Shown in pieces: positions 1 through 64,000 of a DNA stretch of 64,000 bases. A model generated the notes under the pieces. That model was not told the DNA's origin and ran no database searches. It saw only the letters and a list, made by a program, of their open reading frames with translations. Location of the stretch: assembly GCA_963772365.1 (NCBI GenBank), contig CAVYXA010000005.1, forward strand, positions 192,001-256,000. The letters run 5' to 3'. Position numbers and translations under genes: made by a program. Position 1 is the first letter of the stretch, and the number at the start of each line of letters is the position of its first letter. The DNA is from an uncultured Verrucomicrobiae bacterium (GTDB lineage: Bacteria; Verrucomicrobiota; Verrucomicrobiia; Chthoniobacterales; UBA10450).

Positions 1-679
1 CGTCGACAGCATCGAGATGGTCATTGATCGATCCAGGAATTTTTCCAAAATGCGGCAGATACAGGTGCGCAGCATTCAGGGCGCGGATTTTCCGGATCGA
101 GTCGCGCCACGATTCAACATGCAACTCAGGTGGAACAAACGGCGGAATCGGCGGGCCATTGCCGATGCGGACTCCCGCAATATCCCCGCCGAACACGACA
201 TCCTCCCAATGATAAACATGATGATGACTGGCATGGCCGGGAGTTGCGATGGCGCGAATTTCGAAAGGCGCGATGTGCACGGTATCGTTGTCCTCCAGAA
301 TCTTTACGCATTCGGCTGGAACTGGCGCAATTTTTCCCCAAAGTCGGTCCATCTCGTCACCAAAAATGCGCGTGGCCGATTCAATTAGCTTTCCCGGATC
401 GATTAAGTGCGGCGCCCCTCGCGGATGAACGTAAATTGTCGATCCTAGCTCGGCGAAGCGCCATGCCGCCCCGGCGTGATCGAAATGGATGTGACTAACA
501 AAGACGTGACGAACGTCCTCGGGTGCAAAACCAATCTTGCCAAGATCGACAGCGACATTGTCAAAAGTCGATTCCGGGCCGGAATCGAAAAGAGCAATCC
601 CGTCATTTATCTCCAGCGCAGTCGCGGCGATGATGCCGGGGTGGCCGAGCTGGCGGGTATCTAGGACGTGAATTTTCAA
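1..679 (-). CDS. MBL-fold metallo-hydrolase (partial, 3' end outside window)
   Basis: Hand translation of the minus strand from TTG at 679 gives MKIHVLDT...SHIHFDHAG...TPGHASHH...GGDIAG...LPHFG, with HxHxDH and the downstream H/D/H motifs. Not in the ORF track because it has no stop in the window. Confidence 0.85.
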   Translation of the reverse strand, partial: MKIHVLDTRQLGHPGIIAATALEINDGIALFDSGPESTFDNVAVDLGKIGFAPEDVRHVFVSHIHFDHAGAAWRFAELGSTIYVHPRGAPHLIDPGKLIESATRIFGDEMDRLWGKIAPVPAECVKILEDNDTVHIAPFEIRAIATPGHASHHHVYHWEDVVFGGDIAGVRIGNGPPIPPFVPPELHVESWRDSIRKIRALNAAHLYLPHFGKIPGSINDHLDAVD

Positions 680-797
680 ACGGTAAGGGTTTCGTTCCCC
701 AGCAACGATGTACGCCGCCTTGGAAATGCGCAAACCCCGTGGGCTCTTGGCGTTCGCCTACGGTCAATCCATTCGCCTCAACTGTGCAGACGTCTCA

Positions 798-1394
798 TCA
801 GGCGGTCTGTGAAGCGCGCCTGCCCAGAGTGAGTGCTGCGATAATGCCAACGATCAGGAAACCGATAATTTGTATAAACATGTAGGCGGCGGTGTATCGC
901 TTCGGGAAACCGTACCAATTGCAATACGAAACATTGGTAGCGATCGCGGCCAAAACGCCGGCCCAAAAAACGAAAGCAACGCGGCCAAAAAAACTCTCGA
1001 TTCGCGTCTGAGCCAGGAGAAAAACGACGATGAGTGCTTCGATAAGTTCCGTGACGAACTCGATACCGAGTAATTTGCCGAATACGAAGTGCCGGGTCGG
1101 ATGATAAAGCAAAAGCCCCGACGGACCGGTGCCGGCTTTACCCATGGCGAGTTTCATTGCCTCCTGCTTTTCCTGACGTGAGGCATTTGGGCCAGCTTTG
1201 TATCCGGGAAAAGCGTAAAGGCCTTGGGCGTCGCCGAGATTCGTCTTCATGGCGTCGAGCATTGGCGCTTCGGCGTCAGTTCGGAACTGACGGATCCCGA
1301 TCTCGCCCAGAGGCAGCAAATCGTGAGCAATGAAACTCCAGATGAACATGCCAATGGCGCTCAAAATACCAGCCAGAATGATGCGTGTTGTCAT
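798..1394 (-). CDS. Hypothetical membrane protein (about 4 TM segments)
   Basis: 198-aa ORF with several hydrophobic helices. Confidence 0.7.
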   Translation of the reverse strand: MTTRIILAGILSAIGMFIWSFIAHDLLPLGEIGIRQFRTDAEAPMLDAMKTNLGDAQGLYAFPGYKAGPNASRQEKQEAMKLAMGKAGTGPSGLLLYHPTRHFVFGKLLGIEFVTELIEALIVVFLLAQTRIESFFGRVAFVFWAGVLAAIATNVSYCNWYGFPKRYTAAYMFIQIIGFLIVGIIAALTLGRRASQTA

Positions 1395-1477
1395 AAGTAC
1401 CTCCGATTCAAAGGGCAGGAATTATGAACAGGAAAGGCTACCCGGGGGAAGCTAAAAATGATGATCCGGAACCGGAC

Positions 1478-1849
1478 CTATTTCCTAAAATCAAGCGCGC
1501 CTTTCCTGAGGGCGTAAATGTATCCCACCGTCAGGATCGAGATGAAGCTCAGCATGCTCCAGAAAATCAGAGTCCCGTGCTTGATCGCGTCGCGATAGAC
1601 GACGGCCCACGGATACATGAAAACAATTTCGAGGTCGAACAGGATAAAAAGCATCGCCACCAAATAAAACTTCACGCTGAAGCGCGGTTGCGCTTCACCC
1701 TGCGGGATCATGCCGCATTCGTAAGCAGTATCTTTGGCCCGGCTCCGTTTCCCGCTCTTGCCGACCAGCACACTGACAAGTAACGCGCTTCCCGCAAAGC
1801 CGATCGCTACCAGGATCTGCAACAGAATCGGCAGATACTCGTGGAGCAT
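1478..1849 (-). CDS. nuoA: NADH-quinone oxidoreductase subunit A
   Basis: YECG...RFSVKFYLVAMLFILFDLEIVFMYPWA motif. Confidence 0.95.
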   Translation of the reverse strand: MLHEYLPILLQILVAIGFAGSALLVSVLVGKSGKRSRAKDTAYECGMIPQGEAQPRFSVKFYLVAMLFILFDLEIVFMYPWAVVYRDAIKHGTLIFWSMLSFISILTVGYIYALRKGALDFRK

Positions 1850-1893
1850 AGCGGTTTTCCTTAAAACCGGTCAGGACGGCGTTCCGTCAACTA

Positions 1894-2229
1894 CTATTTC
1901 GCCCCTGCCGGGACATGCCCGTTTTGGGGCGCAATCGCAGCTGCCAGGGCTGAAGGAAGACCTTTATATTTCTTGCCATTCTTTTTGACCGCTCCACGTG
2001 CTACGAGGTTTTGCAATTTTTCGTAAGCGCGCAGGCGCAGCATTTCCTCACCGCCGCTGGCGGCATTTCGTGCCCTCAGGTTTTCGTGGACGATGTCGAA
2101 GAGTTGCTTGAACTCGAAGGAGGCGCGCCTGGAAAGCACCGCCACAAGTTCCTCGGTAACAAGGTCCGGGACGCGACGGGAAAACGCATTTTTCTTAAGA
2201 ATAGCCATAGGGGCAGAAGAATAACACAT
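1894..2229 (-). CDS. Small basic hypothetical protein (possible winged-helix fold)
   Basis: Coherent ORF (SGGEEMLRLRAYEKLQNLV...GAVKK); real start probably at the internal MAILKK. Confidence 0.6.
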   Translation of the reverse strand: MCYSSAPMAILKKNAFSRRVPDLVTEELVAVLSRRASFEFKQLFDIVHENLRARNAASGGEEMLRLRAYEKLQNLVARGAVKKNGKKYKGLPSALAAAIAPQNGHVPAGAK

Positions 2230-2320
2230 TTTGGCCGGTTAGCAGCACTTTTCTTTTGTCAGTTGCCAGTAGGCGAAGAGGGTCGAAATGACCCTGTCTC
2301 CGCTCTGGGAGCGTCTGTGT

Positions 2321-4099
2321 TTACGGCGTTACGGTAGGGCTCGGAGAAGGCGTCGGAGTGGGTAAACTCCTGTTGGTCGTCCCAAGATATTTAGCAGCGC
2401 CTTTCGCCTCATTTGCGACCGCAATGCTAGCGATGGCTAAGCCGAGCGTTGCCTGACCTAATGTCACCGGGCCGGCCGACTCGGTGACGTAACCATCATG
2501 ATCATATCTTTGGGAGGAAACGATCGGGCTAAGGTGTCTTGTGACGACTTCCGTTTCCGGAAACTTGGCAAGATCGACATACTCATTGACATCGCGCATA
2601 AATGCCGCAGCCATCAATAACAACGGACGAAATGTCGTATCCAGCCGCGTATATAGCAGTTGAGTATCGAGGTAGGCGAAAAAATTGGTGGGCGTGGGAA
2701 CGGAACGAGCGGTCGTTTTGTATCTGTCTTGCTTTGCCAGTTGCGACGTCGAATCGCGGCTGCGTTTGATCGCATCCTCGACCGAAGTTGAATCAAGGCC
2801 GAGAATGAAAAGCCGGTCCGACAAAGCAATCGTCGGCTGAATGGCTATGAGCGTAGCGGGAGATTGCATCGAAAAATAGCGCACGCCTTCTTTTTCAGTT
2901 CGGTTCCAGGATGAATCTTCATCTACGCGCAGAAGGGCGTCGACGATTTTGGTGGCCTTCTTCGGATCGAGCACCGGCAATGTAATCAGGAGCGACGGAA
3001 AACGGGTATTCTCTGGCCAATCTGCTAATGCTCCCAGCTCGAGACCGAATGCCATTTTCCAATCCTGAGCCGTAATGCCATTTTGGGCGAAAGTTTGAAA
3101 TAGCTTTTGCAGCCGATCGCCGAGACCTGGCGCCTGGCTGAGGATGTCGATCTTTTCGCCCAGGTTAAGCAGGCTCGCGAGATACAAAAACGTGTTAGTG
3201 GTTCCCAGCGCCAAAGACGATTCAGTCAGCGCAGGCATCTGCTGGACCTTGGGCAGTCCCAGAAAGAGCGTGTCGTGAATCTTGCCGCCGTCGAAACGAA
3301 TCGCGCCGCAAACGCTCCGAATTTGCTCGATCAGCGTGCGCTGGGCCGGACTAACTGGGGAACCGACAACCGCTCGAAGCTCTTGTAATTGCCGGGCGAA
3401 TGTTTTGGGTTGTAGATAAAAAACTGCCGAATACGTCGAGGGCATATGCGCCATGGCTGCGCGATACGCCTCGCTAGCTTCCAGCGTCGTTTCCCGGTCG
3501 CGCTTTCGTTGATCGACTCGATCCAGTAAAGTTTTCAGTTCTGCAAGATCGTTACCGGTGAAAAACCACTGGCCATCAAAAGCCGAGAGTAACGTGAAAG
3601 CCTCCACTTTGAGACTGTCGATCCTGTGCCGCTCGTACTGGATTGTTTCTCGGTTCGCGACGGAACTATTCGCCAGAAGCTTGCCCCGCCACTTTTCGAT
3701 AAATGTTTCTGCGGTCTTGTGACTTTCGCGAAAATGAAATCCGGCAGCGAAAGTGAGATTGCTTTGGTCAACGCGGGTCAAGGCGAAAAAGAGATCTCTC
3801 GCGCCAAGTTGGCCGAGTTCCTGAAAAGCCTCGGAAGCATCGTTTTTTCTAGGAAGTTGCGAGAGCGGTTTGCGCAAGAAATCCTGCACAGCAGGCTCGC
3901 GATACAGTTGGCAAAGATCGGATTGATGCCAACGGTCGCGGGTCCGATTAAAGTCCTGTACGTGAAACAGAAAAACAGTCTGGCGGGGCAGGATCCCGCT
4001 CACCGCCGCGGCCGGAACTATTTGGCTGAGTCGGAATAGGTACCAGGCGACAGCTCCCACGACGACGATCGCTGCCACTCCCCACAAAATTCGTTTCAT
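2321..4099 (-). CDS. N-terminally anchored hypothetical protein (DUF3352-like)
   Basis: 592-aa ORF, N-terminal TM segment, Pro/Thr-rich tail; family assignment tentative. Confidence 0.65.
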   Translation of the reverse strand: MKRILWGVAAIVVVGAVAWYLFRLSQIVPAAAVSGILPRQTVFLFHVQDFNRTRDRWHQSDLCQLYREPAVQDFLRKPLSQLPRKNDASEAFQELGQLGARDLFFALTRVDQSNLTFAAGFHFRESHKTAETFIEKWRGKLLANSSVANRETIQYERHRIDSLKVEAFTLLSAFDGQWFFTGNDLAELKTLLDRVDQRKRDRETTLEASEAYRAAMAHMPSTYSAVFYLQPKTFARQLQELRAVVGSPVSPAQRTLIEQIRSVCGAIRFDGGKIHDTLFLGLPKVQQMPALTESSLALGTTNTFLYLASLLNLGEKIDILSQAPGLGDRLQKLFQTFAQNGITAQDWKMAFGLELGALADWPENTRFPSLLITLPVLDPKKATKIVDALLRVDEDSSWNRTEKEGVRYFSMQSPATLIAIQPTIALSDRLFILGLDSTSVEDAIKRSRDSTSQLAKQDRYKTTARSVPTPTNFFAYLDTQLLYTRLDTTFRPLLLMAAAFMRDVNEYVDLAKFPETEVVTRHLSPIVSSQRYDHDGYVTESAGPVTLGQATLGLAIASIAVANEAKGAAKYLGTTNRSLPTPTPSPSPTVTP

Positions 4100-4146
4100 G
4101 AGTCAGGGATGCTAGATGCTGGCTGGTCAATGGCAAACCAGAACCC

Positions 4147-5076
4147 CTATGCGCGCGGATGAAATCGATGGTGAACAGCTTTCAGGCGCTGTTGATCGAC
4201 ATGAGTGTAAACCTGGGTCGTGGAAATATCGGCATGCCCCAGCATTTCCTGGATGATTCGCAGATCCGCGCCATTGCCGAGCAGATGCGTGGCGAAACTG
4301 TGCCGAAGCAAATGCGGATAGATGTTTTTTTCCAAACCCGACCGGCTAGCGTATTTCTTAACGATTTGCCAAATCCGGACAGTAGTGAGTTTTGCGCCTC
4401 GCTCGGACAGAAAAATTTGTGTACCACTTCGGCGCTTTACCAGTTTCGGGCGTTCAGTGGACAGATAAGCCGCAACGGCTTCCGCGGCTTTTCGACCTAC
4501 GGGAACCAGGCGCGTCTTGTTTCCTTTTCCGGTCACGCGCAGAATTCGCTCTTCCGAATCAAAATTTTCCAGCCTGGCGTTCGACAGCTCCGAAATGCGC
4601 AATCCGCTGGCGTAAAGCAGTTCGACCATGGCCCGGTCGCGTAGACCGAGAGTTGTTTTGGTATCGATGCTTTCAATCAACTGCTCCACCTGCAATTCAT
4701 TCAAAGTCTCCGGCAAATAACGCTCGATTCGGGGAAGGGCGACCGCTTCGGTGGGGTCGCGTTCCACATCTCCTTTGCCGAGTAGAAAGCGAAAGAAAAT
4801 CTTGAGCGCGACGACAATCAATTTTATGGAAGCCGCGGAAAGTCCTCCGCGCTTCCGATCGGCAAGATATTCGCTGACGAGCGGCAAAGTCACGGCTCGA
4901 GCATTGTCGATCTTCTTTTTCGACCGACACCAGCGCGCGAATTCGCTCAATGACCGTTGGGTCGAAAGCTGATAATTTTCGGAGAGACCGCGTTCGACGG
5001 CGAGATAGCGAATAAACGTATCGATCGCCTGCTCCACGGAGTGCACCATGCCGCATCGAGCATTGTCGATCAACAA
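4147..5076 (-). CDS. xerD: Tyrosine recombinase, XerD-like
   Basis: GLRISEL, GKGNKTR, HLLRHSFATH, LGHADISTTQVYTH and C-terminal HPRA. Confidence 0.88.
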   Translation of the reverse strand: MLIDNARCGMVHSVEQAIDTFIRYLAVERGLSENYQLSTQRSLSEFARWCRSKKKIDNARAVTLPLVSEYLADRKRGGLSAASIKLIVVALKIFFRFLLGKGDVERDPTEAVALPRIERYLPETLNELQVEQLIESIDTKTTLGLRDRAMVELLYASGLRISELSNARLENFDSEERILRVTGKGNKTRLVPVGRKAAEAVAAYLSTERPKLVKRRSGTQIFLSERGAKLTTVRIWQIVKKYASRSGLEKNIYPHLLRHSFATHLLGNGADLRIIQEMLGHADISTTQVYTHVDQQRLKAVHHRFHPRA

Positions 5077-5149
5077 ATTGGCCCGGAAATTGTCTGATCT
5101 GCAGAGTTATTGACAACTCAACGTTAAATGTCGGATGCTTTAAACCGGG

Positions 5150-5896
5150 ATGAGTCTGGATCTAAACACGATTCTGAGGGATTGGCCGCACGAGAACGGG
5201 AAAATTAAGGTGCGCAAAATTGTTGGGCTGGATGGCCGCGAGAAGTTGCAATTGCGGATTGATCTCGGAGTTTTGCAAATGGAGTTGATCGGGCGTCCGG
5301 ACGGAGTTCGACCGCACGGATGTGAATCGCTCCTGGAATATCATCAAACGCGTGCGGAACAGGCGTTGAAACGCGGAGAAAATTATCAACTCACGATGGA
5401 GCAATGCGCGGAACTGCAACAGGAAGGGATCCAATATTACCATCGATATCTGAGTCTGTTCCAGATCAACGATTTCCCCAGTGTTGTGCGCGACACGCAA
5501 CGAAACCTCGATCTGTTCGATTTCGTGGCGGAACATACAGACCGCGAAGAGCTAAGCTGGAACCTGCAACAATTCCGGCCTTATGTGCTGATGATGAACA
5601 CGCGCGCCAAAGCTTCCATTCTGCTCGCTCAAGGGAAATTTCCGGAAGCAATGCGTGAGATCCAAGCCGGACGCGATACGATTGCGGGTTTTTTCGAGCA
5701 ATCGAATTTCCCCGAGCTGGTCTCGAAAAGTTCTGAGATCGCGTTTCTGGACGAATGGCTGGAGGAAGTCAGGGCCAAACGCCCGCTCTCGAAGCTGGAG
5801 ATCATGGAGCGCGAAATGGAGACGGCCATAGCCAAGGAACTCTACGAGCGCGCCGCTGAGCTGCGCGACGCCATCCGGCTCCTGAAAAAGGCCTGA
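5150..5896 (+). CDS. UvrB/UvrC (UVR) motif-containing protein
   Basis: C-terminal EMETAIAKELYERAAELRDAIR coiled-coil motif. Confidence 0.8.
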   Translation: MSLDLNTILRDWPHENGKIKVRKIVGLDGREKLQLRIDLGVLQMELIGRPDGVRPHGCESLLEYHQTRAEQALKRGENYQLTMEQCAELQQEGIQYYHRYLSLFQINDFPSVVRDTQRNLDLFDFVAEHTDREELSWNLQQFRPYVLMMNTRAKASILLAQGKFPEAMREIQAGRDTIAGFFEQSNFPELVSKSSEIAFLDEWLEEVRAKRPLSKLEIMEREMETAIAKELYERAAELRDAIRLLKKA

Positions 5897-6030
5897 TTTT
5901 CGAGCCAGTCCACCGCTCGTTCCTCCAAGTCCTGTCGACTTGGTTATTTTGTGCTTGCTATTTGTTAACGGCGGTCGCAAACCGGAACCGATCTATGATC
6001 AGTGCCAATTCGGCCTAGGAGGCTACTACT

Positions 6031-6475
6031 ATGAACCGATTTCTAATCGCGATTTTAGCTTTGGTTGGGATCAGTATCGTACCTGTCCGCTTTTACTCTA
6101 ATCAGGGTATCTAAGCCACAAACGGGACCGACCATATCGAAGGACTCCCCGGTTACTATCAAACTTACCTGCGATGACCAAAAGCTCGTCAAAATTAAGA
6201 ATGGTGGTGATCCAAAAACAATTGCGAGCTTCGAATCTCTTTTGGACAAGGTCCAAACTTCTAACGGCACCAACGATGACTCGTCGGTGACAATAAAATA
6301 TTACGACGGAACCCAATGGTTGCAGGTAGATGGACCCCCGTTTGCCGGGAAGACACCTGTGCCGATCCAACAACCTGCTAGTATGCACGTCACCCAACGA
6401 TTAACTTTCAACAACCTGGCCGATATGCAGGCGGTGCTGGACCAGATCGAAGGTCCTCCACCCTCCTGCCCATAA
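6031..6475 (+). CDS. Small secreted protein (frameshift near 6068)
   Basis: AGGAGG RBS then ATG at 6031 (MNRFLIAILALVG). Removing one G from the GGG run joins it to ORF 6065..6475. Confidence 0.6.
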
Positions 6476-6529
6476 ATAGTACAGGAAATTGCGACATCGG
6501 ACCTTCGCAATTTTAAACGGGCATTCTCG

Positions 6530-7126
6530 GTGCGCTTTTATAAGTCTTGGTTCGTTCTCCATTTTCTCTTTGTCGCTATGATCTGTTGCCGTGAGGCATT
6601 TTGGGTAATTGCGCATACATCGACAATTGTTCCGAACTATTTGGTCAGGCTCGTAGACGAAGCTGAACCGGTTGTAGCTGCGGCGGTCGGGCAGAGAATG
6701 AACTATTCGAATCCGATTCGCCGCGGCCTTTTCACGTATTTCCACTTCGCGGGAATCGATCACGGCTATGGCTATTTTGCGCCGAATATCCCCGGCAGCT
6801 ATAAGCTTGTGTTCGAGCTTCGTTATGCTGGCGGCCGGACAGAATACGAGCTGCCTTGCCTGAAAAGCTACCAGGGTGATTTAACTCTTTCCACGTTGCT
6901 GGATACAGTTGGTCGGTCAGAATCCGAGCGGCTGCGCGCCTATCTGATTCGCGGTCTCGTCCGTTCGATTTGGCAGAAGCATCCGGATGCGAATTCGATC
7001 CGGGCTATTCTTGGTGTGAGCACCTTGCCCACGATGGAGCAATTCCGAAACGGCCAGCGAGCGTCCTACCAGTTTTTGCATGCGTATGACTTCAATCGCT
7101 CCCAGATATCCGCAGCCGCTAATTAG
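6530..7126 (+). CDS. SdpA/DUF5819-like partner of HTTM protein
   Basis: N-terminal TM segment and GIDHGYGYFAPN motif, directly upstream of the HTTM gene. Confidence 0.55.
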   Translation: MRFYKSWFVLHFLFVAMICCREAFWVIAHTSTIVPNYLVRLVDEAEPVVAAAVGQRMNYSNPIRRGLFTYFHFAGIDHGYGYFAPNIPGSYKLVFELRYAGGRTEYELPCLKSYQGDLTLSTLLDTVGRSESERLRAYLIRGLVRSIWQKHPDANSIRAILGVSTLPTMEQFRNGQRASYQFLHAYDFNRSQISAAAN

Positions 7127-8108
7127 TGAGTCGTTAACCAGAATTTGGTGCGGCCTGACGAATTTTCTCTTTTCACCAAGCACAGACTCCTGGCTAACGG
7201 TTTTAAGAGTTGGTTTGGGACTCCAAGTTGTCCTCTACACGCTATTATTCTCCGGGAGTTGGCTAGCTGGCATCGACCAAGGCTTCGTCGGCCGAGCATT
7301 CTCTGAGGCTCTTCTGTCGAGAGAAAGCCCTTTCATTCCACACATCGGCTGGTTGGTCATGATGGGAGAGCAATGCGGGCTTTGCGAACATACTGTGCTT
7401 TCCATGACGTTGTGGTTCTTGCTTGCTGCCGGATGGGGTTTGTTGCTCGGCGTTTTCAGTCGGCCGTGCGCTGTTCTTGCGTGGTTTCTGCACCTTTGCG
7501 CTGCCAATAGTGCAGACCTCATTTCGTACGGAGTGGACAGTTTCATGACGATTGGGCTGTTCTATCTGATGCTGGCTCCGCTGCCGGATCGCTTCGCCTT
7601 CGAGCATCGCTGGCGAGCTCGGCACAAACAAGATCGACAACTTCCGGGGTTTTGGCGCCGGGTCTTGCAGGTGCATCTCTGCTTCATCTATTTCTTTAGC
7701 GGCTTGTCCAAAGCTCTGGGGAGCGGCTGGTGGAACGGTGAGAGCCTGTGGCGTGCCCTAACGAGACCTCCGTTTAATCTCGTCCCGGCCGAAATCTTGA
7801 TTCACGGGAACTACTTGTTCCCCGTGGCCAGCATTTCGGTGCTCCTTTTGGAGGTGGGTTATCCGCTGGCGATTTGGTGGAGGAGGACGCGCACGACGTG
7901 GCTTCTTTGTATTATTGCACTTCACATCGGCATTGGTCTGGCGATGGGAATGTATTTGTTCTCGCTTGTCATGATTATTTTGAATGTGGCTGCGTTTGGT
8001 TCCGGGTTCCTGGACAAGAAGGAATTCGCCCGACCCGAAACAGCGCACAGCGTCGGACCAGCAAATTTTCGACAAGCCTGTTTGGGCTCGACCAACACGA
8101 CGAATTAG
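7080..8108 (+). CDS. HTTM-domain membrane protein (SdpB / vitamin K-dependent carboxylase-like)
   Basis: LRVGLG, SYGVD, LQVHLCFIYFFSGLSK..GSGWWNGE, LLLEVGYP and LHIGIGLAMGM motifs; exact start uncertain. Confidence 0.8.
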   Translation: MRMTSIAPRYPQPLISESLTRIWCGLTNFLFSPSTDSWLTVLRVGLGLQVVLYTLLFSGSWLAGIDQGFVGRAFSEALLSRESPFIPHIGWLVMMGEQCGLCEHTVLSMTLWFLLAAGWGLLLGVFSRPCAVLAWFLHLCAANSADLISYGVDSFMTIGLFYLMLAPLPDRFAFEHRWRARHKQDRQLPGFWRRVLQVHLCFIYFFSGLSKALGSGWWNGESLWRALTRPPFNLVPAEILIHGNYLFPVASISVLLLEVGYPLAIWWRRTRTTWLLCIIALHIGIGLAMGMYLFSLVMIILNVAAFGSGFLDKKEFARPETAHSVGPANFRQACLGSTNTTN

Positions 8109-8135
8109 CCGTAGATTCTGATCTACTGCCCGAGA

Positions 8136-10532
8136 TTGAGCGCGCACGATATCTCTGCTGACAGCAAACCCGATCTCCCACTCGAGATCGCACACTTGTT
8201 GTTAATCGACCTCGTCGGTTATTCAAAATTACTCCTGAACGAACAAGTCGATCACTTGCGCAAATTGACTCGGATAGTTCGCGAGACTCGCTGTTTCCGC
8301 GAGGCCGAGGAAAGCGGGAAACTGGTTCGGCTGCCTACAGGCGATGGAATGGCGCTGCTATTCTATCGCAATCCCGAAGAGCCGGTGCTCTGTGCGCTGG
8401 AGATTAGCCAAGGGCTAAAAGCCTGCCCCAATATTCACGTCCGAATGGGGATTCACAGCGGTCCGATCACAACCATTCAGGATGTTAACGAAAAACTGAA
8501 CATCGCCGGCGGCGGTATCAATGTCGCGCAGCGAGTGATGGATTGCGGAGACGCGGGCCACATTCTGGTCTCAAAACATGTAGCCGAAGATTTGGCCGAA
8601 TATCGACACTGGCAGCCGTATCTAAAGGATCTGGGAGAATGCGAAACGAAGCATGGCTTGCGATTGCATATCTTTAATCTTTGCAAGGATGATCTCGGCA
8701 ATCCGGCTATTCCCGAAAAACTTCGTGGTCGAAAAGGCCACTTAGCGACAGAAAGGCGCGCGGTTTTTCCGGCTGCCTGGCAAAAATGGGCCTTGTCGAT
8801 CCTTCTGGCGGCGGGCATCGCAGCGGCCACCTTGTCGATCTTCTTCCATCGCGGTCCTCTACCGCAGTTCTCCGATAAGAGCATCGCAGTTTTGCCCTTT
8901 CAAGACCTGAGTGATGAGAAGGAGAACGCATTTTTTGCCGAAGGCATGCAGGAAGAAATCCTGACCGCGCTGGCTCGTGTGGCTGACCTGAAAGTCATCA
9001 GCCGCACTTCGGTGATGCAATTTCCAGCCGATGCGAAACGCAATCTGCGCGAGATCGCACGGTCTCTTGGTGTCGCCAATATTCTGGAAGGGAGCGTGCA
9101 GCGACTGGGGGAACGGGTGAAAGTCTATGCGCAGCTGGTCGATGCCCGCACCGATACGCAGCTTTGGGCAAATAAATACGAGCGGCCACTCAAAGATGTA
9201 TTCGCCATTCAAAGTGAAGTCGCGGAAAACATCGTTTCCGAGCTCAAGAGTAAACTGTCGCCGCCTGAAAAAGCTGCGATTGAGCGGCCGCCGACGAGCG
9301 ATCTTTTGGCCTACGATCTTTACACGCGTGCCAAGACCATCATTCTGGAGGTGATAACCGTTGAACTAAGTTCTGAAAGACTGGCCGACGCAGTCGGTCT
9401 CCTTGAGAAAGCCGTAAAACGAGACCCGGCATTTCTCCTCGCTTATTATCAATTGGCCAATGCTCATGACGAGTTCTATCACCTAGGATACGACCATACG
9501 GCTGGCCGACTTGCGCTGGCGGAGACAGCTATTGAATCAATGGAGCGATTGCGGCCTGGGGCGGGTGAGACACATCTCGCTCGGGCTCGGCATCTGTACT
9601 GGGGATACATGGATTACGATCGAGCGCGAGCAGAGCTTCAGCTTGCGCGAGCGAAACTGCCAAATGATCCCTCGGTGTTCCTGTTCACCGGTTATATCGA
9701 TCGTCGCCAGGGCCGCTGGCAGGAATCAACCATGAACATGGAGCGTGCATTGGAACTCGACCCCCGAAATCTTCTCGTTCTTCAGCAAATGTCGCTGACC
9801 TACGAAAGCCTTCGCCGCTATGCCGATCAAGCCGAGATCCTGGATCGCGCGGTCCAAATTGCTCCCGGGCAGCTGGGTCTGAGGATTCAGCGGGCCTCTG
9901 TCGATCTAAACTGGCGAGCGGATTCAAAGCCGCTCCACGCGGCAATCGATGCGATCCTGGCCGCAAAGTCCGAATCGATTTCCGAGATAGGCGATCAATG
10001 GCTTTACCTGGCGCTTTGTGAGCGGGACAAAACCGCGGCACAGCGCGCATTGAATGTCATGTTGCCCGATGGATGCAATCGCGATGGCATCCCGTTTCCC
10101 GTCGCTTGGTGCGAGGCGATGGCCGCCCGCACTAGCGGTGACGCTGAAGCAGCGCGCAACGCTTTTCTCCGGGCTCGAATTGATGTGGATCAAATCGCGC
10201 GGAACGAACCGAAGTTCGCAAAAGCAATCTGTGCTCTCGGTCTGATCGACGCCGCGCTGGGGTACAACGAGGAGGCTGTGAAAGAGGGGCAACGCGCGAC
10301 CGAGCTTCTGCCGGTTTCGAAGGATGTTGTCGATGGCTCGCTATTGGTTCAGTACCTCGCCATTATTTACGCGTGGACAGGCGATAAAGATGCGGCTCTG
10401 GATCAGCTCACTCTGGTGGCAACGCTGCCCGGCTATTTAAGTTATGGACACTTACGCTTGCATCCGTTCTGGGATCCGTTACGCGGCGATCGGCGATTTG
10501 AAAAAATTGTTGAATCGCTCGCGCCCAAGTAA
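8136..10532 (+). CDS. Class III nucleotide cyclase + TM + TolB-like + TPR protein
   Basis: IDLVGYS, TGDG, RMGIHSG, INVAQRV; KSIAVLPF...VISRTS; TPR repeats; WDPLRGDRRF. Confidence 0.88.
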   Translation: MSAHDISADSKPDLPLEIAHLLLIDLVGYSKLLLNEQVDHLRKLTRIVRETRCFREAEESGKLVRLPTGDGMALLFYRNPEEPVLCALEISQGLKACPNIHVRMGIHSGPITTIQDVNEKLNIAGGGINVAQRVMDCGDAGHILVSKHVAEDLAEYRHWQPYLKDLGECETKHGLRLHIFNLCKDDLGNPAIPEKLRGRKGHLATERRAVFPAAWQKWALSILLAAGIAAATLSIFFHRGPLPQFSDKSIAVLPFQDLSDEKENAFFAEGMQEEILTALARVADLKVISRTSVMQFPADAKRNLREIARSLGVANILEGSVQRLGERVKVYAQLVDARTDTQLWANKYERPLKDVFAIQSEVAENIVSELKSKLSPPEKAAIERPPTSDLLAYDLYTRAKTIILEVITVELSSERLADAVGLLEKAVKRDPAFLLAYYQLANAHDEFYHLGYDHTAGRLALAETAIESMERLRPGAGETHLARARHLYWGYMDYDRARAELQLARAKLPNDPSVFLFTGYIDRRQGRWQESTMNMERALELDPRNLLVLQQMSLTYESLRRYADQAEILDRAVQIAPGQLGLRIQRASVDLNWRADSKPLHAAIDAILAAKSESISEIGDQWLYLALCERDKTAAQRALNVMLPDGCNRDGIPFPVAWCEAMAARTSGDAEAARNAFLRARIDVDQIARNEPKFAKAICALGLIDAALGYNEEAVKEGQRATELLPVSKDVVDGSLLVQYLAIIYAWTGDKDAALDQLTLVATLPGYLSYGHLRLHPFWDPLRGDRRFEKIVESLAPK

Positions 10533-11072
10533 TCAATGTAGAGCGAAACCCCGGGGATGCGGGGTGAACAGAAGACGCGCGAGCGCGATCAAAATGAGTG
10601 CGCTTACGATGATTCCTGCGGCAACGACGATGGCGAGCAGCCCGAGCACAAAGATTACGAATATCCAATCGCTTTTTCTTCTCCGTTGGGGCTCGGCACT
10701 ATAGCGCCTGAGCAGCTCGTAATTGCGGGCATTCGATTTGAACCAAAACGAAAAGGCATCCCCGATCCCGGGTATGATCCCGACCAGTTCGTTGATCAAA
10801 ATATTTGCCGCCATTCGGGCGAGCAAAATTTTCGGTTGCCCGGAGCGCGCCGCATAAATCAACGCCAGCCCTGAAACAATAGCTGACGCGGTATCACCTA
10901 CTCCGGGCAATAGCCCGATGATTGGGTCGAGCCCAAATCGAAATTTTGTCCCCGGCAAACGGAGCAAGTTATCCATAATGAGCGCGAGCCATTTGAAAAT
11001 AGGATCGACAGATGAGCGTTCTTCCTTTTCCTCCGGCGGAAGAACTTCCCACTCTGGTTCGCTTTCCTTCAT
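10533..11072 (-). CDS. DUF4112-like membrane protein
   Basis: MDNLLRLPGTKFRFGLDPIIGLLPGVGD...IPGIGDAF; start placed at MKESEP, overlapping the upstream stop. Confidence 0.8.
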   Translation of the reverse strand: MKESEPEWEVLPPEEKEERSSVDPIFKWLALIMDNLLRLPGTKFRFGLDPIIGLLPGVGDTASAIVSGLALIYAARSGQPKILLARMAANILINELVGIIPGIGDAFSFWFKSNARNYELLRRYSAEPQRRRKSDWIFVIFVLGLLAIVVAAGIIVSALILIALARLLFTPHPRGFALH

Positions 11073-11878
11073 GGTTTGTGAGCCGTGACAATCAAAGTCC
11101 GGCCGAGCAGAACATCGCGAGAGTTGATCGATCGAACCAGCCACTCGTTCTGCGCATCAATGGTGCGATATTTTCCCGATTCGCGCATTCTGGCTCGGGC
11201 AGCCGCGAGGCGAATCGGCAACAGTAAAATCGCGTAGGCTAAAAACGACCGCCGCTGATAACGATCCACTCTCAGTTTCAGATCGACAAAACCATTCTCG
11301 AGAAGAGCATGGGCAAGATAAAACCAGCTCACCGGGTTGATGTGGCCGCGCGGGCTGTGAACATCGCGGCTCCCGATCGAAAGCGGACCGAAGAGTGAGG
11401 CGAAACCAAACGCGAGGTAACGAGTCCGGGACCGCAGGTTCAAAATATTTGGCGTGGTAATCACGGCCAGACCGCCCGGCTTCAACACGCGATAAATTTC
11501 CCGAATCGTTTGGCGATAATTCTCCAGATGCTCGATCGTTTCCGCGCACGTGACCAGGGTGAAGCGGTTATCCTCGAACGGTAGCGGCTCGGAATTAAGA
11601 TCGACAATTTCGACCGGCTGACTGCGCACCCGCATGAGCCGGTCGGTATAATCGCAGGCAAATGCGCGTAAGGCGTAGCGCTGGCGAACAAAGCTCAGCA
11701 GTTCTCCGGCACCGCTTCCGACATCGAGGTAATCGCCAGCGAATTTGCGCGGTGCTGCTTTTTCAATCGCCTTTAAGATAGCGCGCTGAATCGTAGGCGT
11801 GCTCAGCTCGGCAGGTTTTTCGCCTTTGCGCCGTCGCCCCGATAATTTTTTAACAATTCTGCGCAGCCGCATGAACAA
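11069..11878 (-). CDS. Class I SAM-dependent methyltransferase
   Basis: YLDVGSGAG, ETIEHL, RVLKPGG...TTPN. Confidence 0.88.
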   Translation of the reverse strand: MFMRLRRIVKKLSGRRRKGEKPAELSTPTIQRAILKAIEKAAPRKFAGDYLDVGSGAGELLSFVRQRYALRAFACDYTDRLMRVRSQPVEIVDLNSEPLPFEDNRFTLVTCAETIEHLENYRQTIREIYRVLKPGGLAVITTPNILNLRSRTRYLAFGFASLFGPLSIGSRDVHSPRGHINPVSWFYLAHALLENGFVDLKLRVDRYQRRSFLAYAILLLPIRLAAARARMRESGKYRTIDAQNEWLVRSINSRDVLLGRTLIVTAHKP

Positions 11879-12170
11879 CTGTACACCCTCGACTTAAAGC
11901 TCGGCGAGGATGATTAGGCCGAGACGGCACATAGTCCATCTGCTGTCGGTTTATAGATTTCGCAAGATCGACATGTAATTTTTCGGAATTTTGGCCGGCA
12001 AATCTCGGAGAACATCGGTGAGGATGAAAATTTCCCGCCCGGTCACTGTCTCGACGTTTTCGCGGATCGCAGAGACAGCCTGGCAGCTCGCTAACTCCAG
12101 GGTTTTTCGGGCTGGCCAGGACCGGCGGGATATTCGGCTGTCGCCGTAGCGCATAACTAACACGCAGACG

Positions 12171-12365
12171 ATGACAACGGTAATTCTCCTCACAATCAGC
12201 TTCATCGTAATCGGGTTGTCTGCGGGAATCGTTCTGAAGATGCAGCCGGACAATCATGGCGCGATTTGTGGGGCCTGCGGTTGGCACGTCCCTGAACGTT
12301 CGTCGCGCGAACTCATGCGCACTCACACGAAATGCCCCCGATGCGCCGGAATGAAATGGATTTAG
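12171..12365 (+). CDS. Small membrane-anchored zinc-ribbon protein
   Basis: TM helix followed by CGAC...CPRC. Confidence 0.5.
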   Translation: MTTVILLTISFIVIGLSAGIVLKMQPDNHGAICGACGWHVPERSSRELMRTHTKCPRCAGMKWI

Positions 12366-12483
12366 CGGTTGCGCCATTTTTTCTGGGGCAGTGGCAACGG
12401 CCTACCGAGATCGAAAGGAAGGATTGACTTAGTTGTTACGTTTTCGGTATAAGCGGTGTTCTACGCGCAACCCTAATCCAGCC

Positions 12484-13106
12484 ATGAAAAAGAAATTCCT
12501 TATCGCAATTCTCTGCGGCGCGACAGCGACAACCCCGCTCTTCGCCCAACAGCACATGCAATCATTGTCGTTCAGTGGTCCATCGACAATCGATATCACC
12601 ACAACAAATATGTTCACGGTTTCGGTGGATTTAACCTTTAGCGGATACAGCGCCTACGGTTATTCCTATTGGTTGGAAGTGCAATCGGCCTTGGCGCCGT
12701 TTCTCACTATTACTGGCACGACTCATTACCCGCCATTTCCCGGCGGCCCGGACCCGGTCCCCATAGCTTTCAATTTACCCGACGGTTCCGGGTACACCGG
12801 CGAGGCGCCTGGCCTTGGCGGGGGGACCAACCCGCCGGATTCGGTACGCCCGGCACGTACCACGTCATGGATCTCACCTTCATGCTGGCTCCGGGAACTC
12901 CTCTGGGTATGTACGACCTTCGCACGACTACAACTTCCCCACGAGCTTCGGAAGTGACCGACACGGATTTCATGGATAACAACCTCCCAGCGGCTCATTT
13001 CTCCATCAACATCGTGCCGGAGCCGAGCACGCTTGCTCTGCTCGGGATTGGAGCGATCGGCTCAGGAATGTGGATCTTTCGTCGCCGAACAGGTCAAAAC
13101 GGTTAA
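12484..13106 (+). CDS. PEP-CTERM sorting domain protein (frameshift near 12845)
   Basis: Signal peptide MKKKFLIAILCG in one frame; VPEPSTLALLGIG...RRR in the next frame. Confidence 0.8.
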
Positions 13107-13127
13107 ACGAAGCTGAACGGCTTCTTC

Positions 13128-13197
13128 TGTAGCGGCGCTCTGTGAGCGTCGCAAAGTTCCCACCCAAGAATGGCGACGGTCACAGACCGCCGCTACA
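13128..13197. repeat. GTAG-type REP-like palindrome between convergent genes
   Basis: TGTAGCGGCG...CGCCGCTACA perfect 10-bp terminal IR, with inner complementarity (CTGTGA/TCACAG, GTCGC/GCGAC). Confidence 0.75.
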
Positions 13198-13206
13198 TCA
13201 TCCGGC

Positions 13207-14529
13207 TTAGCCCGGGATTTCCTTGAGCATCTGCTTGTTGGTCGGGAATTTTTTCACGAACATCAACAACCGCTGGATCGCTTCCTCGGGTTTGTGTCCG
13301 GCCAGGCCGCGGCGGATGAGATTGATTTTCTCTAACTCCCACGGTTCGAGCAGCAGTTCTTCCCGGCGGGTTCCGGAAAGAAAGATGTCGATGGCCGGGT
13401 AGATGCGTTGATCGCTGATTTTGCGGTCCAGCACCATTTCCATATTTCCCGTGCCTTTGAATTCCTGGAAGATCAGCTCGTCCATTCGGCTGCCGGTTTC
13501 GATAAGTGCGGTCGCCACAATCGTTAGCGAGCCCGCTTCTTCGGTATTGCGCGCAGCGGCGAAAATTTTCCTCGGGATTTCCATGGCACGAGCATCGATA
13601 CCGCCGCTCATAGTGCGGCCCCCGCCGGACATCGCATTGTTGAAGGCGCGGGCCGTGCGGGTGATCGAGTCGAGCAGGATGAAAACATGCTCGCCAGCTT
13701 CGACCAGCCGTTTCGCGCGCTCAATCGCAAGCTGCGAGATTCTCGTGTGACTCTTGATATCGGCATCATTCGAGCTGGCCATCAATTCTGCCGTCGGATG
13801 CGACCGACGAAAATCGGTGACTTCTTCGGGCCGTTCATCGACGAGGAGAATGATCAATTTCATCTCGGGATGATTCTTCGCGACTGCCTCAGCGATGTGA
13901 TGGAGGAGCGTTGTCTTGCCAGTGCGCGGTGGCGCGACGATCAACCCGCGCTGGCCCATGCCGAGCGGCGTCATCAAATCCATGATCCGCGTTGTGTAAC
14001 GGTCGGGAACCGTTTCCAGTTTGATTCGCTTGTTCGGATTAATCGTGGTCAGCTCCTCAAACGGCTTCAACCCCTGATATTTCGCGGGCTCTTCGCTATT
14101 GATCTTGAGCAGCTTGGTCAATTGCGGGCCGCGATTGCCTCGGCGGGTTTCGCCGTAGATCCACATGCCGTCGCGCAGAGAAAATCTACGCACAATCTCC
14201 GGGGTAACGAAAATGTCCTGGGCAGCCTGGACGAAGTTGCGCTTGGGATCGCGCAGAAAACCAAAGCCTTTACCCGAGATCTCGATGATGCCTTCGCCGA
14301 ATTCCGGCTCCGCCGAAGTTTGATCGCCGTTTTCGACCGCGCCTTCGGATTGTCGATCCAAAGTGTCAACACCCGCTTCGGGTGAAGAATTAGAATTCTC
14401 GTTGAATCGATCCCGGTCGCGATAGCGCCGACGGGAAAAACGACGGCGCGGTCGATGATGACGTTGTTCCGGCGCGGCGGCGGCTTCGGTTTCCACCGGT
14501 GCAGGTTGATTTTCGTTCTCTTCGTTCAT
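13207..14529 (-). CDS. rho: Transcription termination factor Rho
   Basis: GFGFLR, GQRGLIVAPPRTGKT, DERPEEVTD, FKGTGNME. Confidence 0.97.
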   Translation of the reverse strand: MNEENENQPAPVETEAAAAPEQRHHRPRRRFSRRRYRDRDRFNENSNSSPEAGVDTLDRQSEGAVENGDQTSAEPEFGEGIIEISGKGFGFLRDPKRNFVQAAQDIFVTPEIVRRFSLRDGMWIYGETRRGNRGPQLTKLLKINSEEPAKYQGLKPFEELTTINPNKRIKLETVPDRYTTRIMDLMTPLGMGQRGLIVAPPRTGKTTLLHHIAEAVAKNHPEMKLIILLVDERPEEVTDFRRSHPTAELMASSNDADIKSHTRISQLAIERAKRLVEAGEHVFILLDSITRTARAFNNAMSGGGRTMSGGIDARAMEIPRKIFAAARNTEEAGSLTIVATALIETGSRMDELIFQEFKGTGNMEMVLDRKISDQRIYPAIDIFLSGTRREELLLEPWELEKINLIRRGLAGHKPEEAIQRLLMFVKKFPTNKQMLKEIPG

Positions 14530-14604
14530 AAGCAAACAGGGTGCGCACTCGCCATTCGAGCGCTTCCAAAAGATTTTTCAGCGGAGTTCTTTTCAGGCCG
14601 GCAA

Positions 14605-15348
14605 TCAGGCCAGTAATTCGTCGGGAATTTCTAGATTTGAATAGACGTTTTGCACGTCATCATCGTCTTCGAGCGCATCGCACAACCGGAGCACCTGCCG
14701 CGCCACGTCCTCGTCGGCAACCGGAACAGTCGTATCGGGAATGAAAGTAAACTTTTGCCCATCGGTATTTACGCCCGCATTTTTGAGCGCCTCAGCTACA
14801 GAGTAGAGCCGATCGTGCGAAGTAATAATAAGATACTGATCCTCGTCGGTTGTCAACTCTTCTGCGCCGGCCTCGAGGACTAATTCCAGGAGCCGGTCCT
14901 CGTCGATGCTCGGTCGCGGAATGGTGATTTGTCCTTTCTTGTGAAACATGAACGAAACGCTTCCGCTGGTGGCGAGATTGCCATTGTTCTTAGTAAAGAT
15001 GCTTCGGATTTCGGCGGCGGTGCGGTTCTTATTATCGGTTGCGACCTCGACGATCACGGCGATGCCACCGGGACCATAGCCCTCATACACGATCTCCTCG
15101 AATTGTTGCGCATCTTTGCCCTCGCCAGTGCCCCGCTTGATCGCGCGATCGACATTATCATTCGGCATGCTTTGATCGCGCGCCGCCTGGATCGCGCTAC
15201 GCAGACGCGGATTGCCATTGGGATCGCCTCCGCCGGTTTTCGCGGCGATGGTGATCTCTTTCGACAACTTGCTGAAGATCTTGCCGCGCTTGGCGTCAAT
15301 GGCGCCCTTAAACCGCTTGACCTTCGACCACTTGCTATGTCCCGCCAT
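14605..15348 (-). CDS. yebC: YebC/PmpR family protein
   Basis: MAGHSKW, YEGYGPGG, DDDVQNVYSN. Confidence 0.95.
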   Translation of the reverse strand: MAGHSKWSKVKRFKGAIDAKRGKIFSKLSKEITIAAKTGGGDPNGNPRLRSAIQAARDQSMPNDNVDRAIKRGTGEGKDAQQFEEIVYEGYGPGGIAVIVEVATDNKNRTAAEIRSIFTKNNGNLATSGSVSFMFHKKGQITIPRPSIDEDRLLELVLEAGAEELTTDEDQYLIITSHDRLYSVAEALKNAGVNTDGQKFTFIPDTTVPVADEDVARQVLRLCDALEDDDDVQNVYSNLEIPDELLA

Positions 15349-15498
15349 GGTGGGGAGTTCCTAATCTCTGCGATGAATTGACTGACTAAAAGCTGCAAAT
15401 CCTGAACAGCGCCTCGCCGAGAGAGTGGCTGGCGAGAAGAATTACTGCGCAGTATTGAAATCGCGAAACGAACCCGTGTCAATATAGCGAACCGAGAA

Positions 15499-16245
15499 TC
15501 AATGTTCGGGGATCCATTCCCCTCGCACGGGCGCTTGGGGGACGGGACGAATGATTCTGCGGCGCGGAGGAAAAATTGAGGAGCGTCTTCCGGGTAACAA
15601 ATTAAGTGCGGCGAGCGTTTCCAAGTCGAGTCGGCCGGTCACTGGCAGCCGGATTTTTGCCTGATAGGCCCGCAATGAAAACTCGGTGCCCGGCCCGAAG
15701 ATTCCGTCGATCTCGCCGCGGTAAAGATCGCGGTGGGCCAGGATGCTTTGCGCCGAAGCGACTACATTGCTTTGAATCTCAGGCGGCGCCATTTCGTAGG
15801 GAGTTCCGGCAAATAACCCGCCGCCCGATGGAACAATCGCAGATGGTCCAGATGGATACTGTTGTCGATCTTGCGGTCTGGCGACCAAAGCCTGCGGAGG
15901 AGGTGCTTCCGTTGGCTTTTCATCGTTCTCGTTTTGCTGTGAAGTCTCGTCCGATGTTTGGGGCCGCGGCAAAGGAGAACTTGTAACTATGGGTTGGGAG
16001 GAGCGAGGCGCTTTGGCTACCAAGGCCTGCAAAGTCTCTTTGTCCAGATCACCGGAGACATGTAACCCATTTCGAATCTGGTAGCGCCGGATGGCGGCAG
16101 TCGTGTCTGTGTCCTTTTGGCCAGTGATTTCGCCGTAATAAAAACCCTGATCTTTCAGCGCCTGCTGCGCCCTGGCGATGGTATCATCCGCTCGCAGCAA
16201 CGCGATCGATCCAAGAAAAATCGCCAGACCAATCCTCAGTTTCAT
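15499..16245 (-). CDS. Secreted protein with two peptidoglycan-binding domains
   Basis: Signal peptide; GFYYGEITG..T.AAIRRYQ and YRGEIDGIFGPGT..LRAYQ. Confidence 0.8.
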   Translation of the reverse strand: MKLRIGLAIFLGSIALLRADDTIARAQQALKDQGFYYGEITGQKDTDTTAAIRRYQIRNGLHVSGDLDKETLQALVAKAPRSSQPIVTSSPLPRPQTSDETSQQNENDEKPTEAPPPQALVARPQDRQQYPSGPSAIVPSGGGLFAGTPYEMAPPEIQSNVVASAQSILAHRDLYRGEIDGIFGPGTEFSLRAYQAKIRLPVTGRLDLETLAALNLLPGRRSSIFPPRRRIIRPVPQAPVRGEWIPEH

Positions 16246-16281
16246 GTCGATCTTGCTAAGACGTCGCCAACATTGGCTTAT

Positions 16282-17118
16282 TCAGCGCGCCGGCTCGGTC
16301 GGGATGGAGGATGGCTGCTTCGTAACCGGCAGACTTACCGCAAGTGTGGTTTGCTGTTCCTCAATGGCATCGCGATATCGCAAAATTCCATCCGTGATCG
16401 CAACAGCGAGCATTTCCCGATAATCGGCATTTCCTAGCTTTGTAAGGTCGTCGTCGTTACTGAGAAATCCGGCTTCGACCAATACAGCCGGCTGAGTCAC
16501 GTTCCTGATTACGAAAAATTGCTGCGGTTTTGCGCCACGATCCATCGAATGCGTCTGCGTCACCAGCGATTGCTGAATGAATCCGGCTAGACTCTGGCTT
16601 TTGAAATTAGGGGAACCGGACAAACCACGGCCCAGGAAAGGAATCCAGGAAATCAATGTCGGCAGCGGCGCACTTTGATGTTCGGCATAATAGGTTTCCA
16701 CTCCGCTCGTAAGCGGCCGTTCCCCTTCGTTAAAATGAATGCTGACAAAAATGGAGTCGGGCACGCGATTGGTGATCCGAGCGCGATCCACCAGGGAAAC
16801 AAAATTGTCATCGTTGCGCGTCATCAGAGTAGCGATGCCCTGCGCTTCCAACAATCGATTGACCCGTTGAGCTACGTCGAGCGTCAGGTTTTTCTCGACA
16901 ACATTCCCGCGCACTGCACCCGAATCATCGCCGCCGTGACCGGGATCCAGAACAACGGTGCTGAACGAGCCGCGGCCGCTGGAAGATCTGGTTGTCGAAG
17001 TTAAACCCCGCGAACGTGGCATCGAAACTAACCAGGTGAAACAAGCCACCATCAGCAACAGACCCGCCAAGGCGGCTGTCTTTTGCAGCACGCGTCCGAT
17101 TACAAATCGCCGCACCAT
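16282..17118 (-). CDS. N-acetylmuramoyl-L-alanine amidase (Amidase_3)
   Basis: VVLDPGHGG.D.GA, EK, FVSIHFN, PAVLVEAGFLSN. Confidence 0.92.
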   Translation of the reverse strand: MVRRFVIGRVLQKTAALAGLLLMVACFTWLVSMPRSRGLTSTTRSSSGRGSFSTVVLDPGHGGDDSGAVRGNVVEKNLTLDVAQRVNRLLEAQGIATLMTRNDDNFVSLVDRARITNRVPDSIFVSIHFNEGERPLTSGVETYYAEHQSAPLPTLISWIPFLGRGLSGSPNFKSQSLAGFIQQSLVTQTHSMDRGAKPQQFFVIRNVTQPAVLVEAGFLSNDDDLTKLGNADYREMLAVAITDGILRYRDAIEEQQTTLAVSLPVTKQPSSIPTEPAR

Positions 17119-17127
17119 TTTTCCCCC

Positions 17128-17908
17128 CTAAGAATTTAGTGATGAGCGTACATCTTTGTCCGATAAATTGCGATACCGAATCGCGGAACCGTTGTTTCGC
17201 TCGAGCACGGCTGCTTCGATGCCTTTGCCGGAAAGCTGTTCCTGTCGATGTTGCGCAATGGCCTTTGCATCGGGCAATTCCTTCGGCCCATCTTTTTGCA
17301 AAGCCATGTGTCCCACGCTCCAGGCATCGAGCGCAGATTCGATGGAGGCTTCAAAAGCGCCGCCCGGAGTGTGTTTTTCTTTCAGGAACGATTCCATCAA
17401 TGCAGCCGACTCACGATTCCCGCTCAACACCGCAAAGTCCTGACGCGCTTCCGCGATTGTGGCGGCATTCGTGGCGATTGAGCCGTCGTAATCGACTCGC
17501 AAAAATAAATCGTCCTCAGGTCGCGCTCCAATTCGGCAAAGAGCAGTCGCGCGAGATACGGCGCGCCATAGACCTGCTCAAACGCGTTCTTCATCGCCGG
17601 GCTGAGCGAATAATGCGACAAGCCGCCGAAGCGAGACATCGGCTGCCGATCGAGTGAAACCTTCCGTGCTGGCCAGCTCGATCGCTGCCATTCGCAACCG
17701 CTCGATATCGCCCGGATGCCCGATCGCCCCCATCGCGATCCGATCGTAAATTTCGAAAATTTTCTGCCGTCGAACCGCCCGAGCGTCAGGAACAAAATCC
17801 CGTCGCGATAACTCACCGCCGCGATCGGACTTCCCGTCGCGAATTGGTCTCGATGTATTCGCGTCGATTCGCGATCGCCTCGACCCAGCGATACGGTTCT
17901 TCGATCAT
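17128..17908 (-). CDS. prcA: 20S proteasome alpha subunit (multiple frameshifts)
   Basis: Fragments in successive frames: MIEEPYRWVEAIANRREYIE / YRDGILF / KIFEIYDRIAMGAIGHPGDIERLR / APYLARLLFAEL / RVDYDG...IEAAVLER. Confidence 0.75.
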
Positions 17909-18730
17909 GGCACTGTTTTTCGAAAGACTGCCGCCGATTTTTTCATCCGGCAGCGTGATGATTCCTTCGCTCGACACAATTTTGACATCGGAAAAATCTT
18001 GCCGCTCCGATCGACCCCGCCGGTGGCCGTGTCGGATTCGGCCGCCGTATCGAGCGCGCGCAACGCGAGCACGATCGCCTCGTCTTCGCTTCAATTTGCT
18101 GCAACGGCTTTTTCCCCACTTGTTTTCGTAGTAGAGAATCCTGCGCACGGCCGGCGATCCCGAGCCGGTCGCCGCGAAATCGGCCACCTCGAATTGCGCG
18201 CCCATAGCGTCGTAGAAATAGAGCCGCGCCTTCCGGCTGGGCATTGGCATCGTAGGTCGCGAAAATCGGCACGACGATCCCGACGCCCTGCATAAGCGAA
18301 GCCGAAATTATCGCGCAGCAATTTCGACAGCGCGCGCACTTTTCCATCCACGACTCATCTCCTGGAACTGGCTGCGCCGGAAAAATTGAAACGAATGCTC
18401 GAGCACGCGCGCCATCTCCCACGCGGTCGCCGGCACGCCCGCGATCGCCATGATCGAATGGCGATCGATTTCGAGCACTTTATCCGCGCGATCGTAAACC
18501 ACCGTATTGCCCGCGGTCGCGCGGCGATCGCCGGCCACCAGCACGCCGCCAGCGAACTTAAACGCGAGAATCGTCGTCGCTTCTGTTGGCGTAAATCCGC
18601 CGCGATTGACCGATCCGTTAGGATCGACAACTGCTGCCGCATCCATCAAACCTTTGCGTCGGAGCAGCGCAGGGAAATCCTCGCCTGTGCCAGAGAAAGT
18701 CTGCTCCGGCGTGACGGAAAACGGTTCCAT
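17905..18730 (-). CDS. prcB: 20S proteasome beta subunit (multiple frameshifts)
   Basis: Propeptide then EA-TTILA...AGDRRATAG; later frames give YFYDAMGAQFE..FAATGSGS. Confidence 0.8.
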
Positions 18731-18732
18731 CC

Positions 18733-18909
18733 TTATTGACCGGTGCGCTGGCGATAGCGCTTGGATTGATTAGGATCGACCTTGCGCATTTTTTTCAAAA
18801 GCTCTTTCGTATCCGGCCGCGATATATCCGGCGAACGCGGCCCACCTTCATCCCCCTGCTTCGGCTCCCACGGCGCCGGCTCCATTGGCTTTTGAATGCG
18901 ATCTGGCAT
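18733..18909 (-). CDS. ubact: UBact ubiquitin-like / Pup-analogous protein (58 aa)
   Basis: Hand translation gives MPDRIQKPMEPAPWEPKQGDEGGPRSPDISRPDTKELLKKMRKVDPNQSKRYRQRTGQ*, ending in R[ST]G[EQ]. Stop lies 2 nt before the prcB ATG. Confidence 0.9.
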   Translation of the reverse strand: MPDRIQKPMEPAPWEPKQGDEGGPRSPDISRPDTKELLKKMRKVDPNQSKRYRQRTGQ

Positions 18910-19004
18910 GTCAAAAAATTAAAGCCAATTGTTCGAAAGGCAAGCTGTGCACCCGAGTGCACCGGCGCTTGCCAGAGAAAGATGCCAATGGCAACATTTG
19001 GCGG

Positions 19005-19463
19005 ATGAAGCTTGGCGCGTTATTGGCTACTGCTTTCTTTGGTGGTGCAGCCCTGCTAGGGGGTCAAACATTTGCTCCGAGTCCCGGTAAACAATCCTCT
19101 GAAGCGATGCAGCTTCAATTGTTAACGAAAAAAATCGACGAGCAAAACGCCAAGATCGACATCCTTTCTCAACAAATTCTCAAGCTCGAACAACAGCTCT
19201 CACATACTCGTCCCGGGATGATGATCGGCGAGGCTGAGCCATCTCAATCAAAGTCTGCCTCCACACCAATACCGCGCCCAGCGGGCACAACGACACACAC
19301 GGTGCAGCGGGGCGAGACACTCACTTCCATCAGCAAAATGTACGGAGTTAGTATCACGGAGCTGCAAACGTTTAATCACATCGAGGACCCGCTGAAATTG
19401 CGAGCTGGCCAAACGATTTTTATCCCGCCGTCGCCGACGCCCGCGCCATCGCCCGGCCATTAA
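19005..19463 (+). CDS. LysM domain secreted protein
   Basis: Signal peptide, coiled coil, HTVQRGETLTSISKMYGVSITELQTFN. Confidence 0.85.
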   Translation: MKLGALLATAFFGGAALLGGQTFAPSPGKQSSEAMQLQLLTKKIDEQNAKIDILSQQILKLEQQLSHTRPGMMIGEAEPSQSKSASTPIPRPAGTTTHTVQRGETLTSISKMYGVSITELQTFNHIEDPLKLRAGQTIFIPPSPTPAPSPGH

Positions 19464-19499
19464 TTCTTTACATCGACAATCGCTCGTCGGACGTAAACA

Positions 19500-19607
19500 G
19501 TCATCCTGAGCGGGGTGAAGGGACCTCGCCCATAAAGCTTCGGTCGCCTACATCGGAAGCGTGATCTCATCATCCTGTGTGAGCTCCCTCACTTCGTTCG
19601 GGATGAC
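19500..19607. repeat. CGTC/GTCAT-type REP-like doublet overlapping the ABC transporter 3' end
   Basis: GTCATCCTGAGCGG..GAAGGGACCTC ... GAGCTCCCTCACTTCGTTCGGGATGAC, imperfect inverted copies. Confidence 0.65.
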
Positions 19608-21539
19608 CGCATTAGATGCGCCATCGGACGGACTCGCCGCGGCTAGCAGACTCTGCTGGCACAACCGCGCATATTTTCCTCCGAGCGAGATCAACTCCTC
19701 ATGTTTGCCGCGCTCGATGATCCGGCCGTGATCGAGCACCAGGATTTGATCGGCATGAACGATGGTCGAGAGCCGGTGAGCAATCACGATCGACGTCCGG
19801 TTCGCCATCAAATGCTCGAGCGCTTCCTGGATCAGGCGCTCCGTGGCCGTGTCCACGCTCGCCGTAGCTTCGTCGAGAATTAGTATGGGCGGATCTTTCA
19901 ACAGCGCGCGCGCAATCGAGAGCCGCTGCTTTTCGCCGACGCTTAATTTTACTCCGCGCTCGCCCACGATGCTTTCGAGACCATCCGGCAAACGCTCGAT
20001 GAATTGCCGGGCATTAGCCGCATCGACAGCGCGCCAGAGTTCTTCGTCCGTCGCGCCCGGTTTTCCCATGAGCAGATTTTCCCGAATACTGCCATTGAAC
20101 AGGAAACTCTCCTGCGTCACCACTCCGATCGCTTCCCGCAATTCCCACAGCGCATAATCACGAATTGGCTTTCCGTCGACGCGAATTTCGCCGGTCGTGA
20201 ATTCGTAAAACCGGACCAGCAGATTCACCAGCGTCGATTTTCCCGCGCCGGTCGCGCCCACCAGCGCCGTTGTCGATCCTGGCGGCGAATGGAAGGAAAT
20301 GTTGCGCAGCGCGGGCAAACCGTCCGTATAACTGAAGCTTACGTTTTCATAGCAAATATCGCCAGCGATGCGACTTAGTTCGCACGAAGTGCTTTGGACT
20401 GCGGTGAATCTTCGCACCGCTTTTACAGCGCTGGTCTGCGCACTCTCTTTGTAAAGCGACGCGGGGACGCCCGCCACGGCGGGCAGGCTGTGCGTACTCC
20501 AAAGCTGACGCGAAAAAGAAGGAGCGACGATGTTGGCTTTTTCCTCGAAACCGGGCTCGACCGGTTCGTCGAGAATTTCGAATACGCGCTCGCCCGCCGC
20601 GCGCCCGGCTTGAATAAGCTGGTTCAGCTGATGCAACCGGCTCACCGGATCGTATAGGAACGCCGCCAGCATCAGGAAAGCGACAAGATCGCCCAGCTGC
20701 ATTGCACCATTGAGAACAGCGTATCCGCCGAAGCCGAGCACGAGCAACGCCCCGATCGCTTCAAACAACGACATCGAGGGCGAGTAGATCGCCCAGACTC
20801 GCATCACGACCAGGGTGGCCTGCCGCAATTGATCGCTCACCCGATTGAATCGCGCATGTTCCTCGCGTTCGCGCACGAAGCTTTTGATCTGACGAACGCC
20901 GGACAGATTATCGTGCAACAACGCATTCATCGCCGATGCGGCCCGGCGTTGTAATCGATAACGGCGATGGGCCGTAAGGGTGTAACTGAGTGCGCCAGCG
21001 ATCAGCAATGGAAACGGCACGAGCGCGAGCAATGCCAGTTTGGCGTTGAGATAAAACATCACGCTGATGACGATCACGATTTGCAGAACGGCCACGCTGC
21101 CCTGTTCGATTCCATCGATCAATACTCGTTCGACCGAGTTCACGTCCTCGATCACTCGCGTCATCAGATCGCCCGTAGCGCGATTGTCGAACCACCGGAG
21201 CGGGAGCAGTTGAATGTGGGAATAGAGATCGCTGCGTAGATCAAAAATGACCCGCTGCTCGAAAGTGTTATTGAGAATGATTCGCAGCGAATTGAACGCA
21301 TGCTGCAAAACAAATGCACCGGCCGCGATGAAGATCAGCGGCAGTAGTTTATCGGGCCGATGGGCGCGGATCACATCATCGACAATCCATTTTGTCACGC
21401 CCGGGAAAACGATCACCATCAGCGTGCTGACGATCGCGCAGGTCAATGTCCCCGCTGCTATCCACGGGCAACGTTTCAAATATCGAAAAACGCGCCAGAC
21501 CGTTTTCATGTGAGGGAAAGCTACCATAAGCGCGGACAC
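19548..21539 (-). CDS. ABC exporter, fused permease/ATPase (MsbA-like family)
   Basis: TMD plus GATGAGKST, LSVGEKQR, ILDEAT, IAHRLST; start possibly at the internal MKTVW. Confidence 0.92.
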   Translation of the reverse strand: MSALMVAFPHMKTVWRVFRYLKRCPWIAAGTLTCAIVSTLMVIVFPGVTKWIVDDVIRAHRPDKLLPLIFIAAGAFVLQHAFNSLRIILNNTFEQRVIFDLRSDLYSHIQLLPLRWFDNRATGDLMTRVIEDVNSVERVLIDGIEQGSVAVLQIVIVISVMFYLNAKLALLALVPFPLLIAGALSYTLTAHRRYRLQRRAASAMNALLHDNLSGVRQIKSFVREREEHARFNRVSDQLRQATLVVMRVWAIYSPSMSLFEAIGALLVLGFGGYAVLNGAMQLGDLVAFLMLAAFLYDPVSRLHQLNQLIQAGRAAGERVFEILDEPVEPGFEEKANIVAPSFSRQLWSTHSLPAVAGVPASLYKESAQTSAVKAVRRFTAVQSTSCELSRIAGDICYENVSFSYTDGLPALRNISFHSPPGSTTALVGATGAGKSTLVNLLVRFYEFTTGEIRVDGKPIRDYALWELREAIGVVTQESFLFNGSIRENLLMGKPGATDEELWRAVDAANARQFIERLPDGLESIVGERGVKLSVGEKQRLSIARALLKDPPILILDEATASVDTATERLIQEALEHLMANRTSIVIAHRLSTIVHADQILVLDHGRIIERGKHEELISLGGKYARLCQQSLLAAASPSDGASNAVIPNEVRELTQDDEITLPM
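20391..20505. repeat. Palindromic element inside the ABC transporter linker
   Basis: GCTTTGGA...TCCAAAGC terminal IR; internal hairpins GCGGTG/CACCGC and CCCGCC/GGCGGG. Confidence 0.65.
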
Positions 21540-21611
21540 TCCGCATTGCTGTAGCGTGCGCTGTCTCAGCGCATCACGTCCCGAGAGGTAGCTGCAGCGT
21601 GCTTTCAGCGA

Positions 21612-23819
21612 TTAGGGAAGTCCGGTGCCGATCTTGGATTTCAGGAGCGCAATGTCTGCGGAATCGATGAAGCCATTGGCAGTTACATCCGAACGGAAAT
21701 TTGTCTGATTCAATTGCTGACCGATCCGCGCCTTTGTTTGGCTGATGTCGGAAGCGTTCACTGTGCCGTTGCCGGTGGCGTCGCCAATGAGGATCGACAT
21801 GGGGACCACGATATCGGTCGCACCATTCACGCCGTAGAGCGTGACATTTATGGTCTGGGCATTGGTCACATTGGTCAGTGGAATCGTTACGATATTTCCT
21901 GCAATAGTGACGTTTCCGCCGTTGTTGATGCCGTCGCTTCCGATTGTGCCCATTCCTGCTGTGACGGCTGCTTGTGGACTTCCAGTGACTGATACGTTGG
22001 CGTTAAAGGCGAGAACAATGTTGTAATCGCTCGTCGGCCCACCAGCGCGGCATTCAATTCCAGGCGTCCCATTCAATGGAAGAGGGATATCGAATGTGCC
22101 GGCAAAGCCATGTGTCTTTCGTGAAGCGACGTTCTGGAGAATAGGATCTGAAGGTTGCGCACAGTACACTCCCCCGGTGTTGAGGACGTCGATGTCATTT
22201 ACTCCGCCCCAGACAATCATTTGATTGCCAGTCCAGACTGCCGTCGAATGAGTCTGCGCATCCGGTGCGCTTACTGTCGTAGTTGGCATCCAACTATCTG
22301 TGCTCGGAGTATATCTGCCACCAGTGTTGAAGATTGTCACCGTATCGTTGCCCCCCCATACAATCATCTCGCGGCCAGTCCAGACCCCCGTGTGACCGGC
22401 GCGCGGAGAGGGCGCGTTGTTGATGCTAGTAGCGACCCAGCCACCGTTTACAGGATCGTACCTCCCGCCCGTGTTTGTTGCATTGAAGTTCTCATCGACA
22501 CCACCCCAGACGATCATTTCGCTGCCGGTCCAGACTGCCGTGTGGGCGGTTCGGCCGAGTGGAACATTCGCGAGATCTGTGGGCGCCCAATTATCGGTGC
22601 GAGGATCATAGCTCCCGCCAGTATGGAGATAGTTGGTGCGATCGCTTCCACCCCAGACGATCATCTTATCCCCGGTCCAGAGCGCATTATGGAAAAACCG
22701 TGCGGCGGGTGCATTGATCGTGCTGGTAGCCGCCCAGGTGTCGCTGGTGGGGCTATATCTACCGCCCGTGTTAAAAGTGCAGTTCCCACCACATCCGTGC
22801 CCGCCCCACACTATCATTTCGCTCCCAGTCCAGACCGCAGTGTGAGCATTGCGTCCAGTAGGCACGTTGACGGTGCTTGTAGCTATCCAACTGTCGCTGG
22901 CCGGATTATACCTCCCGCCTGTGTTCACATACACGTTATTGCTACCCCCGCCCCAAACAATCAACTCGGTGCCCGTCCACACCGCCGTATGAATCCATCG
23001 GGGGCTGGGAGCATTGGCAGTGCTTGTCGCCATCCAACTGCCAGTAGCTGGGTCGTATCTCGCCCCGGTGTTTAAATGACCAGATACAGTGTTGTCTCCA
23101 CCCCAAATGATCATTTCGCTGCCGGTCCACACTGCGGTGTGTCCCTGGCGCGCATCCGGTGCATTCGCAGTTGTTGTAGGGGTCCAACTGTCGTTGACAC
23201 ACTCTAGAGGAGAGATTTCAGGCAGCTTGTACGCATATTCGTAGGCGGCCGCCCCCGGACTCGCCGTATCCGTTGCTTCTAAAACCGCACGGCTCAGTGA
23301 GCCGTCGCCACCTACTGCGGGATGGCCCAAGGCGCTGAGGAGTCGGCCCGCCAAAGTCGGCCTCGCCAGGCATTCAGCGATGACGAACGGATCATTGTCC
23401 AGCGCCGCAAAAATCTCGCGCAACATACCCGGGCGTTTCGTCTCACGGGCCATTCGCTCGATCTCGTCTTGAAGTTCGATCGTGGTTATTGGCCATCCAC
23501 GTCGATCCCACACAGCCTGAGATTTACGCAGATAATCGCTGACCTTATTTTCGATTTGGCCGCGCGAGACTACCTCATCTAATGGCCGCTTCGGCCCTGG
23601 ATTATCTTTCGGCCAAATCCGGTGACGCCAATAGATTTCTTCTATCGCATACTGGTACGCTACACGTCCCGCGACCGTGAGCATTCTATGGGAAGGGATA
23701 CCCGCCTTGGCGGGTGACGTCGCTCCCAACAGAAACGGAACGCCCACGCAAAGAAGGCAAACGGCTATAGCGTTCCCGTCAAAATGGACGCGTTGTGACC
23801 GGTTTCTAAATGTCTTCAT
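21612..23819 (-). CDS. Secreted Kelch-like repeat protein with SRKTH + dockerin-like tail
   Basis: Seven HTAVWTG..MIVWGG...TGGRY repeats; SRKTHG...PGIECR; paired GD.TG.G.VN.SD motifs. Confidence 0.85.
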   Translation of the reverse strand: MKTFRNRSQRVHFDGNAIAVCLLCVGVPFLLGATSPAKAGIPSHRMLTVAGRVAYQYAIEEIYWRHRIWPKDNPGPKRPLDEVVSRGQIENKVSDYLRKSQAVWDRRGWPITTIELQDEIERMARETKRPGMLREIFAALDNDPFVIAECLARPTLAGRLLSALGHPAVGGDGSLSRAVLEATDTASPGAAAYEYAYKLPEISPLECVNDSWTPTTTANAPDARQGHTAVWTGSEMIIWGGDNTVSGHLNTGARYDPATGSWMATSTANAPSPRWIHTAVWTGTELIVWGGGSNNVYVNTGGRYNPASDSWIATSTVNVPTGRNAHTAVWTGSEMIVWGGHGCGGNCTFNTGGRYSPTSDTWAATSTINAPAARFFHNALWTGDKMIVWGGSDRTNYLHTGGSYDPRTDNWAPTDLANVPLGRTAHTAVWTGSEMIVWGGVDENFNATNTGGRYDPVNGGWVATSINNAPSPRAGHTGVWTGREMIVWGGNDTVTIFNTGGRYTPSTDSWMPTTTVSAPDAQTHSTAVWTGNQMIVWGGVNDIDVLNTGGVYCAQPSDPILQNVASRKTHGFAGTFDIPLPLNGTPGIECRAGGPTSDYNIVLAFNANVSVTGSPQAAVTAGMGTIGSDGINNGGNVTIAGNIVTIPLTNVTNAQTINVTLYGVNGATDIVVPMSILIGDATGNGTVNASDISQTKARIGQQLNQTNFRSDVTANGFIDSADIALLKSKIGTGLP
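23241..23315. repeat. GTAG-type REP-like doublet inserted in-frame in the Kelch gene
   Basis: GTAGGCGGC...GCCACCTAC, exactly 75 bp (25 codons). Confidence 0.65.
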
Positions 23820-23863
23820 CGCCTTTACCCGTAAAGCGACTTTCCCATTCGATGATATCCGCG

Positions 23864-24930
23864 CTAAGGATTCATGTCATAGATACGATCAAGATAAACG
23901 TATCCGTTAGCGGAATCGTAAGTGACCTGTGGATGCCAGCCCTGACCTGTTGGATACGTAATTGATTCGCTGCGAAAGGTAGTTTCGCTCAGGCCTTGAT
24001 CTGCGTGCAAGAGAGTGTATCGGTTGGGCGCCGAGCTAAAGTCGCCTGTCATTGTTACCATCAACCGGCCCTCCAACAGTGCTTGCCTCGTGACTTCGAC
24101 ATTATCCGCGCCGCTTGGTGAAACATTGCATACCGTAGTGGCAGTGGGGTCGAGTTGGAGCTTACTGTCGATCGTAAGTGTGCCTCCTTTCGGCTCGATC
24201 GTCCCCTTGACGAAGGTTAGGGGGATAAAGCTGCCGTCACTCGTGCCTTGAAGAGTTCCGTTGCCAGTCACCGTGCCTGAAGGCCCCACCCAAATCCAGA
24301 GGGCAGCACTCCCCACTCGATAAACCGTCACGACAGCCCCGTTGGTAATGCTTAACAGCGCCGGCCCCCCGTCCGCAGGTGGTTGAAATGTCCCGCTAAT
24401 ATTAAGCAGGCCCTTGACCGACCAAGTAGAGGGTGTGCCGTCCGTTGGGCTTACGCCATCCACCCTTACTGTTCCATGGGAGTGTGCCACGACCCACCGG
24501 GATATTCGGCGACGAATGACGTTCCGCTGGTGACCTTTCCCCCATTGGTGATAGTCAGGGTACCTTTGCCGTACATGCCGACAAAAATATTTTCTATATC
24601 GGGTTGGTCAGGGTCGCCAATGGTGACGGCTCCGCCATTCGTACCATCCACCGACAAGCTGCCGGAATCCGGCGTATCTGCGCCAAGCGTCAACCGCTGA
24701 GCAGAAGCGTTTGCATTATTATTTATCTGTGCGGTACCACGGTTATTAATACAGGCTAGAGATGTATACGTGGGGCAACCGTTAGACCAATTGTTGACGC
24801 AATCAAACCAATCACCTATGCCAGCGGTCCAACTTGTGGAGCAGGTTTGCGCCAGTACAGGCGAGCACGCAAACGCGAATATTAGAAGCAGGCAGATTAG
24901 AACTGATTGTGATTTGAGATTTGTTTTCAT
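23864..24930 (-). CDS. Secreted beta-helix / T5SS-PEP-CTERM-associated repeat protein (frameshift near 24485)
   Basis: ORF 24466..24930 (signal peptide, VG.YGKGTLTITNGGKV) continues into ORF 23864..24490. Confidence 0.65.
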
Positions 24931-25136
24931 GATTTCTCCTTGAGGGGTTAAGGTTTTCTTCGATTTTCCTTTTAACGCAAAAAAAAAAATGAGTCAAGCT
25001 TTTATTTGTGCGTTTTTTGATGGATGGCGACTTGGCAGTTGCGGCATTGATTGCGCAGTTATTTCCTCGACGCGTTTGACTCGCGCGGCGCATTCTGGGA
25101 AAAACGGCAATAACCAGCGAAGAAAGGAAACGACTT

Positions 25137-25790
25137 ATGAAAATCGGCGAGATAGCACCAGATTTCGAAGCAGAAACAACGCAGGGCCGGATACGATTTC
25201 ACGATTGGCTTGGCGATTCGTGGGCCGTCCTGTTTTCGCATCCGAAGGATTTCACTCCGGTTTGCACGACCGAACTGGGTTACATGGCCAGGATCAAACC
25301 CGAGTTCGACAAGCGAAAGGTGAAGGTGATCGGGCTATCGGTCGATTCGACGGGCGATCACGAAGGTTGGGCAAAAGACATCAAAGAAACTCAGGGTCAC
25401 GCGCCAAATTATCCCATCATCGGCGATGCCGATTTCAAGGTGTCGAAGTTATACGGAATGTTGCCGGCCGGTGTGGAAGGTGATCCGAAGAAGCGAACGC
25501 CGGCTGACAACGCGACTGTGCGCAATGTCTACGTGGTTGGCCCCGACAAGAAGATCAAACTAGTCCTGGTTTATCCGATGACGACCGGTCGGAATTTCGA
25601 TGAAGTGCTGCGCGTAATCGATTCGCTGCAGCTGACCGCGAAACATCAAGTGGCGACGCCGGTCAATTGGAAACCGGGCGATGATGTGATCATCTCCGGA
25701 TCGGTTTCTGACGAGGAAGCCAAGAAACGTTACCCGGAAGGTTGGAAAGCGCCGCGGCCGTACATTCGTATCGTCCCACAACCGCAGTAA
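25137..25790 (+). CDS. 1-Cys peroxiredoxin (Prx6)
   Basis: FSHPKDFTPVCTTE, YP.TTGRNFDE. Confidence 0.95.
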   Translation: MKIGEIAPDFEAETTQGRIRFHDWLGDSWAVLFSHPKDFTPVCTTELGYMARIKPEFDKRKVKVIGLSVDSTGDHEGWAKDIKETQGHAPNYPIIGDADFKVSKLYGMLPAGVEGDPKKRTPADNATVRNVYVVGPDKKIKLVLVYPMTTGRNFDEVLRVIDSLQLTAKHQVATPVNWKPGDDVIISGSVSDEEAKKRYPEGWKAPRPYIRIVPQPQ

Positions 25791-25942
25791 TCGTGCATTG
25801 GTGGAACGCGACCTTTGGGGCGCGTTGGTGATATAATTGCGGCGTGCGGCCAGGCTTGCGCCTGCGGCGTTTGGGTCTTTAGCATCGGTCCGAGCCGGAC
25901 TGGCACATTCGGAGAAGCCGATCCACCTTTTCGCCTCACGAG

Positions 25943-26407
25943 TCAGTGATCGGTCTGTCGCTTGTAGACGATGTCTTCCTTATTGAAGAGCTGGGGGTCC
26001 TTCAGGTGTGCGCGTATGATTTTCTGTAGATCGGATGTCGTGCGCAGCGAATCAGGAACCACGTCTTTGTTGATCGCACGCACCCGGACGCGGTCCGGTT
26101 CCTCAAATCGATAATCGATGAAGGCAAACTTGCGCGCATAGGTTCCGCCTGAATCCAGATTTTGCACGCTTAGAAAATTCAGACCGCCGAAATCAGAGTG
26201 AAAGACACGGTAAACTTGCGTGCCGTCGATGAGAACGAAATTCGAGTCGTCGAATTTTCGGATTTGGATCTGGCTCGGTTTTTCCTCGACCGAAACCCAG
26301 TCGCCGATGAGCCGTTCGTCGATCTTGCGCGTTGGTGATTCAGTGAGCGGCGCTTCGTAGATGCAGGACGCAAGCAGTAAGCAGAGGAACAGCGGAAAGA
26401 TGCGCAT
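25943..26407 (-). CDS. Putative lipoprotein
   Basis: LLLASC lipobox. Confidence 0.7.
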   Translation of the reverse strand: MRIFPLFLCLLLASCIYEAPLTESPTRKIDERLIGDWVSVEEKPSQIQIRKFDDSNFVLIDGTQVYRVFHSDFGGLNFLSVQNLDSGGTYARKFAFIDYRFEEPDRVRVRAINKDVVPDSLRTTSDLQKIIRAHLKDPQLFNKEDIVYKRQTDH

Positions 26408-26410
26408 GGG

Positions 26411-27307
26411 TCAAACGTGATCGCCGCGATGTTTATGCCGGTTCTTGAAGGTTAACTCTGCGATGCCGGACTTGTCGAGTTTGCCAAGGCCTCCGGCAAC
26501 CATTGCATCGTATTGTTCTTTCGTCGCACGCGCGAGCGGCAGGTCGAGGCCAAGGTCTTTTGCCAGCTGCAACGCGATGCCGCTGTCCTTCGCGGCATGC
26601 GCGGCGGAAAAGAAGCAACTGTGTTCCCGGTTTTGCATGTCCTCTCCATCGGTTTCGAGTACTCGTGAATTGGCGCCGGTTTGAGAAAAAACTTCGCGTA
26701 ACATTTTCAAATCGAGCCCGAGCGCGTCGCCGAGCCCCAGTCCTTCGGCCAGACCGGCGGTGTTGATGTTCATCACCATATTGACCAACGCTTTGACCTT
26801 TGCCGCTTCACCGGCTTTGCCGATGAATCGAATTGTCGATCCTAATTCCTTCAGAATCGGCTCCGCTGTGCGAAACGCTTCCTCGCGTCCACTGCACATC
26901 AGGTAAAGTTTGCCTTCGCGCGCCTGCGTAATGCTCGATGCCATACACGCTTCCAGAGTTTGCGCACCGGCCTTTTCGGCGAGTTTCTCAACATCGACAT
27001 GGACCTGCGGTGTGATTGTCGCGCAGTTGATGAATAATTTTCCGCGCGCGTTGATCAACAGGTTGTCACCAGACCGCGAAAATATTTCGCGCATCGCATT
27101 ATCATCGGAGACGACAGTGATGATCACATCTGATTCCGCGGTTACTTCCGACAAATCCTGCGCGGCTGCGCAACCAAGTTCTGCCGCGCGATCGGTCGCC
27201 GCTTTCCGATTCGAATCGTAAACCGCGGTGACATGAACCTGTCGATCCTTCAATCGACGGGCCATGTTTGCGCCCATTCGGCCAATACCTACAAAGCCAA
27301 TGTTCAT
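26411..27307 (-). CDS. NAD(P)-dependent beta-hydroxyacid dehydrogenase family protein
   Basis: IGFVGIGRMGANMA; AAKVKALVN; AAKD. Confidence 0.88.
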   Translation of the reverse strand: MNIGFVGIGRMGANMARRLKDRQVHVTAVYDSNRKAATDRAAELGCAAAQDLSEVTAESDVIITVVSDDNAMREIFSRSGDNLLINARGKLFINCATITPQVHVDVEKLAEKAGAQTLEACMASSITQAREGKLYLMCSGREEAFRTAEPILKELGSTIRFIGKAGEAAKVKALVNMVMNINTAGLAEGLGLGDALGLDLKMLREVFSQTGANSRVLETDGEDMQNREHSCFFSAAHAAKDSGIALQLAKDLGLDLPLARATKEQYDAMVAGGLGKLDKSGIAELTFKNRHKHRGDHV

Positions 27308-27317
27308 GAGATTCTAA

Positions 27318-27394
27318 GCCACAGATGAACACGGATGAAACACGGATGTAAAGGCCTCACTGCTGATCTGTGAAAATCCGTGCTAATCCGTGGC
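27318..27394. repeat. Empty tandem-inverted-repeat hairpin (CAC[AG]GAT unit)
   Basis: GCCACAGATGAACACGGATGAAACACGGAT ... ATCTGTGAAAATCCGTGCTAATCCGTGGC fills the intergenic gap. Confidence 0.8.
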
Positions 27395-28216
27395 CTAAAC
27401 TTTTCCAGCAAAGAACGGATTGTGCGCTTTTTCCTCTCCGATCGTCGTCATAGGCCCGTGCCCTGGGCAAATGATTGTTTCATCCCGCAGGGTGAGAATT
27501 TTATCGAGATTATTTCGAACTGCGTCGGCGTAGGAAATATTTCCACCTCCCATTGAGCCGGCGAAAATTGAATCGCCGGCGATTGCGACCGGCCGCGCGA
27601 GTCCGTTCGCGACGAATGTCATTCCGCCGGGCGAATGTCCCCAGGTCGAGCGTGCTTCGATGTCGATCTTTCCCAGGTGAAAATGTTTACCTTCCTCGAT
27701 CGATTCCGCCCCGGGCACGGATTCTTTCTGAGGTGCAAACACATGAGCGCCGGTTTCTTCGCGTAACCGTGGCAGATCTGCCACGTGATCGGGATGCGCG
27801 TGAGTTAGCAGAATCATTTGCACGTGGAGCTTGTGAGCTTTCACAAAGCGGAGCATTTCCCGGCAATCTGCGCCGGTATCGAATGCGGCGGCATTCCTGG
27901 TTTCTGGGTCCCAAACGAGATATGCGTTGACGAGCATTCCATCATAATCGGTGCTGAATTGGGCAAGCCCGTCGAGCTTGTCGATCTTCTTCGGCTTCCA
28001 CCTTTCTCTGGCAAGATCGACAAGCGCATCCGGATTGAGATCGAGCGCGGAGGCGACTGCGCGAATGGTCTCGTCGTCAAATTTGCCCTCGCGGAGCTGG
28101 CGAGCTTTTTCCTGCGTGACGCCTGCTTTTTCGGCAAGCTCGCTGTCGGAAATCCGCAGGCCGCGCTGCGCTTTGCCAATCACATCGCCAAAATTATCTT
28201 CGAGTGGAACGCTCAT
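27395..28216 (-). CDS. XRE-type HTH + MBL-fold metallo-hydrolase
   Basis: N-terminal SDSELAEKAGVT helix-turn-helix; THAHPDH, GHSPG, AGD, PGHG. Confidence 0.85.
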   Translation of the reverse strand: MSVPLEDNFGDVIGKAQRGLRISDSELAEKAGVTQEKARQLREGKFDDETIRAVASALDLNPDALVDLARERWKPKKIDKLDGLAQFSTDYDGMLVNAYLVWDPETRNAAAFDTGADCREMLRFVKAHKLHVQMILLTHAHPDHVADLPRLREETGAHVFAPQKESVPGAESIEEGKHFHLGKIDIEARSTWGHSPGGMTFVANGLARPVAIAGDSIFAGSMGGGNISYADAVRNNLDKILTLRDETIICPGHGPMTTIGEEKAHNPFFAGKV

Positions 28217-28260
28217 TCCCCAGTTTGGATTCGGTTTTCGCTTCAAACCTATCTCAAAAC

Positions 28261-28453
28261 GTCATTCTGAGCGAAGCGAAGAATGGAGCGAATGGGATGA
28301 GCGACATGGACTGTAAGGCCGCAAGGGTAGCGGCGAGTGAGTCGGGAGACGAACGAGTTCAATCTCTGATCATTTTCTGTAGAGAAAAAGAATGAGATGT
28401 TTCCCAGCCTTCGCATAAAGCTACGGCGAGGCAAGTGCTGCGCTCAACATGAC
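28261..28453. repeat. Composite GTCAT-type REP-like element
   Basis: GTCATTCTGAGCGAAGC...GCTGCGCTCAACATGAC outer IR with extra internal segments. Confidence 0.6.
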
Positions 28454-28540
28454 AAGCTATTTGTGAGACCGATTCCAGGCTATTGGCGGAACGTCACTGT
28501 TTCTATCTCGATACAAGGACATGCAATCGGATCTGATTTA

Positions 28541-30593
28541 CTACCGCGGCGGCAAGAACCGGCGGATCATTCGCGAGATTTCTTCCGACTGACGGCGCTT
28601 ATCATCGGCTCTGGTTCGTCTTGGGGTCGACTTGTGGGTAGTGGATTCTTTCTCGGAATCATCTTCGGGTGAAGGCGAAGCATCAGCCAAAGCGGAGCTA
28701 GGGTCGGTTTGCACGATCGCGCCGCGTTCGCGATAGATATTTTTCTTGTCGGTACCGTCAAAAGTGACAATGCACCATGGTCAATTCACTTTTCGGTCCC
28801 GCGCCTACGCCAAAGACTGTGTTGCCGCCGAAGCGACAGTTATCCAGCGTCACTGAACCGCGCCACGATGATTTGCCACGGTAACCGCTCAGCACGCCGC
28901 GGGAATTGTTCTGCACATCGCAATCGGAGGCGGTCAGCTCGCCGTTAAGGTAGGCATAAAGTCCGTGATCGCGATTTGAGAGCACTTTTGTCTTGGTGAC
29001 TTTGAGGTGTGAGTTTGGGTCGATCACTACCAGACCGTCGTTATTGTCGTGAATCTCCGAATCTCCAACTTCAGCAGAGGCGCCGGCACAAACCCCGAGC
29101 GCGGTAGTGTTGCGGAAAAATTGCGAATGTTTGATTTCCGCCATGCCCCCGGGCTGGGTGCGATCGCCTACCACGAGACCGAGTCCCTGGGAACCGGAGA
29201 TTTCCGAATCTTCGAGCGTCAGCTTTGCGCCCAAAAGCACGCTCATCCCGTACGGGGCCGAATTCGCGACCACAGTGTGACGTATGACTGCAAAGGACGA
29301 CTGACCGACGACAGAAATCGGCAGCGATCCCGCGGCGATCTGGTTAGGCTGTCGAAGGCCGTTCTGATTGAAGTTGCACTTTTCCATCTCCAGATGGCCG
29401 CCATTGGTAATCAAAACGCCAGACCGATTCGATTCGAAAGAGTCGTTCGTCAGTCTGGCGTGTCCCGATGTGCGCACGATCAACAATCCGACTACGCCTC
29501 GCGACGAAGCACCGTTTTCCTTGAAGGAAGTGTTTGTCAGAGTAAGCGACGCATTGTTTTCGACTACGATGCCAACCTCGTTATTCGTGAAATGACAATC
29601 GTCTCCGGTCAGTTGTGTCTTCTCTCCGGCCATCGAGATGATCGCGCCTTCGCTATCGTTGATCGCGCTGTTTTCAAACGCGCACGAATGCAACTCGGCG
29701 CTCGCTCCGCTCAGCGCGGTCAATCCGATTTTCGAATTCGCGAATGAAGACTGAGTGAAATTCCCTTTGGCGTTCTGCTGCAAACCCACCGCTGCTCCTT
29801 TTGCCGAGGTAAAACTGGAGCCGACCGCCTTAATGGATGCGTTTCCCGTAGCCATTACGCCTAGGTTGGTATTCGATTGCACTTTGCACGTGTCCATTGT
29901 CAGATCGGCACCGTCCGCGACGACGACGGCCGGCAAATCGCCGATACCATTGCAGAGTAGCTGTATATTTGTTAGAGAAACATCCTTCGACATCACCACG
30001 GCGCACGATTTTCCTTCGCCCTGAATCATCACCAGGCCGCCGATGGTCGATTCTCCGACCAGATGAACCGGCTTCTTCAAAATTAAATTGCCCGGATACA
30101 GTCCGGGCGGAATCTTAATTGTCGTCCCCGCCGGCGCATTGGCGATCTTCTCGGCGAGATCGCTGATTCCCTGCCCACCGCCGGGACGCGTGGTATCATT
30201 GCCGATCTCTGCGCCGTTGCCCGAGCGTGGCGGAATCACGACGATGGTGGTGCCATTTTGTGTTCGCACAGAAGTGGTCGCACTTGGCGGTGGCTGCGGA
30301 TTCTGTTTCGTCACACCGGTTTTTTTGGAACCGGAATGCCTAACGGCAAATGCGACGAGCGCGAGCACAACGATCGCAGCGATCGGGATCCCGATAGTGC
30401 GCGGGTTCAGCGAAATCGGAATCGAAATTGGCGCCGCCGGCTTTTCCAGATCTGGAGGAAGCGGTGGAGGCTCCGCGGGTTTCTCGACTGGCGGGGCAGT
30501 TACAATATTTACCGCCCCGCAATCCGGACAGTTTGCATGCTTCGTCGGATCGTAAACGCGACCACAAGTGCAACGAATGCGTTTCACGTTCAT
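28541..30593 (-). CDS. Membrane-anchored right-handed beta-helix protein with N-terminal zinc ribbon (frameshift at about 28760)
   Basis: CTCG...CPDC, TM segment, parallel beta-helix repeats. Removing one T of a T run extends the ORF to TAG at 28541. Confidence 0.75.
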
Positions 30594-31732
30594 GGCGTCG
30601 GTGAAGGCGAAAGCCGCCGATTTCTTAGTTCGATCGCTTTCCGTCTTCTTTCCTCGATCGCACTTTGCGCGCTAGGGGAAGCGCTTGTGTTTGGTGCGGG
30701 CGATTGCCGCTGCAATCGCTCTCTCCGCAGCCTTTCCATCTCGTCCCGACCCTGATCCGCCGACGCGCCAGGTGTAGGCTGTTTGCCCGCGCGTTCTTTT
30801 CGCAATCGCTCCATTTCATTCCGCACATCGTCTCCCGGAAAAACCGGCGCAGTCGTGGTCACGGATGGGGATGGCGCAGGCGTAGGGATTTTCACATTCT
30901 TCATTAACGCCGTCCACTCGGCTTCGCGTTCGGCTGGAGTCGCTTCCTTGAAGGCAAGCTTATTGTCAGTATCGACCACAACGGTTCCAAGGAACGACCA
31001 ATATCGCTCCGGGGTCAGCGTTACTGCAGGCAGGACGAAATTCGTGCTTTTTCCGAAATCGCCGAAGACTGAGGTCCGTATTTCCGTTGCCGCTCTCGTT
31101 GTCGCGTCGCTGGCCAGTTTCACGTACACTTTGAAGTGCGTATCCGCGGGCGTGTCGGTTGTCATCCACACTGTGACCCCCCGACCCGGAACATACGCCA
31201 TTTCATCGTTCGACCAATTACTGAAGTTACGCGCTTTCGCGGGATCAAGAGGCCCGTTAACGCCCTTTCCTGTCTTCTCCGAAATCATGTCGTCCTGCAG
31301 GTATAGATCGATGTCCTGTGACATATTATTTCCAGTCGTGACGACGAGAAACGGTTTCTTCTGCTTTAGCCTTTGGTCTTTCTTGTCGATCGCGGCCTGC
31401 AAATCGTCGTTCTTCTTTTTCAATTCCTCATTTTCCGCGGCGTACGAATTCACCTGCCCTTGAAGTTGCTTCACCTGCGCTTCGAGTTCCTGAAGCTTTT
31501 TCTTTAGTTCTTCGACCTGGTTTGGATCCGAAAGATCGCCGTCTTGCAATCGATTGATGTCCTTGAACAAATCGTCAGTCGCCTGCTGTTGCTCTCGCAG
31601 ACCGCCGCTGCCGGGTGGTTTGTAATACGGCAGCGAGACAATCATCATAAAACAGAACGCGCCGAGCGCTCCGCACAAAATGTCGATGAGCGACATGTTG
31701 AAGATGTTTATCTCGCGCGGTCGAACTTTCAT
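30590..31732 (-). CDS. Single-TM partner of a MotA/ExbB-like channel, with coiled coil
   Basis: MKVRPREINIFNMSLIDILCGALGAFCFMM (Asp in the TM segment), then coiled coil. Confidence 0.65.
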   Translation of the reverse strand: MKVRPREINIFNMSLIDILCGALGAFCFMMIVSLPYYKPPGSGGLREQQQATDDLFKDINRLQDGDLSDPNQVEELKKKLQELEAQVKQLQGQVNSYAAENEELKKKNDDLQAAIDKKDQRLKQKKPFLVVTTGNNMSQDIDLYLQDDMISEKTGKGVNGPLDPAKARNFSNWSNDEMAYVPGRGVTVWMTTDTPADTHFKVYVKLASDATTRAATEIRTSVFGDFGKSTNFVLPAVTLTPERYWSFLGTVVVDTDNKLAFKEATPAEREAEWTALMKNVKIPTPAPSPSVTTTAPVFPGDDVRNEMERLRKERAGKQPTPGASADQGRDEMERLRRERLQRQSPAPNTSASPSAQSAIEERRRKAIELRNRRLSPSPTP

Positions 31733-31740
31733 TACCTGTA

Positions 31741-32562
31741 TCAGCTGCCGACATAGAGCCTGTTGATGAGATTCCGCAGCGTATAGTCGCCCGCTTTGTT
31801 CACGGCTGATTCTTCTTCCTGCTGCACCAGATGAAGCAGAAAAACGAGAATCGCGCTCTCGACCAGCGCGACCATGGTGCAATCGAAACCGACGCCCAGG
31901 GTCTTGGCGACCACCTTAAGGTCGAGAGTCGTCCCCGGGTCCCCCGCGGCCGAGAGCGACGCGCCTAGCGAGTAAACAGTGCCGATGAAACCAAGCGTCG
32001 GCACAACCCACGCGATAAAACGCACCAGACCGTAACGCAGATCGACCCGATGACTCATCAACTCCAGATGCTGATTCATCACTCCGGCCGCCTGTTCCAC
32101 TGACGAGCTGGACTGGAATTGGAGGACCGCGATGTTGATGAGCGAGGGAAGAAATCCATTTTCATGATCGAACGCACCGGCTACGCGCCGCCGAATTGGC
32201 CCGAGATCCTGCGAAACGAGGACGGTCTGATCGTCCTCCGGCAAAAAATGCTGGCCCAGAAAGCCGTTCTCTCGCGTGGCAATGCGCCACCTCACAAAGA
32301 TTTCGCCCAGCCCGATGAAAAACATGATGTGCATCAAATTTTGGATCGTGAACGGATAAAGGAAATGTTGCGACGGCTTGTCCAGCACGAGAACCGCTGC
32401 GCGTCCGGAAAGAATCAGGCTGAGCAGCCCGATGAAGATCAGGCTGGCAACTGCCGCCAGAATGAGTGCGCTGGAGCGCTTTGGCTTTTCCCAGAGCGAA
32501 CTCAATCCCGGACCGATCGTGGCCGAGGCCGTACTAAGATCGACAGGACGGGCATGATTCAT
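31741..32562 (-). CDS. MotA/TolQ/ExbB proton channel family protein
   Basis: WVVPTLGFIGTV...LGVGFDCTMVAL. Confidence 0.85.
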   Translation of the reverse strand: MNHARPVDLSTASATIGPGLSSLWEKPKRSSALILAAVASLIFIGLLSLILSGRAAVLVLDKPSQHFLYPFTIQNLMHIMFFIGLGEIFVRWRIATRENGFLGQHFLPEDDQTVLVSQDLGPIRRRVAGAFDHENGFLPSLINIAVLQFQSSSSVEQAAGVMNQHLELMSHRVDLRYGLVRFIAWVVPTLGFIGTVYSLGASLSAAGDPGTTLDLKVVAKTLGVGFDCTMVALVESAILVFLLHLVQQEEESAVNKAGDYTLRNLINRLYVGS

Positions 32563-32752
32563 GATCGCGCGCCGTCCGTAGAGTCATTGATCTGGCTTGG
32601 GATTCTCACATCGTGGTCGCAACTCCCCGCTGGTTGCGAACATGATAGGCTAATAAAAATTCAGCTCGGCAGGCAAGTGATTCCTCAATCAGGCGCTGTG
32701 TTTTACCAACGCGTTCCACCTTTACCACGAGCCGAGCGTTTTCCAAGCCGTG

Positions 32753-33043
32753 TCAGGCCACTCCCGCGCCCGGCTTATATCGGCTCTGCAAGATCGCGTC
32801 GTGAATGTCGGGCACGTGAATTTTGCGCGCGTCGAAAGTGACGACCACGCGCTCCTCCTCACGATCGACAGTCACATCCTGAACGCCATTGAGCTTCATC
32901 AGGATCGGGCGCAACCGACGCATGCACGTCTCGCAATCTTCGCCTTCGGTGGCGATCTCGATCTTCTCCAGAATGGCGTGATCGGCGCGCTCGCTGAAAA
33001 ACGGATCGGCCGGTTCGTGTTCGTTTGGTCGAGCAGGATCCAT
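32753..33043 (-). CDS. Heavy-metal-associated (HMA) domain protein
   Basis: GEDCETC motif with ferredoxin-like spacing. Confidence 0.75.
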   Translation of the reverse strand: MDPARPNEHEPADPFFSERADHAILEKIEIATEGEDCETCMRRLRPILMKLNGVQDVTVDREEERVVVTFDARKIHVPDIHDAILQSRYKPGAGVA

Positions 33044-33050
33044 ATCAAAC

Positions 33051-33710
33051 TTATCTTTCGTGTGACGCTGGCTGAGCGGTTGTGTTGAGGGCAATTGGTT
33101 TCAAAACCCGCCAGACATTCTCCGCCAGCACCCGCTGGCCGTCCGCATTTGGATGGATGTGGTCCGGCAGATTCAACAAGGCGTTCCCTCCAACGTCTTT
33201 GAGCAGATACGGCACGAGAGCGGCGTGATTCTTTTCGGCAAGGTCAGGATACATTCGTCCGAACGCGCCGACGTAATCGTTGGCGGTGTAATTGGGAAGC
33301 TCCATCCCGCAAATCACAATGTGTACGTTCGGGTTACGCGCCTTCACCTTGTCGACGATCTCCTGAAGATTGTCTTCAATTTCGTCGATGGGGCGGCCGA
33401 GAAAAAAATCGTTGATACCCAATTCCAAAATAAAGATGTCGATCCTGTGTTTGAGATGGGGCGGTAAACGCAGCAACCCATCCGCGCTCGTCCCACCACT
33501 GGCGCTGGCGTTCGTCACTTCGTAATTCAAACCGGCAGCGCGCAGCTTGTCTGTAAGCAAGGCCGGATACGCCTGGCTCCGATCGAGACCAAAGCCAGCC
33601 GATAAACTGTCGCCGAAAATTAGGATACGCTTTGGGGCTCGCGCCGCGCTGAGCGCCAAAGTGGTTAAAAAGATAACGGAAGCGACTTTCGTGACACGCA
33701 CATCATTCAA
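33051..33710 (-). CDS. GDSL/SGNH arylesterase (TesA-like)
   Basis: FGDSLSAG, ELGIND, DHIHPN. Confidence 0.9.
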   Translation of the reverse strand: MNDVRVTKVASVIFLTTLALSAARAPKRILIFGDSLSAGFGLDRSQAYPALLTDKLRAAGLNYEVTNASASGGTSADGLLRLPPHLKHRIDIFILELGINDFFLGRPIDEIEDNLQEIVDKVKARNPNVHIVICGMELPNYTANDYVGAFGRMYPDLAEKNHAALVPYLLKDVGGNALLNLPDHIHPNADGQRVLAENVWRVLKPIALNTTAQPASHER

Positions 33711-33788
33711 TCGACACGCAATTTCACGTTGGACGTTGCCCGCTGAGCGTTTAACCTTTTTTCCCTTTAACCCTTCAACGAATAGATT

Positions 33789-34790
33789 ATGGCAAACTTC
33801 GGCATCAACGGCTTCGGCCGCATCGGGCGCAACGTGTTGCGCGCCATGTCACAGAAACAAGTCGAGCGCGTCAGCGCCATCAACGATCTCACTGATACAC
33901 ATACTCTCGCGCATTTGCTTAAGTGGGATTCGGTCCACGGCAAGTTCGACGGCGAGATTGGCTACGATGACGAGAACATCGTCGTGCGCGGTCACAAGAT
34001 CCGGATTTTCAAGGAACGCGACCCGGCGAATCTTCCCTGGAAGAAACTCGATGTCGATGTTGTGCTGGAATCGACCGGCTTTTTCACCGCGCGCGACAAG
34101 GCCGAGCTGCACATCAGCAAAGGCGGCGCGAAACGGGTCTTAATCAGCGCACCGGCGAAAAATCCCGACGCCACGATTTGTATCGGAATCAATGACGACG
34201 TTTACGATCCGGCCAAGCACACCATTGTTTCAAACGCGAGCTGCACGACGAATTGTCTCGCGCCGTTGGCCAAAGTAATGCACGAAAAATTTGGCGTGGC
34301 TCACGGATTCATGAGCACGATCCACAGCTACACCAATGACCAGCGAATTCTCGATCTTCCACATGATGACTTGCGGCGTGCCCGGGCGGCTGCCATCAGC
34401 ATTATCCCATCAAGCACCGGCGCGGCCAAAGCGATCGGCGAAGTGATCCCCGCGCTGAAAGGGAAACTAAATGGCGGCGCGTTTCGTGTGCCGACACCGG
34501 ATGGTTCCGTCACGGACTTCAGTGCGCTCCTAGAGAAAGATGTCACCGTCGAAGCGATCAATGCTGCGTTCAAAGAAGCTGCAGCGGACAAGAAATACAA
34601 AGGCGTTCTCGAATTCAGCGACGAACCGCTGGTCTCGCAGGATATCGTGGGCAACCCGCACTCGTGCATCTTCGACAGCAAACTCACCATCACGCTCGGC
34701 AACCGGTTCGCCAAAATCGTCGGCTGGTACGATAACGAATGGGGCTACAGCAATCGGTGCGTCGAGATGTTGGAAATGCTGGCGAAGTAG
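33789..34790 (+). CDS. gap: Glyceraldehyde-3-phosphate dehydrogenase type I
   Basis: GINGFGRIGR, SNASCTTNCLAP, WYDNEWGYS. Confidence 0.98.
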   Translation: MANFGINGFGRIGRNVLRAMSQKQVERVSAINDLTDTHTLAHLLKWDSVHGKFDGEIGYDDENIVVRGHKIRIFKERDPANLPWKKLDVDVVLESTGFFTARDKAELHISKGGAKRVLISAPAKNPDATICIGINDDVYDPAKHTIVSNASCTTNCLAPLAKVMHEKFGVAHGFMSTIHSYTNDQRILDLPHDDLRRARAAAISIIPSSTGAAKAIGEVIPALKGKLNGGAFRVPTPDGSVTDFSALLEKDVTVEAINAAFKEAAADKKYKGVLEFSDEPLVSQDIVGNPHSCIFDSKLTITLGNRFAKIVGWYDNEWGYSNRCVEMLEMLAK

Positions 34791-34792
34791 CA

Positions 34793-35259
34793 ATCTTGAT
34801 CATGCTCGTGCTCATGATCATGATCGAAGAATGAAGACATATTTCGATCACGAGAAGCTGGATGTTTATCAGGAGGCAATCGCCTTCTGCCGCTGGGTGG
34901 GTGAGTTCATCGGCGGCATCAATGCTAGGCTTGCGGCAAAAGACCAGCTCGATCGCGCTTCCACAAGCATTCCGCTTAATATCGCCGAAGGAAACGGCAA
35001 GCTTTCTAATGCTGATCGAGCACGATTTCTGGAAATAGGACGCGGCTCCGCTCTGGAGTGTGCCGCTTGTCTGGATGTCGTCGTCGCGCGCAGACTCGCT
35101 CAGCCCGATGATATTGTTGCCGCGAAAGAGCAGCTCGTCCGTATTGTAAATATGTTGATGGGGCTGTTGAAACGCTTTTCAGGCCGCGCCGAATTCTTGC
35201 GTGAAGATGAAGCACTTTATCACATCGATCATGATCAGGATCATGAGCATGATCATGAT
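34793..35259. mobile_element. Inverted-arm cassette 1 (35-nt hexamer-repeat arms around a four-helix-bundle gene)
   Basis: 34793-34827 matches the reverse complement of 35225-35259 at 31/35; mobility is inferred. Confidence 0.6.
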
Positions 35260-35271
35260 GGGACGAGATGA
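34831..35271 (+). CDS. Four-helix-bundle protein (23S IVS/Avd-like family)
   Basis: FDHEKLDVY, DQLDRASTSIPLNIAEG, RFLEIGRGSALEC. Confidence 0.9.
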   Translation: MKTYFDHEKLDVYQEAIAFCRWVGEFIGGINARLAAKDQLDRASTSIPLNIAEGNGKLSNADRARFLEIGRGSALECAACLDVVVARRLAQPDDIVAAKEQLVRIVNMLMGLLKRFSGRAEFLREDEALYHIDHDQDHEHDHDGTR

Positions 35272-36479
35272 GTAAACTCACCCTTCGCGATCTCAACGTG
35301 CGCGGGAAACGCGTGCTGGTGCGGGTTGATTTCAATGTTCCCACCGATGTTCACGGAGGGAAGTTTCGAATCACCGATGACACCAGAATTCGGGAGAGCT
35401 TGCCCACGATCAATTATCTTCGCGAGCACAAGGCCAAGACGATTTTGATGTCGCATTTTGGTCGGCCTAAAGGGAAACCGGTCGATAAATTTTCGCTGCG
35501 TTCAATAGGCGATCATTTGCATTCGCTCATTCATCATCCGGTGATTTTCAGCCACGACACGATCGGGAACGTGCCGAAGACAATCATCGAGTCGATGCAG
35601 GAAGGCGATGTCGCTTTGCTGGAAAATGTGCGGTTCCAGCCGGAGGAAGAAGCCAACGATCCGAAGTTTGCCGAAGCCCTGGCCAATTTGGGGGATCTTT
35701 ATGTGAATGATGCTTTTGGTACGGCGCATCGCGCTCATGCTTCGACGGCTGGCATTACGAAGTTCGTGAAGCAATCGGCGATGGGCCTGTTGATGGAAAA
35801 GGAGCTGAAATATCTGCGGGAAGAATTGACCAAACCAAAAAAACCATTCCTCGTGATCATGGGCGGCTCGAAAGTTTCCGATAAAATAGGTGTGCTCAAA
35901 GCCCTCATGGAAAAAGCTGACACCATCCTGATCGGGGGCGCGATGGCGAACACGTTTTTCAAAGCGCAGGGGATTCCGATCGGTGAAAGCCGGGTCGAGT
36001 CTGACAAAGTCAATCTCGCGAATGAAATTGTCGATCTTGCCAAAGAACGCGAAGTGAAATTTGTGTTGCCCGTCGATGTCGTCGAAGCGGAAGAAGTTCA
36101 ATCGGGTGCGTCCATGACGAACACGAGCCGGCTTTCGCCGGAACATGGCGTCCGCGACGGCTGGCACGCGGTCGATATCGGCACGGCGACAATCGCGTTG
36201 TATCAGGAAGAGATAGCCAAGGCGGAAACGATTTTGTGGAACGGTCCGCTGGGCGTTTTTGAAATTCCCGAATTCGCGGAAGGCACCATAGCAATCGCAG
36301 AAGCTCTCGCGCAATGCGGTGCTACCACGATCATCGGTGGTGGTGATTCAGTCACAGCAGTAAAGCAAGCAGGCTTGGCCGACAAAATGACGTTTATTTC
36401 GACCGGCGGCGGTGCGTCGCTTGAATTATTGGAAGGCAAGGAACTGCCTGGAGTCGCAGCATTATCGGATAAATCTTAG
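35268..36479 (+). CDS. pgk: Phosphoglycerate kinase
   Basis: RVDFNVP, NDAFGTAHRAHAS, ISTGGGASLE. Confidence 0.98.
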   Translation: MSKLTLRDLNVRGKRVLVRVDFNVPTDVHGGKFRITDDTRIRESLPTINYLREHKAKTILMSHFGRPKGKPVDKFSLRSIGDHLHSLIHHPVIFSHDTIGNVPKTIIESMQEGDVALLENVRFQPEEEANDPKFAEALANLGDLYVNDAFGTAHRAHASTAGITKFVKQSAMGLLMEKELKYLREELTKPKKPFLVIMGGSKVSDKIGVLKALMEKADTILIGGAMANTFFKAQGIPIGESRVESDKVNLANEIVDLAKEREVKFVLPVDVVEAEEVQSGASMTNTSRLSPEHGVRDGWHAVDIGTATIALYQEEIAKAETILWNGPLGVFEIPEFAEGTIAIAEALAQCGATTIIGGGDSVTAVKQAGLADKMTFISTGGGASLELLEGKELPGVAALSDKS

Positions 36480-36486
36480 GGCTTTC

Positions 36487-37251
36487 ATGAGAAAGAAAAT
36501 CATCGCGGCGAATTGGAAAATGAACAAAACGCAGGCCGAGGCCGAGCGTTTCATCGAGAGCTTCCTGATCGAGATCGGCGACAATCGTGATGCCGAGATC
36601 GTGATCATTCCGCCGTTCACGGCGATCGCGAAGGTGAATGAGGCGTTAGGCAAAGCGCAACACATCAAGGTAGGCGCGCAAAACATGCACTGGGAACCCC
36701 ACGGCGCATTCACCGGCGAGATCTCCGCTTCCATGCTGCGCGATTTGTTCGTGCGCTATGTCGTGCTCGGCCATAGCGAACGGCGGACCTTGTTTGGCGA
36801 AACCGATAAAATCGTAAACCGGAAAGCGCGAGCCGCACACGACTCGGCATTGCGCCCGATTGTGTGTGTCGGGGAAACACTTGAGCAGCGCGACAAGGGA
36901 AATGTGGATAAGATATTGTCGATCCAGCTCCGCGGAAGTCTGGCTGGTCTCGAGGCGAAACAATTACAGGAGACTGTGATTGCGTATGAGCCGGTCTGGG
37001 CGATCGGCACCGGTCGCAACGCTACGCCGGGTGAGGCTCAAGATGCACATGCCTTTATCCGACAGGTGATAGGCGAGATGTCCGATGGCGCGACGGCCGA
37101 CAGAATTCGGGTCCAGTACGGCGGAAGTGTGAAACCCGAAAATGCGCGCGAGCTGATGTCGCAACCGGACATCGATGGCGCGCTAGTTGGAGGGGCCAGT
37201 CTCGAACCGCGCAGCTTTGCCGAGATTGTAAAGGTAGCGAGCGAGCAATAG
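36487..37251 (+). CDS. tpiA: Triosephosphate isomerase
   Basis: ANWKMN, GHSERR, AYEPVWAIGTG, YGGSVKP. Confidence 0.98.
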   Translation: MRKKIIAANWKMNKTQAEAERFIESFLIEIGDNRDAEIVIIPPFTAIAKVNEALGKAQHIKVGAQNMHWEPHGAFTGEISASMLRDLFVRYVVLGHSERRTLFGETDKIVNRKARAAHDSALRPIVCVGETLEQRDKGNVDKILSIQLRGSLAGLEAKQLQETVIAYEPVWAIGTGRNATPGEAQDAHAFIRQVIGEMSDGATADRIRVQYGGSVKPENARELMSQPDIDGALVGGASLEPRSFAEIVKVASEQ

Positions 37252-37329
37252 CGGATTCAACGGGCTGTTTTGTGGCCGACTTGCTCGTTGGTCTTGCAAT
37301 CTGTCCAATCCTATAAATCCTGTCTGGAG

Positions 37330-37793
37330 ATCTCTTCCTCTTCCTCTCCCTCTTAATCTTGATCCGAACATTAATCTCTATGCCGTTCCATCACGAAAAG
37401 CTGACCGTCTATCGACGAGCGTTAGAATTCGCGACTTGGTCGCAAATTCTCATCGACTCATTAACTAAAACGACCTCGACCCGCGATCACTTGGAGCGTG
37501 CCGGCGACAGCATTGCGTTGAATATCGCCGAGGGAAACGGCAAATTCTCACAGACAGATCGGGCCCGTTTTTTCCAGATCGCACACGGCTCGGCTCTTGA
37601 GTCCGCAGGATGCCTTGATCTTCTGGTCGCGCGAGGCTGTTGTGAAGGCGATGCAATCGTGAAAGGCAAAGCGCTGCTGGAAGAAATCGTAAAGATGCTT
37701 TTTAAGATGCTTGATCAACTGGGCTGCAGGATCGCGAAAGATGCGCCCGGCTACGGGGAGGCAGCAGACGAAGAGGAAGCGGAAGAGGAAGAT
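37330..37793. mobile_element. Inverted-arm cassette 2 (CTCTTC/GAAGAG hexamer arms around a four-helix-bundle gene)
   Basis: 37333-37347 matches the reverse complement of 37778-37792 at 14/15; mobility is inferred. Confidence 0.5.
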
Positions 37794-37796
37794 TGA
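37380..37796 (+). CDS. Four-helix-bundle protein (23S IVS/Avd-like family)
   Basis: FHHEKLTVY, DHLERAGDSIALNIAEG, RFFQIAHGSALES. Confidence 0.9.
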   Translation: MPFHHEKLTVYRRALEFATWSQILIDSLTKTTSTRDHLERAGDSIALNIAEGNGKFSQTDRARFFQIAHGSALESAGCLDLLVARGCCEGDAIVKGKALLEEIVKMLFKMLDQLGCRIAKDAPGYGEAADEEEAEEED

Positions 37797-37798
37797 TC

Positions 37799-38329
37799 AT
37801 GGCAATCACCGTTCCACGACCGAAGCTGAATTGGCGTGAGCGCCTTTATCTTCCGGCAATTTTTGCCGGCCTGGTGATCACCTTCAAACATTTCGTGAAC
37901 ATGCTGCTCGGTCGCACCAAGGTGACCATGCAATATCCGGAAGAGAAATGGGATTCGAATTTGCCCGATCACTATCGCGGTGCGCCCGCTCTGGTGAGAG
38001 ATGCCGATGGTCGGGTGCGCTGCGTCGCGTGTCAGCTTTGTGAATTCATCTGCCCACCGCGTGCGATCAAGATTGTCCCAGGCGAAATTCCATCGACCGA
38101 TCGGTTTGCCAAAGTCGAGAAACATCCCGAGGAATTCGATATCGACATGATCCGCTGCATCTTTTGCGGGATGTGCGAGGAGGTTTGTCCCGAGCAGGCG
38201 ATTTTTTTACGAAAAGATTACGCCATCACCGGTTTCACTCGCGAAGAGATGGTGTATCGAAAAGACAAGCTGATCGAGATCGGCGGAGTGATGCATGGCG
38301 TCGTTTTGAAATGGAATGAAAAGAAGTGA
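37799..38329 (+). CDS. nuoI: NADH-quinone oxidoreductase subunit I
   Basis: QYPEEK and two CxxCxxCxxxCP motifs. Confidence 0.95.
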   Translation: MAITVPRPKLNWRERLYLPAIFAGLVITFKHFVNMLLGRTKVTMQYPEEKWDSNLPDHYRGAPALVRDADGRVRCVACQLCEFICPPRAIKIVPGEIPSTDRFAKVEKHPEEFDIDMIRCIFCGMCEEVCPEQAIFLRKDYAITGFTREEMVYRKDKLIEIGGVMHGVVLKWNEKK

Positions 38330-38330
38330 G

Positions 38331-38409
38331 GCCACAGCTTGACACAGATGTTCGCCGATTTTTCAGATTTCGATCTTACATCTGTGTTTGATCTGTGTTC
38401 ATCTGTGGC
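38331..38409. repeat. Empty tandem-inverted-repeat hairpin (CACAGAT unit) between nuoI and nuoJ
   Basis: GCCACAGCTTGACACAGAT ... ATCTGTGTTTGATCTGTGTTCATCTGTGGC. Confidence 0.8.
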
Positions 38410-38416
38410 TTGAAAA

Positions 38417-38920
38417 ATGTCTGCATTTCTTTTCTGGATATTCGCGATCATGATGCTGGTGTTCGGCGCGGCCGTGATCATCGTGCGCAATCCAGTGGCC
38501 AGCGCGCTGAATCTGGTGATGTCGTTCCTCGGGCTGGCAGCGCTTTTCATTTTGCTCGATGCTTACTTCATCGGCATCATCCAGGTCCTCGTTTATGCCG
38601 GAGCGGTGATGGTGCTGTTCCTTTTCATCATCATGCTTTTGAACCTGCGGGCCGAGGAAGCGCGACGAATCAACTGGCCGACCGGTATGGGGGCGATCGC
38701 GGTCGGTCAGCTTCTGATGTTCCAGATTTTTTTTGTCGTCGCGCATTTTAAAGCCGCCGCGCAACCATTTCCGCCGTTACCAACATCGACAATCGATGAC
38801 GTCCGAAACGTCGGCGCCTTGTTGTTCGCCAATTACAATCTGCCATTTCAGATCATTGGCGTGCTGGTGCTCGTCGCCACAATTGGCGTAGTTCTTCTGA
38901 GCAAGCGCGAAACGAAATAA
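38417..38920 (+). CDS. nuoJ: NADH-quinone oxidoreductase subunit J
   Basis: RNPV.SAL, QVLVYAGAVMVLFLFIIMLL. Confidence 0.95.
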   Translation: MSAFLFWIFAIMMLVFGAAVIIVRNPVASALNLVMSFLGLAALFILLDAYFIGIIQVLVYAGAVMVLFLFIIMLLNLRAEEARRINWPTGMGAIAVGQLLMFQIFFVVAHFKAAAQPFPPLPTSTIDDVRNVGALLFANYNLPFQIIGVLVLVATIGVVLLSKRETK

Positions 38921-38933
38921 GATGAAACTTTTA

Positions 38934-39037
38934 GCCCGCGAATCACGCGAATGCGCGCGAATGAGAGAGATGCAAAAGCCCACTCTCAAGCTCAGCTCAT
39001 ATCTATTTCTTCGCGTCTATTCGCGTGATTCGCGGGC
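38934..39037. repeat. Empty tandem-inverted-repeat hairpin (CGCGAAT unit) between nuoJ and nuoK
   Basis: GCCCGCGAATCACGCGAAT ... ATTCGCGTGATTCGCGGGC, perfect 19-bp IR. Confidence 0.85.
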
Positions 39038-39049
39038 CGAAAGAATAGC

Positions 39050-39370
39050 ATGATTACACTCGGACAATACCTGATCGCCAGCGGAATTTTGTTCGCAATC
39101 GGATTTGCCGGAGTGATCCTGCGTCGAAATCTCATTGTCATTTTGATGTCGCTCGAATTGATGTTGAATGCGGCCAATCTCTCGCTGGTGGCGTTCTCCC
39201 GATTTCGTGTCGATCCAACTGGTATGCCGAATTACAACGCGCAGGTCTTCGTTTTTTTCATCATCACCGTGGCGGCGGCTGAAGTCGCCGTTGGCCTTGC
39301 CATCATCGTAGCTCTCTATCGCCTCCGCCAGACCACCGATGTAAAAGACATCAGCAGTTTGAAATTTTGA
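39050..39370 (+). CDS. nuoK: NADH-quinone oxidoreductase subunit K
   Basis: [29 protein letters not shown]. Confidence 0.95.
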
Positions 39371-39851
39371 GCCCGCGAATCACGCGAATCAAAGCGAATT
39401 ATGACGGAAATCATTCATAGGAAAGAAAGTTACGCGATTATCGGGGCCTGCTTTGAGGTCTACAATGATAAGGGCTGTGGGTTTCTCGAACCGGTTTATC
39501 AGGAATGTCTCGGCATCGAATTTGAATACCAGCGGGTACCAGCGATTCCTAAACCGTTCCTCACCCTCAATTACCGTGGACGTATTTTGACACAAACTTA
39601 CGTGCCGGATTTCGTTTGCTTCGAAAAAATTATCGTTGAACTGAAAGCGGTATCGGCCCTAATCGACGAGCACCGGGCTCAGCTCCTGAATTACCTGCAC
39701 GCCACCGGCTTCGAGCTAGGCCTATTAGTGAATTTTGGCCATTACCCGAAACTTGAACATGAACGCATTGCAAAGACTCGGTACATACCACCAAAATCCG
39801 ACTTTTCAGATGTGTCTTTGTAAATTCGCGTTAATTCGCGTGATTCGCGGG
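39371..39851. mobile_element. Inverted-arm cassette 3 (CGCGAAT arms around the GxxExxY gene)
   Basis: 39372-39400 matches the reverse complement of 39823-39851 at 27/29; arms abut the ATG and the stop. Confidence 0.7.
39401..39823 (+). CDS. GxxExxY protein (PD-(D/E)XK nuclease-like fold)
   Basis: GFLEPVY, PDF...IIVELKA, AQLLNYL..TG...GLLVNFG. Confidence 0.92.
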   Translation: MTEIIHRKESYAIIGACFEVYNDKGCGFLEPVYQECLGIEFEYQRVPAIPKPFLTLNYRGRILTQTYVPDFVCFEKIIVELKAVSALIDEHRAQLLNYLHATGFELGLLVNFGHYPKLEHERIAKTRYIPPKSDFSDVSL

Positions 39852-39859
39852 TCAATCCA

Positions 39860-41656
39860 ATGAATTCAATCTTGCCATGGATCATTCTGCTCGCGCCGCT
39901 GGTATCCGCGGTGATGATCACCGTCTTTACACTTCGCTCGAGAAAATTGAGCAGTTTCATCTCGGTCGCGGCTGTGTTCGTGAGTTTTGTCTGCAGTTGT
40001 TTGCTGTTCGTTCGAGGAAATCTTCCCGCTGTCGAGCTGAACTGGATCGACATTAGCGGCGGCCTGAGTGTTCCGCTCGGATTCCTATTAGATCAATTGA
40101 GCAAAACAATGCTCGTTCTGGTGTCGGGCGTTGGTTTGATCATTCACATTTATTCGCTCGGCTACATGCGCGGCGATGATGGCAAATCCCGCTATTTCGC
40201 CGGTCTGTCGCTCTTCATGTTCGCGATGCTCGGGATCGTCCTTTCGAACAATTTCGTCATGCTCTTTATTTTTTGGGAGCTGGTCGGCTTTACCTCCTAT
40301 TTGTTGATTGGGCATTGGTTTGAGCGGAACGCAGCTGCGGACGCCGCGAAGAAGGCTTTCATCACGACCCGAATCGGCGACTTCGGATTCATGCTGGGCA
40401 TCCTCATGATTTGGATGCCGACGGGCTCCGTGGTTTTTTCCGAACTGGCCGAGCGGATGTCGATCCTGACAGATCATCCCGCCTATGTGACTGCTGCCGC
40501 GCTTTTGATCTTTTGCGGTGCAGTTGGGAAATCGGCCCAATTTCCGCTGCACGTGTGGTTGCCCGACGCCATGGAAGGTCCGACACCGGTTTCGGCGTTG
40601 ATCCACGCCGCGACGATGGTGGCAGCGGGAGTTTACATGCTGGCGCGCGTCGGGTTCATCATTCAAACCTCGCCAGCGGCTCTCGCGGTTATCGCATGGA
40701 TTGGCACCATCACCGCGCTCATGGCCGCGTTGATGGCGACGCAGCAGGACGATATCAAACGCATCCTGGCCTATTCTACTCTCTCGCAACTTGGTTACAT
40801 GGTGATGGCAATCGGGCTGACCTCGAGCAGCGCGGCCATGTTTCACCTTTTTACCCACGCATTTTTCAAAGCGCTGCTCTTTCTCGGCGCCGGTTCGATC
40901 ATCGTTGCGCTGCATCACGAACAAGACATTTGGGAAATGGGCGGCCTTGCGCGGAATTTGAAGTTAACGTTCGTCACCTTTTTGATCGGCGGACTTGCCC
41001 TCATGGGTTGCCCACCGTTCAGCGGATTTTTCAGTAAGGATGCAATCCTGGCGCTGGCCTACGAAAAAAACATGCCGATCTTCGTGCTCGGCCTCGGCAC
41101 GGCGTTTCTGACTGCCTTTTACGCGACGCGGATGTTGGTGGTCGTGTTCTTTGGCCATCCGCGCGGGCATGCTGCGCGGGTGAGCCGGGAGTCACCGCTT
41201 GTCATGACCCTTCCCCTGATTGCGCTCGCCGGGCTCGTGATTCTGAGCAGCATCGAATCTTTCAATCAACGATTTCTTCCGCTCCCGACCGAAAGCGGGG
41301 CGTCTCGAAATGTCCTGCTATTAGCCACCGGTGCATTGGTTTTCGGTGCAGGCCTGGCGATCTTGTTTTATCGTGGGCGCGCCACCGAGGCGGTGCACGT
41401 CAATCTTCTCCGGCGCCGTTTTTACATCGACGACTTTTATCAGTGGTTGATTCACTGGACGCAGGACCTGCTCGCGCGCGTTTCAGCTTTTTTTGATCGC
41501 TGGATTATCGACGCCCTAGCCGTGCGCGGCACCAGTGGCGGAACATGGGGAATCGGTGCCGTGCTTCGGCTCATTCAGGTCGGTAATCTCCAAGCCTATG
41601 CGTTCCTGCTCGGTCTCGGCGTCATTGCCCTGATCTATTTCGCGCTGTCGGGGTAA
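39860..41656 (+). CDS. nuoL: NADH-quinone oxidoreductase subunit L
   Basis: GKSAQFPLHVWLPDAMEGPTPVSALIHAATMV. Confidence 0.97.
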   Translation: MNSILPWIILLAPLVSAVMITVFTLRSRKLSSFISVAAVFVSFVCSCLLFVRGNLPAVELNWIDISGGLSVPLGFLLDQLSKTMLVLVSGVGLIIHIYSLGYMRGDDGKSRYFAGLSLFMFAMLGIVLSNNFVMLFIFWELVGFTSYLLIGHWFERNAAADAAKKAFITTRIGDFGFMLGILMIWMPTGSVVFSELAERMSILTDHPAYVTAAALLIFCGAVGKSAQFPLHVWLPDAMEGPTPVSALIHAATMVAAGVYMLARVGFIIQTSPAALAVIAWIGTITALMAALMATQQDDIKRILAYSTLSQLGYMVMAIGLTSSSAAMFHLFTHAFFKALLFLGAGSIIVALHHEQDIWEMGGLARNLKLTFVTFLIGGLALMGCPPFSGFFSKDAILALAYEKNMPIFVLGLGTAFLTAFYATRMLVVVFFGHPRGHAARVSRESPLVMTLPLIALAGLVILSSIESFNQRFLPLPTESGASRNVLLLATGALVFGAGLAILFYRGRATEAVHVNLLRRRFYIDDFYQWLIHWTQDLLARVSAFFDRWIIDALAVRGTSGGTWGIGAVLRLIQVGNLQAYAFLLGLGVIALIYFALSG

Positions 41657-41667
41657 ATACGTAAGCC

Positions 41668-43146
41668 ATGCTTTTGTTCATTATCTTCTGCCCGTTTGTG
41701 GCCGCCATTTTGATCATGGCTCGCGCGCCGGCGCGAAAGACAGCCCTGGCGGCTTCGGCGCTCACATTGATCGCCACATTATTCCTTTTTGTGACGTTCA
41801 ACAGATCGGCACCAGGTTTTGAGCACGTGACTTCATTCACAATCCTGTCCGATTGGCATTTGCGGTTCACCACGGGCATCGACGGCCTGAACGTGATCAT
41901 GATATTGCTCGCGGCCATTGTCACTGTAGCGGCTGTCTCCTTCACAAGTAAGATCGACAAGTTTGAGAACCAATTCTACGCCTGCCTTCTGTTCATATCA
42001 GGCGGGGTGATTGGCGCATTTGCATCGCTCGATCTCTTTTTCTTTTACGCCTTTCACGAGATCGCACTGATTCCCACTTTTTTACTGATCGGGATTTGGG
42101 GCAGCGGCAATCGCGTGGCAGCCGCGTGGAAGATCACGATCTATCTTGCGGTCGGAAGTTTCATTCTGCTCTTGGGATTGATCCTGCTTTACCAAAGTGT
42201 TCCAGCGGCAACCCGCAGCTTCGACATTCGCGAACTACAGGCCGCGATCGCCACGATGCAACTTCCGGCTAACGCGCAGCATCACGTCTATCTGCTACTT
42301 CTGACCGGTTTCGGCGTTCTCGTGTCGTTGTTTCCATTTCACAGCTGGGCGCCGGAAGCGTACGCCTCTGCGCCTCCGCCTGCCGCGATGTTGCACGCGG
42401 GCGTGCTGAAAAAATTCGGTCTCTACGGTTTGTTGCGGATCGCTCTTCCGCTGCTGCCAGAAGGCGCGCGACACTGGAACCAGGTGCTGATCATCTTCCT
42501 TCTCGGCAACATTATTTACATAGGCCTCGTTACGATCGCTCAGAAACGGCTCGATTGGATGCTCGGCTACTCCAGTGTCATGCACATGGGTTATATTTTT
42601 CTAGGAATTGCCGCCGCCAACACGGTGAGTACGACCGGCGCGGCAACTTTGATCTTCGCTCACGGACTTTCCATCGCGCTGCTTTTTGCCATCGCGGGAG
42701 AAATCCGGAAACGGACCGGCACACTCGTCCTCGATGATCTGGGTGGACTTGGCAAAGTGATGCCGCTCGCCGGGCTGGCGTTTGGTTTGGGTGCATTCGC
42801 TGCGATCGGTCTTCCCGGCTTTGCCAATTTTTCAGGCGAAATCATGATCTTCTTTGGGGCGTTTCGAAAAGGCTGGGAGATAGGCCGTTTTCATGTATTT
42901 CAAATCGCCACTGTGCTCGCGATTTGGGGTGTCGTAATTTCAGCGATTTACATGCTGCGCGCCTACCGCAAAGCATTCATGGGAACGCCGGAGGATGGGC
43001 GAAAGGCATTTGTTGATCTTAGGTCCGGGCTGCGCTGGGCGGTTGCCCTTCTGGTCGTTGCTTCACTCTGGATTGGATTTCACCCGCAATCATTCGTCAG
43101 GGTTCTCACTCCCACTTTCAACGCATATTTCGCCGCGAACCGATGA
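41668..43146 (+). CDS. nuoM: NADH-quinone oxidoreductase subunit M
   Basis: Antiporter-like: FPFHSWAPEAY, YSSVMHMG, GLPGFANF.GE; lies between nuoL and nuoN. Confidence 0.93.
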   Translation: MLLFIIFCPFVAAILIMARAPARKTALAASALTLIATLFLFVTFNRSAPGFEHVTSFTILSDWHLRFTTGIDGLNVIMILLAAIVTVAAVSFTSKIDKFENQFYACLLFISGGVIGAFASLDLFFFYAFHEIALIPTFLLIGIWGSGNRVAAAWKITIYLAVGSFILLLGLILLYQSVPAATRSFDIRELQAAIATMQLPANAQHHVYLLLLTGFGVLVSLFPFHSWAPEAYASAPPPAAMLHAGVLKKFGLYGLLRIALPLLPEGARHWNQVLIIFLLGNIIYIGLVTIAQKRLDWMLGYSSVMHMGYIFLGIAAANTVSTTGAATLIFAHGLSIALLFAIAGEIRKRTGTLVLDDLGGLGKVMPLAGLAFGLGAFAAIGLPGFANFSGEIMIFFGAFRKGWEIGRFHVFQIATVLAIWGVVISAIYMLRAYRKAFMGTPEDGRKAFVDLRSGLRWAVALLVVASLWIGFHPQSFVRVLTPTFNAYFAANR

Positions 43147-44570
43147 TCGCGATTACGGCGCCAATGCTGGAGATCTTCGTGCTCGTATTGGGCATGGGCA
43201 TGCTGATGTTGGAAGCGTTCACTACGAAGATCGACAAACGTTTTCTGGCCTACGCTGGAATTGCTGGTCTCGCGATTGTGTTGATCATCAGTTTCTTTTT
43301 GGCTCCGGCTCCTTCGCCGGAGCACGCGACCGGGTTTTGGAATTTTTACACGGCCGACGCGTTGTCGATCTTCTTTAAACGTTTCGCGCTACTCACCACA
43401 ATTCTGGTGTTGATCATGATGATTGATTACGCGCCGGTGGTTCACGAGTCGTTTCCAGGCCCGGGCCAGTCAGGTCTGGGCGAATTTTTTGCCGTCCCGA
43501 TCTTCACCTGCGCCGGGCTCATGTATCTTGTCTCGGCAATCGACTTCATTTTCATCTTCGTCGCGCTCGAGCTCGTGACGATTTCCTTTTACGTGCTGGT
43601 CAGTTTCACGAGAAAGAATCCGGTGACGCTGGAGGCTGGGGTGAAATATCTTGTCCTGAGCGCGCTTTCGACAGCCTTTCTTGTTTATGGAATCACCTGG
43701 CTGTTTGGCGTAACCGGCCAAACGAATTTGCATCGCATTTCGGTGGCGCTCAGCAACGGTTCCGTCGAGCGCGAACCTGCGCTGTTTGGAATGGTGCTCG
43801 TGTTGGTTGCTGTCGGTTTCAAGATTGCCGCGGTTCCATTTCAGATCTGGGTGCCGGATGTTTATCAGGGCGCGCCGACACCGGTAACTGCATTTCTCTC
43901 AGTCGGATCAAAGGCCGCCGGGTTCGTCGTTTTGCTTCGTGTATTGCAGCCGTTCCTAATGTTGCCGCAAATCCATCGCCTGATCGTTTTGATTGCGCTG
44001 CTCACGTTGATCTACGGCAATCTCTCTGCGCTGCCGCAACGCAATTTAAAGCGATTGCTGGCATATTCGAGCATTGCTCATGCTGGCTATCTGCTAATGG
44101 GGGTGGCCTCGTTCGACGGCCGGGCAGTGTCGTTCTACTTGGTGGCTTATATGACGATGACGCTATTGAGTTTTGCCGTTTTGATCATTGTCGCCCAACA
44201 AACCGGCGAAGAGATCGCCGATTTCGATGGATTAGCCGCGCGTTCGCCATTCCTCGCTTTTGCGATGTTGATAGGAATGATTTCGCTGGCGGGTGTTCCT
44301 TTCACCGGCGGATTTCTCGGAAAATTTTTCATCTTCTATGCAGCGCTCGCGCAGGGGCAGATTGCGCTTGTTGTTGTCGGTGTCATCGCCGTGGGCTGCG
44401 GATTTTATTATTATTTGAAAGTAATCCGCGCGATGTATTGGCAGCCGGCGGCGAAGATCGACAAAATTTCCGTGAGCAATCTTTCTCGGGTCGCCATCAT
44501 CGGCTTGATTATCGCAACGATTTGGCTGGGTGTATTCCCGCAGCCAATTCTGGACGCGTTAAGGCGCTGA
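43143..44570 (+). CDS. nuoN: NADH-quinone oxidoreductase subunit N
   Basis: FKIAAVPFQIWVPDVYQGAPTPV, KRLLAYSSIAHAGY. Confidence 0.96.
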   Translation: MIAITAPMLEIFVLVLGMGMLMLEAFTTKIDKRFLAYAGIAGLAIVLIISFFLAPAPSPEHATGFWNFYTADALSIFFKRFALLTTILVLIMMIDYAPVVHESFPGPGQSGLGEFFAVPIFTCAGLMYLVSAIDFIFIFVALELVTISFYVLVSFTRKNPVTLEAGVKYLVLSALSTAFLVYGITWLFGVTGQTNLHRISVALSNGSVEREPALFGMVLVLVAVGFKIAAVPFQIWVPDVYQGAPTPVTAFLSVGSKAAGFVVLLRVLQPFLMLPQIHRLIVLIALLTLIYGNLSALPQRNLKRLLAYSSIAHAGYLLMGVASFDGRAVSFYLVAYMTMTLLSFAVLIIVAQQTGEEIADFDGLAARSPFLAFAMLIGMISLAGVPFTGGFLGKFFIFYAALAQGQIALVVVGVIAVGCGFYYYLKVIRAMYWQPAAKIDKISVSNLSRVAIIGLIIATIWLGVFPQPILDALRR

Positions 44571-44573
44571 AGA

Positions 44574-44640
44574 GTTAAAAAGTTAAAAGGTTACAACGTT
44601 ACAAAGGAGATTTCCCTTTTTAGCTTTGTAGCCTTTTAAC
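44574..44640. repeat. Empty octamer tandem-inverted-repeat hairpin after nuoN (may also act as terminator)
   Basis: GTTAAAAA-GTTAAAAG-GTTACAAC-GTTACAAA ... CTTTTTAG-CTTTGTAG-CCTTTTAAC. Confidence 0.7.
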
Positions 44641-44656
44641 GAATCACTTGGCGACG

Positions 44657-45268
44657 CTAGTCGCTCAATTCGACGTTCCAATACGCGAGATCGACAAAGT
44701 GTCTCCAGCTTTCGTGCTGCGGTGCTTGGAATGTAATCTGCACGAACGGCCGCCACTTCGGCCGCTTTGGTTTGCGGATTAAAGTCATTTGCACTTCGCG
44801 CGCGAGCCGATTGCCCTTGCGAGTATTACAGGGAATACAGGAGCAGACTACGTTCTCCCAATTCGTCGTTCCGCCGCGGTCGCGCGGAATGACATGATCG
44901 AGATTCAAATCGTTGCGATCAAAAATCTGGCCGCAGTACTGACAGGTGTTCTTGTCGCGCTCGAACACATTATGCCGGGTAAACTTCACTTCCTTCTTCG
45001 GCAACCGATCGAAAAACAACAGCACAATCACCCGCGGGATCCGGATCTTGAACGAAATCGTCGTGACCAGCTCGTGGTCCGGGGCATTCGCAGAAAAATC
45101 GCGCCAGCTCTCGAAGTCATGGGTAAGAAAATTGTCCGTTTCGTCCGAGGAAACGACATGTGCGTGCCCCGCATAAACCAGAGAAAAAGCGCGTCGGGCA
45201 GAACAGATATTGACCGCCTGCCAGAGACGGTTCAGCACCAAAACCTGACTGTTTAACGAGGATTGCAA
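44657..45268 (-). CDS. HNH endonuclease
   Basis: VLVLN, RD..TCQYCG, LDHVIPR..GG...WENVV..C..CN..K; GGAGG RBS before TTG at 45268. Confidence 0.9.
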   Translation of the reverse strand: MQSSLNSQVLVLNRLWQAVNICSARRAFSLVYAGHAHVVSSDETDNFLTHDFESWRDFSANAPDHELVTTISFKIRIPRVIVLLFFDRLPKKEVKFTRHNVFERDKNTCQYCGQIFDRNDLNLDHVIPRDRGGTTNWENVVCSCIPCNTRKGNRLAREVQMTLIRKPKRPKWRPFVQITFQAPQHESWRHFVDLAYWNVELSD

Positions 45269-45437
45269 ATATCGCCCTCCAGCCGCTTTGTTCCCGCCAA
45301 CCGCGAGCAATTCGCGGAAATCGGCGCGAAACTATCACCCGCGTTTTTCCTTGTCAACGAAGCCAAAACGGACAAGGCCAGATTATTATCCTGGCGCGAT
45401 GCTAGTTCAGACAACAAACGAACCAGCGCATAAGAAT

Positions 45438-45641
45438 ATGGGAGGACAAGGTTCAACCGGGAATGTGATCGCCGCACTATGCAGTTTCTTCATCCCCGGT
45501 CTCGGGCAATTACTGCAAGGCCGGTTGCTTATGGCCGGGATTCAGTTTTGCCTCGCTGCAGTGCTCTGGTTTGTCTTGCTCGGTTGGGTGATCCACATCT
45601 GGTCAATCCTCGACGCGGCGCTGTTCAAGCCGCGGGGTTAA
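45438..45641 (+). CDS. Small membrane protein (TM2-like motif)
   Basis: AALCSFFIPGLGQLLQGR. Confidence 0.7.
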   Translation: MGGQGSTGNVIAALCSFFIPGLGQLLQGRLLMAGIQFCLAAVLWFVLLGWVIHIWSILDAALFKPRG

Positions 45642-45645
45642 ACCG

Positions 45646-47857
45646 CTAGTGGCGGTTACCGAGCTTTTTCTGTGTGCCAAATCCCGTCGCAGGAGAAACC
45701 GACCCAATTTGCGATTTGATAATAGCCGTATCCGACACGTTGATCGTACCGTTGGCAGTCACGTCCGATCGAAAATTGTTCGCGTTTACCTCCTGGCCGA
45801 TGCGCATGTTCGTCTGGCTGACGTCGTATTCAATTACGAATCCATTTGCGTCGATGTCCCCCAGCAGAATGCGCATTGGAATGTCGACATCATTTGTAGT
45901 ACCGGCGTCATGCACTCCCGCTAATCTCACCACGATTTCCTGCGCGTTCGCTACGCCAGTCAGATTTATTGTCATCTCTGAACCTGTCAGTATGGCATCG
46001 GTCACATTTCCGATGCCGCTGATTACGCTTGCAGAATTGGCCGTGACGGATGATGCGAAGTTCAAGACGATTTGATGATCGCCATTCGCGCCACCGGTTC
46101 GACACTCGATTCCTGGAGTACCGGTGAGCGGAAGATCGACATCGAACGTACCGGCTTGACCGTGGATCTTGCGCGAGATGGTTGAGAGCGGGGAAAGAAT
46201 CCCTGCGGTACTCAAAGGCACCTTTGTCCGCGGCACCGCTGCGTAAGAAATAACGCTGATCGCGCATCGGCGCGTTCGGATCACCGGAGTCAATCGCAGG
46301 ACTCTGCGACAGTAAAGCGATCGTCTGCGTCGGCCCGCCGTTGTCCTGCAACCCAGCCGGATCAAGCATCGGATCGGTGTTGATTTGGTCTCCTGTGAAA
46401 TTCAAAAACCCGCCGCCATCATCGCTACTTAGATTGTAGCCGCTTGAACTAATTGTTCCGTTCGAGTTGTATAAGTTTTCGCCGGACGTCCCATTGTTCA
46501 GAATTGTATTGCGCACGGACAATGTCGGATAAGCATTGGTTCCAAATACGAAAATCCCGCCGCCATGGATCGGGGCTGAGTTTTCGCTCAAACTGCAATT
46601 CGCTACTGTCAGTGTGGAGTTTGTGGTGGCAAAGGATCGACAATAGATGGCGCCGCCGCCGTCCACATCAGGATCTACTAGCCCGTTATTGTACGTAGCA
46701 TTGCGAAAAAACGAGCTATTGCTAATCACCGTCGGTAAGAACGTTGATGGGGTGACAAAAATACCTGCCCCATCAAGCGCCGAGTTATCGTTGAACGTGC
46801 TGTTTGTTACGGTTAAGCCGGCCAACCCATGCACATATCCGCAGCATTCGGCGCTGTAGATCGCACCACCAAGGTTTGCCGAATTATTTGCAAAAGTCGT
46901 ATCGAAAGCGTTCACGACAGCATGTGCAACTGGATCGGTAATGCCGTTGCGGTAGCTGTAGTTGTAAACGGCACCTCCATCGCCAGAGGCTGAATTATTG
47001 GTGAGATTGCAGTTTCTCAATGTCAGCACGGAGTCGTATTCATCGGAGGCAACGTTATTGGCTACTGCTCCCCCGTCGGACATTGATGTGTTTCTATCAA
47101 ATCTCGAATTCACGATTGACATCGTGCCACCAACACCATTCGCCACAGCTCCACCAACACCGCTATTTTCGATGAAATCGCAATCAGTCAGCGCTGCATA
47201 GTAATGCGTATTATTGATGGCTCCGCCAAGACCAGCGGAATTATTGTGGAAAGTGCAGCCGACGATTGTCAGGTCTGCGGCGCGGCTGTCGATCGCGCCA
47301 CCACTGCTACCGTAACCACCCGCGATATTGCTGCTGAAATTGCTATCCGTGCCCATTACTGTCCCGAAGGTCGAATAAATGCCGCCGCCATGTTTGGCCT
47401 GGTTATTGGCGATCACACAGTCATTGAGTCGCAGGACGCCATCTGAATTATAAATGGCTCCGCCGAACGACTCCGCGTCAAGAGGTAACCCGCCGTTAGC
47501 CACGGTCAGTTCAAACAACGAGACCCGAGTAGAATAATCGAGATATAAGATGCGAAACAGCCGCACCTCATTGCCCGAAGCGCGTTGAATCGTCGCGCCA
47601 TTCCCGCGAATTGTAAGCGCATGGTAATCGTCGCCGAGAATTCGCGGCAAACCGTTCTCCTCATCATCTACGGCGACCAGAGTGTAGGTTCCGTTCTTTG
47701 CGAGTTCGATTGTGTCGTCTTCGGCGTTTGTGTTGCTCACGTTGATAGCATTTTTGAGCGCATCCACGTCTCCATCTGGGATGATGAAAACGGCACCGCT
47801 GCTTGCGCGAACGAAGAGAATTGCAGCGATGGCTAGAGAAAGAACTAGCGGCTTCAC
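45646..47857 (-). CDS. Secreted GGAI/FxxN-repeat protein with SRKIH + dockerin-like tail (frameshift near 46205)
   Basis: Polymorphic-membrane-type repeats, LQDNGGPTQTIALL..SPAID..GAFE, then SRKIHG...PGIECR in the next frame. Confidence 0.8.
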
Positions 47858-47994
47858 GATCTTGAGTTTCGGGTTCCAAATCTACCAGATTGCCTGCTGA
47901 TTCCACAAAAACATTTTGTTCGTAATGAACCGGCGGCAGTCAAATTTCTAGGCGCGCTTGCCTTCGGTGGAAAAGCAGCTTAGAAAAAGCGTCC

Positions 47995-48678
47995 GTGATT
48001 GAGTATATCCAGAAGGGCGGGTTGCTGATGTGGCCGATTCTGGTCTGCAGCATCATTTCCATTGCTGTGTTTGCAGAGCGGCTTTTCTATTTGCACCGCG
48101 CGACCATTCATGTCGGCGAGTTTTTGAAAGGATTGTCGAACCTGATTCAGCGGCGGAACTTTGCCGAAGCATTGCATGAATCGGCTGGCACGCCCGGGCC
48201 GGTGGCGAGAGTGATTCACGCAGCGATCATTCGGCACGATTCGCCGCGGGCGGAATTACGCGATATCGTGCAGGAAGCTGGCCAACTTGAAGTTCCGAAA
48301 TTGGAACGGTTCCTCGGAGTGCTGGCGACGATTGCTTTTCTGGCGCCTTTGCTTGGATTGCTCGGGACAGTTGCCGGCATGATCGACGCCTTCGGAACAA
48401 TCACGTCCAGCGGCGGCTATGTAACGGTGACCGAACTTTCGCGCGGCATTTATAAGAGCTTGTTGACAACTGCCGCCGGTCTCGTCGTGGCAACACCAAC
48501 CCTGGTTGCCTATAGTTATCTCTCCTCGCGAGTGACATCGATGATGCACGATATGGAGCGCGCCGGGATCGAGATCGTCCACATGCTGACGGAAAGCAAA
48601 CCGCTGGGCGGAATCATCAGTTTTCAGCACCCGAGCGAAAAAGCCGCGCGCGAACGTGAAGCGCGGCAGGATCGTTAG
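47995..48678 (+). CDS. exbB: MotA/TolQ/ExbB family protein
   Basis: GG..MWPI, APLLGLLGTV.GMI..F, LLTTAAGL. Confidence 0.88.
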   Translation: MIEYIQKGGLLMWPILVCSIISIAVFAERLFYLHRATIHVGEFLKGLSNLIQRRNFAEALHESAGTPGPVARVIHAAIIRHDSPRAELRDIVQEAGQLEVPKLERFLGVLATIAFLAPLLGLLGTVAGMIDAFGTITSSGGYVTVTELSRGIYKSLLTTAAGLVVATPTLVAYSYLSSRVTSMMHDMERAGIEIVHMLTESKPLGGIISFQHPSEKAAREREARQDR

Positions 48679-48701
48679 AGCGACATCACACCAACGCGCG
48701 C

Positions 48702-49112
48702 ATGAAGCTTAGTCGGACGAAGGAATATCACTTCGGCTGGCTTGTGGTGTTACCGCTGCTGGACATCGTCTTTCTGCTCGTTTTTTTTGTGCTGCTCAGC
48801 TCCCATTTCATTCTGCAGCCGGGCATTTCGGTCTCAATGCCGTTCTCGCGATTTAGCCTCGGTCCGCAGGTAGATCAGCAAATCATCAGCATCACCGGCG
48901 GTTCGGCACCTGTGATTTATTTCCGCGACCAAAAAGTAAAGCTCGAGCAACTCGGGCCGATGCTGGACAGCGCAAAACGCCAGGGACGATCGATCGTTAT
49001 TAAGGCCGACCGGTTTACTCCTTATCAAGTTGTGATGGAAGTGACGAACACGGCATTGGAACACGGAATCACTTCTGTTTCCCTGGCTGCGACTCCGGCC
49101 ACATCGCGATGA
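48702..49112 (+). CDS. exbD: ExbD/TolR family protein
   Basis: PLLDIVFLLVFF, IVIKADR. Confidence 0.88.
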   Translation: MKLSRTKEYHFGWLVVLPLLDIVFLLVFFVLLSSHFILQPGISVSMPFSRFSLGPQVDQQIISITGGSAPVIYFRDQKVKLEQLGPMLDSAKRQGRSIVIKADRFTPYQVVMEVTNTALEHGITSVSLAATPATSR

Positions 49113-49182
49113 ATGTTGCACTTTTTCGGATGATCTGCTCGAAGGGAAAGCTGGCAGCTTCCCCTGCACCGCCTCTTTGGCA

Positions 49183-49976
49183 ATGAACGCGATAGCTTCG
49201 GCAGATCCAACGCTTTTATTTGAATGGGAAACTCCGCGCCGCGGGTAGCTGCTCTCGCGTTTTTTGTAATCGCATCTCTTCTCGGCCATGCTGTTTGTTT
49301 CTATCTCTTCCAGATCATCTATCCGCCTACGGTTGCACTTCTCCCGCCGCCGGCCCGGGTAACCTTAATCACCTCGGATTCCGAGGAAGGTCGTACTCTC
49401 TTGCGCTGGATCGAAGCAGAGGATCCCGCGCTTGCTTTTACGACGTTGCGCTCTCCTGAAAACAAACTGCGCTCATTGCCGAAGATTGCTCATATCCCGT
49501 CCTACACGACCAATGAGCTAATCCTGAAACAACCGCCGCCTTTGACTGTCGATCGTCGCCCCCCGAGTTCTCAACCCCCGGGACGAGTTCCCAGTCTGGA
49601 GCGGCCGGTTCTGCCGAATCCAGAGAAGATCCCGACTAGCGTATCCTTTTCCGAGGAATTCACTTCGTTAGGCACTCCGGCTTTTGTCGCGCCAAAGTTT
49701 GCCGCATCATCCAACGAGCCGCCGCAAAATGTCCCGTTCAGGGTTGCGGTTTCGCCCGCTGGCGAAATTCGATATTGTTTCCCGCTTGGCTCCTCCGGCG
49801 ATTCGGCCCTGGATCAACAAGCGCACGATTTTATCATGCTCACGCGTTTCCCCGGGGCCGACAAATCGCAAACGCGAGATGAGAAGCTGACTTGGGGCGT
49901 CGCCACGGTGAACTGGGGCAACGATGTCGCGCTGCCAGGCCAAACCGGTTCCGTTAAAACAAAATCTCCCAATTAG
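49183..49976 (+). CDS. TonB-like Pro-rich membrane-anchored protein (probable frameshift near 49240)
   Basis: SLLGH TM motif, Pro-rich linker, SSGDSALDQQA C-terminal motif; follows exbBD. Confidence 0.6.
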
Positions 49977-49981
49977 GTGCC

Positions 49982-50221
49982 GTGATCCGAGTCAGTCTCA
50001 CCGCGCTGGTCACGATTTATTTGCTGCTTTTTCTTGCGGCGGTATTTCTCTTCTGGATAGTGGGAGAATGGAATCGCCGCCGGCGCGAGCGACGAGCATT
50101 ACGCTACAGGCTGCGCTGTGTGATTTGTGCGTTCGAATTTGAAGATCGAACCGACGCATTGCTTCCGCGGTGTCCGCGCTGCGGGAGTTTAAACGAGCGA
50201 TTCAAACTGGAACGAATTTAA
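49982..50221 (+). CDS. Small membrane-anchored zinc-ribbon protein
   Basis: TM helix, CVIC...CPRCG. Confidence 0.65.
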   Translation: MIRVSLTALVTIYLLLFLAAVFLFWIVGEWNRRRRERRALRYRLRCVICAFEFEDRTDALLPRCPRCGSLNERFKLERI

Positions 50222-50223
50222 GT

Positions 50224-51402
50224 ATGGGAATGTGGATAGGCCGGAACCGAAAAGCCCGCGTCACCTACGGGTTCGACGAGGTCGCGCTCGTGCCTGGCCG
50301 TGTGACAATTAACCCTAACGAGGTGGACACGACTTTTCGTTTGCCGCGAAAGAATGCCGAACCGCTCGGGTTGAAAATTCCGGTCCTGGCGAGTGCCATG
50401 GATGGAGTTGTCGATGTTCGGTTCGCGGTGGCCATGAGCAAGCTCGGTGGTCTGGCTGTGTTGAATCTCGAAGGAATACAAACCCGCTACAAAAATCCGC
50501 AGGAAGTTCTGCAAAAAGTAGTCGAGGCGGACAAATCGGAAGTCACTTCGCTCCTGCAGAAAATTTATCAGGAACCGATTCAAGAAAATCTCATTGCGGC
50601 GCGGGTCCGACAAATTAAAGATGGCGGAGCAGTAGCGGCGGTGAGTTCCATCCCGCAGCGGGCGGCGGAATTTGGTCAGATTGCGCAAGAGGCCGGCGCG
50701 GATGTTTTCGTCGTCCAAAGCACTGTTTCCACTGTGCGCCACATTTCATCGGAGTACAAATCGCTCGACTTGGAAAAATTTTGCCGGGAAATGCGCATTC
50801 CGGTCATTGTCGGGAACACGGTCGGCTATGATGTGACGTTTGAAATCATGGAATGCGGCCCGGCCGCGGTGCTGATCGGTGTGGGACCCGGCGCGGCGTG
50901 CACTTCCCGCGGCGTGCTCGGACTCGGTGTCCCGCAGGTCACTGCTACGGTAGATTGCGCGGCGGCGCGCGACGCTTATTTCAAGAAGACCGCGCGTTAT
51001 GTTCCGATCATCACCGATGGCGGAATGAGCCGGGGCGGCGATGTCTGCAAAGCGCTGGCTTGCGGCTCGGATGCAGTAATGATCGGCAGCGCCTTTGCCA
51101 GAGCGCAAGAAGCACCCGGATGCGGCTATCATTGGGGAATGGCCACGCCGCATGCCAATCTGCCGCGTGGGACACGCATCAAAGTCGGAACTACCGGCCC
51201 ATTAAAACAGATTCTTTTCGGACCGGCAGAAGTTGATGATGGCAGCCAAAATCTCGTCGGCGCGATTACGACCTGCATGGGAAATGTAGGCGCGCGAAAT
51301 CTGGCTGAGTTCCAGCAAACCGAAGTCATCATCGCGCCTTCGATCCGGACCGAAGGCAAGCTTTTCCAGACCGTGCAAAGCGTTGGGATGGGGACAAGCT
51401 GA
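50224..51402 (+). CDS. GuaB3-family IMP dehydrogenase-related protein
   Basis: YGFDEVALVP, SAMD, GVGPGAACTSR, ITDGG, WGMA; no CBS domains. Confidence 0.88.
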   Translation: MGMWIGRNRKARVTYGFDEVALVPGRVTINPNEVDTTFRLPRKNAEPLGLKIPVLASAMDGVVDVRFAVAMSKLGGLAVLNLEGIQTRYKNPQEVLQKVVEADKSEVTSLLQKIYQEPIQENLIAARVRQIKDGGAVAAVSSIPQRAAEFGQIAQEAGADVFVVQSTVSTVRHISSEYKSLDLEKFCREMRIPVIVGNTVGYDVTFEIMECGPAAVLIGVGPGAACTSRGVLGLGVPQVTATVDCAAARDAYFKKTARYVPIITDGGMSRGGDVCKALACGSDAVMIGSAFARAQEAPGCGYHWGMATPHANLPRGTRIKVGTTGPLKQILFGPAEVDDGSQNLVGAITTCMGNVGARNLAEFQQTEVIIAPSIRTEGKLFQTVQSVGMGTS

Positions 51403-51408
51403 AGCCCA

Positions 51409-51512
51409 TTTAGCGATTTTAGCGATCTGAAGATTTAGAGATTCGCTCTTGATCTCGCCTTAAATCGCTAAACCATTAAATCGCCTGATCTTTAAATCAC
51501 CAAATCGCTAAA
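51409..51512. repeat. Empty octamer tandem-inverted-repeat hairpin before fabF
   Basis: TTTAGCGATTTTAGCGAT..GATTTAGAGATT versus repeated AAATCGCT/AAATCACC units ending AAATCGCTAAA. Confidence 0.7.
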
Positions 51513-51519
51513 CTGCTAA

Positions 51520-52770
51520 ATGAACAACGATCGCAGAGTCGTCATTACCGGAATGGGCGTGATTACGCCAGTCGGCAATGATTTGGAGACGTTTTGGTCG
51601 AACTTAAAGAATGGGATCAGCGGCATTCGCCGGATCGAAGCGTTCGATACGACAGCGTACGATTGCCGGATTGGCGGCGAAGTGCGCGGATTTGATCCAA
51701 AACCATTTTTCAAGAATCCAAAAGATGTCCGGCGCACTGATCGATTCGCGCAGTTCGGATTGGCGGCGGCCAAAAAGGCACTGGAGGACGGCGGTCTTGA
51801 TGTGGAAAAAACAAGACGCGACCGCTTTGGCGTGATTGTCAGCAGCGGCATCGGCGGTCTGCGGACATTACAGGATCAGTACGCGATCTTGTTAGCGAAA
51901 GGTCCGTCCCGAACTTCGCCGTTCACCATTCCGATGCTGATCAGCAACATGGCGAGCGGAATGATCTCGATGGAATTCGGTCTGCAAGGTCCAAATCTTT
52001 GCATCGTCACGGCCTGTGCTACGTCCGCTAACGCAATCGGCGAGTCGTGGCGCATGATTAAATTCGGAGACGCTGACCTGTTTCTCGCGGGGGGTTCCGA
52101 GGCTTCCATCGTGCCCATCGGCCTGGCCGGATTTTCCGCAATGAAAGCGCTCAGCACTCGCAATGACGAGCCGGAGCGCGCCTCGCGTCCGTTCGATCGC
52201 GATCGAGATGGATTCGTTATGGGCGAAGGCGCAGGCGTGGTGATTGTCGAAGAACTGGAACATGCCAAGGCACGTGGAGCGAAGATCTATTGTGAGCTGG
52301 CCGGCTATGGATTAAGCGCAGATGCCTACCACATGACTGCCCCGCCGCCCGATGGGGAAGGGGCGGCAAGGGCGATGCGACTGGCATTGGAGCATGCGCG
52401 AATAGCGCCTGAGCAGGTCGATTATATTAACGCACATGCCACCTCCACGGACATTGGCGACGTTTGCGAAACCCGCGCGATCAAAACAGTCTTCGGCGAC
52501 CATGCGCACAAGGTTTCAATTAGCGCAACGAAATCGATGACAGGTCATTTGTTAGGCGGCGCCGGTGCCGTGGAAATGGCTGCGTGCGCCCTCAGCATTC
52601 GTGATTCGGTGGTCCCGCCGACGATTAATCTCGAGCATCCCGACGAATTGTGTGACCTCAACTATACGCCAATGGTCGCCCGGGAAAAAAGGGTCCGCGT
52701 TGTGTTAAATAATGCGTTTGGTTTTGGCGGGCACAATGCCACTCTGGTGGCAAAAGCTTTCGAAGGCTGA
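51520..52770 (+). CDS. fabF: Beta-ketoacyl-ACP synthase II
   Basis: RRVVITGMG, TACATS, YINAHATST, GHLLGGAG, FGFGGHN. Confidence 0.96.
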   Translation: MNNDRRVVITGMGVITPVGNDLETFWSNLKNGISGIRRIEAFDTTAYDCRIGGEVRGFDPKPFFKNPKDVRRTDRFAQFGLAAAKKALEDGGLDVEKTRRDRFGVIVSSGIGGLRTLQDQYAILLAKGPSRTSPFTIPMLISNMASGMISMEFGLQGPNLCIVTACATSANAIGESWRMIKFGDADLFLAGGSEASIVPIGLAGFSAMKALSTRNDEPERASRPFDRDRDGFVMGEGAGVVIVEELEHAKARGAKIYCELAGYGLSADAYHMTAPPPDGEGAARAMRLALEHARIAPEQVDYINAHATSTDIGDVCETRAIKTVFGDHAHKVSISATKSMTGHLLGGAGAVEMAACALSIRDSVVPPTINLEHPDELCDLNYTPMVAREKRVRVVLNNAFGFGGHNATLVAKAFEG

Positions 52771-52987
52771 TTTCCAGAGCATCAATCTGCGTCGGATTCC
52801 AACTTCAAGAAGCTGCTCGGTTTCAAAAAAAGATTGACTTTTTACCGCGGCTACAAATAACCTGCCAGTCCGTGCCGCCTTTCATGCGGCTTGCCGAGAC
52901 TTCTGGCGAAAAAGGCATTTTTGCCGCGTCCCGCAAGAGCAGAAAGGGCCGAGCATCGACAACTAAATCCGCAGTTAACTACATCCC

Positions 52988-55900
52988 ATGAAAAGAAAAT
53001 CCACGTCCCAATCCGCATTTTTTAATGCACGCATCTTGGTCGGCTCACTTCTTTGCCTAACCGGCATCTTTGTGGCGATCGGCGTGTATTCCGCTCAACC
53101 CAGAACCCAGACACGCGGTCCAGCGCCAGCTGTTGCTGCCGCGCCAGATGTCGTCCAAATGATCGGCCCGGTTCGTCTGAACCAGGACCTGCGCTATTTG
53201 CCGTTCGTTGCGCCGAAGCCGGAATTTGAAGAGCAAGCCCTGACCCGGTACCCGCATGGACGCGGGACAGGAGCTCGCACCCAGGAGTACCCACACGTCC
53301 AGGCATTGATCGACAACGCTCTGCGTCCGGAACCGAACATGCCGGCGCCGTTGCTCACATTTGACGGCATTGCGAGGGTAAACAGCGGATGTAATTGCGC
53401 CCCGCCTGATACCAACGGCGACGTTGGCCCTAACCATTACATTCAGGCTGTGAACGTTGCGTTTAAAATTTTCGACAAGAGCGGCAACACCCTGGCGGGC
53501 CCAACGACATATAATTCATTCTTTGCGAGTCTGACGGGCACCCCGTGCGCGAACGCGAATGATGGAGATCCGTTTGTCTTCTACGATCATCAGGCCAATC
53601 GTTGGGTGATTAGCGACTTTGCGTTTCCGTCGTTCCCGGGCAGTTCATTCTACCAGTGTATTGGTGTGTCGCAGACTGGCGACCCTGTTGCAGGGGGCTG
53701 GTATCTTTATGCCATTCAGATCGATCCCGCTAATCCCAATCTATTAGGTGATTATCCGAAGTTCGCTATGTGGAACGACGGCGGCACGCAGAACGCCTAT
53801 TTCTTCACCGTCAATTTATTTGCCAACCCCACCACGTTTAACGGCGTGCGCGCGTTTGCGCTCAACCGGACATCGATGCTTACGGGCGGCCCCGCCAATG
53901 CCATCGCTTTTACGATTCCTTTGGCCAGCTTAGGCGATACCTATAGCCTGGTCGCGGCGAATTTCCGCACTGGGAACGCACCGCCCGCGGGAAGAGACGA
54001 AATGCTTCTGGCCGTCGATAGTCCGGGCACTGAAAACGTCAGTTTGACTCAGGTCAAAGGTTGGAAGTTCCATGTCGATTTTGCTATTCCCGGAAATTCG
54101 ACACTCGGCGTGGGCGCGAACCATACTCCGAATGCGGTGATCAGCGTCAACCCGTTCGTGGACGCGTTCACCAATGCAGCTGGGTTTGCGATTGTGCCAC
54201 AGACGGGAACGGCCACGAAGTTGGACACGCTTGGCGACAAGATCATGACCCCGCTCGTTTATCAGAATATCGGCGGAACCGAATCGCTCTGGGCGGATCA
54301 GACGATCCTGCCGAATTTCCCGAACGGTCCAACCGCCGTTCGCTGGTATCAGTTCATTGTCACCGGCGGCACTTTTCCTGCCAGCGCTGCGCAGCAGCAA
54401 GATTGGACCAATGGCAACGACGGGGTATGGCGTTTCATGCCGAGCATAGCTGCGGATCAAAGCGGCAACGTGGCGATCGGGTACTCTGCCTCCAGCAGTA
54501 CCCTGAATCCAGGGATGCGATATGCCGGGCGGCTAGCTGGCGATCCAGCCAACAATCTCGGCCAGGGCGAAGCGACCATGTTTACCGGAGCCGGGAGCCA
54601 GACTTCCCCGACTCGCTGGGGCGATTACAGCATGACGACTGTCGATTCATCTGATGGGATCAGTTTCTGGCACACTAACGAATACTATGCCACGAACAGC
54701 AGCTTCAATTGGTCCACGCGCGTGGGCAAATTCCAATTCCCAGCGGGCGGGCCGTGCAATCTGGCGTGGCAGGCTGCGGCCAACATGCCGCTCGATTTCT
54801 ATGGTGGTTCCACAGCATCGAACGGCACATACGCATACGTGGCCGGTGGCTATTCCTTCAGCAGCGGTCAGAGCTTGAACTCGCTCTATCGTTATGACCC
54901 GGGTGCGAACACGTGGACAGCGCTCCCATCATATGCCGGCGCCGGGTTTATTGAGGGTTTGGCCGTCTATTATCCGACGACGAATAGAATTTATGTCTTC
55001 GGCGGTGAAGACGCGGTCAGCGGTACTAACTATAATAACACCCGTATCTTCGACATCGCGTCAGGTACGTGGCTCGCCGACGGCGCACCGATGCCGGATG
55101 TACACAGCTTCATGGCTGGCGGCTATATTCCTGCCGATGGCAAGATCTACGTCTTGAGCGGTTACAACACCGGCGACGTCACTAGTGCCCAGCCAAACAC
55201 ATGGCGATACGACCCGGTGGCGAACACCTGGACCGATCTCACCGGCACAGTGGCATATCCGCATCCAGCGGGTGGCATGGCCTTCGGCGTGATTAATAAT
55301 CATATTTATACAGCCGGTGGGCGCGACGCTGCTAATACGGTTATCAATCTTACCTACGACTTCAACCCCACTGCACTTACTTACACGCAAAAGGCGAACG
55401 AGCCCGGCACGAACAACAACGTGCCTGGAAGTGGCGTGGCGATGAACTTGTTATTCGCATTTGGCGGTGGCAATCCATTTGTCGCGCCGGGAGCGCCTTC
55501 GACAAACGCTGCATTTGGCAGACCGGAAGTGAAGGCCGGGAAGATCGAGATTCCTTCGACGACCAACAGTACAGTTGGCCTATAATCCAACGGCGGATGC
55601 CTGGCTTCCCGGGCCCAACATGACATCCATCCGGTCATTCCCAGGCGGCACGAACATCGGTAACAAGCTACTCGCGGCTGGCGGCTACAACGGATCGACC
55701 ACAGTAGCGAGCGCTGAGACGCTCAACGTTACCTGCACGCCCACTCCGACTCCGACACCGTGTCCCGGCTACACCGTCACACAGATCGGTGGAAGTATCG
55801 TGCCCGGAACGACTGACACGGGCAATCACGGTGATGACCAGACGACGGTTGTTGCTCTGCCATTCAGCTACACGCTTTACGATCAGTCGTTCAACAGCAT

Positions 55901-56859
55901 CACAGTCTCCTCGAACGGAAATGCTCAGTTTACGACTGCGGACGCGGCGTTTTCAAACGTGTGCTTACCTTGGGGCAGCCATGACTACACGGTCTTCCCA
56001 TATTGGGATGACCAGCGCACGGATACGGCAGGCTCGGGCATCTTCACGTCGGTATCGGGAACTGCACCCAATCGTATTTTCAACATCGAATGGCGCGCGA
56101 CTTACTTCAGCGGTGCCGGCAGTGCCAACTACGAGCTACGGCTGTATGAGGGGCAGACTCGCTTCGACGTGATCTACGGTACTGTGGATCAGGGGACGGC
56201 CAGCGCGACAGGCGGAGTACAAGAAGGATGACGTGAGCTATACACAATACTTCTGCAACGGCACAGGCGGTATGTCGACCGGTGGCCAAAGCTATACGCT
56301 ACCACCATGCGCCCCAACAGTAAGTAGCGCCGTTTCGCGCAAAACACACACTGGCGTAGGGCCGTTTGACATCAACCTGCCGCTGACCGGCAACCCCGGG
56401 ATTGAAGATCGGTGTATGGCGTGCGGCGTGGGCGCCAGTAACGACTACACAATCGTGGTCACCTTCACCGGCAACGTTGCCGTGACCGGCAGTCCGCAGG
56501 CTGAAGTGATATCGGGGACGGGCTGTGTGGGTAGCGGTGGTACTTGCATGGTTGGCAATAATGTCACCGTGAGCGGGGCGGTAGTAACCATCCCGTTGAC
56601 CAATGTTACGGACAACCAGACGATCATGGTGCGGCTCAATGGAGTAAACTCGGCCGCGGACGTACCTGCCGCGGATGTCGTCATTCCGATGAGAATACGT
56701 GTGGGTGACACGACTGGGGACGGCAACGTTAACTCCTCTGATATCGCGCAGACCAAGAGCCGTATCAGTGGGTCGGTTAATGCGACGACGTTCCGCTCCG
56801 ATGTGAATGCCAACGGCGCGATCAACTCGAGCGATGTCAGCGTCATCAAATCGCACTAA
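52988..56859 (+). CDS. Large secreted modular protein (Kelch repeats, SRKTH + dockerin-like tail); frameshifts near 55578 and 56226
   Basis: Three consecutive ORFs reconstruct a paralogue of 57740..61156. Confidence 0.8.
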
Positions 56860-56877
56860 GTCAGAGTGAAGTTTGGG

Positions 56878-56918
56878 TGTGCCCCGGCGGGAACTACCGC
56901 CGGGGCACATTGCTTTTG
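56878..56918 (+). terminator. Intrinsic terminator-like hairpin
   Basis: TGTGCCCCGGCGG-loop-CCGCCGGGGCACA followed by TTGCTTTT. Confidence 0.75.
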
Positions 56919-56990
56919 TCGATGTGCCCATCGACAGATGGACCTGCAAGTGCCGAGTCGCGCAGTCTCATCAACGTGATATGATGTTGC

Positions 56991-57467
56991 GTGACCAATG
57001 AGAAAATCAGGATGTTTTGCGCGGCATCGATGATGATCTTACTTGGTGGCATGTCCGCGCTTGCCTCTTCGCAATCGGAGTCGCCCAGTTTGGTGGGTAC
57101 TTGGAAAATCGAGATGACCTTTTCAGAAACTGGCGGCGCAGGTCTTCCACTTCCGAAGACACTGCGCTTTCAAGCGCAAGAAAATGGAACAGGTTCTTTC
57201 CAAGTACTCGATCCCAAAGCGCATTTCTGGGGAGCGGACAAATTATCAGAAGCAAAATGGAGCCGAGGCGAAGGAGATGTCATGACGTTTTCCGGCGCAA
57301 TTGAATTTCCGCTGGGCAATGTCGGGCGCGAAGCGGGAAACTTCTTGTTTAAGGGAAAATTTCAAACGCCGGACGTGATTACGGGTGACGCGGAATTCTC
57401 TCCGCTCGTCGGAGATCGTCCGTCGAGACACGGCACGTTCAAAGCGGTTCGCGCCGGCGCGAAGTGA
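56991..57467 (+). CDS. Secreted hypothetical protein
   Basis: Signal peptide, LVGTWK beta-rich domain. Confidence 0.65.
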   Translation: MTNEKIRMFCAASMMILLGGMSALASSQSESPSLVGTWKIEMTFSETGGAGLPLPKTLRFQAQENGTGSFQVLDPKAHFWGADKLSEAKWSRGEGDVMTFSGAIEFPLGNVGREAGNFLFKGKFQTPDVITGDAEFSPLVGDRPSRHGTFKAVRAGAK

Positions 57468-57739
57468 CTTGGGGCACACCGCTCGTACTCCAAATCTCTG
57501 CAACTGCGCGGCAAAATAGTAACGAAACTGTTACCGCGCGGCGTCGTTTGCACTCTCATTTGGTTCTCTTGTCGGTTGCCTCGACCTACGCGACAAAGAA
57601 TTTTTGGGGAGCCGAATCGACACGATGGAAAAAGCGCCAGGGAAATATCATCAAAACAGAAAAATTTGATTGACGCATGCGGGGCGTTTCATCTAGAACA
57701 ATGCGTCTCACTCAAACTCTATCCACATCATAACCAATC

Positions 57740-60700
57740 ATGAAAAGAAAATCCGCCTCGCAATTTGCGTTTTTTAATCTGCGTGTCCTCATTGGACTAT
57801 GCATTATCTTCGTCGCCGCCTTCGTGGCGCTGGCCAGTCTTGGGGTCTTCTCCGCAACCGCCGGCAACATAGTCCAAGCGCTGGGCAAGCATAAGATCAT
57901 TACCCAATCCGATAACCCGCTTGTGCCCATCGGGTTTGACTGCGCCACCATCCATCAGAAGGGAATCGACAAGCAGGAAAACTTTCGGGCTGGAGCCATC
58001 ATGATGGCTTGCGGTGAATCGCCGAATGTCGGAACCACTGCTACTTCGACCCTGGGTCCGGTCGGCCGTTTTATAGAAAAAATATTGAGACCGATTGCGC
58101 CGTCTCCTCAGGCCTATGGCGCAGCTGATGTCGATGTTGTCACTGGCACCGAGACGTCTCCCCACGTCATTCAGTCGGAATCATATACTGCCGCGAACCC
58201 GGATAATCCTAATCAGGTAGTCGTCGCCTACAATGACTCACGCTGCGCCGCGAGCAGCAACTTCTCCGCCCTGTCGGTTTCTACTGACGGCGGCACCACC
58301 TTTACCCGCGTTACGAACGGCAGCGGTTGCAGCCCCTTTGCCGGTACCTCTGGTGATCCTGTCGCTCTTTACAACAAGCCGAGCGGCACCTGGTTCACAA
58401 TTTGGATCGACGGCGCCTGCGGCGGCGGCGGTATGGGCGGGTACAAGTCCAGCACCCCAGACAATCCAAATGGCTGGACCCATTTCTGCGCGCACAGCGG
58501 CAGTGGGGATGACCGAGAGTCTGGCTGGGCTGACAATAACCCGTCTTCTCCATTCTATGGGCGGATGTACATGTCCTGGAATGATTTCAACATCGGCAGC
58601 GGTGCTCTAGAGGTCACCTATTCCAGTGATAACGGTGCCACATGGCACAGCCCGATCGTAGTGAGCAACACGGCCACGTTCATCCGCGATACTCAGATTA
58701 CCGGCGACCTGTCAGGCAATGGTACCATTTACATCGCAGGTATGGATGAAGGCGGCGGTGGATTCCCCCATAACGACATCAACAAAATGTACAAATCGAC
58801 GGACGGTGGTAATACCTGGACGAATACCTACACCGGCCCCGCATTCCCGGGACCGGGCGTGACAGCTTCGGGCTATTTCGCCTGCATGTTTAATGATAGC
58901 GGTGCATTTTGGCGGCATGAAGGCTGGGGTGAGCCTGCCGCGTTCAATAACGTCGTTTCGTTGGTCTATTCCCAACACGGAACCGGCGCTGATGCGGGCG
59001 ATGTTTATTACATTCGTTCGTCGGATGGCGGCGTGACCTTCGGCGCGCCATTTAAGTTGAACAGCGATTCAACGACCCGCCCGCAATGGCAGGCTAACAT
59101 TTCGGTGAGCCCGAGTGGCACGCTCCTGGCAACTTGGTATGACGGTCGCGAGTTCGCGAGCTGCCTTAAAGGCAACGCCGCGACTCCGTGTTACAGAATG
59201 TGGTCGCGTAAATCCAACGACAATGGATTGACCTGGCAGCCTGATATGGCGTTATCGGACGCATCTAGTCCCGAACCTGGACAATCCGATGGTAATATTC
59301 AGCCGACCTATGCCGGCGATTACGACTACGGCTCGGCGATCACCCTTAAACATACGACCTCCTGGACAGACGGGCGCGTGGCGATCGGGGGCGCATCTCA
59401 GCAGGACGTCTTCACCGATAGAGAATTGGTTGGTTTTGCGGTGACTACGAGTGTTCCCGCGTGCGACAGTCTCGTCAACACTCAGCTGACTGACTTTGAT
59501 ATCAATCTGAGCGATGCGGTTGATCCTGCGACCGTTCAGGCGAGCGATTTCACGGTGAACGGAATTCCAGCGAACTCGTTTACGTTGATGAACGGCAACA
59601 CGCTGATCCGGTTCCACTTCAACAGCTCGCCGGTAGTTTTGGGTTCCAACGCGATGCATATTGCCGCGGGTGCGTTTCTCCGCATTTCTGACGGCATGCC
59701 GAACTTCGAGTTCTCGTGCTCGTTCTGTTATGCCGCGACAGCGCTACAGATCACTTCGACGAACCCGCCTGTTGGTGGCACCTTCACACCGCCGGCCCCG
59801 GGAAATTACACGTTTGACGTGAACTTCAATCAGGCCGTTGATCCAGCATCAGTGCAAACGACTGATCTGATGGTAAGCGGCAACAGTGGTCCGAGCGTGA
59901 CGGCTGTCAGCTTGATCAACGGAAACATGACCGTTCGGTTCACGTTGCACATGAACTTCGGCGGGACGCTCGACGCGAGCATTGGAGCTGGGTCGATCAC
60001 TGCGAATGGATGCAATGCTAATGCGGCCTTCTCCGGCACTTATAACGTCGCGGGTTGCCCGCCTCAGGATCACTACACGATCAGCCAAATCGGCGGCAGT
60101 ATCGTCCCGGGCACAACCGACATCGGCAATCACATTGACGATGGGGTGACGACCGTTGCACTGCCGTTCGCATACACATTGTATGGGCAGGTATATAACG
60201 CGGTGAACCTGTCATCGAACGGGAATGCCCAATTCACAACCACAGACTCGGCGTTCTCAAACGTGTGCTTGCCGTGGGCCAGCCACAACTACGCGATCTT
60301 CCCATACTGGGATGACCTGCGCACGGATACCGCTGGATCCGGCATCTTCACGTCGGTGTCGGGTAGTGCACCAAATCGTATCTTCAATATCGAATGGCGA
60401 GCCACCTACTTCAGCGGTGGCGGCAGCACTAATCACGAGTTGCGGCTCTATGAAGGCCAGGCTCGCTTCGATGTGATTTACGGCACAGTGTCGCAGGGCA
60501 ACGCCAGCGCCACAGCGGGCGTGCAGAAAGACACTGTCTTTGATCAGTACTTCTGCAACGGCTCGGGTGCGGCGGCCACTGGCGGGCAAAGCTACATCCT
60601 GCAAAGCTGCGAGGCGACCACTGTGCTAGGTGCCGTTTCGCGTAAGACGCATACCGGTGCGGGCGACTTCGACATTAACCTGCCGCTGACCGGCACACCG

Positions 60701-61156
60701 GGAATCGAATGCCGCAAGAACTCGGCGACGAATGATTACACGATGGTCGTGACCTTCGCCGGCAACGTGGCTGTCACCGGTAGTCCACAGGCGCAAGTGA
60801 CATCGGGCACGGGCTGTGTGGGTAGTGGTGGTACTTGCATGGGTGGCAATAATGTCACCGTTAGCGGCGCAATCGTGACGATTCCTCTGACGAATATTGC
60901 CGATGATCAAACGATCATGGTCCAACTCAATGGGGTGAACGCGGCTGCAGATCAGCCTGCGGTGAACGTCGTGATTCCGATGACCATCATTGTGGCTGAT
61001 ACGAACGGCAGCGGCAACGTCAGCTCGGCAGACATCGCCCAAACCAAGGGCCGCATCGGCCAAGCGGTCACCAGCGCAAACTTCCGCTCGGACGTGAATG
61101 CGAGCGGCGGGATCAACTCGACCGACGTAACAATCATCAAACAGAACCTGCCTTAA
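57740..61156 (+). CDS. Large secreted protein: BNR/Asp-box propeller, two Ig-like domains, SRKTH + dockerin-like tail
   Basis: Repeated S.DGG.TF/W; two AVDPA.VQ..D domains; SRKTH...PGIECR; paired Ca-binding dockerin-like motifs. Confidence 0.88.
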   Translation: MKRKSASQFAFFNLRVLIGLCIIFVAAFVALASLGVFSATAGNIVQALGKHKIITQSDNPLVPIGFDCATIHQKGIDKQENFRAGAIMMACGESPNVGTTATSTLGPVGRFIEKILRPIAPSPQAYGAADVDVVTGTETSPHVIQSESYTAANPDNPNQVVVAYNDSRCAASSNFSALSVSTDGGTTFTRVTNGSGCSPFAGTSGDPVALYNKPSGTWFTIWIDGACGGGGMGGYKSSTPDNPNGWTHFCAHSGSGDDRESGWADNNPSSPFYGRMYMSWNDFNIGSGALEVTYSSDNGATWHSPIVVSNTATFIRDTQITGDLSGNGTIYIAGMDEGGGGFPHNDINKMYKSTDGGNTWTNTYTGPAFPGPGVTASGYFACMFNDSGAFWRHEGWGEPAAFNNVVSLVYSQHGTGADAGDVYYIRSSDGGVTFGAPFKLNSDSTTRPQWQANISVSPSGTLLATWYDGREFASCLKGNAATPCYRMWSRKSNDNGLTWQPDMALSDASSPEPGQSDGNIQPTYAGDYDYGSAITLKHTTSWTDGRVAIGGASQQDVFTDRELVGFAVTTSVPACDSLVNTQLTDFDINLSDAVDPATVQASDFTVNGIPANSFTLMNGNTLIRFHFNSSPVVLGSNAMHIAAGAFLRISDGMPNFEFSCSFCYAATALQITSTNPPVGGTFTPPAPGNYTFDVNFNQAVDPASVQTTDLMVSGNSGPSVTAVSLINGNMTVRFTLHMNFGGTLDASIGAGSITANGCNANAAFSGTYNVAGCPPQDHYTISQIGGSIVPGTTDIGNHIDDGVTTVALPFAYTLYGQVYNAVNLSSNGNAQFTTTDSAFSNVCLPWASHNYAIFPYWDDLRTDTAGSGIFTSVSGSAPNRIFNIEWRATYFSGGGSTNHELRLYEGQARFDVIYGTVSQGNASATAGVQKDTVFDQYFCNGSGAAATGGQSYILQSCEATTVLGAVSRKTHTGAGDFDINLPLTGTPGIECRKNSATNDYTMVVTFAGNVAVTGSPQAQVTSGTGCVGSGGTCMGGNNVTVSGAIVTIPLTNIADDQTIMVQLNGVNAAADQPAVNVVIPMTIIVADTNGSGNVSSADIAQTKGRIGQAVTSANFRSDVNASGGINSTDVTIIKQNLP

Positions 61157-61185
61157 CCGGGCAGGAACAAAGAAGAAAGTATTGC

Positions 61186-61221
61186 GTGCGCCCCGGCCAG
61201 TCGCCGGGGCGCACTGCTTTT
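61186..61221 (+). terminator. Intrinsic terminator-like hairpin
   Basis: GTGCGCCCCGGC-loop-GCCGGGGCGCAC then TGCTTTT. Confidence 0.75.
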
Positions 61222-61447
61222 GTCGATCTTGCCTATCAGCGATCCGTTGCAGAATGGGCTGGTCCCCTGTCGAATCGACAACGATGACCAACTGGCTTAT
61301 CTGCCCCTATTCAGAATCGACAGAAAGCACTCTTGTGCGCGCCGGGGCAAAGCTGTGATCGCCAGATCCTTGCGCGCCAAAAAGATTGACATTTTCGCAT
61401 GCCCACCGGGCGGACCTACCGCCGGGGCACATTGCTTTCTGTCGATC

Positions 61448-61915
61448 CTATGGATCCACAAAGGCGGGAGTCGTAAGGATATCGGCGGCCGTAAACTGGG
61501 GAACTCTCACATTTTCGTGCAGCGTCTTCATGAGCGCGCCGACTTTTTGCGCAGTTTGTCCAGAATAAAAGCGAACCAACCCCAGCGTGGTCCGTGAGCT
61601 AAAAACGGTAATCATGATTGTCTCGTCATCGACAGAGTTCATGAACATATGATTGCCGTTGCCTTGATGAAAAAGTGCAGTGAACTCAACCTCGCCGATT
61701 CGGCGAGCCAGCTCGCGAGTGGCCGCAAAAGCGCCGGCAGCCAGCGCTGCCATTATCGTGACATCGGTCGCGTTTACATCTCCGAACTGCGAGATCACAT
61801 TTCCACCACGATCGATCACGATCGTTAGTCGCGCTTCGGCTTTCTGCAAAAAATCGCCCAGCAGACTGTCCAGCGTGGCGACGTCTTCGATGGTCAGGAC
61901 GGGAATTGAGTTCAT
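61448..61915 (-). CDS. mglB: Roadblock/LC7 protein, MglB-like
   Basis: IDRGGNVI, AALAAGAFAATRELA..IGE.EF..LFHQG, LGLVR. Confidence 0.85.
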   Translation of the reverse strand: MNSIPVLTIEDVATLDSLLGDFLQKAEARLTIVIDRGGNVISQFGDVNATDVTIMAALAAGAFAATRELARRIGEVEFTALFHQGNGNHMFMNSVDDETIMITVFSSRTTLGLVRFYSGQTAQKVGALMKTLHENVRVPQFTAADILTTPAFVDP

Positions 61916-62586
61916 GCCGGAGTGCGTTCTTGTTTGGTAACCGAAGGCGGCTCCATCGGGATGGCCACCGCGGGCGGCGGCGTGTTCGGCAGCTCGTTTT
62001 GCTTGCTGAATTTGTGAAGGAGAATTTGCGAAACAGCGTTGAGCGCTGCGAAAACGTTCTGACCGGTGCTCGAGATCACTTCGAAGCTTTGTAAACGCTT
62101 TTTCCGATTATTGAGCGTGTACTCAAGATAGTTAACCGGCGCGATATTCGGCAGATCGCGCTTGTTGTACTCCAATACCAATGGCACGTCGTCGATCGAC
62201 ACGTTTTGAAGCGCGAGATTGTCGGCCAGATTCTTGAAGCTCTCGACGTTCTCCTCCATTTTTTCCCATTGCGAATCGGCCACGAATACAATCCCATCGG
62301 TGCTGCGCAAAACGAGTTGACGGGTGGCGTTGTAGATGACCTGACCGGGGACAGTGTAGAGTTGGAACTTCGTAACGAACCCTTTGATCACTACAGCGTT
62401 TAGCGGCAGAAAATCGAAGAACAGAGTCCGATCGGCTGCAGTGGCCAGAGAGACGAGTTCGCCACGATTTTTTGGACTGATCCGTTGATGGATATAGCCG
62501 AGATTCGTTGTCTTGCCGCACAAGGCTGGGCCGTAATAAACGATCTTAAACTGGATCTCGCGGCTGGCGTAATTAATGATCGACAT
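61912..62586 (-). CDS. mglA: Small Ras-like GTPase MglA
   Basis: KIVYYGP.LCGKTTNL, DRTLFFDF, LYTVPGQV, NKRDL. Confidence 0.93.
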   Translation of the reverse strand: MSIINYASREIQFKIVYYGPALCGKTTNLGYIHQRISPKNRGELVSLATAADRTLFFDFLPLNAVVIKGFVTKFQLYTVPGQVIYNATRQLVLRSTDGIVFVADSQWEKMEENVESFKNLADNLALQNVSIDDVPLVLEYNKRDLPNIAPVNYLEYTLNNRKKRLQSFEVISSTGQNVFAALNAVSQILLHKFSKQNELPNTPPPAVAIPMEPPSVTKQERTPA

Positions 62587-64000
62587 GAGAAAGCTCCGCT
62601 TGCGCATAGGTCTGTGAAAGTTCCTGCGTTAATTGGGAAAGTTGGGCGCGTGTTTCGCGGGTGAGATCTTCGCCATTCAAATGAAGCGCAGTAAGGCAGA
62701 TGTTGCCGTGCCGGAAAAACGTGAGGGCCTGATCTGCGCAATGCAGCGTCATGGCCATAAGTTGACCGAGGTTGCTGTCACTTACGTAAATGTCGATCCT
62801 CCCCAAGAGCGAGCCGACGACTGCGCTGATACCTTCGGTGGCAAGCTCGGCCCCGATATCGCCGGCCAGTCCTAATCCATCGGCAAAATTGATCGTGCAT
62901 CCGGCAACTCCGGGCAGCTCTCTTGCTTTGGCGGCAGCTTTTTTTGCATTCAGTTGTGCCGACTCGGATTGGCCTTCATCGGCATTGGCCTGAATCGGCC
63001 GCGGCGGACTGGTCTTCAATTTTTTTTCCGCTTTGGGCGTTGGCGCCTCAGGACTCTTCGTTTCGATCACGCTTTTTTGCTTGGAAGGTTTCTCTTGTGC
63101 CGTGATTGCCGTTTCTTCTACTGCCTTGGCCATGGCATTGAAGCGTTTGGCGTCTTCATCGGCTTGGATCGAAAATGGCGTACTAAATTTCTCTTTGAGC
63201 AGCAGCTCTTCCTGGTCGTCGCGCATTCGCAGGGCCGTTGACGGCAAACGTTTTACGATCTCCTGCAACGGTAAGGCCACGGCAGTCTCGTTAGGATCGA
63301 TGAGAAAAAGATCGCGATGAAGCTCTGGAATGGCGCGTTGAAAAACCTTTGGGGGAATCATCACTCGCCCGCTCGCCAGCTGCGGCTCGATCAATTTCAG
63401 CGGAAACGCAATCCGGACATCTTCCGGCACAAGCATGGGGCTGCCGTTCAATTGAAATGCGGGCACCTGACTCAGAACCATCTGAAGCGGGAGGACGATC
63501 TTTGGTTCGTCCTCACTTGCGCTCTTTGAACTTTGTTTACTGAAGACAGGCTCGGGGATCTCCAATGGTTCGACAGAGTCTGGCAGTTCTTTCGGTTCGA
63601 CGCCTGGGACCAGAGTAAGCTTCGGGCGAATATCGTGGCTGGGAGCATTGAATTTGAATGGAGCGCGTGCAGGCGATGGGGGTACACCCGGAGACGGGCT
63701 GGAAGTGCTGACTTCGGACTCGATTTTCTCTGATTCTACTTCTGTCTCTTTGCCGGTCTGCACCTCCGCAGTAACTGGAGGCAATTCTGTTCCTTTGGGA
63801 CTTGTCGATGCTGAAATATCGGGAATAGTTGGAACGGGCGCTCCGCTTGAGGCTGGAACTCTCTCAGAGGCGGAGGCACCCGTTCCGTTCGGTGGAAGGT
63901 GGAATGGAATTTTTTTCCGGGCTGGAGTTCGCCTAACCTGATTTTCAGTTCCTTTCCTCGAAGAGGCTGGCGGCGCGGCAGATTCGATAGTCGAACTCAG
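62573..64000 (-). CDS. Long Pro/Glu-rich protein with C-terminal roadblock-like domain (partial, start outside window)
   Basis: Frame stays open to the window edge (checked by hand); C-terminal LPGVAGC....ADGL motif. Confidence 0.7.
   Translation of the reverse strand: MSSTIESAAPPASSRKGTENQVRRTPARKKIPFHLPPNGTGASASERVPASSGAPVPTIPDISASTSPKGTELPPVTAEVQTGKETEVESEKIESEVSTSSPSPGVPPSPARAPFKFNAPSHDIRPKLTLVPGVEPKELPDSVEPLEIPEPVFSKQSSKSASEDEPKIVLPLQMVLSQVPAFQLNGSPMLVPEDVRIAFPLKLIEPQLASGRVMIPPKVFQRAIPELHRDLFLIDPNETAVALPLQEIVKRLPSTALRMRDDQEELLLKEKFSTPFSIQADEDAKRFNAMAKAVEETAITAQEKPSKQKSVIETKSPEAPTPKAEKKLKTSPPRPIQANADEGQSESAQLNAKKAAAKARELPGVAGCTINFADGLGLAGDIGAELATEGISAVVGSLLGRIDIYVSDSNLGQLMAMTLHCADQALTFFRHGNICLTALHLNGEDLTRETRAQLSQLTQELSQTYAQAELSHVDH

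Follow-up and report, generated by a model that had tools for sequence, protein, structure and literature searches.

Three Small Genes Between Housekeeping Genes

The window, by which is meant the whole stretch of 64,000 nucleotides that was analysed, contains three small genes enclosed by inverted arms (Table 1). Their host is a soil Verrucomicrobium, and they are wedged between housekeeping genes; the neighbours gap, pgk, tpiA, nuoI, nuoJ, nuoK and nuoL were all confirmed. Cassettes 1 and 2 each carry a four-helix-bundle (4HB) gene, the two proteins being 44% identical, while cassette 3 carries a GxxExxY gene. The arms are built from 6-nt units in cassette 1 (35 nt, 89% complementary) and cassette 2 (27 nt, 85% complementary), and from 9-10-nt units in cassette 3 (29 nt, 93% complementary over 39372-39400 and 39823-39851). 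Positions and units are as in the original prediction, which had the arms bracketing each gene; however, in cassettes 1 and 2 the 3' arm is part of the reading frame, encoding the tails HDHDQDHEHDHD and DEEEAEEEED, respectively. The same prediction took all three sites to be conserved operon junctions, which is not the case for tpiA-nuoI, as tpiA and nuoI are apart in every relative where both were found. No orthologue of 4HB gene 2 was seen beside either of them in the relatives. The idea that the paired arms bring the host stop and start codons together fits cassettes 1 and 3 (about 10-14 nt), but not cassette 2, where the 5' arm starts too far beyond the tpiA stop codon.

Hairpins without a gene were found at all the places where they had been predicted. 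The one at nuoJ-nuoK has the same unit type as cassette 3, and arms like those of the nuoI-nuoJ hairpin occur elsewhere in the genome of the window as well as in related genomes. The GxxExxY cassette that shares its units with the hairpin at 27318 is situated 17 kb upstream of the window. Ordinary REP-like hairpins, which are not tandem-built, are also present in this genome, one of them within the window at 13128-13197.

Table 1. Cassettes and gene-less hairpins in the window.
Feature	Position	Strand	Remarks
Cassette 1, 5' arm	34793..34827	+	ATCATG/CTCGTG hexamers; begins 2 nt 3' of gap stop codon
Cassette 1, four-helix-bundle gene 1	34831..35271	+	146 aa, PF05635/TIGR02436; stop overlaps pgk start (ATGA)
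Cassette 1, 3' arm	35225..35259	+	Within ORF; codes for IDHDQDHEHDHD tail
Cassette 2, 5' arm	37333..37359	+	CTCTTC hexamers; tpiA stop 80 nt upstream
Cassette 2, four-helix-bundle gene 2	37380..37796	+	138 aa, PF05635/TIGR02436
Cassette 2, 3' arm	37766..37792	+	Within ORF (DEEEAEEEED tail); nuoI ATG 6 nt beyond end
Gene-less hairpin, nuoI-nuoJ	38330..38410	+	CACAGATG units, GxxExxY-type core; predicted fold -30.1 kcal/mol
Gene-less hairpin, nuoJ-nuoK	38928..39043	+	Arms 38928-38961 / 39010-39043, 34 nt, 85%; CGCGAAT units
Cassette 3, 5' arm	39366..39400	+	Three CGCGAAT-type units at 9-10 nt; overlaps nuoK stop codon
Cassette 3, GxxExxY gene	39401..39823	+	140 aa, PF13366/TIGR04256, predicted PD-(D/E)XK fold
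Cassette 3, 3' arm	39823..39851	+	Begins at passenger stop codon; nuoL ATG 8 nt beyond end
Gene-less hairpin	27318..27398	+	CACGGATGAA units, as in the arms of the GxxExxY cassette at genome C5:174724-175190
Gene-less tandem-unit hairpin	44573..44640	+	GTTAAAAA/GTTACAAA, 8 nt; hairpin at 44582-44640; directly 3' of nuoN
Gene-less tandem-unit hairpin	51409..51512	+	TTTAGCGAT, 9 nt; hairpin at 51418-51512

The Passenger Proteins

Profile searches place 4HB genes 1 and 2 in PF05635 (78.3 and 69.6 bits, cut-off 33.8) and TIGR02436 (72.9 and 64 bits, cut-off 24). A profile made from 11 PF05635 paralogues matches the PDB entries 2rld (E 9e-31) and 2gsc (E 2e-28). The GxxExxY gene of the window matches PF13366 with 129 bits (cut-off 22). 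No transposase family was found among the passengers in the profile search, all of which belong to PF05635 or PF13366, and the cassettes are transposase-free, as originally proposed.

In GxxExxY the residues G27, E30, Y33, D70, E80, and K82 are invariant among 69 sequences, and N111 is likewise listed as an invariant residue of the window protein. Its predicted structure (pLDDT 90.4) displays a restriction-endonuclease-like fold, with Cas4 SSO0001 as the best match (Z 8.4, rmsd 5.6, 107 residues aligned) and a Z of 6.4 against Hjc. The modelled fold is that of a generic PD-(D/E)XK core and therefore gives no clue to the substrate. To our knowledge the 4HB protein has no catalytic activity, yet its gene is packaged in the same way as the nuclease-fold gene. 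The dN/dS values, 0.05-0.12 where computable, show at the codon level that both passenger proteins are held by purifying selection; for 4HB gene 1, orthologues in seven relatives were available.

Arms Follow the Gene Family

Members of the two families number 18 in the genome of the window (12 PF05635 and six PF13366). Thirteen of these have a flank inverted-repeat score of at least 34, a value reached by none of 400 random positions (random maximum 31). The association holds in the other direction as well, since all ten inverted tandem-array pairs with spacers of 350-550 nt enclose a family gene (six 4HB, four GxxExxY). In a set of 77 GxxExxY loci drawn from many phyla, 53 score at least 34, as do none of 71 outer-flank controls. 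Of the 27 4HB loci sampled throughout the phylum, 22 reach at least 30, compared to one of 24 controls. Chance pairing of arms and genes is excluded, and the enrichment of inverted arms around both families that had been predicted is borne out.

It had further been suggested that unit length tracks the protein, and this is what the larger samples indicate. In the many-phyla set the GxxExxY arms have a period of 9 nt (28 loci) or 10 nt (nine loci). Among 17 clearly periodic 4HB arms from the phylum sample, 12 have a period of 7 nt, four of 8 nt, and one of 6 nt, and 7-nt units are found at eight other 4HB genes of the window's genome. Judging from these loci, the default 4HB unit is 7 nt and sometimes 8, the 6-nt unit being an in-frame special case where the 3' arm is translated. 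The GxxExxY arms in addition have a polar CRCDRAW core in common across phyla. A pair of such motifs at 8-11 nt was found sense-upstream at 44 of 77 and antisense-downstream at 49 of 77 GxxExxY loci (controls 2/71 and 1/71), and at none of 43 4HB loci. The motif was derived from six cassettes of the window's genome and one letter was widened after a relative had been viewed, so it was not fully pre-registered. Since unit length, and for GxxExxY also the core, go with the gene family whatever the phylum or insertion site, the sequence comparison shows that the arms belong to the element and not to the insertion site.

Turnover at the Junctions

Inheritance at these junctions is not invariant, and the comparison across relatives that the original prediction called for revealed sites that are filled, truncated, or empty, as well as replaced and bare ones. 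At gap-pgk, seven of 19 relatives are filled, one has a decayed pseudogene, two have other tandem hairpins, four REP-like hairpins, two other hairpins, and three are bare; the 4HB gene is absent from the sister genome G001. At nuoK-nuoL the gene is present in three of 13 relatives, while nuoI-nuoJ has some hairpin, without a gene, in 12 of 14. The nuoJ-nuoK junction forms a series, in which the GxxExxY gene is truncated in G011, only 13 codons of it are left in G009, and the hairpin in the window is empty. Because of these remnants, and because gene-less copies are dispersed, the empty hairpins are regarded as derivatives, one of the two roles originally proposed for them. The comparison of genomes shows that cassettes are gained, lost, and replaced, and that internal deletions turn them into gene-less hairpins.

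The proposed colonisation of several junctions is also seen: the hexamer-armed 4HB clade is found at nuoF-nuoG and at a peptidase-hydrolase (M19-MBL) junction as well, and its hexamer arms persist at gap-pgk, nuoF-nuoG, and M19-MBL. The cassettes nearly always point the same way as the host operon; of 60 GxxExxY cassettes, 51 share the direction of both neighbours and two are antiparallel. The 4HB proteins at gap-pgk are 70-81% identical between orthologues across genera. From such comparisons this cassette looks mostly vertically inherited, which means that it can move only rarely. The genomes compared did not reveal a transposition event, and no target-site duplication or direct repeat outside the arms was visible when the three window cassettes were read by eye.

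Comparison with Known Elements

The closest parallel is found in the intervening sequences (IVS) of 23S rRNA genes in Coxiella burnetii and Leptospira, which are about 430 nt long and contain one PF05635/S23p ORF and no transposase (PMC4990558). Their ends are inverted repeats that pair into a stem of about 28 bp, and tandem heptamers of variable copy number are found just 5' of the ATG; the Coxiella IVS is given as 428-444 nt with a 28-bp stem that RNase III cuts in the middle (PMC4990558). The window cassettes share this design of an insert of about 0.4 kb with long-stem terminal inverted repeats and short tandem repeats before the ORF. Excision by RNase III has been demonstrated for the 23S IVS (PMC4990558) and would by analogy also take place here. 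According to the same source, the IVS are inserted in helix 45 of 23S rRNA and the Coxiella passenger is decaying (PMC4990558), whereas the present cassettes have mRNA operons as hosts and their passengers are under purifying selection. The 23S gene of the window's genome, at 2874 nt against 2925 model positions, has no insert, and all 12 PF05635 genes are located outside it. Unlike the 23S IVS, the present cassettes also include a second, unrelated passenger, GxxExxY, with the same design and 9-10-nt units, and gene-less copies are dispersed.

A REPtron consists of a single RAYT gene flanked by inverted hairpin-forming repeats, with gene-less hairpins of the same family dispersed between genes. 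The cassettes are similar in having one gene between inverted arm copies and dispersed gene-less hairpins. They differ in that each cassette has very nearly its own arms, composed of 6-10-nt units in tandem, and in that the gene-less hairpins are few (0-6 per cassette, although about 27 in G001). A REPtron proper was rejected, as the enclosed genes are PF05635 or PF13366 and not a Y1 (IS200-like) transposase; weak PF01797 matches were found only in three separate REP-flanked ORFs (L001, L004, and L007).

Eukaryotic foldback elements have inverted arms made of short tandem repeats, and MITEs are short gene-less inverted-repeat elements derived from a coding parent. The gene-less copies and tandem-built arms resemble both, but no target-site duplication was seen at the three window cassettes, no transposase-coding parent is known, and the arms are not alike from one cassette to the next. 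Free-standing homing endonuclease genes lie between conserved phage genes and are patchy among relatives, much like the small nuclease-fold GxxExxY gene that stands alone between highly conserved genes. Homing genes, however, are not known to be enclosed by arms of inverted tandem repeats. For GxxExxY neither a cleavage activity nor a target is known, and the 4HB passenger has no nuclease fold.

Short tandem arrays between co-oriented ORFs are also known from Xanthomonas and Nostoc, where GGGAATC / GGGGAYT heptamers are transcribed (Rehm et al., 2015, PMC4692102). Xanthomonas has 70-75 convergent inverted heptamer pairs per genome (PMC4692102). There, however, the heptamers are read as G-quadruplex motifs, and the searched part of the text mentions neither an enclosed gene nor S23p, with no occurrence of 'S23' or 'intervening' (PMC4692102).

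Proposed Mode of Spread

We consider it probable, though well short of certain, that the three genes belong to a widespread class of selfish IVS-type cassettes (arm, ORF, complementary arm) that are situated between co-directional protein genes and are mobile and transposase-free. Inverted short-repeat packaging of small genes was previously known only from inserts in ribosomal RNA genes. The cassette would have no promoter of its own and would be expressed from the operon transcript. In this transcript a stem of 27-35 bp would loop the passenger out and might be an RNase III substrate, by analogy with the rRNA version, so that insertion between essential genes would be tolerable. In the DNA the arms would be the ends of the element, each with about three putative protein-binding units and able to extrude a hairpin or cruciform. 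Either the passenger protein, which in the case of GxxExxY has an intact predicted PD-(D/E)XK nuclease site, or a host function may act on these ends and thereby move both full and gene-less copies. Complementarity would be maintained by concerted change of both arms. Seven of ten differing arm columns are compensated between the G000 and G001 orthologues; among the gap-pgk arms, however, a genome's own arms are the best partners in only two of eight rows and three of eight columns, with an own mean of 44.5 and a cross mean of 34.1.

At the RNA level, the arms pair in the predicted MFE and centroid folds of all three cassettes, the fold of cassette 2 being no better than that of shuffles (z -0.9), and the genome encodes RNase III. 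There is no excess of G.U over A.C among the stem mismatches in the sense strand (G.U:A.C 32:47, 29:22, and 12:11), and hence no clear sign of selection for pairing in the sense RNA. Between 33700 and 41700, 12 terminator-like sites (G+C-rich hairpin plus T run) were found against 9.7 expected; none of the 12 coincides with an arm or empty hairpin, and no promoter-like site coincides with an arm.

Alternative Explanations

It is possible, but unlikely, that the system is domesticated in the manner proposed for RAYT/REP, with a stationary gene-carrying master whose protein spreads gene-less hairpins only and a gene that does not transpose. This would account for G001, where a GGAGTRNT unit is found at about 28 loci, one enclosing a PF05635 gene and about 27 being gene-less, and for the similar pattern in G010. 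Nine of 13 cassettes in the window's genome likewise have one to six gene-less copies of their own arms (35 loci in total). True REP families of the same genome hold one long-loop member that encloses a weak PF01797 Y1 transposase-like ORF, so the REPtron layout does exist in this genome. However, the gene-carrying hexamer clade is present at four different junctions, and the tree of the GxxExxY proteins at nuoK-nuoL is at odds with the host, the G000 protein being 76% identical to that of G011 and 69% to that of G001, the sister of G000. PF13366 is moreover listed as subject to multiple transfers (PMC3424549).

Marginally less probable is that the hairpins came first, either by slippage and palindrome perfection or as an independent MITE-like class, and that genes inserted later, the empty hairpins being targets and not derivatives. 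Gene-less pairs are indeed more numerous than filled ones (in the window's genome, 14 inverted tandem pairs have short loops and 10 have gene-sized spacers), they occupy nuoI-nuoJ in most relatives as given above, and extra empty hairpins adjoin the cassette in G005, G018, and G024. The arm period and core are nevertheless specific for the gene family across phyla and sites, which would not be expected of genes landing in pre-existing hairpins. The truncated genes within the arms at nuoJ-nuoK (G011 and G009) and a decayed 4HB gene between arms in G024 further indicate that the direction is from filled to empty.

Least likely, by a small margin, are host-owned RNA processing modules, in which the stems would be RNase III sites that set the stability or translation of operon segments, the small proteins domesticated accessory factors, and all differences losses, nothing being mobile: the strong sense orientation (51/60), stems adjoining host stop and start codons, translational coupling of pgk to the 4HB ORF (distances mostly -3 to +4 among the metagenome loci listed), retention of the gap-pgk orthologue in at least eight genera under purifying selection, and the near-constant hairpin at nuoI-nuoJ (12/14) all agree with this, but the stems lack a G.U excess, gap-pgk measures 2-8 nt in the three bare relatives, G001 has its many gene-less copies of one arm type, one clade occupies four junction types, and the sisters G000 and G001 have unrelated arm types at both gap-pgk and nuoI-nuoJ.

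Armed small genes at operon junctions

The observation that small genes with complementary tandem-unit arms sit at operon junctions is confirmed, and it generalises. The genome of the host (G000) is 3.35 Mb in six contigs (prefix C), and the window corresponds to C5:192001-256000. The original prediction described three co-oriented small genes at junctions, each with such arms, and empty hairpins of like design at nuoI/nuoJ, nuoJ/nuoK, 27318, 44574 and 51409. Coordinates and profile matches agree with this, and all of the hairpins were located in the window. Two of the genes belong to the four-helix-bundle family (4HB) and the third to the GxxExxY family; the closest named relatives of the latter gene are found in Chthoniobacterales (Verrucomicrobiota) MAGs. 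The 3' arms of both 4HB cassettes are part of the reading frame and are translated into a HDHDQDHEHDHD or a DEEEAEEEED tail, and the stop codon of the first 4HB gene overlaps the start codon of pgk (ATGA). In cassette 3 the ORF takes up the whole loop, leaving no gap to either arm.

Features of the window and of other parts of the host genome. Positions without a contig name are those of the window.
Feature	Position	Context	Description
Cassette 1 gene	34831-35271	between gap and pgk, co-oriented with neighbours	4HB, PF05635/TIGR02436
Cassette 1 arms	34793-34827 / 35225-35259		35 nt, 89% complementary, short tandem units
Cassette 2 gene	37380-37796	between tpiA and nuoI, co-oriented with neighbours	4HB, PF05635/TIGR02436
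Cassette 2 arms	37333-37359 / 37766-37792		27 nt, 85% complementary, short tandem units
Cassette 3 gene	39401-39823	between nuoK and nuoL, co-oriented with neighbours	GxxExxY, PF13366/TIGR04256
Cassette 3 arms	39372-39400 / 39823-39851		29 nt, 93% complementary, short tandem units
Gene-less hairpin	38330-38410	nuoI/nuoJ	cassette-like build
Gene-less hairpin	38928-39043	nuoJ/nuoK	cassette-like build
Further gene-less hairpins	27318, 44573, 51409		
4HB cassette	C1:1307294-1307795		GTGACGA heptamers
GxxExxY cassette	C1:1309800-1310261		
Frameshifted GxxExxY gene	C1:1337160-1337502	1.7 kb upstream of nuoH	CAGGAAAG arms
DUF520 gene (L005)	C1:1707526-1708302		between inverted REP-like elements
DUF2237 gene (L012)	C3:658094-658735		between inverted REP-like elements
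REP-like long-loop locus L001	C1:514891-515448		palindrome TGTAGCGGCGGTC...
REP-like long-loop locus L004	C1:1241691-1242249		palindrome TTGTAGGGCAAGCGC...
REP-like long-loop locus L007	C3:129787-130295		palindrome CTGTAGGGGAAGCTG...
Gene-less REP-like copy	13128-13197		
nuoI-N after tpiA	36412-37799		
nuoH	C1:1339316-1340353		followed by REP-like hairpin

Association of the arms with two gene families

The genome encodes 12 PF05635 genes and six PF13366 genes, and one of the six has a frameshift. Each gene was scored for local complementarity of its upstream and downstream 230-nt flanks, with 400 random positions as control. A score of at least 34 was reached by 13 of the 18 family genes and by none of the random positions (maximum 31), and a score of at least 26 by 17 of 18 against 2.75%. 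In the reverse approach, TRF arrays with a period of 6-12 formed 29 inverted pairs within 900 nt. The spacers of these pairs are bimodal, 14 being shorter than 100 nt and 10 falling at 350-550 nt, and all 10 of the latter pairs enclose a family gene (six 4HB, four GxxExxY). Enrichment is thus seen in both directions of search. The ordinary genes DUF520 and DUF2237 are also flanked by inverted elements, so long-range inverted repeats per se are unspecific to the two families; the specificity is confined to tandem-built inverted repeats.

C1 has a second place of this kind: a run of co-oriented genes that, like that of the window, includes both a 4HB and a GxxExxY cassette, here at a distance of 2.4 kb. 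A GxxExxY gene broken into two frames is found on the same contig, and its arm type occurs in six gene-less copies elsewhere in the genome.

Unit length and core motif

In G000, units of 7 nt occur at all eight 4HB genes whose 3' arm lies past the stop codon, units of 6 nt at the two window 4HB genes, where this arm is translated, and units of 8-11 nt at GxxExxY genes. A sample of 80 GxxExxY loci from many phyla (Verrucomicrobiota, Acidobacteriota, Planctomycetota, Chloroflexota, Bacteroidota, Nitrospirota and others) contained 77 with a scorable flank; 53 of these scored at least 34, compared to 0 of 71 controls taken from the outer flanks of these loci. The period was 9 in 28 and 10 in nine of the 37 clearly periodic loci. 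The units have a common polar core, C-R-C-D-R-A-W (e.g., CACGAAT, CGCGAAT, CGCAGAT). Since this core was derived from the six cassettes of G000, and widened at one position after a relative had been viewed, the following test is close to but not fully independent: at least two cores 8-11 nt apart were found on the sense strand upstream of 44 and on the antisense strand downstream of 49 of the 77 loci, in the opposite orientation at 11 and 12, in outer flanks at 2/71 (upstream) and 1/71 (downstream), and at none of 43 4HB loci.

PF05635 is present in 39 of the 61 genomes of a phylum sample. With one best locus per genome, 27 were scorable, and 22 of them scored at least 30 versus 1 of 24 controls; the periods were 7 (12 loci), 8 (four) and 6 (one). 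Unit length therefore goes with protein family, being 7 (8, 6) nt for 4HB and 9-10 nt for GxxExxY. The lengths originally proposed hold for the window 4HB genes (6 nt) and for GxxExxY (9-10 nt), but 6 nt is not the general 4HB unit, 7 being commonest. The hexamer-armed clade of window gene 1 is common in soil metagenomes. Among 80 such loci 69 were scorable and 57 scored at least 30, and since the period is 6 or 12 in 56 of these and the 3' arm coding in 45, the hexamer is probably best read as an in-frame version of the arm. By eye, the 5' arms of heptamer-type 4HB loci in the phylum sample (L244-L273) have a sense strand rich in purines or in G. In the hexamer clade with translated arms the polarity is reversed, with a pyrimidine-rich upstream arm and a purine-rich downstream coding arm.

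The junctions in related genomes

The gap/pgk junction was compared in 19 relatives of the host's family; no conclusion depends on any of the unpublished genomes G003, G008 and G014 alone.

States of the gap/pgk junction in 19 relatives.
State	Genomes
Orthologous 4HB cassette (7/19)	G022, G009, G010, G017, G005, G004, G018
Decayed 4HB pseudogene and extra empty hairpins	G024
Other empty hairpin, 8-nt units	G001, G023
REP-like hairpins	G015, G014 (unpublished), G016, G002
Other hairpins	G012, G006
Bare spacer, 2-8 nt	G007, G011, G013

In a tree of gap and pgk, G001 is the sister of G000 (SH-aLRT 95) and G010 comes next (97). Given this tree, G001 has lost or replaced the gap/pgk cassette, since it is kept in both G000 and G010. 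The 5' arms of the GGAGTRNT hairpin at this junction are nearly identical in G001 (L024) and G023 (L034), which are not sisters on the tree, and this hints at allelic replacement via the conserved flanks.

At nuoK/nuoL, three of 13 relatives (G001, G009, G011) carry the GxxExxY cassette, eight have 6-9 nt and two have REP-like hairpins. In 11 of the 14 relatives 0-4 nt separate nuoJ from nuoK. G011 has a truncated GxxExxY gene there (residues 1-73) with CACGAAA arms on both sides, and G009 a 171-nt element with about 13 codons left; together with the hairpin of the window these form a decay series, from filled to empty. Of 14 relatives, 12 have some tandem-unit hairpin at nuoI/nuoJ, and at least six unit types, unrelated to one another, occur among them. 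Aligned across relatives, gap/pgk, nuoJ/nuoK and nuoK/nuoL are thus found in filled, truncated, empty, replaced and bare states. The two distributions conflict, GxxExxY occurring without 4HB in G001 and G011 and 4HB without GxxExxY in G010, G004 and G005, so several events are needed under any species tree. Hexamer-armed relatives of gene 1 are also found, co-oriented, at nuoF/nuoG (flanking genes identified on both sides in L222 and L227, on one side in L223 and L226) and between genes for an M19 peptidase and a metallo-beta-lactamase-fold protein (identified on both sides in L224, L235, L236 and L241, and on the downstream side alone in L229 and L231). For gene 2, the neighbourhoods of nuoI and tpiA in the relatives yielded no orthologue.

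The GxxExxY protein of the window is 76% identical to that of G011 (L037) and 69% to that of the sister G001 (L064), while for the flanking nuoK the order is reversed (84% and 92%); the arms agree with the protein. Either the cassette has been exchanged, or it has changed faster in G001. In the 72%-complete G009 (five contigs), pgk, gap, 4HB and GxxExxY alike have frame breaks (L018, L038, L063). These are probably indel errors of the assembly, and decay was set aside as their explanation.

Dispersed copies

In G001 the GGAGTRNT unit has 66 matches, versus 0 for a reversed-pattern control, at about 28 loci. In one pair, spaced by 469 nt, a PF05635 gene (E 6.5e-19) lies between the two members. 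The unit matches 31 times in G010, where the orthologous gene-carrying copy is present as well. Nine of the 13 strongly armed cassettes of G000 have one to six further loci with the same arms, 35 in all; the window 4HB cassettes have 0 and 1. Gene, private arms and gene-less hairpins are one evolving unit colonising core-operon junctions. The comparative evidence (decay series, dispersed copies and turnover) supports the earlier suggestion that the cassettes would be transposase-free selfish elements, with the empty hairpins as non-autonomous derivatives.

The encoded proteins

Both the 4HB and the GxxExxY proteins are functional. Orthologous 4HB genes have dN 0.13-0.24 and saturated dS, with dN/dS 0.05-0.12 in the six pairs, out of 21, that allowed an estimate of dS. 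G27, E30, Y33, D70, E80, K82 and N111 are invariant in 69 GxxExxY sequences, and the AlphaFold model (pLDDT 90.4) displays a minimal restriction-endonuclease-like core. Its best fold neighbour is Cas4 SSO0001 (Foldseek E 1.5e-4, TM 0.55; VIA Z 8.4, rmsd 5.6, 107 residues), and restriction-enzyme domains are also found. A junction resolvase was considered, but the profile search gave only insignificant matches to T7 endonuclease I (E 0.07-0.66), and this specific assignment was dropped since Cas4, restriction-enzyme and lambda-exonuclease cores rank at or above Hjc (Z 6.4).

Pairing of the arms as RNA or DNA

Among 60 GxxExxY loci with readable flanks, 51 are co-oriented with both neighbours and two are antiparallel to both. 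A role of the arms as terminators or promoters is unsupported, as no predicted site coincided with them in a scan with E. coli-type consensus only. In the predicted folds of all three cassette RNAs the arms close over about 400 nt, both in the MFE and the centroid structure (z -3.4, -0.9 and -2.9), and an RNase III gene is present in G000. These observations, like the IVS-type design described below, speak in favour of a function as RNA. Stem mismatches are mostly of transversion type. Sense-strand G.U is not commoner than A.C among them (32:47 in 52 GxxExxY, 29:22 in 42 4HB and 12:11 in the 13 G000 cassettes), and pairing therefore looks symmetrically maintained, which would fit DNA hairpins or arm-to-arm copying (by template switching in quasi-palindromes) at least as well as selection on RNA.

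The arms change in concert. Between the orthologous GxxExxY cassettes of G000 and G001, 10 of 28 arm columns differ, and seven of these are double, pair-preserving changes. Compensation is informative only for such clean pairs; in an ungapped comparison of seven CGCGAAT-type elements, two of them out of register because of indels, 58 of 240 differing columns were compensated. For eight gap/pgk orthologues the own partner was the best complement in two of eight rows, a weak test since all arms are of one hexamer family. Excision from mRNA is plausible by homology, with one sequence test not in its favour.

Known systems and a possible mechanism

According to PMC4990558, the Coxiella 23S rRNA intervening sequence (IVS) is 428-444 nt, contains the S23p ORF and has a 28-bp stem cut in the middle by RNase III, with a variable number of tandem GACAGAT heptamers before the ATG. 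Its design equals that of the cassettes. Inverted heptamer pairs have been reported from Xanthomonas, with no gene link in the text searched (PMC4692102), and the entry for PF13366 in PMC3424549 gives its function as unknown and notes multiple transfers. No description of PF05635 or PF13366 genes within inverted tandem arms outside rRNA was found in the full-text literature searched, which covers few of the subscription journals; only the rRNA form is described there.

It is conceivable, though we consider it doubtful, that the cassettes represent an unrecognised, phylum-spanning class of transposase-free mobile elements with protein-bound arm arrays as ends, a self-mobilising passenger and excision by RNase III. 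Each end would consist of about three units to which the protein binds, with a period of 9-10 nt and the CRCDRAW core in the case of the GxxExxY nuclease, and of 7 nt in that of the 4HB protein, a pentamer. This protein would recognise its own arms when they form a hairpin or cruciform, and would mobilise itself and gene-less derivatives. RNase III would cut the same stem from host transcripts, a bacterial mRNA counterpart of splicing that would make insertion into essential operons harmless, and the rRNA IVS would merely be copies that landed in rRNA.

The data tie together three subjects: the large, functionally uncharacterised families PF05635 and PF13366, the hitherto unexplained short heptamer-type repeats of bacterial intergenic DNA, and the origin of the rRNA IVS, a question that dates from 1990. 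For each protein they define a DNA or RNA motif; they also provide an RNase III site, as predicted, and sites that in nature range from filled through truncated to empty. Culturable carriers of such genes include Chthoniobacter, Bacteroides thetaiotaomicron and Xanthomonas campestris. For annotation, these hairpins would act neither as terminators nor as regulatory switches for the genes beside them. Some 4HB proteins have acidic or His-rich tails, and these are translated repeat arms.

The nuo split and REP-like families

The tpiA/nuoI junction had been taken as a conserved operon junction, which did not hold; the adjacency is lineage-specific among the relatives compared, the two genes lying apart where found. 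The nuo operon is split in G000 only, with nuoI-N after tpiA and nuoH on C1, where a REP-like hairpin and then a quinolinate-synthase-like ORF follow it. A link between cassette 2 and the break was considered, but this hairpin is an ordinary REP-like one, and as there is no CTCTTC arm remnant next to nuoH, recombination between cassette copies is unsupported.

G000 also has families of ordinary REP-like hairpins that are not built in tandem, with 4-20 copies per family. In three of these families a single long-loop member encloses a weak Y1-transposase-like ORF (PF01797, E 1e-4 to 2.5e-4, just below the Pfam cut-off). A layout of the REP/RAYT kind thus exists in G000 next to the tandem-armed cassettes and is distinct from them. 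The three long-loop loci resemble REPtron/RAYT units, and one gene-less copy is found in the window.

Follow-up and report, generated by a model that had tools for sequence, protein, structure and literature searches.

Why should the same short sequence stand on both sides of nuoK, once around a gene and once around almost nothing? The window, the whole 64,000-nt stretch of Verrucomicrobiae DNA analysed here, contains exact copies of the 19-mer GCCCGCGAATCACGCGAAT at positions 38934 and 39371 of the + strand, and the minus strand has a further exact copy at 39019 and one with a single mismatch at 39834. Against an expectation of 0.09, this makes 4 matches, a number that none of 100 dinucleotide shuffles produced. 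The matches belong to the arms of two inverted-repeat elements, situated in the spacers nuoJ|nuoK and nuoK|nuoL. The three genes, all on the + strand, were identified with NCBIfam models: nuoJ (38417–38920; NF005164, E 2.1e-36, with 125.3 bits, under the model's 154-bit cut-off), nuoK (39050–39370; E 3.9e-33) and nuoL (39860–41656; E 5.3e-194). The original prediction, which had noted the identical arm sequence at 38934 and 39371, proposed a matched filled and empty pair flanking nuoK, analogous to RAYT/REPIN; every coordinate was confirmed and the existence of the pair was borne out. Our own reading, to which we assign a probability of roughly 55 %, is that both elements are neighbours in a single family of hairpin-bounded small-gene cassettes, whose arms would be arrays of units on which the encoded nuclease acts.

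The element between nuoK and nuoL is a complete cassette, with two arms around an intact GxxExxY gene. The 19-mer starts on the first base (39371) after the nuoK stop codon (39368–39370), and the 5′ arm (39372–39400, + strand), containing two CGCGAAT units and a third reading AGCGAAT, ends directly at the start codon (ATG at 39401) of a gene of 140 aa (39401–39823, + strand). The 3′ arm (39823–39851, + strand) begins on the final base of the TAA of this gene (39821–39823). The arms are 29 nt long and 422 nt apart, contain three 7-nt units each and pair at 27 of 29 positions (93 % complementary); the position immediately after nuoK, the extension up to the GxxExxY ATG and the 27/29 pairing had all been correctly predicted. 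RNA folding of the whole cassette (-154.2 kcal/mol, z -3.3, 0/100 shuffles as good) predicts paired arms, with the start codon within the stem.

The cassette ORF belongs to GxxExxY, matching TIGR04256 (E 5.4e-37, 126.7 bits, cut-off 35) and PF13366 (E 1.4e-37, 129 bits, cut-off 22), a large family that is given as of unknown function in excerpts from PMC3424549. Residues D70, E80 and K82, together with G27, E30 and Q94, were invariant in 41 sequences, and Y33 was conserved at 90 % or more. The structure model (pLDDT 90.2) was closest, among solved folds, to Cas4 SSO0001 (E 4.3e-4, TM 0.55), lambda exonuclease and restriction-endonuclease-like proteins. From the alignment and the model, the protein is predicted to have a PD-(D/E)XK nuclease fold with its catalytic residues. 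The fold search returned the generic PD-(D/E)XK core alone and gave no indication of substrate, and a sequence search of solved structures produced weak matches (e.g. T7 endonuclease I, E 0.13). We also considered GxxExxY as a RAYT, which was rejected, the ORF being PF13366 and not an IS200/IS605-like Y1 (HUH) transposase. Matches to Y1_Tnp occur in nine places elsewhere in the genome and in none within the window.

The element between nuoJ and nuoK lies between the nuoJ stop codon (38918–38920) and the nuoK ATG (39050). Its 5′ arm (38928–38961, three CGCGAAT units) and the inverted repeat forming its 3′ arm (39010–39043) are 34 nt long and 85 % complementary, and they enclose a loop of 48 nt (38962–39009; all on the + strand) that, by alignment, is the leftover of a GxxExxY gene, comprising its ATG region and the tail beside the 3′ arm. 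RNA folding of this spacer gave -62.4 kcal/mol (z -8.0, 0/200 shuffles as good). The orthologous spacers measure 328 nt in genome G011, 174 nt in G009, 139 nt in G022 and 132 nt in the genome studied here (G000); their ends align and their internal gaps are nested. The G011 spacer contains an internally deleted GxxExxY gene, with residues 1–48 readable before a frame break; this remnant matches TIGR04256 positions 2–42 (E 5.9e-10) and shares 51 % identity, over residues 1–73, with the nuoK|nuoL GxxExxY protein of the window. Remnants are progressively shorter in G009, G022 and G000. The pseudogene of G011 and the nested remnants therefore show that the nuoJ|nuoK hairpin was once a full cassette at that site and, because relatives hold nested deletion intermediates at the orthologous position, it is a relic and not a transposed miniature. 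The element thus represents a second GxxExxY cassette, paralogous to the first, whose interior was deleted where it stood.

The view that this hairpin is a non-autonomous mover, part of the original prediction, is contradicted by the remnants at the orthologous site in G011, G009, G022 and G000. This series likewise bears on a REPIN-like origin, in which the nuoK|nuoL nuclease would have copied the nuoJ|nuoK hairpin into place in trans. Such an origin could account for the identity of the 19-nt arm cores, for the arms of the two nuo elements being closer to each other than to their own orthologues in G000 and G009 and, at the family level, for arms far outnumbering genes (in genome G201, 212 arms share the unit type found beside its single GxxExxY gene). 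Nevertheless, it is contradicted for the nuoJ|nuoK copy by the deletion series and by the near absence of CGCGAAT arms from the rest of this genome (of 5 arm matches, one lies outside the nuo locus), and we regard it as very unlikely. No target-site duplication was seen at either element in comparisons with the tight junctions of relatives. Miniature inverted-repeat elements can form when a full element loses internal sequence, and the gene-less nuoJ|nuoK copy resembles them in keeping both arms, in its lost interior and in its nested deletion series; it differs from them in that the deletions occurred in place at one orthologous site, with no sign of later movement.

Among 19 related genomes, the nuoK|nuoL cassette was found at the same site in seven (G000, G011, G009, G022, G001, G017 and G021), with a frameshifted copy in G009; the junction lacked a cassette in 11, with a spacer of about 2–21 nt, and contained a different repeat in one. 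Orthologues of the GxxExxY gene showed dN values of 0.09–0.30, and the Nei-Gojobori dS was saturated in 14 of 15 pairs, leaving a single quotable ratio of 0.10. The cassette is old, and its gene is read in the operon sense and is under purifying selection. Position 7 of the unit varies among the orthologues but not within them: all six units read T there in G000 and in G011, and all six read A in each of the others. A chance resemblance, or a recent local duplication of no wider meaning, would agree with the confinement of CGCGAAT arms to the nuo locus in this genome; however, it can be set aside with near certainty from the shuffles, from the fact that other genera carry both elements at the corresponding positions and from the recurrence of the same design among 80 loci from many phyla. 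The possibility of a unique local pair, raised with the original prediction as its alternative, proved to be only half true: the CGCGAAT arms are indeed nearly confined to this place, but the pair belongs to a wider family.

This family is evident within the genome itself, where all six GxxExxY loci have arms of three tandem units, each with its own unit, and most of them have matching gene-less copies elsewhere. The CACRGAT unit encloses a gene in one copy and forms at least 11 hairpins that have none, and the CAGGAAAG unit family of another GxxExxY paralogue comprises 15 arms. For these paralogues, more than for the CGCGAAT cassette itself, this agrees with the pattern of a repeat plus its gene that had been anticipated. 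Most of the gene-less hairpins, having imperfect arms, escaped a first genome-wide scan for inverted repeats (score of at least 18, mismatch -2) and were recovered by a search for unit patterns. The loops of 11 CACRGAT hairpins are unlike in sequence and length, and are therefore unlike the product of a unit that copies itself whole. The genome also contains 12 four-helix-bundle cassettes, with arms scoring 16 or more in six of them, 11–14 in five and none in one. These cassettes have their own gene-less copies, do not have a nuclease fold and contain units that differ from those of the GxxExxY cassettes. Therefore, the nuclease cannot explain all such elements, and the nuclease-specific scheme of the original prediction is not supported, since the same arms and gene-less copies accompany a protein of another type.

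In 251 genomes of the phylum, the median number of triple-unit arms per genome was 27 for the 134 with GxxExxY and 2 for the 117 without it; 20 or more such arms were present in 77/134 and 0/117 genomes, respectively, and the Spearman correlation between the GxxExxY gene and the abundance of CRCNRAW arms was 0.72, although the relatedness of the surveyed genomes makes these statistics overstate their independence. At the family level, then, the proposal withstands its own refuting condition, which was that arms be just as frequent in genomes lacking GxxExxY; still, 29 of the 117 genomes without the gene had 6–12 arm matches. In a wider comparison, inverted repeats scoring 16 or more flanked 53 of 74 GxxExxY loci from many phyla compared to 10 of 216 permuted pairs, a control that is inflated because arms of different loci look alike. 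CRCNRAW units occurred in almost all the GxxExxY loci with flank repeats, and in nearly all the relatives at 46–76 % identity. The family of hairpin elements is widespread, and its arms are far more common in genomes with the nuclease gene.

Individual genomes showed diverse combinations. G064 resembles G201 in having the gene and many arms of its flanking unit type, and G172 has a single GxxExxY gene without such arms, yet 40 arms in the genome. G285 and G099 contain unit families without a matching gene, and G001 has 153 matches to a TGACGAA-unit family, none of them adjoining its four GxxExxY genes. This last family would be expected if the hairpins were moved by other, unlinked machinery, the GxxExxY and four-helix-bundle genes being cargo with, for instance, a role in defence or addiction. 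The occurrence of two unrelated protein families in the same kind of cassette points the same way, as does the varied content of a single spacer, which is empty in some genera and holds a four-helix-bundle cassette, a GxxExxY-type hairpin or a hairpin of another kind in others. Nevertheless, the unit type follows the protein subfamily across phyla (CRCNRAW as opposed to other units in the four-helix-bundle cassettes), the abundance of CRCNRAW arms tracks the presence of GxxExxY, and the Y1 transposases, the sole candidates found for moving the hairpins, lie within different, REP-type repeats of their own, making cargo an unlikely role for these genes.

The build of the cassettes is known from the ORF-carrying intervening sequences (IVS) of 23S rRNA genes, whose ORFs have been a puzzle since the 1990s. 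As described in excerpts from PMC4990558, the IVS in helix 45 of the Coxiella burnetii 23S rRNA has a 28-bp stem and three tandem GACAGAT repeats before its ORF, with cleavage by RNase III at the first repeat, and comparable ORF-carrying IVS occur in Leptospira and other bacteria. According to the same excerpts, the likeness extends to terminal inverted repeats forming a stem of ca. 28–30 bp around a small ORF, to three tandem heptamers preceding it (GACAGAT there, CGCGAAT and CACRGAT here), to decay of the ORF by deletion and to the protein, as the published family of IVS ORFs (S23p, PF05635) is that of ORF 37359–37796 in a neighbouring cassette of the window (PMC4990558). There are, however, differences: the present elements occupy the spacers of an operon that encodes proteins, between nuoJ, nuoK and nuoL; their ORF is, by its predicted fold, a PD-(D/E)XK nuclease and not a four-helix bundle; and they have dispersed gene-less copies. 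The 23S rRNA gene of this genome (G000:C1:1565628-1568501) is 2874 nt long and matches the whole 2925-position model, and therefore has no insert. Full-text searches of the literature found no description of this type of cassette outside rRNA, nothing on repeats for GxxExxY, no link between REPIN/RAYT and four-helix-bundle or IVS proteins, and nothing relevant on heptanucleotides, STRRs or hairpins. The insertable family of hairpin elements is thus apparently undescribed, its build having been published for the ORF-carrying 23S rRNA IVS.

This resemblance raises the possibility that the elements act exclusively as RNA, with a stem whose cleavage by RNase III would release the cassette from the operon's transcript, a protein unrelated to the arms and gene-less hairpins that are inert relics, the association with the gene reflecting shared history. 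In its favour, RNase III cleavage of the stem was shown experimentally for the Coxiella IVS of the same build (PMC4990558, as excerpted), the stems predicted here are strong and include the start codon, four-helix-bundle cassettes share the design, and formation of a relic was seen at nuoJ|nuoK. Additionally, the GxxExxY cassettes are sense-oriented within operons, with a co-directional reading frame upstream of 6/6 loci in this genome and also downstream of five of them. Conservation of the arms, on the contrary, does not follow what a stem would need. Mismatches between paired arms amounted to 3.5 % in unit core positions (30/846), a value biased low because units were chosen by pattern on one arm, compared to 22.7 % in unit position 4 and 27.5 % (63/229) in the 2–3-nt spacers. 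Out of 249 arm mismatches, 48 were of G:U type in the sense RNA and 62 in the antisense, the remaining 139 being unable to pair in either, with no sense-strand excess of G:U. Pairing as such is not conserved, and the pattern of substitutions indicates that constraint on the arms acts on the units and not on their pairing.

Genome G201 also argues against a role limited to RNA, as most of its copies are single arms in same-strand arrays, unable to form a stem. The orientation of these solo arms switches where the GC skew switches (loci 9:2 vs 0:17, Fisher 8e-6, from a BLAST match list and sampled stretches), and tracks GC skew and not gene direction, with a gene-strand bias on the two sides of only 57:46 and 60:73. 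Because dnaA is located at 0.61 Mb, off both skew switches, this polarity cannot be assigned to the leading strand. In a second complete genome, G273, arm orientation was mixed in 19 sampled stretches. A DNA-level process behind arm polarity is consequently a lead provided by G201 alone and not an established trait of the family. Lastly, gene-less families reach 150–270 arm matches in some genomes, which is not easily explained by relics alone. Considering all of this, we view an exclusively RNA-based explanation as possible but rather doubtful.

The reading that we favour, with arms as unit arrays for the nuclease, treats them as more than a stem, namely as arrays of recognition units for the cassette-encoded protein. 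The GxxExxY nuclease would act on DNA arrays of its own unit type, possibly on single-stranded DNA at the replication fork. By this means, complete cassettes might enter the gap of a few bases that separates a stop codon from the following start, and gene-less arrays of the same unit might be maintained and homogenised within the genome. Mobility is suggested by spacers that contain different cassettes, or none, depending on the genus. In the operon transcript, the arms would form a stem hiding the start codon, which RNase III should cut as in the IVS. The ends of the transposons Tn7 and Mu contain several transposase-binding repeats, and the arms resemble them as spaced copies of a short unit, inverted at the two ends, with conserved units and free spacers, but no transposase is linked to the cassette. 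No 140-aa nuclease is known to perform strand transfer on its own. The nuo locus and its relatives show presence and absence at a site, long vertical persistence with an intact gene, decay to a bare hairpin and concerted change of the arms, and the survey of the phylum links the nuclease gene quantitatively with the abundance of its unit arrays; the stages and the survey together make a testable hypothesis in which a nuclease with sequence specificity is coupled to repeat arrays of its own.

A broader proposal, which we offer as a tentative and rather speculative extension, is that repeat-plus-gene systems include, besides the RAYTs, an independent second class whose nucleases are the GxxExxY proteins. 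Each paralogue would act on three-copy arrays of its own 7-nt unit in single-stranded DNA at the fork, and would thereby seed and maintain gene-less arrays, with the 23S rRNA IVS as the one corner of the class described so far. Such arrays would occupy operon spacers in many bacterial phyla, and a single genome could have as many as a few hundred arm matches. The likeness to RAYT/REPIN, as far as the excerpted text of Bertels and Rainey (2011, PMC3116915) describes that system, comprises, more clearly for the other GxxExxY paralogues than for the CGCGAAT cassette, a low-copy gene flanked by a repeat that is scattered gene-less, often as inverted doublets or hairpins, a repeat family for each paralogue and a long, mostly vertical inheritance. 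Strand polarity relative to replication is a further likeness, seen here in one genome. On the other hand, the protein has a PD-(D/E)XK fold instead of being an HUH Y1 transposase, the arrays consist of three 7-nt units instead of a short palindrome with a conserved head, the gene-less loops are not conserved and copy numbers are low in this genome, in which true Y1 transposase genes in REP-type repeats coexist with the cassettes. Replication of whole doublets with a conserved spacer, a trait of RAYT/REPIN, was not observed: CACRGAT loops vary, and the nuoJ|nuoK copy was generated by in-place deletion. The analogy originally drawn with RAYT/REPIN therefore survives in part, for the family-wide link between arms and gene and for the paralogue-specific units, and fails for the nuoJ|nuoK copy and for the type of protein, as the true Y1 transposase genes lie elsewhere in the genome.

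Where hairpins and small ORFs lie within a core operon, nuo being an example, they have consequences for annotation, for operon models and for comparisons based on alignment; the window contains two further such elements upstream of nuoJ. A four-helix-bundle cassette precedes nuoI (37333–37792, + strand), with arms of TCTTCC-type units (37333–37359 and 37766–37792) that are 27 nt long and 85 % complementary; its ORF, 37359–37796, matches TIGR02436 (E 1.4e-17) and PF05635 (E 3.6e-19). The nuoI|nuoJ spacer contains a gene-less hairpin of CACAGAT units (38331–38409, no strand assigned), found by a unit-pattern match at C5:230380, with arms (38331–38349 and 38391–38409) that are 84 % complementary. 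Its units are those of the family of the GxxExxY cassette at G000:C5:174727-175187, and the same site in relatives is occupied by unit hairpins of different unit types.

The nuo operon carries two elements built from the same 7-nt unit, CGCGAAT, one on either side of nuoK (39050-39370). The complete cassette consists of an arm (39372-39400), an ORF (39401-39823) for a protein of the PD-(D/E)XK-fold family GxxExxY (PF13366/TIGR04256), and a second arm (39823-39851), and nuoL starts at 39860. Between nuoJ (38417-38920) and nuoK there is a gene-less hairpin whose arms, at 38928-38961 and 39010-39043, are separated by 48 nt. Every arm of both elements contains three copies of the unit, with a spacing of 9-10 nt. 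The original prediction described these elements as a filled and an empty copy around nuoK, sharing a 19-mer at 38934 and 39371, and each statement of that observation holds. The opposite strand carries the 19-mer too, at 39019 and, with one mismatch, at 39834, giving four matches against 0.09 expected, a number reached in none of 100 shuffles. Long stems were predicted for the gene-less hairpin (z -8.0) and for the complete cassette (z -3.3), with the start codon of the latter inside the predicted stem. Upstream lie a cassette with an ORF of the four-helix-bundle family TIGR02436/PF05635 (arms 37333-37359 and 37766-37792, ORF 37359-37796), before nuoI, and a gene-less hairpin with CACAGAT units (38331-38409) between nuoI and nuoJ. 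A second four-helix-bundle cassette, at 34793-35259, has 35-nt arms, 89 % complementary, with ATCATG/CTCATG units, and a TIGR02436 ORF (match at G000:C5:226864-227175, G000 being the source genome, in which the window spans C5:192001-256000); a gene-less look-alike of it is situated at G000:C1:1218703-1218798.

We retrieved the nuoJ-nuoL region from 40 relatives, mapping genes by tblastn, and located both nuoK and nuoL in 19 loci, including that of G000; where counts include unpublished genomes (G003, G008 and G014), no conclusion hinges on these. A GxxExxY cassette occupies the nuoK-nuoL spacer in seven of these loci (G000, G011, G009, where it is frameshifted, G022, G001, G017 and G021), the gap being only about 2-21 nt in 11 (10 of 18 without G008) and containing a different repeat in G004. 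The nuoJ-nuoK junction is tight in 14 loci. Spacers of 328 nt in G011, 174 nt in G009, 139 nt in G022 and 132 nt in G000 hold arms of the same type, and the 158-nt spacer of G001 holds arms built from another unit. In G011, the insert retains readable GxxExxY residues 1-48, after which the frame breaks; it matches positions 2-42 of TIGR04256 (E 5.9e-10) and is, in tblastn with the GxxExxY protein from the nuoK-nuoL spacer of the window as query, 51 % identical over residues 1-73. When the four spacers with same-type arms are aligned, both ends match (arm plus start region, and tail plus arm) and the internal gaps are nested. This remnant and the nested gaps indicate that hairpin 38928-39043 was a second GxxExxY cassette that lost its interior where it stands. 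The pair was rightly assigned to one element family tied to GxxExxY, but the reading of the empty copy as a mobilised miniature is wrong, because the nested deletions occurred in place.

The complete cassette is an old element that has been retained. Its GxxExxY orthologues show 62-76 % protein identity, with dN of 0.09-0.30 among six intact ones and saturated synonymous sites. Across 41 sequences from many phyla, the catalytic residues D70, E80 and K82 do not vary, nor do G27 and E30 of the GxxExxY motif, and Y33 is nearly invariant; the predicted fold (pLDDT 90.2) is a minimal PD-(D/E)XK core that most resembles Cas4 and lambda exonuclease. The history of the cassette differs from that of the flanking nuo genes: the G000 protein is 76 % identical to that of G011 and 67 % to that of the same-genus G001, and the arm units are CGCGAAT in G000 and G011 and CGCCAAA in G001, whereas NuoJ, NuoK and NuoL of G000 are 82, 92 and 79 % identical to those of G001 and 71, 84 and 73 % to those of G011. 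Replacement, gene conversion or unequal rates could be the cause.

Genome G000 contains 12 four-helix-bundle genes and six GxxExxY loci, of which one is frameshifted. All six GxxExxY loci lie between inverted repeats of 22-30 nt with three tandem units each, the unit being different in every locus (CACAGAG, CGCAGAT, CGCGAAT, CACGGAT, ACAGAAT and CAGGAAAG). The frameshifted cassette (G000:C1:1337120-1337591), flanked by two co-directional long reading frames, has CAGGAAAG units, a family with 15 arms in G000, five gene-less hairpins among them. The four-helix-bundle genes have units of other kinds, with arms scoring at least 16 in six cases and 11-14 in five, and none in one. Cassettes in G000 are in sense orientation, with co-directional reading frames on both sides. 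Scanning a single genome for each species yielded 573 relatives of the GxxExxY protein; among the best 80 loci, full flanks were available for 74, and 53 of these had a flanking inverted repeat scoring at least 16, versus 10 of 216 permuted pairs, a control inflated by the resemblance among arms of different loci. Almost all loci with inverted repeats have CRCNRAW units and an outer end like TTTTAGCC. In most GxxExxY paralogues, which are only 33-39 % identical and have tails of differing length, a similar (V/I)(S/Y)L-stop immediately precedes the 3′ arm; in locus L005 it follows the arm. This ending could be a nucleotide-level signal adjoining the arm.

Mismatches between arms were not distributed evenly: in 54 cassettes the rate was 27.5 % in the 2-3-nt spacers, 22.7 % at position 4 of the unit and 3.5 % at the six core positions, the last value being biased low because a single arm served for picking the units. 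Over 68 cassettes, mismatches affected 249 of the 2156 paired positions; in the sense RNA 48 of these would form G:U pairs, in the antisense RNA 62, and 139 would be paired in neither. Among the cassette orthologues, all six units of G000 and G011 have T at position 7, those of the remaining genomes all have A, and position 4 varies without compensation. The pattern looks like that of recognition-site arrays, unlike a helix kept for pairing.

Three units of the form CRC(A/C/G)RA(A/T/G) matched 40 times in G000, versus 0-3 in shuffles, and fuzzy searches of this genome with each cassette's own arm gave 2-17 matches versus 0-3 for shuffled arms, an excess common to the four-helix-bundle families. 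For the CACRGAT unit there is a single filled copy (C5:174727-175187) alongside at least 11 gene-less hairpins, including two in the window (27315-27397 and 38331-38409); the hairpins have conserved ends (AGC|CAC...GTG|GCT) and unrelated loops. Across 251 genomes of the phylum, merging triple-unit counts with TIGR04256 matches, the median arm count was 27 in the 134 genomes with the gene and 2 (maximum 12) in the 117 without it, the reversed-pattern control giving 1 in both; at least 20 arms were present in 77 of 134 and 0 of 117, respectively (Spearman 0.72, evidence overstated by the non-independence of related genomes). Arms are therefore not equally common without GxxExxY, and the refutation test set in the original prediction leaves its idea standing, but the link is not one-to-one: 29 of the 117 genomes without the gene have 6-12 matches, G172 has 40 arms and a single GxxExxY gene without arms, and G285 combines several unit families with one weak gene. 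Genome G201, with one gene, holds 212 arms, all of the gene-flanking unit type, and single-gene genomes G064, with the same pattern, and G099 and G161, with canonical arms at the gene, were also found.

These cassettes have a population structure in common with RAYT/REPIN as described in PMC3116915, from which they differ in enzyme, repeat anatomy and conserved doublet spacer. Elsewhere in G000, Y1 transposase genes (PF01797 matches at C1:514891-515448, C1:530875-531489, C3:129787-130295 and C1:1241691-1242249) lie in REP-kind inverted repeats of 25-30 nt headed by TGTAG, which are also scattered as short hairpins (e.g., window 13128-13197); classical RAYT/REP-like systems thus coexist with the unit-array cassettes. 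The intervening sequence in Coxiella 23S rRNA, as presented in PMC4990558, shows the same build as the G000 cassettes: terminal inverted repeats pair into a 28-bp stem, the S23p start is preceded by three tandem GACAGAT heptamers, the first repeat is cut by RNase III, and the ORF is decaying. By comparison with that account, the G000 elements occupy operon spacers, carry another ORF family and have gene-less copies; no insert was found in the 23S gene of G000. PF13366 is listed as of unknown function in PMC3424549, and our search, limited to literature outside subscription journals, found nothing on GxxExxY cassettes, their arms or gene-less copies. The interpretation in the original prediction is partly supported: GxxExxY as mobilising nuclease is an unproven candidate, weakened because the four-helix-bundle cassettes behave alike.

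Repeated hits by elements on the same spacers may be signs of a DNA-level process. Among 15 relatives, 10 have unit hairpins in the nuoI-nuoJ spacer (9 of 14 when G008 is left out), with at least five unit types; one has a lone arm there and four have nothing of the kind. Hairpin 27315-27397, gene-less and with CACGGAT units, lies on the minus strand exactly between a stop codon and the next start; the orthologous spacer is tight in seven relatives and holds a four-helix-bundle cassette (TIGR02436) in four; G001 has a hairpin with TGACGAA units in this position, G021 one with CACAGAT units, and further relatives other, REP-like repeats. Three tandem TGACGAA units match 153 times in G001 (control 0), mostly in hairpins whose arms are 60-100 nt apart, including in this spacer and between nuoJ and nuoK; none adjoins the four GxxExxY genes of G001. 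Two pairs (C6:857223-857734 and C6:1647286-1647851), spaced by 480-550 nt, may enclose the gene of this family, and G000 contains 14 arms of the related AGTGACG family.

The copies in G201 are mostly single arms in same-strand arrays, and the orientation of solo arms flips with the sampled GC skew, near 2.0 and 5.0 Mb (loci split 9:2 and 0:17 on the two sides; Fisher 8e-6), the gene-strand bias being only 57:46 and 60:73. This polarity is a lead from one genome. Tandem arrays of a 100-170-nt module are present in G201 at C1:75940-76640 (L122) and 475000-475760 (L154), with all modules on one strand and ending in an A-run, three ATCTGYG units and GATAG; those near 76 kb additionally carry a GC-rich mini-hairpin, and one array is situated directly 3′ of the single GxxExxY gene.
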